Below, piece by piece: positions 1-55,197 of a stretch of 55,197 nt of DNA. The notes under the pieces were generated by a model that was not told the DNA's origin, made no database searches, and worked only from the letters and a program-made list of their open reading frames with translations. This stretch comes from Euglena gracilis (Eukaryota). The stretch covers positions 33,705,455 to 33,760,651 of the forward strand of contig CP154954.1 of assembly GCA_039621445.1 (NCBI GenBank), given 5' to 3'. Made by a program: the position numbers and the translations under genes. Position 1 is the stretch's first letter. Each line of letters opens with the position of its first letter.

Positions 1-25370
<25,370 letters not shown>

Positions 25371-27706
25371 ATGCCAGTCGGGCCGGCAAGGGCGCCCTGG
25401 GCAGTCCTTGGAGGAGCGGGGCTGGGCAGGGGGCTGGTGGGGGTGGCGCCGGCCGGGCACCGCAGCGGCGACCGCTGCATTCGGCGCCGGCGCTGGGAGG
25501 CGGGGCGATGGGGGGGTCCAAGGGATTTCCTTCAGAAGCCAGGCCCCCTGGCAGTGTTCTGGACAGCCCTCCAAGTGTAGCGGACAAAAACGCCATCTTG
25601 GGCACCTTTTTGGCAAAAAATTGTCTGAAGTGCCACATTTTTGGCGGCGCAGGAACCCTTCTCAACCTCGAAAACCCACTCCGTTCGCAGCTGGCTTCAA
25701 AAACTCCGCCGAGTGCTGCAGGCGATCGAAAGCAAGCAAGGGGGTGGACTTGTGACAGGTCCCCTGTGTCCTGAGGGCAAGAGGACCACGTTTCTGAAAT
25801 TTCTATCCTCGAATCTACAACCAATTTTTTTTAAAAAAATCACAAAAAAACGTTGATGAATTTCCCTTCACATCTAGTTTCGAAGACGGTTCCAAATTTT
25901 TCTTGATCTAAATACGTGAATGTTACAACAGATGTGGACATTCAGTGCATCGCCTCCTGGATGAAAAGAAAAGAAACAACAATGCTTGCCTGTTTGTGTG
26001 GTTTGTCTGTGTATTCTTCAGCAAAAGATTTTGTGGGTCAGGACGATCAGGCTCAGGGGGTTCCATACCCTGGCTAATGCTAGCCCGGGTATGGGACAAA
26101 GTCGGGGGGGGGGATTGGATGCTCCTCACCTGTATATATAGAAAAGGGCCATCCACGTTGTACTGCCGTTTGGGGTCATCTTCCACCCCTCTAAAACTGT
26201 TCGTTTCTTGCAAGTTTGACCTTTTTGGGGGATTCCCCGGGCCCTGGGGGTCCGGGCGGCTGCCAGGCTGGACGCCGCTGATACTGGGAAAAAAGGGCCA
26301 ATCCAGCTGTGCTAGAGTTTTTCCAACCAGAATTTTTGAGGTGAACAAGACCCTTTCCATTTCCGGCCATTCTTGACCCCCCATTTTCTGAAAAAAATTT
26401 CGCGCTGATAAATTTCCACTCCAGCCCTGCTTCGCCGGGCTGGACAACCTTTGATCCAGTCGACCCGTCTCCCAACCGTAGCCCAGTTGGGAGATGCTGG
26501 TTGCCCCCAAAGAGAAGCGGTCTTCGCGATGCCTGCTTCCTTTCCTCTTTCCCTCCCCCATTTCGATTCTCTTTGCTCACCGATGCTGCGAATGCAGCAG
26601 AACGGGGCAGTGATCAAATGCGTTTCTATGTGACCCAAAAATTTGAGCGCTTTTCGCTGATTTCGGTCTCCGCCAAAATCTTAAGTCCCTTTTTGCTCAG
26701 CCCCCCCCCCCCAAAGTATCACCGATTTAGTGATTGATTGACTGACTGATTTAGGCCTCTCCGGGATCTCCCTGCCAATCAATTCCAAACACCCAGCATT
26801 TCACCACATAAACCGCACCGTCCAACTGTTGCCACAACTGCCAACAGGTGCATCACCACGCCCAGGCTTGCCCTATGCACAGTCCACCGAGCCACCAGTC
26901 AGCTGCTGGAGCCTCGGGTGGGGTCGAAATCCGGTCGTCCCTGTCAAGTTTTGGTTGGGCAGTTTACACTGCCTGAGTGTCGGCCCCACCCCACTCCTTC
27001 ATCCCTGCTTCTCAGTATGTCCGCTGGTTTTGCGGAGAGGCTCCCTTTGGCGCTTCAGCGCCGCAACAAGGAAATGCAGCAAACAACAACAACGAAATGC
27101 AGGAGGGACAGCGGGGCAGCGTGCCCCACGGCAATTCGTTTGCAGGCGAGAAAGGAGCGGGTGCGGAGAGGAGGTGGGCAGCAAATTCATGCGACAGTGT
27201 GCAGCAGGGCACAGGACAGAGGGCCACACGGGCTTCAACCACGCCGGCACGGCCGGTAGGCAAGGTCGGTCTTGCAGCGGTGGGCAGAGGCCAACAGAAG
27301 GTGCTGCTGTGCTGTGGGTGAAAGTTGGAGGCGCTGCGGCCGCGAGATACGGAGCAGCTGGGCCACAGCGACCTGTACGCCAAACCGGGGGGGGGGGGTC
27401 ACGGCGGCGCCAACCGGCCGTGGCAGCCATGGGCTGAGGGACGTGTGTGCGTGTGGCCCAGAAGGCAGTCGGCCCCCTGACACATGGTTCGCTAGTGAGA
27501 AAGGTGTCCCCCCAGCACACTGGCTGGGATCCCCACTGCTTCCAAGTGGGTCTCGAGTTTCGGGGAATCCACGAAACACCCACTTTTTTAAAAAAAATCA
27601 TCAACCAGCTGGGTGTTTGTTGGCTTGTCTTTCTGGGAAGGGTGTGCTGCAAATTCCACTTCCTGATTCAGGACAACCGGCAAATCGCTCACCAAAGCCC
27701 CCCTTC

Positions 27707-28021
27707 CATACCATTGCTTAGCGACCCCCGGCGTCACTTTCCATTCGGAAAAAACCAGTCAGTCACTTTCCCCAAAAAAACCAGTCAGTCACTTACCCCC
27801 CAGGGGGATAAGCCACTCTTGAATACGCAATGAACATTTGCCAAAATTCTCAAAATAATTTCTGGCGCCTTTGGCGCCAGGCCAGCCACTTTTCATTTCG
27901 GGCCCACCCCACCCCTGGGGGGGGGGGCTCTTGGCCAGAAAACCAGTCAGTCACTCTGAAAAAACCAGTCAGTTACCCCCCCGGTGGGGGTGGGGTGGGA
28001 CAGGCATTAAGCAATGGTATG
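27707..28021. mobile_element. hAT-like MITE with CAT...ATG termini
   Basis: Perfect 14-bp TIR CATACCATTGCTTA; perfect TSD CCCCCTTC; AAAACCAGTCAGTCAC subrepeats; fragments near 5990-6045 and 53280-54040. Confidence 0.9.
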
Positions 28022-28771
28022 CCCCCTTCCCAGTACAGACCCAAAGCCCGAAAAAGGGGGGTGCTGGCCTGAAATGAGGGTTATAAATGAGAGGGGGGGG
28101 GGCACAAATATCCTTTCCCATCTGCAGGAGCCACGCCAAAGTGGTTCGATCACGTATTCGCCGTCGACTTTGCCCACCTTCCACTTGACATATGACCACC
28201 TTTTTCATGGTTTTTAGCTTTAACATTTGAATGGGGGGGGGTATGATTAGGAGGGTGGCTCCGAGTTGCAACCTCAGCTTTGGATGACATGAAACCATGT
28301 TGGTTTCGAGACCTTAAAGTGCTTAAATCTTCGCCCTGAACATGGTTTCAGATGCAAAACAATGTTTTGGGCCAAGGTTTCAGGGGGGCAAGGGGGGCGA
28401 GCTGGATTGAAATCGGAAAAATGCCAAAAAAATGACCTGCAGAACACAGTTTTGAAAAAATGATGCATCTGAAACCCCCCAAAAATGCCCCAAACGCCCC
28501 CCAAACCCCATTTTTGGCCACTTTTGAACACAGTTTTTCAAAAATTTTCGGCGCTTTGCGCCGAAAATTTTGGGCTGTACCCCCCAAAAGGGGCTGGCTA
28601 GCTAGCACCCCCCCCTGGGGGGAGGAGGGGGTGGCAGGGATCGCGGCACCTTTGGCGCCACGGTCCCCACCCCCGTACTACCCCTGCTGTTTGTCCGAAA
28701 CGGAGTTTGCAGTCAGGGATCAGAACTTCCCATCTTTGCGCCAGCCTGAGCATTTGCTTGCACGCTGCCGT

Positions 28772-31700
28772 TCACTTGAAGTACCGGACGAAGTCCCCTT
28801 TCTGGAGGCGGCAGAACTGGGTCAGGGGCTGGGGGGTGCCCTCCAGCCAGATCGGCACGGTGCTGTCTGCGAGGTGGAGTAGGCGGGAAGATCCGGGAAA
28901 GAAAAAAGAGGGAATACCGCCCAACCCAAATGACCCGATGCCAGATAATTGGAACCATCTTTTTGCCCTCCCCTTGCCAATTTATTTGGGCCTTGTTTCC
29001 AGCGCTGATGAGAACTTGTGTTCAAAAAAAAAAGCCAGGTTGTTGGTATCATCTTTTTTTATCCTTCTTGGGTCGCAAAACCGCACCATAATTTAAAACC
29101 CAATTTTTTTGTTGGAAGTTGGACAGCGAAAAAGTACCGAAGGTTGAAGTTCAGGTTCAGGTTGAAAGCCCAGAAAATCCTCCAAACAACCATGTTCAGT
29201 TGGCAACGTGGCCCCCTCCCCTTCTTCACCGCTTTCCCTTGCCCCCCCCACCAGGTTATTCGGGCATTGCCGGGGGCAAAAGCTCCTCCAGGTTTGGGGT
29301 TTAGGGCTCCTCTTCAAGACAACCCTGGGGGGGTTCAATAAGATAAGTACCCGCCCCTCCCCCTTGTTGTATGACCGGGTTCCTGCAACCTGTGACCAGG
29401 GGGGGTGGTCGTAACACCCCCATAACCTGCAACCTGTGACCGGGGGGTGGTCGTAAATGAGGGGGCGGTCATAGGTAAGGTGGTGTTAAAATTCTTGCAA
29501 CCTGCAACCTGTGACCGGGGGGGGGGTGGTCATAACACCCCCATGACCTGCAACCTGTGACCGGGGGTGGTCGTAAATGAGGGGTGGTCGTACGACTAGG
29601 GGGGGGGGGTAAGATGCCGGACATGAAAATTCTTTGATCCAAAACGAGGGGTCACTTTCGCTCCTCCACAAGTAATAACCCCTCAAATGATATACCTACC
29701 TTCATCCAAACATTTACCCCCCACCAACTCCTTTTGAAAGAAACCAGGCTTGGTAGAAACTCAAGAGTTTCCTCTGAAAACAGCTATCATTGAAATTGAA
29801 CCAGTACAAAACTTGAAACAGAGCGTCAAATGTGTTTGGATATAAAGCAAAACTGAGTTACTTGGAGTTCTAAGAAATACACCCAACTCATACCCCCATT
29901 GTCCCAGACTTCAAATGCCCAAGGTGATATACCCTCAAATAACATTGTATTATGCCCGTTATATTATGCATTATTGAAGGTATATTCTTGTTTAAAGGTT
30001 GGAAATGCCGAATCAAAACATGCAATCTGTCCGCAAAAAAACGCAAAAAAAATGACAAAAAATCAACAAAATTTTTGGCCTCAGGGGAAAATGAGGTCCA
30101 AAAAGCGAAAATTTTCCAAGTTCAAAAGTTTCCAGCAGACATGGATTTGCATTCCCTCCTCCCTTGTCCTGGACATTGAGGCTTCCCCCACCAGGGCTCT
30201 TTCAGGGAAGAGGCCTTTTTTTTTTTTGCCGTGATGGCACCTGCCCAAAGGAGGCACCTGGGTTGGTTTGGGCTGGAATTTAGTCTGTCCCAAGCAAACT
30301 TGTCCTTAAAATATAAGCCACACGGGCCCTGGCCACTTCAATGTCGGAGGGGGGGGGAATACAGTCCACCCAAAACGTGAACACCCGGGGGGGGGTCAGA
30401 AATGCCCTACCCCTGCCAGCCCGGAGAACGCCGCGGGGGTGCTCACTTCAAAAAGGGTCTGTTCCGCACCGTTGCCATTGCTGATCACATGCCACGCAGT
30501 CGGTGGCGTGTTGTGCTCCCAGGAGGTCCGCACACCGTTCCCTTGGTTGCTCCACCAGAAGCGTCTCCGCCAAGCAGGAATCACAGCCAGAGTCGTTTTC
30601 GCCCAAACACGGTATGCGGGGGCGTATCGTCCTGGCACCAATAGCAAATCCTCTGCAGTCCCGGAGAGGGCTTCGTCTGTCCCAGACATTTTTTCAGACG
30701 TCGAAGGTTTTCCTTAAGGACACCCGGGGGGGGTGTCCGGCGGGCTGGCTGGAAAAAGGTGCTGGCTGCACCCCCCCCCCCCTGGGGTGGGGTCCAGTGG
30801 GGAGGTCTGGCCAGCTGAGAGCTGGACCCGGCGGGCACCCCAAAAAGGCCCCCTCGAAAGCCAAATACAGCTAAAAGCTGGGTTGGAGCAAAAATTTAGA
30901 GGCGAACACCCAGAAACCACCCAAAAATGCCATTTTTGGCCATTCTCAAAAATCTGGCGCTTTGTGCCAAAACATCCAACCCGGCTTTGCCGGGCTGGCC
31001 CGAACTTTATTTCAGCGGACCCACCCCCCCTGGCTGGGAGGTGCTGGCTGAAAAAAAGGTGCTGGCTGGCTGCCCCCGGGGGCGGGGTAGGAAAACTCTC
31101 CGGCTTAAGAAAACCCCTGGTCGGCGGCATTCGGAGGTTTGTGACACTTTGGAGATTTCATTTACTTTTACATCATTGTGAAAAAAAATCAGATTCTGAA
31201 GGGTGGCGGCAGTTGTGTCAGATGTAAGGGCAAAAATTAGGCCATTTTCAGTTCTTCTGGCCAATGGACAAGAATTTCGGGCCATTGTGGTCCATGTTGA
31301 CAAAATATCAATCATTCTCAACCATTTTCGGGCCATTTTTGGGGGCTTGCGCCATTTTTGCCATTCGCAATTTGGGGCAATTCATTCTTGCCATCCTCCA
31401 TTGAACATCATGGGAAAATGGTGAATGAATTTTCTTTCTAAATGTCGTGGGGAATGTCATATGTTATTATTTGAGGCCAAATAAATAAACAAAAAATACA
31501 GAGGAAAAAATAGAGGAAAAATGGAGGGATTGCGTTCGCCAGTTTTGTCCATCCCAATTTTCGACCCCCCCCCCTACTCCCCAAGAATTAATATCGAAAC
31601 ACCCAACTGGGTGATAAACCACTCCACAGGGACCGAGTGTTATAAATTGGTGATATCTTCTGATCTTGATATTGAGATTCGTGATATCTTGAGATCTTGA

Positions 31701-34700
31701 GGACACATGGAAAATGAGGCTCTGCGTGGCTTGCTGTGCATTTCGCCACCATTGAAATGGAAGATGCTGGGCGTGGTGTCTGAGAGGGGTGGAAGTGGAG
31801 GGTATTTGCACTTTGCATGCAAATGGCGTCCATACCCATGGGCGTGTGCATACCCTGCTTGTGGGGCGTGCCAATGAACAACGTGTGTGGGATGTGCTCA
31901 TGAACAAGGTGCTCCGTATCCATGAACAGTGCACACATACCCCCCTTGTGTCTGGCAAACACTGACATCACAAAAAGTGTTCCTTGTGTGCAACTGCTTG
32001 TACGAGGAACCCGCACCACTAACACACCTCACCGACTGTTGCATATTTTATGATGCTTGATTGTGTTCCACGTGAAAAAAATTTTCATTGCCCATTTCTT
32101 CGAAGCCAAAAACCTTGTCCATGAAGGTCGCAGCAAGTCCAAAAAATCCCCTCCGTTGGTGTTGTTCGGGGGGGGGGGGTCCGACTTCGGATCCCCGAAG
32201 TCGGACCCTGAGGGGGGCAGTAATATTTGGGGGGGGGGTCATTTGGGGGGTTATATTTGGGGGGAGGTTTTATTTCAATTTATGGGTGGAATTTGGATGG
32301 GACTGGATAAATTTCCCCCCATTTACAAAGAACCTTATCCCAACCTTATCCCAAGTACAATGCGGACAAAAATTGCGGTTAGACAAAAACTACAGGAAGA
32401 ATATCACGGGAAGAATATTTTGGGAAATGATTGATTCGAAAAAAAAATTATGGGAAATTTCATAATTTGAGGAAAGTGATGGAACGTAATGAATATTTTA
32501 GGCAAAAAATGCAGCTCAAAATTCCAAGAAATGGTCAAGATGGACGTCTGATGTTCGTTTTCGTGATTTTTTTTTGCAAAATAAACCCAAGAAAATGGCA
32601 ACATTAGGTAAACCCGCTCTTTGTGTTTAAATTTGACCACCCTGCTGTTCAGAGCACCCTTGAGAGTGGTCCCCGCCAAAAAGGTCGTAGGAAGGGTACA
32701 CTGGATAAAAAGTTACAGGAATAAAAGTTATGGGAATTTGGGGTGGTTTCCTGTATTTTTGTCTCCTGTGATTATTTTCCGGATTCCACTAATAATTCTA
32801 CCACATATACAATGGATCTAAAGCGGTGGGGAGAATGTTTGAGAAACCAGACAACGGTTGGATTCTAAACAGCAATTGTTGAATTCTGCAAAGACTTTCT
32901 GGAGGTCTCAAACCATCATTATGGAAACGCCATCTCCTTACGGCAACACGAAGGCAACACACGGCCCACAAAACCCAGACACACACACGCGCGCGCGCGC
33001 ACACACACAACCAGACATGTGTGCAGACTTGTGCGACAGTTGTGCAAATTGTGCTGGCAGAAGTCGGCCTCTGCCCGCCACACGTTCTGGATGATGGTCC
33101 GCAACAGACTTCCTCCACAACCCCCGGTGAGTCATGACAGAGCCACCTGTCCCCAATGGCTATTTGCCAGGGGGATGTGGAGTCTCCACTTCGGCAGTGT
33201 AACTTGCCCTTAAATATTTTTTTCCTTAGTCGGTGTGCGCATTTTCGTCAACCTGCATATTTTTTAGATAGAAATGGGCTGTTGAAGAACTCTGTCGCAT
33301 GCTGGGTGTTATGTTATGTACCTCATATTCTGGGTGACACCCGCCCGTAGACCCCAGCTTTCAAAGTTCCTGTTCCATCTCTCGTCCTGGGGCACCAGAT
33401 CACATCCTGATGATAATTTGGTTTTGGGAGTCAGGTGTTGTCACCCAAATTGTTACTTCCATCAAAATGTTACTTGTGTCGCATGTGAATTTCCACTCCT
33501 GTTGGAACAAACTTCAGAAACCTGCACAACGTGTCGCAGGGCTTCAGAAAGCAAGCAAAGCCCTGTCATCCCACCCCCAAACACCACCTCGCTGGCAAGA
33601 AATGAGGGGGGCAAGGACTGCGGTTTCGATTATTTCTGGCAAATTTCTCATTTCAGGGAGGTCAACATCAAAGGTTTCACAGCTTGGAGACGTGTTTCAG
33701 AGGGTCAGAAAGACCAAGTTTGCACCATTTCCTGTGGTGTCACCACTGGAAAATTTTGAAGATCAACAAACGGAGGGGGGTGTCACACGCAGTGCAAAAA
33801 ATCTTAACCTCAACCTTCCAAAGATAAAAACTGTGTCGGTGTGCGTAAATGCGCACACAGACACAAAATCCCTCAAGTGCGAGTTACGCCGCCTAAGTTC
33901 CAGGCCCTGTTGGGCAGGACCACTGAGCGGCGAGGGGCTGGTTGTGCGGGAGCCTGGGCTCATTGCAGTCCAGGACGGGGCAGGGGCGTCCTGTGCTTGG
34001 CTGGGTTTGGGGGGTGGGGGGGGGTGGCGCTCTGCGACGCCGTCCACTGAGAGGAAAACCATGGGGTGGTTGTTGGTTGTCTTGGCGACGGGCCACCGGG
34101 CCATTCCCATAAATCGTATGGGCCACTGAGCTTGGCCAATGCTTTCTCAAGAACAGGACCCAAGCCAGCCAGGTGTCCGGTTGAGTGGTGGAACCACATG
34201 GGCTGCTGGACCCAGGGTATTCAGTGAGTGGGGGGGGGGAGGAGGTGGTCTCTGACCCCTGGGGGGGTCAACATCTTCCTTCCCTCTGGGGAAAAGAAAA
34301 CCTGACGCGAAGCGCCGTAAAAAATTTTTGAGGGCTATTTTGTTTCCAGGTGACTTTTTCAACAAATTGACAAAAAAAAACAGTTGATAAAAACTTAAGT
34401 TTTACAGCACAAAGCGCTGGGGGAAAGAGTTTTTTTTTTGACCCCCCAGCTTGGAAAAAAAAACGGTGCTCCGGACCCCCCTTCCACTCCCTGTACAAAA
34501 CCAACGCTCACTTTACACCCTGGACTTCCACTGGTGTTTTATTCCTGCCCTCAAAACCAAACTTTCGGACCATGCAAAATGGGAGGGACTGCCCATAAAC
34601 GCTGGCCAGGGCAAAAAAAGGGAGGGTTTCAAGGAATTTGGTCAACTTCGTTGCGTGGCTCACTGTGCCCCTGGTTTCGGCAAATATCGTCAGATCGAGT

Positions 34701-36901
34701 GCAAAAAAAAATATAAATGAAACAATACTGCCGGGTTGAGACAACTCAGGGGAGTAGGGCAGTGGGATCCAGGACCAGGCTGACGTTGGGCTGGGCTCTT
34801 CTCCTAAAGCAGAGAGCACGCCCACTCCCAAAACCCCATCTGGACTGCCACCCCACCGCGACTTGTCGGTGAACCAAGATCTTGCCACGGGACCCCCCGG
34901 GGCGATGCTCCGGTTCTGGGCTCGCCACTGGAGGTACGCCAGGCCGACGAAGCCCTGGTCGGTGGCCGCCTTCTGGACGGCGTTGCTCTTCGGGTTCCTC
35001 TTTCGGTACTCCTGTTGGCAGGGGGTGCGCTGGGCCCCCCCTTCCGACAAACCAAAACCACCCCAAATGCAGAGAAATGTCCCAAATTAAAAATGCACTC
35101 AAACGTCACTTGAGACACAGTAAGGTTTGCCCTCTTGGGCACAAGCCCTCCCCAAATGTTCTCACAGCGACCCATCTTGCCGATCCTCTCACAAGCACAT
35201 CAGCTCCGTGGCAAATTCAAAACAAGACTATTTCCGAGTGGTAAACTGGTATTTCTGAAAAACAAAACAAGCATAAAACATTCTTATTGGCTACCCCCCC
35301 CCCAAGCACAAGCCTGGTCACTTGTGCATGCCTTTATATATGGAAAGTTCATAATCCACAAAAACAAGCAAAGAATTTGTCCACGCAAGTGTGAAACGTA
35401 AAAACCATCAACAAATTAAAACTTAACGCACTTTTACCTTGAAATCCCAAAAAAGTTGAGAATGCTCGTGCTCTTTGTAGTGTAAAGTTTGTTTGCAAAC
35501 ACACACACACACACACACACATACACGCCAGAGGTGCAACCTTCCTTTTTTGTTTTTAAAAACATGCTGCATGATTGTTAAAATTTGACAGAAAGGTAAT
35601 TTTCTTTGAAAGGTTTATTATGACTTTGCATTTCATTTCACAAAAATTGAAATATACAGTCCCCTCTCCAATGAAGAGCATCTGCAAGTGCACAATCCAT
35701 ACTGCGGCTAACTGGTACAACTCGGTAACGGCACCAGCCTTGCCGATGAGTGCACCACTATTCAGTCCCCCATAGCCACTTGCAGGGCCTCGGCATCGGA
35801 TAAAATGTTTCTGGGGAGGTTTTCTTCCCAACGTAATTACTGCACTATACTTTATATGTAACTATACATAAAATTTGCCTCTCCTCCATTACCGATAAAA
35901 TGACCAGTACCACCTGTGCTCTTTACCAGGGGTTGGAACCAAGACACTTTATATATTTGTTTTGCACATGGAAACAACATCCCAAAAAGGGGAATGAAGA
36001 GTGTGCTAAAAAAGAGGGTGATCATTAGACAATGCCCTTGTGTCTCCTGGTGGATTCTCCATTCTTCAACTCACCGGCATAGTGGGGCTTCGCCCTCAGA
36101 AGAAGAGCGCCATGGGAATGGGGTGAAGGCAGGCTTCGACTTAAAGGCAGGTGGGGGGGGGTCGGACCCCCTTCGGTCGAGGTGGGGGGTGGGGGGACCC
36201 CCACCTAAACCCTGTATGGCTCTCCTTATAGCGAACCCTTGGTGAGGGGCCGGGGGCCTGGCTGGAGGGCTGGCGGGGGAACCGCTCGTAGCATGTCTGG
36301 CCGAGCATTTCATTGTAACACGCCCGCTCGCACCCTGGGCCGACGGGACCCTCGCATAAAAGAACCTGACGTTCACACACACCACACCTCACACCTTCAC
36401 AGACACACACACGCGCGCGCGCACACACACACACACACACACATTCACACACATTAGGATTTCCATTAGCTAAACTTGGACTAGCTGCAGTACAGCCATC
36501 CGGGGAGGGGGTTAATGCGAACCCGAAAGCAAAGGGCTGGTGCATACGCAGAGGGTGGATGTATGTTTGTGTTTGTTGGCGGGTGGTTGTAGCATTTTTT
36601 TTTGCAAGATATCGCATCCACAAGTCGCTGTCAGGAGTTAGTCTGCTTGCCTGGATCCTTTATTTCCCAAATAATTTCAACCAGCCACCGGCCATCTTAA
36701 GATATCCCTAATTCTTTGTCCTTCACCGTACAAAAAGCAAGCGTTTGTAGCAATTCCACAATTCAAAGACAAACAACGAAACCAACCCCCACAGTCGCCG
36801 CAATCAATTTCACATTTCTTGATCTTTTCATGAAAATATAAAAAAAATTCTCACAAAACAGGGAAACTGGTGGAGATTGTGTTTGCGCGTGCACGCGCGT
36901 T

Positions 36902-36986
<85 letters not shown>

Positions 36987-38542
36987 TTTGTGCTGAGCCT
37001 GTGCATGTGTGCGCGCGCATGTGTGGGGGATGGGTGGGTTGGTGTGGTATGTTGTGTAAGGGCGTGTGTGCAGAAGTGTTGTGCCCATTGTGCATATGCA
37101 TGTGCGTGCATGCGTGTCTGGGTGGGTGAATGCATGCACCAATGCATTCACGTGCACACACATAAACCATTTTGGATTCTTGCACGCTCAATACAAAAAA
37201 AAACAACCACACTTGATTTTTTGAATGAGAATTCAGTAGTTGCCTTATGACCGGTTCAACCACACAACATACACGCATGTGTAACATGGATATAAAAGAA
37301 GGTAACAATAATGCAGACATGGTCATACATACAGACAATTTACTCAATCATCATTGCATACCGACCACCACGTCCGCGTTCAGCTCCCGGTAGCGCCGAG
37401 CGATGGTTGCCTCAGCATCCGCAAACAGGACGTCGAAGGCATCCACCATCACCACCACCGTGTCCGGCGGCACCGTCTGATGGGCCAGGGGAGGGGGTGA
37501 GGAGACGGGCCCCCCTAATCCGCATCAGTCAGGCACGCAGGCAGCCATGGCGCCGCAGCCCCCCCCCCCCCCCCGCTCCTTTGCTTGTGTCTGGTGGCTG
37601 CAGCCTGATGGTTGATGCAAGGCACTGCCTGATAGTGATCACTGATGGTTGGTGCGCGGCGCAGCGTTCCGCCGCCGCCGAGAATCTGCCAGCGGGGGCG
37701 TTGAGGCGGGGCGGGTGGCCCTGGGCACCCTCCCCGCCCGTCCCCTAGTCCCCGGTCACGCCCCCCCCCCCCCCCGTCTCCGGGCCGAGGGGCCACACCT
37801 TGAGGGCGGCCAGGATGAGGGGGATCTTGACCACCTTCGTCTTCTTTGTCAGGTGCTTCTCGTGCCACCCAAACACGTGCATCGGAGGCCCGGGCCCCCA
37901 CCCTCTCGGAGAGGACATCCAGGCGGAGAAATCCAGAGGGCTTTGGGAGGCTGCTGTCACGAAAGAGCGCCGGCCGTACCCCAGCGGGTGGGCTGGGGGC
38001 CTGGCCGTGATGTTGTTGCGGACGGCGCTGCGGAGCATGTCGCACACGAAGCCATACTGCCGCGACGCGATGGTGAAGAAGAAGAGCTCCCCAGGCCGGG
38101 GACTGGGGCGCAGGTCCTCGGGCAAGGGATCCGGGTGGAGCTCCTTGGGCGGAGGATTCGGGCTGAGCTCCTCGGGCGGGGGACGGGGGCGGGGGCACTC
38201 CACGCGATGGGTGAGGCTGTGGGGGTTTCTGCAGGCATGCAGACACAGCTGCTTTCTTTCTGGGCGGAATCGCCCCCCCCCCCCGGCATCCTCTATACTA
38301 CGGCACAGGTCAGCGGTGCCGGCGTTCAATGCTGGTTGGCTTGCTGGAAGGCACTTCGTTGGTGGCTCTGCTCCACCTTCCGAGAGTTTGCTGTGGCATG
38401 GCCTGGGGGGGGGGGAGAGGACGGCCCCCGGGTTGGGAGGGAGGGGGGAGGGCTCAGCGGAGACGGCCCCCGCCACCAGCAGCATCAGCCACACCGCCGC
38501 CACAATGATGGCAGCGCGGGGGCGGAGCAGTGTGTGCGCCAT
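28772..38542 (-). CDS. PLOD-type (lysyl hydroxylase GT domain-like) glycosyltransferase with N-terminal signal/anchor and Pro-rich stem; appears complete
   Basis: Exons: 38542-37799 (may contain in-frame introns 38402-38229 and ~38005-37883), 37476-37362, 36334-36264, 35777-35703, 35011-34894, 33990-33960, 33099-33029, 31779-31728, 30582-30536, 28866-28772 (TGA). Motifs in family order: FTIAS..MLRSA, HVFGW..KIPLI, VVMVDAFDVLF (DxD-like), GCERAC, LNSGALIG, TDQG, LDCNETIIQNV, PSIFHFNG. Confidence 0.85.
29370..29612. repeat. Tandem repeat with unit core CCTGCAACCTGTGACCGGGGG(G)TGGTCGTAA
   Basis: Four cores arranged as two higher-order copies of about 120 bp. Confidence 0.85.
30583..31727 (-). 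other. Nonconventional intron (glycosyltransferase)
   Basis: CC|ACG-CAGAGCCTCATTTTC...GAAAACGACTCTG-GCTGT|G; paired ends with a 2-nt bulge; in frame (HSK-P-IPAWRRRFWW). Confidence 0.75.
30702..31119. mobile_element. hAT-like MITE, left terminus decayed, nested in a nonconventional intron
   Basis: Right end CTTAAGAAAACCCCTG; left end CGAAGGTTTTCCTTAAG; homolog of 24994-25259. Confidence 0.78.
33100..33959 (-). other. Nonconventional intron (glycosyltransferase)
   Basis: GA|GCC-CAGGCTCCCGCACAACC...GGTTGTGGAGGAAGTCTG-TTGCG|G; long stem; restores LDCNE/TIIQNV with family spacing. Confidence 0.82.
33225..33897. mobile_element. CTTAG-terminal element nested in a nonconventional intron
   Basis: CTTAGTCGGTG...CGCCGCCTAAG; homologous to 4250-4897 and 40140-40870. 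Confidence 0.7.
35778..36263 (-). other. Nonconventional intron (glycosyltransferase)
   Basis: TCC|AGC-CAGGCCCCCGGC...GCCGAGGCCCTG-CAAGT|GGC; 10/12 paired ends; gives FPRQPS/GYGGLNSG. A GC-AG alternative would add 7 aa. Confidence 0.7.
36130..36240. mobile_element. Short hAT-like MITE nested in a nonconventional intron
   Basis: CAGGCTTCG...CGAACCCTT; TSD GGTGAAGG/GGTGAGGG; related to 42127-42252. Confidence 0.75.
37362..37476 (-). CDS. Glycosyltransferase exon with DAFD motif
   Basis: tcag|TVPPDTVVVMVDAFDVLFADAEATIARRYRELNADVVV-G|gtatgc. Confidence 0.88.
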
Positions 38543-40139
38543 CCCGTCATGGTCGCATCCCGGGTCAGTGCTGGCCTGCGGATGACATGGAGGGGGGGCA
38601 GCCAAAATTTTTATTAACTGTATGAGACAGAAAAATTAAAGCAGAAAAATCGCAATTAACTATTTAGCGTAAAAAAAAACAACGCCAATTGTCTTTGCTT
38701 TAACCCTTTTTTTTCTTCCAAAAACTAAAAAATCACTCAAATGAATCGAATAATACTAAATTGCTGGATTATGGCTTCTTCCTTGCTTCTGTTGTGTCCA
38801 ACGAACACTTAGGTGACAAAATTTTTGTGGCCCGAACAGAGGGCATTCGTTGGAATGTACAATGTTCTGGGAATGTGCCAGTGAGATGGGATGTGTTTTG
38901 ACCACCTGCTGTGTCAACAAAACGATACCATTGACCGATGACAATAATAAATAACCCTTTTTTACAACCCAGCCCACCCCCACCCTTATCCAAGAATACT
39001 TCTCCAAGAATCCAAGAATATCCAAGAATACCATCCCGTGTTGATGAGGCAGCCGTTTGACAGTTTCCAAACACACATATGCTGAGTGTTACGTACCCCA
39101 TGTGCTTTGGTGGCACCTGCTCTTATGCACCCCTGGCCCCACAACCGGCCGCAAATTCATTCCTGTCAGAGCGCCTTTTAAGCTGCAGGAACCCCACGTT
39201 GGAGGGGGGGGAGGGTTCCAGCCAGTTTCCAGCCGGTAGCTTGTATCCAGCCCCACAGGGGTACGTCAGCGACACGCTGTGTCTGAAAATACTTAGGAAG
39301 GTGAGACAAAACCTGAAACTATGCCCTAAACCTTGACTTTTTGATGAATTGGTGGTCGGTGTGTGCGTTTGCACAAATGAACGGTGTGCGCAAATGCACA
39401 AATCAACCATTTGTGCAAATGTGTAAAGGGGCCACACACGCAAGCTGAAATTGGTGTGTTTGCAAATTGCACAAGTGGTTGGTTTGCGCAAATGAGCACA
39501 TCACCTGTTTGCTTGGTTTGGTTGCAACGGCACATAACAGCCACTTGCGCAACTTAACACGTACCAATTAGAGGGTGCGGCATTACTGCAGTTTGAAAAT
39601 CCTGAAGTGCAAGATATTTTGTAGAACTAATAGACCAGACTTCTGGGTCCAAATTTGGGCTTTGGCAATTGGGCGTATGAAAATCCATTTTTTTGATCTC
39701 TAAAACACCAAAATAACCAGCACTTCCAAATTTTATCTTGAAAAGTGCCCGGACTTCTGAGACAAGGGAAGAGTGGAAAGATGAGGAGAGCACGTGGAGA
39801 TGTTGTGCTCAAAATGGAGGTGTTGCGCAGTATGTTTCAAAAGGACAAAAAGCGTGTCAGGGTTTGCATTATATGGCCCCTTGAATACAAGATTTTCAAA
39901 TCAGCTGACACATCCATTCCCAGTCAATATACCGTGCCTCATTTTCGGACGAAAATACTTGGGGTGAAATATCGTTAATTTTTCAAAATTAAAAATATTT
40001 TGGTTGGTGTGTAAATCAACCATTTCAATGGTCGGGCATTTGCACCAAAGATACCAGCAATGTTCGTGGGGACGTGGTCCAAAGGAGGGAATACCAAAAT
40101 TTCATCACATTCATATTCCAGCTCCAAACAAGCTGGCAT

Positions 40140-40870
40140 AGGAGGTGCTTGGTTGATTTTAAAGTGGACGGTGTTTGCAAATGCACACATCGTCAATGTG
40201 CGCATTTGCAAACACCGACATCATTTTTGCTGTTGTGTGGCTGGTACAGAATCTTAAACATCAGTGGGGTGGTGTGGACAACTTGCCACCGAACTCAACT
40301 GGTGCGGCAATCCTCCCGTGTTCTGTATCCCAGTCATCAACCACCCGTGGCAGAGTTCTCCAACAGTCCATTTCCACCCTCCTTGTTTGTTGCATGTGAA
40401 TTTCCACTCCTTTCGTAACCAGCTTCAGAAACCTCCACAACGTGCCTCAGGGCCTCTGAACGCAAGCAAAAGGGATGGACCTGCCACCCCACCCCCAGAA
40501 CACCACCCGGGGCCGGCACTTGCCACAAGGAGGGAGGCAAGGACCGGGGTTTCGTGTGTTTTTTGGGGTGAATTTCTCACTTCGGGGAGGTCAGTGCCGG
40601 GGACATAATTCGGCGACAATCCCAAAACTCGGCGACATAATTCGGAGGTCAAAAAAAAACACCATTCCCCCAGGTGTCACCGCAGGAAAATTGCGAAAAT
40701 AAACAAATGGAGTGCCTGTGTGTCACAAGCAGTTCAAAAGCCTGGGTCACAACCCTCTAAAACAAACGTTTCAAAGTTCCTGTGTCCAAGCGCGCACATG
40801 CGCACATGCGCACATGCGCACATGCGCACATGACACAAGAAAGCTTAAATGCGAGATACACCACCTGAGT
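40140..40870. mobile_element. CTTAG-terminal family copy with (GCGCACAT)n expansion
   Basis: Similarity to 4250-4897; GCGCACAT tandem at 40792-40831. Confidence 0.65.
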
Positions 40871-41429
40871 GGCTTCTGTCTGACGCACTGTCGCTCTTCA
40901 GCAAGATCTGAGATGCTCTTGGAAAACTGGGCATGCGCATCGTTGTTGGTTTTTTAAAATTTTTTGAGGGGAAAGGTGGCCAATTTGTGTAGAAAGGCTT
41001 GACCTACTCAGGAACAATGGGGGGAGGGTCAAAATTGCAACCTTTTATTCTTATTATCGGAGAATGGGAATTTGGAGGACCGAGCGGTGCCCAGACATCC
41101 CCCCGTGCGGACACCTCAAAAAAACAACACCTCTGGAAACATAGAAATATAAAAAGGGTCCTGGGGGCAGTGGGGAGAAGTGATTTTCATGCATTGAAAT
41201 GGGGGGTTCCAACTGAGGGCATAAAATTGCAGAATGGCCTTCCAGCTGCATCCTGGGGCATGCAGAACCTCCAACCACTGCAGAAAATCCCGGAAACGGA
41301 AGAGGCAAGTGCTTTGTTGCAAACCCAGAACCTGTAAAGAGCTTAGACTCGGCAGCGGCTAAAAAAAAAAAGAAACGTTTGCCATCCAAAGAAATGCACC
41401 GAAGCAGAGACATCTCCCCCCCACCACAC

Positions 41430-41914
41430 CAGAGGTTTTCTTCAAGACCCGGGGGGGGGAGGGGGGTCCATCCGGCCAGCTGGAAAAAGGTGCTGGCTGG
41501 ACCCCTCCAGGGGGGGGGGAACCAGCCAACTGCCGGGCTGGAATCAGATGATACACAAAACCTGGTGGAAAAGGCCAAACCCAGGTGAGTTGGAATTTTT
41601 CTGCCAAAATTTGCAGCAAAAGGCGCCGAAACCTTCAGAAATGACACCTTTGGCCAAATTTGACTCCATTCTTTCAAAAAAATTTTGACGCTTCGCGCCA
41701 AAAAGAGAGGAAATACCCGCCTCTGGCGAGCACGACCCCCCCCAGGGGGGGGGGGGCTCGGCCGCGCCCACCCACCCACCTGGGTCACGTAACTTAAAAA
41801 AGCCTCTGGGGGGTTCAGCGGGCTGGGAGCTGCTGGTTGAAGAAAAAAAAGGAAAAAAGGACCCCCTCCCCCCTGGGGGGTGGTAGGGTCCCCTCCGGCT
41901 TACAAAAACCCCTG
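41430..41914. mobile_element. Composite of degenerate hAT-like MITEs
   Basis: Starts CAGAGGTTTTCTTCAAG; two right ends (..AAGCCTCTG at 41808, ..AAACCCCTG at 41914). Confidence 0.6.
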
Positions 41915-42126
41915 CCCCCCACCGGGAGGAGAACTGCCTGGCATCCGAATCCTTCCAAACGTGCACAGCAAGCTCCGCAGTGAAAGCAGACGCAGCGAGG
42001 GTTCGGCGGCAAAACCAAAGAACACAGAATGGCCGCCGGATGGGGTGCCTCATTCGATGCCACACTGGACTGGCGTCGTGTGACCCGCCGAGGGCCAATG
42101 GCCCTGTGGTGGAACCGCCTCGGGGT

Positions 42127-42252
42127 CAGGGTTTGATATAAGGACAGGTGGGGGGGGTGGTCCGGACCCCCCCCCCTGCGGGCCAGGAGGGGGGGGGGGG
42201 GGGGGGACACCCCCCACCTAAACCATGTACGCCCTCCTTATATCAAACCCTG
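42127..42252. mobile_element. 126-bp deletion-derivative hAT-like MITE
   Basis: Perfect TIR CAGGGTTTGATATAAGGA; perfect TSD CTCGGGGT. Confidence 0.92.
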
Positions 42253-42348
42253 CTCGGGGTGCGCCATGCTTCGCATGGAGGTGTGTGCGTGTGTGTGTTC
42301 TTGTGTGTCCATATGTGGAGGAGGAGCAGGGAGGGGGGGCAATCTTGA

Positions 42349-45300
42349 TCAATGCGACTGCCCCACCGAAGGCGGAAGGCACTCCACAGCAGGCTGGTCC
42401 CCATACCCCGGTGGGCTCTTACGTACCCTGGAACCAGAATGCCAAATTCAACTTGGGATTGGGTTGCGCTGGGATGATTGAGGAGGTCGAATTTTTAATT
42501 GGTCGTCAGAAAATTTTTTTGTCGTTCGCTGCACAGAGAAAAAAATTCTTCGGGTCTCCTGAAACACAACAATTTTTTTTTTCGTTTGCACTTGCGCCAC
42601 AACTGAATTGCGACTGAATTGCCTCATGTTGACAGTTCGCATCTGCTGCAAGGAATACCAAGGAATCCAAAACCACCAGCTCTGTGTTGGAAATTGGGCC
42701 TTTTATTTTACCAATTTCCCGGCCCCTCCCTGCCGGCTGGTGCCCGGCCAGGGGGGTGACCAAGGGACTGGCCTGGGCGGTGAGGGCCGCAGCCAGGGCC
42801 GCCAGGCCGCTCATCGCCGTGAACGGCAGCATGAGCCGCAGCAGCCCCAGGTCGGGGCTCAGCGAGTTGCTCCACGAGAACAGCGGCCCCCACACGGCGG
42901 TGCCTGCGGGGAGGGGAAGGGGGTGTGGTGGCGGGGGCAGGGGGGGGGGGGCCCGCCTCCCAATCAAGGGGCGGGGGGGGGGGCTCCTTCCCGCCTCAAC
43001 GCCAGACAGCCCTGGGCTCTGCGGGGGACGGCCGGTGCCTCAAATGAGGCACTCACAGCTCTGTGGGAAATGGAAAACCTATCAGCGGGTTTCCATTTGG
43101 GGGATGGGCCAGCAGAAAAACAGAAACATGCACCAGCACATGCGGCAGTGAACCTGTGAACAAAACAACGCCACAAATGCGGGGACGCATTTGCAGACCC
43201 AACGCGAAACCACTGCCCCGGGAGAGGCGGTTGCGTCAGGTGGATGGAGGGGGGGACCGGCGGTCCGGCCCACGGCGACCAACACCGCCGCCACGCCGTT
43301 GGCGCGGCCGCGGACGCGGTGGGGCACGGAGTCGTTGATGAGGATGAAGACGAACGTGTACGCGGCCTCCGTGCTGACGCTGAGCAGCATGAACGCCGCC
43401 GCGGCTGAGGGGTGGGGGGGGTGGGGGGGCTTTTGTTGATTTTTTTTTGCGGATCCGACAAAACAAATTTTTTTTTGCGGGGGACAAAACTTTGGGACTT
43501 CCCCCCCCCCAGGCACATTCATTGGAAACACATTCAATTTCTGTGAGGACCATTCCAAAATGTTCACGGTCCTGAGTCCTTTTTCTCCACCTGACCCTCC
43601 CATCAATGCCATCAAAAATTACTTCGGCACTTGAGGCTCCGAACGAAAAAAATGGCCCAAAAATCTGGAAACACGAGAAGGGATGGTGGCAGGGCTGTAC
43701 GGGAAGGGGGCGGCTGGCACGGGAGGAAGGAGGTGGGGGGGGGTCGACTCCCCCCCACCACAGCACCTTGCAAGAAGAAATTCCTTTGGTGCCGAAGGAA
43801 AAAGTTGAGAAAATTGCCCCCCCCCCCAGAAATATGGGAAAGCCTGGTTGGGGTTCGGGGTGGTCGACCCCCCATAGGGTTCCGGGGATTCCTGCACAGC
43901 CCTGCCCCAACCTCAAAGCCGAAGGACTTCCTGGAGGGGGCCCTGCACCCCTCATTCGCCCCCCGGGGGGCCCTGCCCCACGGGGGGGGGGCAAACTGGG
44001 CCAGAACCGAAGTTAGCGCCGGCCATAAACAGACAAGAAGCCTCCGTGCGACTGAGGGAGGGAATGGGACGGCGGCGGGGCGACCAGCGCTGCGGGGAAG
44101 GCAGGGGAAGGGCGGGGCACCGGCGGCGGCCTCCGCCCGCGGGGAGTGGGCCCGGCCGGCGAGGGACCAGAGCGGCGCGGCGAAGGCGTTGAGGGCGAGG
44201 GCGCCCATCGCGAGCCGGAACGCTGCGGTGGGGGGGCGGGAGGTGTGTTGGGGGTGTGGGTGGGGTGTGTAGCCCCTCCCCGGCCCCTTGGTCCCCGCCT
44301 GCCGACTGCGGGCACTCCGAGCCGCCATGGGGGTGGCCCTCTGCCTCGGGGGGGCCAAAAGCTACGCAAGCGAGTCTCTGAAATCAGGGGGGGAGACGTA
44401 CACTGGTGGGGTGTGGACCACCGGGGGGTGGGGTGTGTGTGAGGTGACCGGACCTTGGCGGCAGCACAGCCGTCGCGTGAGCCACGGCACCAACAACAGC
44501 TGTGACCCGATCAACGCAGGGCCTGCAGGGCAGGGGGGGTTGCCATGTGGGGTCACAGCAGGCTTTGATGGAAAGGGCGGGTGGTCGGACCCCCCTTCGG
44601 TCCAGGGGGGGGGGGCCCACCTAAATAAAAACGCGGTCTTGGCAACTGATTTCGGCCCGGCGCAAAGCGATTTGACCACCCAAAACGGCCAAAAATGCCA
44701 TTTTGGGCACTTTTTTTGGGCAAAAATTTGGCAAATGCAAAAAATTCTCGGCAAGAAGCGCCGGAAGGAAAAAATGACCTTTTTGGGGGGTCCCGGGTAT
44801 CCCCCCAGGGTCGGTCCGGACCCCCCCTGCCAGGTGGGGGAGTTGGTCCAGACCCCCCCTTCTCCGGCCTTGGGGGGACACTCCCCCACCGAAACCCCGT
44901 CCTCCTTATCCCTGGTCAACAGGGGGTGAATGGGACGGCAAAGAGGGGGATGTGGGTGCAACGCACAAATAGGACCGACGTCAGGATTGCCGGCCGTTGA
45001 TGAATCGGCATCGTCACCAACATCTAGGACAGAAATATGCGCTCCATTGCCAGGCTTTGCCAGAGGGAACATGGCATCAACCCTCATTGCTGGCAACGTA
45101 CTTGCGCCAACCATTTACTGCCCATCTGGTGTATCATTTGATTTTTTGGAACTTGTTAATATTGTTTCGACCCTTTGCCGACCATCCACGATAAGCACAC
45201 CAGTGAAAGCCATGGCGGAGCCCAGCTGTGCAGCAGAAAACCCAAAGCCACCATGGGGGTGGTCCATGATGACCCACTGCCAGGTCCCGCCTTGTAACAC

Positions 45301-48300
45301 CCAATGCAATTTGGCAGGAGAATGTATGCACAAAACACTGATCACACCAAACAGTTCACAACAATACACGTAACATATGCATGAACCATGTATACATGCG
45401 CACACACAAACACATAGCAAAAACAACAGCAGCAGGAAGCACCAGCAGCAAACAACGACGAGCAGTGTTGTTGCAATGACGAGCATTGTTGCAGCAGCAT
45501 CAGCAACAACTGCTTGTTGCTGCAGCAGTTGTTGCTGCAGCAACATCGTAATTGAGTTATTGTGCTATTGTGAGAGTTATGATTTGTTTTCTCTGTTGTT
45601 GCCACTGCTGCTGTCACACATGTTCTCTTGATGGCATTGGCACAAGGAAATGCCTGCCCACAGGGGGAAGAGCTCTTCATATCCGATGTGGCATACTCCC
45701 AACATACAGTACAGCGCGCTGCTGACTAAAAAGAGCAGAGGAGGTGACGCCAGATGGTACTTCCTCGTCACAAAACAGAAGATAATGTGATGCAAACTGG
45801 GATGATGACATATTCGATATTTACCCAAAATATTCATTTTGCAAAAATGCAAATTTTCATGCAAAAAAAGTTGCAAGTTCTGCAACTTGCATATCGCTTT
45901 GCATAAAAAACCGTGCATTGCATAATATCTATTGTGTGTAACCTTTTTTGGCCAATTATTGTGGCGTCTATGCAAGATCCTGGGACAGGTTGGCACACCC
46001 TGTGGGTGGAGGTGACCCGTGGGGGGGGGACCCAACGCTCCTCCCCCCAGGTGAGTCCTGAATTTTTTTTAAAAAAAAACTAGTAAACCCCCCCCAAATA
46101 TAAAACCCCCCGGTTTTATATTTGGGCGGAAATTTCAAGACCCCGAGGGGGGGTTTTATATTTGGGGGGGGGGTTATGTTCGGTCGGAAAATCAACTTCC
46201 CGGCGGGCTCCGGTAGTCACATTTTTGGTCCAAAATCACAAATACGCCCACCCTTGGGGGTCCAAAAACTTCATTTTTCGGGCGAAGGAGCAATTTTGAC
46301 ATTTTTTGGTAAAAATTGTTCCCAAATCTGCCAAAAAATCACAATTTCTGGAGAGAATTGTCGAAAAATTTTCCTTCCGGCGCTTCGCGCCGGAGGGGGG
46401 GGTTTATATTTGGGCGGGATTTCAAGGTCCTCAGGGGGGGTTTTATATTTGGGGGGGGGTTGTATTTGGGGGGGGGGGGGGTATATTTGGGGGGGGTTTA
46501 TGCGGGAAACTGGCCATTGTCATGAGAAGACAAATAAATGGTGCTAAAAAACTGAAACAGGACACACAGGTGGGTCTGGAGGAGTTGGGGGGGGGGGACT
46601 CTGGGCTGCGTTCAATCAAAACAAAACCTTTCTTGCAAACGGTTTATTCGGCCACGTGGCACTTTTGGAAACAAGAGGAGGGGTGCGCAACACCGGGAGG
46701 GCTGGAGCACACTTAACAATGCGGGGCGCAGTACCGGTTCCTCCACAGCGATCAGAGGGGCGGCCTCTGAAGGGAGGGAAGGGAAATGAAGGGATGCGGG
46801 GGCAGCAGAGAGTCCACCAGGGCCTTTCTAAAAGACCCCTGAGGCGAGGGCAGCTGGAAAAACGTGGTGGCTGCCGGTGGAGTCCAGGGAGTGGTCTAGC
46901 CGGCATCCAGCTGGACCTGGATGGTCGCCCCAAAAAACACGCAAAAACCCGAAAGAAACAGCCCAGATCCCACCGGCAGCCAGACTTTTGGAGGCCCTCC
47001 CAAAAAAACCACTCAAAGATAGGCAACATGGATAATTTTTGGACCCCTTTTTCAAAAAAAATTGGTCCAGCCCAGCTTTGCCGGGCTGGCCCAACTTTGT
47101 TTCAGCGGACCCCCCAGTGGGGGCTGGAAGCTGCTATTTTGGCTGATTGGTCCTAAGTGACCGACCCCCGGGGGGTTGGGAAATTGGTTTTTGAAGCGTG
47201 ACTGAAAGTGTAAGTGACCCCCTGTGGACGCCAGGGGTTTTCTTTAGCCAGAGGGACCCTGCCCACATGGGGGGGGGGTGGAGCCAGCCAGCACCTTTTT
47301 TCCAGCCAGCTCAAAATCAATGGATTTTGGCCAAGAACCCGAAAAACTTTCTGGCACCTTCGGCGCTGGGTGCTTAGACGGATGGGAATGCACTTTTCTT
47401 GTTGAGTCACAAAATTCTGGCAGTTTTAGTGAAAATGTGCATCCGCGCATTCTGGAAGCGGAGTGCGCAGGTGCAGATTCCGAATGGTTTGATGCCTCTT
47501 CCAGACTGTGTGAAAACACCACAAAAATGAGCTGTTTCGATTTAAAACGACAACAAAGACCACCCACTCATATTCTGCTTCAACTGCGTATCATGCTGTT
47601 TACAGCTGTTTCCCGACGACTGCGGTAGAATGCATGGCTGGACACACACTGTGCACACTCCAAACGACATGCGGAACACGGGCGACACAGGCCAATTTGG
47701 GCCTGGGTGTGCCACCTTGTGTTCACCAATGTGTGCTGATGGCTTCCGGGGGCAGGGCCTGGTGAACCCAGGATGAGCATGGGAAAGGACTCCTTGCAGC
47801 CAGAGAGGCACAGCCCTCCCAAGGTCAAAATAATAGGGGTGCCACTGAGTATCAAGGCCGAAGAATGCGCACCTGCGCATTTTTGGAAACCCAAAAGAAA
47901 TTTTTTTCGTGCTGCTTTTTCTGTGCATTCCACTGTGTCGCACCATGGGAAAATGGATGAGAAAGGGAGTTCAGTGCCTGAGAAAATTCCTCAGTGACGG
48001 GCACCCAAATTCCCAACTGCGGTCAGCAGCCTTTCATGGCATGAGTAAGAAGCTGGCGAATGCGCACATGCGCAAAAAAGCGTCCTGTGGATTTCTTCAA
48101 ATTACAGCCACACTTCTAAATTTTTGCACTCCCAGGTGGGCCTGCCACCACCCACGCCAACTCCCCCCGCCTGGCCTGGGTTGGAAACCACACAGCTGAA
48201 GTGTAGACCTCCCTGCGAGGATCGAATGGTGTCCGAGGACGAGGCAGCCCTGGAGCGAAACACAACAGAGGAGGACCACCACCTGGGGCCTTGTTGGCAA

Positions 48301-51300
48301 CGAACGTCATCCACCACACAAACACTTATTTATCATATACTGAGTGTCGACGCTCCAGCACTGAAAACAACACCACCCCTGGCCGCTGTGAAGACCAAGG
48401 AAAGCACATATGCACACACTTTCTGCACACACCCCATCCGCAATGGCTGCAGTCAAACATGGCACATCGGGATGAGTGCGCACGTGAACCCTTCTTGTGT
48501 CTCCCCTTAAAGCACCCTGGTAGGAGGTTGCCACCAGGGGTTTTTTTTAAGACCGGGGGAGGGGGGGGTCCCCCCACCCACCCCTGGGGGGCCCCCCCGG
48601 GGGTCCCGGGGGACCCACAAAAAAAAAGGCCGAAAAATTGCGAAAAATGCTAAAAAAAAAGCACTTTTCAAAAATTTTCGGCGCCTTCGGCGGCAAAAAG
48701 TATATCCCACCCCCCTCTGGGGGGACCCCAGGGGGGGGGGGGGCTCGGCCGGACCCACCCACCCTACGGGGGTCCACAACTGAAAAAAAAACCCTGGTTG
48801 CCACCAGGCTTGTGCTTAAGGACCCCGGGGGGGGTACTGGCTAGCCAATCGGCTAGACACTGGAAAAAATGGACTAGCTAAGACCCCCCCTCCCCAGGGT
48901 TCGATATAAGGACAGGGGGGGGGGGGGGTCCCGCCCCCCCCCCCTGGGGGCAGGGGGGGGGGGGGGTGGGGGGGGAAACCCCCCCCCCACCTAAACAGGT
49001 GCGCGGTCTGGGTTACCGAAAATTTTTGACCCCCAAAACGACCAAAAGTGCCATTTTGGGCACTTTTTGGGCAAAAATGTGCCAAAAATGCAAAAAAATT
49101 TTCGGCGCAAAGCGCCGGAGGAAAAAATTGACCATTTTTGGGGGGGGGGGGTCCCGGGAACCCCCCCCCCGAGGGTCGGTCCGGACCCCCCTGGCAGGTG
49201 GGGGGGGGTCCGGACCCCCCCTGCGAGCCAGGGGGGAGGGGGGGGTGGGGGGGGACACCCCCCCACCTAAACCATGTACGCCCTCCTTATATCAAACCCT
49301 GGCCCTCCCCCCCTGGGGGGTCCGGGGGTCCCCCCAACTGGAAAATTTTTTTTCCTCCGACGCTGCGTGCCGAGGTGGAAATGAGGTTATAGGTTTTGGG
49401 CTGGTTTTCTTCCAAAAATTCCCAAAAATGGCCAAAAACGGGCATTTTTGGCCATTTTGGGGGGTCCCAAAAAAAATTTCTGGCGCTTTGCGCCGGTCAC
49501 TGGAAAAAAAATTTCCACCAGCCAGCCCTGCTAGCAGACCCCCCCCTCCGGGGGGTCTGCTAGAAATCCCACTAGCCAAATTTGGACTAGCTGCAGTCCA
49601 GCCCCCCCCCCCCCCCCGGGGGGGGGCTGCAATCCCTTAAGCACAACCCTGGTTGCCACGCAGGGCCATGCCAAACAACTCGGCACACAAGGTGGAGGCA
49701 CAGCCCAGGAGACAGGGTCTACCGCAAAAGTGGAATTTTAACATTTTGGTTACCTCTGTGGAGGCTCCGCGGAGCCTCAAGGTAACCAGCCTCCACGGAA
49801 ACTAAGGTAACCAGCCTCTGCGGAGGCTCCAAGGGAACCAGCCTCCGCGGAGGCTAAGGTAAACAGATTTGCCAGGGCATGTTGTGAACATGGAAATGAA
49901 TGGGAATTTTTTTTTTGTGTTATAAAGAGAAACATTATTCAATGTCAAACACGGCGACTGCACTCAGTGGCAAATCATCCACTTCCGAACTTGTCAGAAC
50001 CTGTCTGTTTTCTGCCCATTTGCACAGAGGATACAAAAAATTCACGGACTTTGGGTGGCAACAATAGAGCTTAAAACGAAAAAGAAAACGAATTCATTCA
50101 GCCAGAATTACAGCAAAATTATCCAGAGGCCAGAATTGTACCCAAAATTGTGACCCTGATGGGATTTGTCTCAGCTTTTGAGCCCGGATTGCACTGGAGT
50201 GCATCGTCTACAAGGAGAACTAACAGTCACACAGGGGGAGGTGGCAAGCAAACTGCACGTCAGCACAGATGTCATGTTGCAAAAAAAAGGTCACGTGAAA
50301 TCCAAAGTGGCGTCCATTTATCTGTGCCGGGGGGAGGGGGGCAGGGGGGGGGGGGGCACCTGCGGCCCCTCCCCCCCGGACCCCCCCCTGCCCCCACCCC
50401 CCTTCCCTTCTCCCACCTACCCCCCACCCCCCCCCCTCCCCCACTTCCCAATAACAACATCCTATTATGTGGACCAGGGGTTTTCTTAAGGACCCCCCCG
50501 GGGGGGGGGCAGCCTCCGGCTGGCAAAAAGGCTGCTGGCTGGAAATGAGCTGCTGGCTGGACCCCCCCCCCGGGGGGATAGGGGGGGTCCGGGGCTGGAG
50601 CAGGCTGGGCTGGGCTGGGTCGATGAAAACCAAAATTTTCTAACACATTTTTTTGCCGTTTTCGACATTTTGCTTGATGGATCTGGATCAAGGCTGGGGG
50701 GCTGTGATGGAGGAAGCTGTAATGAGGGGAAAAATGCAGGGATAGGTGAGCTGGGCAGCCCAGTTGGCTGGCCATCCTGCGGCCGGCTGGCCCGGCCTCC
50801 GGCCGGCTGGACCCGACTTTATTTCAGTCGACCCTGGGACAGCCCAAATTTAGGCTGCTGGCTGGATTTGAGCTGCTGGCTGGCTGGCCCCCCCCCCCGA
50901 GGGATGGGGTGCCCTCCGGCTTAAGAAAACCCCTGGTGTGGACAAAATTTGGCGGACATGGCGCAAATGGCAAATGGGTAAACAATAAAGACAAAATAAG
51001 GCGGACATGTCGTTTTTGTGGGAAATGGATAAATGGTTTCGAACAAGTTTGGCGGATATGGCTTAAATGGCAAACGGGTGAACGGTCTGTGCTCATCAAC
51101 GGACATGGCGTTTTTGTGGCAAACGGGGGGGTATGGGGACGTGTGTGAGGGAAAAATAATTTTGTTTTTTGTGGGGACGTGGGCGGTGCTGGAGTCTAAA
51201 CAAAATTTAATTTGTAAAAGGATATGTGGCAAAAATAAAAAAAACGTCAGCCAGGTTTGTACAAGCTCTCCTGAGCAACATGCACCTTTTTGTTGTGGAG

Positions 51301-54300
51301 TTGGGTGAAAAAATTAAAATAAAATTCCTCTTCCTCTGGGCACCAGTGTGGGTGAAGTGGGGGGGGGGTTGGCGCCAACCCGTAAAACATTTCTTTTTCA
51401 TTTTTTTGGCCCGCGTACAGAATTGGTTGCCTCTGCGGATGCTCCAAGGAAACCAGCCTCCATGGAGACTCTGAGGTAACCAGCCACCGCGGAGCCTCTG
51501 AAGAGCCTCAAGGAAACCCGCCTCCGCGGAGACTCAAGGTAACCAGCCTCTGCGGAGGCTACCAGCCTCCGTGGAGGTTCTGAGGAGGCTAAGGTAACCA
51601 GCCTCCGCGGAGCCTCCGCGGAGACTAAGGTAACCAAAAGTTAGGATTCCACATTTGCTGGGACCCCAGGAGACATACACCCGACTTTGGCGGCATCCAC
51701 CTGTGCAATGAGATGCCACTGAAATCGCTGCCAAAAGGGCCAGCATGCCACAATGCTGTGCTGGCACTGGGTTCGGGTTTCCAAGCACAACTCCCCACAA
51801 CACAGGGAGTGCGCACCTGCGCACTCCCCCTGACGGAGTGCGCAGGTGCGCACTCTTGTGGATGCCTAGCGCTGCTCCCCTCCTGCTCTCCTGCAGATAG
51901 AATCACAGCCAGCCAGCGAAGGTATGGCCACAAGAGTGTGCACGTGTGCATTCTTGTGCTTCATGCAACCTCAGAGAGGAGCCGTTTTATATCGTTTGTG
52001 AGGGCTGTTCTGGAGGGTGCAATCTGTTGCAGAGAGGATTGAAGCGGGGCTCCGCTCCATAGCTTTTAAAACCAGTGACACACAGGAAAAGAGTGCAAGC
52101 CAGCCCCCCCCCTCCATACCCAGCACCCCATCCCAAACGTCAGACCTAAACACAGGTGGCCCCACATGGTGGTGTGCCGTGGTGCCTATGAGAAGGCACA
52201 TGCGGAGAGGACGGCGTACGCCACTGGAAGATGCTGTGCCTGCATGTGTCGCAGAGGGGTGCAGTGCACCGTGTGGAATGCAAACAGCAGGCAGCCGGAA
52301 GAGGGTAATGAGCCCTCCCTACAAATATCTAATGTGAATTTAAACACCACCACTCTCTGAATGCAGACTACACGCGTACACGCACACCAAACATTCACTA
52401 GCGCCCCCTCGTGCCCTGCTTCCAACACAGGGCACAGAACCTCAGAGACCACGGTGATTCCTTCCCACAACCACCGGGGGAGCCACAACAAACGTCCAAA
52501 AAGACGCCAGGAAAAGACCAGGACGGGGAGGGGGGTGAATGCGCACCTGCGCATTCACTGGGCACCACAAAACAGGGGGGACAGCAACGGGTACAACGGC
52601 TTCACCTGACCAGGGTTCGTCCCTGTGAAACAGCGTTTTGTGTCGCACCTCTTTTGGCAGAAGGGGTTTCCCCCCCGGTCGGCGTAGGTGGTAAACTGTC
52701 ATTTTCAAAACGAAAAAAGTCGGTTTACCCAGGAAAAAACCCAGGGGTCGAAGGTAATGGTATCCATTATTGTACCACGGGTTTCAGCTGACGAGTGCAC
52801 CGCCCCGTGAAGTGATGGCAACGCAGTTGGTGAAAAAAGAATGCGCAGGTGCGCAAAAAACCACCAAAAATGAAAAGTACATTCCCGGCCGTCTAAGGGG
52901 TGGCCACTTTCGGCCAATCCTGGCGACCCGCCCGGGGGGGGGGGGTGAGTCTGGAGCAGCCGTTCATTTAGTGCGCATCACAACTTCGTTGCGATACACA
53001 AATTTTCCTTGGGTGATACACAGGTGATACACAAAAATCTTCGATGTGATGCACATATTTTTGGCTCATTCTTTTCATCGGAATGCAAAAAATTTTTCAA
53101 AGGTCTGGCTCTCTTCGGGCGGCTGAAGAATAAATAAAATCCATCACTTCGACTAAGGAGACATCCTCGTTTCGCGGGAACCAAACCCATTGTATTTGAA
53201 ATATCCTTCAAACCGCGGAAGCTTTGGGCTTCGCTTCAAACAAGAATGCAAATTACTTTCCGGTTCACCTTCTTCTGACCCCAGTGGGGGTGGGTGGTCA
53301 CCGCTCTTCCAAAAAAAAAAAACCAGTCACTCACTTCTTTTCGGAAAACATGGTCGTGGAGGGATCGGCCAATCCGGAATCTAAGGGAGAAAAAAAGGCA
53401 AAAAATTTTCTGGCGCCTTTGCCGTCAGGCCGCTTTAGTGGTTTTTTTTGCCGCCCCCCCCCCCCCCCCAGCGGAGGGGCCAAAAGCCAGTCAGTCACTC
53501 TGGGAAAACTAGTCACCCATGTTTCCATCACGACAGATGCAAAACAAGGAAACATTGGATCATTCTGTTTTTGCCACATAATCACCGAAAGATGACAAAG
53601 ATAGATATTTCTGGCATTGGTGCTGAGCGAAAACAAATTAAAAGTGTATTTTCTATATTATATTTGATATTGAGCAGGGGTTTCTTTGAGGACCCCAAGC
53701 GTGCCGATCAAGACAAGAAACAGAAGAGTGCTGCATTCGCTGCAGCGGGAGAAATAAATAAATGGTAAGCATTACAACGTTAAATTTTTCTATGAGAAAA
53801 ACATATTTTCTCAATTTTTGGTGATACACAAAATGATACACAAAATTTTTTGAATGATACACAAGTGCTGCACAATTTTTTTTTTGGTGATACACAGTGT
53901 TACACAAAAATTTTTGATGTGATGCACATGATACACAAAAAATTTTGGTGAACACTAACTGAATGTGTGGTCTAGAGCCAAAGACCAGTCGGTCACCCCC
54001 CCCCCCCCCTGGGGAGTCAGATACCATAAGCAATGGTATGGTCCACACACCAGGCCCAGCTCCAGGCCACAAACCAGGCCCAGCCCACCAAACATCACAC
54101 TTCGGAGTCAATGCCGATGGCAGCCCTTCTTTAAACCCGGGCCCTCAAAATTGGAATCCTACCTTTCTGGTTTCCTGATGGAAGGAAACCAGGAACTGGG
54201 AAGACTCCAGGTGGCCAGGTGACCAGGTGACCGGGTTGTGTCCCTGAAGAAAATCCAAGTTCAACCCACACAACACTGAGGGTCGCCCAGGGTATTAAAT

Positions 54301-55142
54301 GAGCGGAGAGCGGAGGGGGCAGACTGAACCCTCTTCCCCCAGGGAAGGGGTGAGACCCCCCCTTTGCAAGAAAATTTTCGGTGCCCCAAAATGCGTTTTT
54401 TTCGCACTTTGTTTTTGAAAAATCGGTCAAAACATAAGCCATGATTTTCATCTTTTCTGGCGCAAAGCGCCGGTATTTTTTTTTTTGGTTCAGGGGGTCC
54501 CTGACCCCCCTGGTCGGAAGGGGAGGGGTATGACCCCCTCCCCCCTCTCCGCAAAACCACCATCACTTAACACCCTGGGATCGTCCTTCAGCCACAAACC
54601 TTTGCCGAGTTTCCTGTGTAGGGGCAGGGACTCCGGCAGGCAGAAGAAGGCGAGGGCAAGGCAGCCTAAACCGGCTGGGGGGCCGCCCTCCCACCTCAGA
54701 CACTCAGAAATATACGCCTTTGACATCAACAAACGGAACACCCCCAGGTGACCACTGCTTCCATCACATTTCGCCGACCATCCTGAAATTCTGTCAATCA
54801 AGTTGCTCACCATGCCCCCCCCCCCTCCCCCCCAAGCAAGCATCTATGACGGATTCCGAATTTTATCACCAAAAGTCGGCAAAAAAAAGCAGTCAAAAAA
54901 ATCCAAAAAGATCAAAAAAATGGCCGAATTATAGTCACAAAATGGGCCAAAAAGGAGCAAAAGAGACGTGAAATGGCAAAAAGTGGCAAAAAGTGACCAC
55001 ATGAGCCAGATGAGCCAGGAAATCTGGGGAAAAATGAGCCTAATTCCTCAATTTCACCGAAAAATTGGCATCAATTCGGAAAAAGTTGTGTGGTCAGCAG
55101 CGGTCGGCTGCGTTCGGCAACCACCTATTACAATCACCAAAG
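42349..55142 (-). CDS. Major facilitator superfamily transporter (ZIFL/DHA1-like), C-terminal half; 5' part beyond right edge
   Basis: Exons: 55142-55125?, 54665 (or 54674)-54600 (GCLALAFFCLPESL), central-loop exons unresolved, ~45725-45660 (SALYCMLGVCHIGYEELFPL), 45275-45201 (WVIMDHPHGGFGFS), 44522-44454, 44222-44121, 43404-43258 (INDSVPHRVRGRANG...GRTAG), 42903-42779 (WGPLFSWS), 42384-42349 (ECLPPSVGQSH*). Confidence 0.82.
42385..42778 (-). other. Nonconventional intron (MFS, last intron)
   Basis: ACC|GCC-CAGGCCAGTCCC...GGGACCAGCCTG-CTGTG|GAG; 10/12 paired ends; in frame to the stop. Confidence 0.72.
43258..43404 (-). CDS. MFS transporter exon
   Basis: tcag|AAAAFMLLSVSTEAAYTFVFILINDSVPHRVRGRANGVAAVLVAVGRTA-G|gtcccc. 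Confidence 0.88.
44559..44914. mobile_element. Degenerate hAT-like MITE (GATATAAG family)
   Basis: Internal similarity to 48895-49301; CAGG...CCTG ends. Confidence 0.7.
45276..45659 (-). other. Nonconventional intron (MFS) with residual 8-bp TSD
   Basis: T|GGG-CAGGCATTTCCTTGT...ACAAGGCGGGACCTG-GCAGT|GG; flanks of the CAG..CTG core are CCTGTGGG / GCAGTGGG (6/8). Confidence 0.72.
46080..46505. mobile_element. pogo/Tc2-like MITE (TATATTTGGGGG subfamily)
   Basis: TIR TAAACCCCCCCAAATATA; partial relative at ~32050-32270. Confidence 0.7.
48535..48796. mobile_element. hAT-like MITE
   Basis: CAGGGGTTTTTT...AAAAACCCTG; perfect TSD GTTGCCAC. Confidence 0.88.
48805..49651. mobile_element. hAT-like MITE (GCTAGC-rich family) with nested MITE
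   Basis: TIR CAGGSTTGTGCTTAAGG; perfect TSD GTTGCCAC. Confidence 0.9.
48895..49301. mobile_element. hAT-like MITE (GATATAAG family)
   Basis: TIR 15/16; TSD CCCCTCCC/GCCCTCCC; empty site visible in paralog 23612-24054. Confidence 0.9.
49715..51666. mobile_element. Mutator (MULE)-like non-autonomous element
   Basis: Perfect 9-bp TSD CAGGAGACA; imperfect TIR of 40 bp or more (GGGTC..GCAAAWGTGGAAT..TAAC..TTTTGGTTACC); GGTAACCAGCCTCCGCGGAG subterminal repeats at both ends. Confidence 0.78.
50475..50935. mobile_element. hAT-like MITE nested in the MULE-like element
   Basis: Perfect TIR CAGGGGTTTTCTTAAG; TSD ATGTGGAC/GTGTGGAC. Confidence 0.9.
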
Positions 55143-55197
55143 CTGCGGTCGGCATAGGTGCTTGCCACGAGCTATTCTCGTCCCCAATGGGAACAAC

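Follow-up and report, generated by a model that had tools for sequence, protein, structure and literature searches.

A nonconventional intron in an MFS-like gene of Euglena gracilis, probably derived from an old, decayed CAGG...CCTG transposon insertion

Nonconventional (NC) introns form the majority of introns in Euglena. Their published, experimentally defined splicing code reads N3-CAG...CTG-N5 followed by a purine of the exon, the full signature being 5'-N3-C-D-G ... C-H-G-N5-6 / R(exon) (PMC12501133), and a consensus CCTG occupies intron positions -9..-6 (PMC11170887). The rules of Milanowski et al. place a pyrimidine at the ends of the upstream exon and of the intron, a purine at the starts of the intron and of the downstream exon, and C at this exon's third position; they are said to "apply to most" (PMC4770533). 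The same source describes intron 4 of gapC in E. agilis ACOI 323, an NC intron gained recently that carries direct repeats of eight nucleotides. In E. agilis, 84.4% of introns, counting both types, have short direct repeats at their flanks, and NC splicing also proceeds without repeats, as non-slidable and fully synthetic introns are spliced (PMC12501133). Introner elements and other transposon-derived introns are known in Micromonas, dinoflagellates and Fritillaria (review PMC11282704).

We analysed a window of 55,197 nucleotides of the E. gracilis genome, in which a minus-strand MFS-like gene holds a CAGG...CCTG core (45656..45281) between two 8-nt flanks, CCTGTGGG and GCAGTGGG, identical at six of eight positions. 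On the plus strand, the order is CCCACTGC (45273-45280), CAGG (45281-45284), CCTG (45653-45656) and CCCACAGG (45657-45664), with the stem strand CAGG-N5-CCTTGT (45281-45295) opposite ACAAGG-N5-CCTG (45642-45656). A first-pass annotation had described the core, flanks and stem in this form, and all of them are present in the sequence. The only evidence for the family is one 48-aa exon, which matched Pfam MFS_1 with E 0.013 and 14.9 bits, under the 33.4-bit cut-off; an NCBIfam search returned nothing, and no full-length relatives were obtained. The W-x7-GG spacing after TM7 is presumably a mark of ZIFL-type MFS transporters. Seven introns were mapped in the gene, one NC and six GT-AG. The transcript contigs X1 and X2, the raw RNA reads X21 and one DNA-like run, X20, were compared with the locus, whose parts are as follows.

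45660..45725, minus strand: upstream exon, ...SSALYCMLGVCHIGYEELFPL plus the T of the split Trp codon (RNA contigs, translation)
45276..45659, minus strand: NC intron, 384 nt, register N3-CAG...CTG-N5, starting with GGGCAGG and ending with CCTGGCAGT (RNA joint; code of PMC12501133)
45201..45275, minus strand: downstream exon, starting with the Trp codon's GG, then VIMDHPHGGFGFSAAQLGSAMAFT and G (RNA contig, translation)
45654..45656, minus strand: CAG, intron +4..+6, within CAGG 45656..45653 (sequence, published consensus position)
45281..45283, minus strand: CTG, intron -8..-6, within CCTG 45284..45281 (-9..-6) (sequence, published consensus)
45642..45647, minus strand: predicted 5' arm of the second helix, CCTTGT, after the 5-nt loop strand CATTT, pairing with 45295..45290 (terminal mini-folds)
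45290..45295, minus strand: predicted 3' arm of the second helix, ACAAGG, before the loop strand CGGGA (terminal mini-folds)
45657..45664, minus strand: upstream copy of the 8-nt repeat, CCTGTGGG, 5 nt exonic, then 3 nt forming the N3 spacer (sequence)
45273..45280, minus strand: downstream copy of the 8-nt repeat, GCAGTGGG, 5 nt forming the N5 spacer, then 3 nt exonic (sequence)
45726..46712, minus strand: conventional GT-AG intron, 987 nt, internal control (joint 45725->46713 in X1, X2 and 12 X21 reads)
44523..45200, minus strand: conventional GT-AG intron, 678 nt, internal control (joint in X1, X2 and 13 X21 reads)

The upstream exon's 3' end was set at 45660 by the register of the published code, within a possible range of 45662 to 45657. 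X1 record 5 and X2 record 8 both span 45657-45725, and the latter also covers 45200-45272 of the downstream exon. The 987-nt control intron has the ends GTGTGC..TTAG, and the joint of the 678-nt intron, 44521->45200, becomes GT-AG once the cut moves by 1.

Exactly 384 nt are skipped in RNA. The joint 45272->45657, with 5 ambiguous letters, connects ...CCC CTG T to GG GTC ATC... and thereby encodes LFPLWVIM. It was present in one X1 contig, in one X2 contig and in 11 raw X21 reads (6 + 5, with 10 starts), and in none of the X20 contigs. The X2 contig, a record of 1399 nt, also holds four GT-AG joints of the MFS-like gene. Raw-read depth in X21 was 0 in the intron interior bin 45340-45573 versus 2.2-3.8 in exon-bearing bins. 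The 384-nt segment is a genuine, efficiently removed NC intron typical of Euglena. Its removal can be written in six equivalent registers, with minus-strand starts from 45661 to 45656 and the ends GT..CA, TG..AG, GG..GT, GG..TG, GC..GG and CA..GG; none of the six is GT-AG or GC-AG, and all encode EELFPLWVIMDHPHGG. The first-pass annotation had proposed a nonconventional intron with a scarless junction that no sliding would turn into GT/GC-AG, and the RNA bears this out.

A spliceosomal GC-AG intron (45657..45277), or an "intermediate" intron using both mechanisms, is extremely unlikely. GC and AG do exist here in frame, and a similar ambiguity has been discussed for tubA intron 5 of E. gracilis. 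However, conventional U2-type borders of this kind would remove 381 nt versus the 384 nt skipped in RNA, and yield PLWWVIM, with the additional Trp that had been foreseen for this option. The 381-nt joint is none of the 15 joints listed, of 15 + 407, whereas the 384-nt skip is among them; a minor isoform could lie among the 407 further joints. No back-splice joint was found among the joints listed either. Moreover, the intron has no polypyrimidine tract, with 13/30 pyrimidines (6 C) before the AG versus 20-27/30 (12-22 C) in the gene's six GT-AG introns, including 24/30 in the 987-nt and 20/30 in the 678-nt intron.

Compared with the published signature, the intron matches as GGG-CAG ... CTG-GCAGT / G in the register 45659..45276, and the downstream exon begins with G, i.e., the purine demanded by the code. 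The first four positions of the Milanowski rules also fit (T, T, G and G), whereas the third downstream nucleotide is G, not C. The terminal 10+U7+10 fold reached -5.7 kcal/mol; the six GT-AG introns gave 0 to -1.9. The energies reported for NC introns, -10 to -2 (PMC11170887), include this value. In the terminal mini-folds, CAGG paired with CCUG, and CCUUGU with ACAAGG. The fold of 26+26 terminal nucleotides gave -20.0, which was equalled by 84 of 1000 shuffles. In the MFE fold of the whole intron (z-score -2.2, equalled or surpassed by 2 of 100 shuffles), the exonic CCCCUGU pairs with the 3' flank, and the canonical CAGG/CCUG helix is not formed.

The euglenid NC introns reported by Nomura et al. 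2025, Milanowski et al. 2014/2016 and Gao et al. 2024 share with ours the CAG at +4..+6, the CTG at -8..-6, the 3-nt and 5-nt spacers, the purine of the acceptor exon, the terminal base pairing (predicted here), the non-GT/AG ends, the absence of a pyrimidine tract, the "slidable" flanking direct repeat and the presence of conventional introns in the same gene. Nothing essential differs. Here the downstream exon has G at position three, where the older model favours C; the predicted helix beside CAGG/CCTG is broken by a 5x5 loop; and the flanking repeat is longer than in most NC introns (5 exact nt, 6/8 overall).

A scan of the window with an arm-identity cut-off of 13/18 detected at least 11 MITE-like elements that have CAGG/CCTG ends and carry 8-bp TSDs. 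Examples are given in the following line.

1545-1827, 23612-24054, 42127-42252, 48535-48796, 48805-49651 and 50475-50935: MITE-like elements, each with CAGG/CCTG ends and an 8-bp TSD

The elements measure 126-847 bp, a range that includes the intron length. In the 11 elements, TIR identity is 14-18/18 and TSD identity 6-8/8, with 8/8 in six, two of which lie in G-runs. Their flank identity is 92% at k=8 versus 32-49% at all other k. The full NC code is satisfied in 15 of the 22 element-orientations. Since 3+5=8, an element plus 8 nt is what the NC code removes, and such a MITE in an exon, in either orientation, would therefore be taken out with exactly one TSD copy.

As in these elements, the termini of the intron abut an 8-nt direct repeat, whereas its arms, 3' end, interior and depth differ. 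The 5' end agrees with the TIR of the element at 23612-24054 at 8/9 positions after CAGG, the terminal 13 nt being nearly identical. This level was reached at 11 of 640 other CAGG sites, nine of which resemble further MITE ends, corresponding to an empirical level of 0.3-1.7% per end. The 3' end, with 3/9, showed no likeness to the MITE TIRs of the window. Scored with a TIR matrix of the whole family, the intron ends rank only 61st and 419th among 662 CAGG sites. The intron arms agree at 11/18 positions (manual count), below the cut-off of the scan, and the pair is absent from the scan list. The ends of the intron can plausibly be read, from their sequence, as the eroded traces of a small DNA transposon that has fresher copies across the same window.

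That the flanks are an 8-bp TSD, as the first-pass annotation had it, is plausible. The intron flank identity peaks at register 8 (6/8) and stays at or below 4/10 for all other k between 2 and 13, and register 8 is that of the 11 MITE-like elements. On the other hand, the match is only 6/8, and the 3' end is unlike a TIR. The fixed-register chance of a match of at least 6/8 is 0.0045 (analytic), a figure weakened by the preselection of the site as the best in the window. The same preselection weakens the comparison with arbitrary CAGG..CCTG pairs (10,882 in the window), 1.2% of which reach 6/8. Both mismatches fall in the intronic N5 part of the downstream copy.

The repeat of the NC intron might instead have arisen by chance combined with selection by the reader, or as microhomology or duplication during double-strand-break repair; we consider this unlikely, though it deserves serious weight. 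The repeat alone is not TSD-specific because most E. agilis introns, conventional ones included, have flanking direct repeats, and arbitrary pairs do at times reach 6/8, as counted above. Neither the 3' end nor the interior of the intron resembles a MITE. Furthermore, Milanowski et al. favoured break repair for gapC intron 4 (PMC4770533). That intron likewise has an 8-nt direct repeat at its exon-intron junctions; it is polymorphic among strains, hence recent, and its repeat, reported as eight full nucleotides, was taken by the authors to indicate break repair and not a TSD, whereas the intron studied here has a 6/8 repeat and occurs in both haplotypes observed. Against such an origin, the repeat sits in the exact 8-nt register of the TSD-bearing elements, and the 5' end is TIR-like. 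Moreover, each copy lies half within the intron, where coding constraint cannot preserve the identity, and NC splicing itself needs no repeats.

The first-pass annotation had further regarded the locus as the best transitional form between MITE and intron in the window, which is not supported. A still-mobile or very recent MITE, caught while turning into an intron, is very unlikely despite the recognisable 8-nt flanking repeat and the CAGG/CCTG ends. No second copy of the intron interior exists within the 55-kb window. In X20, the intron lies on one 843-nt contig with a depth of 31.8, like its unique neighbours, whereas depth sums in MITE-bearing bins are 10^4-10^5 and exceed the depth of the intron 10^3-10^4-fold. 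The empty-site (joined) DNA form was found in 0 contigs of X20, the one DNA-like run examined. The second haplotype, ~1.6% divergent, also holds the intron (X20 and low-depth X1 contigs), with 6 SNPs across its 384 nt and 5 SNPs across 311 nt of the intron next to it; the NC intron is therefore older than the divergence of the haplotypes. Its arms (11/18) and flanks (6/8) also compare poorly with the 14-18/18 and 6-8/8 of the true elements. The unique interior, the single-copy depth, the presence in both haplotypes and the lack of an empty site together indicate an old, fixed and decayed insertion.

Our preferred reading, which we regard as reasonably probable, is that the 384-nt euglenid-type NC intron of this MFS-like gene stems from an old, decayed insertion of a CAGG...CCTG transposon with an 8-bp TSD. 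A small DNA transposon with such termini would have inserted long ago at CCTGTGGG, within the codons Pro-Leu-Trp-Val. In the pre-mRNA, the published code and terminal folding suggest that CAGG would pair with CCUG, and then CCUUGU with ACAAGG over the 5x5 loop. The NC machinery, if it follows the published code, would make one cut 3 nt upstream of CAG and the other 5 nt downstream of CUG. These cuts would take out the element together with 3+5=8 nt, by which the RNA would be restored without a scar. By analogy with reports on other NC introns, the intron probably exits as an RNA circle once the conventional introns are gone. Since the insertion, two of the five intronic positions of the downstream TSD copy would have changed, one terminal repeat would have decayed, and the interior would have become unique, with mobility and the multi-copy state being lost.

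Flanking direct repeats, the hypothesis of a MITE origin and a case of a recently gained intron with an 8-nt repeat have all been published, and taken alone, this intron is one more NC intron. Its value lies in its context, i.e., fresh CAGG/CCTG MITE-like copies with 8-bp TSDs close to a transcribed NC intron that has the same geometry and shares part of one TIR. Introner elements (PMC11282704) offer a parallel to the proposed origin, as a transposon with TIR and TSD turns into an intron, one TSD copy is removed along with it, and the mRNA is scarless; they differ in relying on the spliceosome and on splice sites from the element or the TSD, whereas here structure and the CAG/CTG code act without GT-AG. 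A broader idea, to which we give a little less than an even chance, is that the NC splicing code mirrors in RNA one transposon superfamily with CAGG...CCTG TIRs and 8-bp TSDs. NC introns would then be its decayed copies, and the intron at 45276-45659 would retain its TSD at 6/8 positions and its terminal repeat by half. If so, a CAGG...CCTG MITE landing in an exon would be a ready-made scarless intron, and the MITE-origin hypothesis of 2014 would become a concrete, testable correspondence between element and code. Should this correspondence hold genome-wide, it would give a simple answer for the origin of NC introns and for the 3-nt/5-nt spacer rule. In the literature searched, no MITE family was explicitly matched to the splicing code.

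Members of the hAT superfamily have 8-bp TSDs and CAG-type termini. Merlin families with 8-bp TSDs have been reported in E. gracilis, with termini described as 5'-GG (PMC8101967). Either might be the autonomous partner of the MITEs, the 8-bp TSD being the one shared feature shown. Among the window's 25 longest ORFs, P/G-rich, repeat-like ones predominate.

The transcript-like contig sets X1 and X2, the raw RNA-seq run X21 (~ 5% of the run read) and the DNA-like contig set X20 were aligned to positions 43000-50000. The joint 45272->45657 leaves out 384 nt, with an ambiguity of 5 letters. It was found in one contig of X1, in one 1399-nt contig of X2 and in 6 + 5 raw reads of X21 with 10 distinct starts; it occurred in 0 contigs of DNA-like X20. 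The X21 raw-read depth was 0 in the bin of the intron interior (45340-45573) versus 2.2-3.8 in exon-bearing bins. Since the RNA joint skips exactly 384 nt, the junction predicted in the first-pass annotation is the one used.

On the minus strand, the upstream exon ends in ...GAG CTC TTC CCC CTG TGG (5'->3'). The strand then reads GCAGGCATTTCCTTGTGCC... and closes with ...TTACAAGGCGGGACCTGGCAG, followed by the downstream exon, TGG GTC ATC ATG GAC CAC CCC CAT GGT GGC. All features named in the first-pass annotation were present in the window sequence where it had placed them:

45664..45657, minus strand, upstream 8-nt flank CCTGTGGG
45656..45653, minus strand, CAGG of the intron core
45647..45642 / 45295..45290, minus strand, second helix CCTTGT / ACAAGG, over a 5x5 loop
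45284..45281, minus strand, CCTG of the intron core
45280..45273, minus strand, downstream 8-nt flank GCAGTGGG

The 384-nt removal has six equivalent registers, all yielding EELFPLWVIMDHPHGG. As had been claimed, none of the six gives GT/GC-AG, and the sole GC-AG choice, which removes 381 nt (45657..45277), adds an extra Trp (PLWWVIM instead of LFPLWVIM). No 381-nt joint was found among the 15 joints listed, of 15 + 407. The RNA evidence and the absent pyrimidine tract largely rule out the GC-AG reading of the intron, and a rare GC-AG isoform may be present beside the 384-nt form. The last 30 nt in question hold 13 pyrimidines, compared with 20-27 of 30, in C-rich tracts, in six GT-AG introns of the same gene.

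Those six comprise four further joints from the same X1/X2 contigs, which read GT..AG on the minus strand, and two introns that slide to GT-AG, leading to next exons at 54602 and 42902 (placed from two loose ends). Six of the seven mapped introns are therefore conventional, and the target intron is the only nonconventional one. The first mapped intron (46767-54599, minus strand, 7.8 kb, conventional GT-AG) holds five or more of the MITE-like elements described below, one of which begins (54577) 22 nt inside its 5' splice site. Judged from sequence, the spliced reading frame resembles an MFS transporter in its C-terminal half; the sole database support for this family was one exon, with an MFS_1 match below threshold (E 0.013). 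A word search for full-length relatives with a 48-aa exon gave 189 candidates, none of which scored. The exhaustive protein search returned two matches, a 2206-aa protein with 7 stretches and a 128-aa fragment of 51% identity that begins downstream of the intron junction, neither being informative on the W-x7-GG spacing of ZIFL-type MFS proteins invoked in the first-pass annotation.

Nomura et al. 2025 (PMC12501133) reported, from knock-in mutagenesis, the nonconventional splicing code 5'-N3CDG...CH'GN5-6|R, and Gao et al. 2024 (PMC11170887) placed CCAGG at +3..+7 and CCTG at -9..-6. In the register 45659..45276, the intron is GGG-CAGG...CCTG-GCAGT|G, which satisfies the Nomura code. It also satisfies four of the five Y|R border rules described for nonconventional introns by Milanowski et al. 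2016 (PMC4770533), the exception being the third downstream nucleotide, where the intron has G instead of C. The terminal fold (10 + U7 + 10) of -5.7 kcal/mol lies within the reported nonconventional range, versus 0 to -1.9 in the six GT-AG introns. The result for the 26 + 26 terminal fold is weaker, as 84 of 1000 shuffles equalled it. Also weaker is the full-length MFE (z -2.2), which involves pairing other than the canonical terminal helix and is therefore not counted as support. The RNA joint, the lack of a GT/GC-AG register and the fit to the Nomura code bear out the nonconventional assignment, and this is very likely a typical, efficiently spliced intron of that kind. Its interior (45417-45618) contains many GCAGCAACA-type repeats, which fold into perfect 13-14-bp hairpins and dominate the full-length fold. 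The GC content of 45001-46000 is 0.456, lower than in the flanking 1-kb windows (0.663 and 0.535).

A scan of the window for CAG...CTG pairs with matching 8-nt flanks and pairing ends recovered 11 MITE-like elements of 126-847 bp with CAGG...CCTG termini:

MITE-like elements recovered by the window scan, with the identity of their target-site duplications (TSD)
1545-1827, TSD 8/8
2209-2679, TSD 8/8 (G-run)
15613-16345, TSD 8/8 (G-run)
23612-24054, TSD 7/8
24994-25259, TSD 6/8
42127-42252, TSD 8/8
48535-48796, TSD 8/8
48805-49651, TSD 8/8
48895-49301, TSD 7/8
50475-50935, TSD 7/8
54288-54577, TSD 6/8

Their terminal inverted repeats (TIRs) are identical at 14-18 of 18 positions, with the consensus GTTTTATTTAAGGACC 3' of CAGG, and the identity between their flanks reaches 92% at k = 8, compared with 32-49% at every other k between 2 and 13. 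The summed X20 depth, which is not a copy number, reached 10^4-10^5 in MITE-bearing bins versus ~ 30-60 in unique sequence. Because 3 + 5 = 8, the nonconventional code would take out precisely an element together with one TSD copy, and the full code is satisfied by 15 of the 22 element-orientations. These elements may have hAT affinity. For E. gracilis, Merlin elements are described that make 8-bp TSDs but have 5'-GG as their termini (PMC8101967).

The smallest and most perfect element (42127-42252; 126 bp, TIR 18/18, TSD 8/8) lies ~ 260 nt beyond the stop codon predicted for the MFS-like gene (42508) and may be within the 3' UTR of that gene. In 48527-49659, two elements stand in tandem with three copies of the 8-mer GTTGCCAC between and around them, and element 48895-49301 is nested within the second (48805-49651). 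X20 contains, at high depth, a form in which 48531 is joined to 49661 through 4 other letters; it looks like a paralogous empty site. Unpaired CAGG starts on either strand at 3673, 17207, 23263, 31119, 34522, 35316, 41914, 47232 and 53675 share 10-14 of 14 positions with the MITE terminal repeat; these nine are probably fragments or older copies. As to a transposase, the 25 longest ORFs of the window were inspected and are mostly P/G-rich and repeat-like.

The kind of intron is already known, and earlier work has proposed TSD-like repeats and a MITE origin for it; Milanowski et al. 2016 (PMC4770533) reported eight-nucleotide repeats for a gapC intron of recent gain. The new element here is the window scan linking MITE-like elements with CAGG termini and 8-bp TSDs to the geometry of the code. 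In the open-access literature, we found neither an explicit match of a concrete MITE family to the 3 + 5 code nor a link between any concrete Euglena MITE family and nonconventional introns.

The first-pass annotation regarded the 8-nt repeat as a TSD still carried by the intron. What stands is a repeat identical at 6 of 8 positions and in the MITE register: identity peaks at k = 8, with at most 4/10 at any other k between 2 and 13. The repeat is nevertheless imperfect, a chosen case, and accompanied by a 3' end unlike the TIR. A match of at least 6/8 has a chance of P = 0.0045 in a fixed register and occurs in 1.2% of 10,882 arbitrary CAGG..CCTG pairs of the window, figures weakened because the best case in the window had been selected. 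Such repeats also flank many introns: in E. agilis, 84.4% of introns are 'slidable' (PMC12501133). Both mismatches fall in the N5 part of the downstream copy, its intronic half, as drift after insertion would predict. We consider it fairly probable that a CAGG-terminated element with 8-bp TSDs inserted here long ago and that the flanks and the 5' end are its decayed footprint.

The intron belongs only partly to the CAGG-terminated MITE family. At its 5' end, 8 of the 9 positions after CAGG agree with the TIR of element 23612-24054, a score reached by only 11 of 640 other CAGG sites, nine of which resemble further MITE ends; its 3' end matches at 3 of 9. Scored with the family TIR matrix, the two ends of the intron take ranks 61 and 419 of 662, which argues against family-level TIR membership, and the likeness would be limited to only one subfamily. 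A degenerate 13-nt motif from the 5' end occurs 5 times versus 0.27 expected, a count that is not independent evidence because the motif was derived from the intron itself. The sites 14177-14189 and 17932-17944 (minus strand), each with one mismatch to this motif, could be ends of related elements or other nonconventional introns.

The proposal of a 'transitional' form between MITE and intron found no support. No second copy of the interior was found in the 55-kb window, and no empty-site DNA form was seen in X20, where the intron lies on one 843-nt contig with a depth of 31.8, similar to that of its unique neighbours. This divergent contig differs at 6 positions within the intron and at 5 within 311 nt of the conventional intron beside it. 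The intron is therefore older than the split of the two haplotypes. On the evidence of the window and X20, it is not a mobile, multi-copy or polymorphic element. The second haplotype or strain (45194-46036), seen in X20 and in low-depth X1 contigs, has 13 differences in 843 nt, which are distributed evenly across the nonconventional intron and its conventional neighbour.
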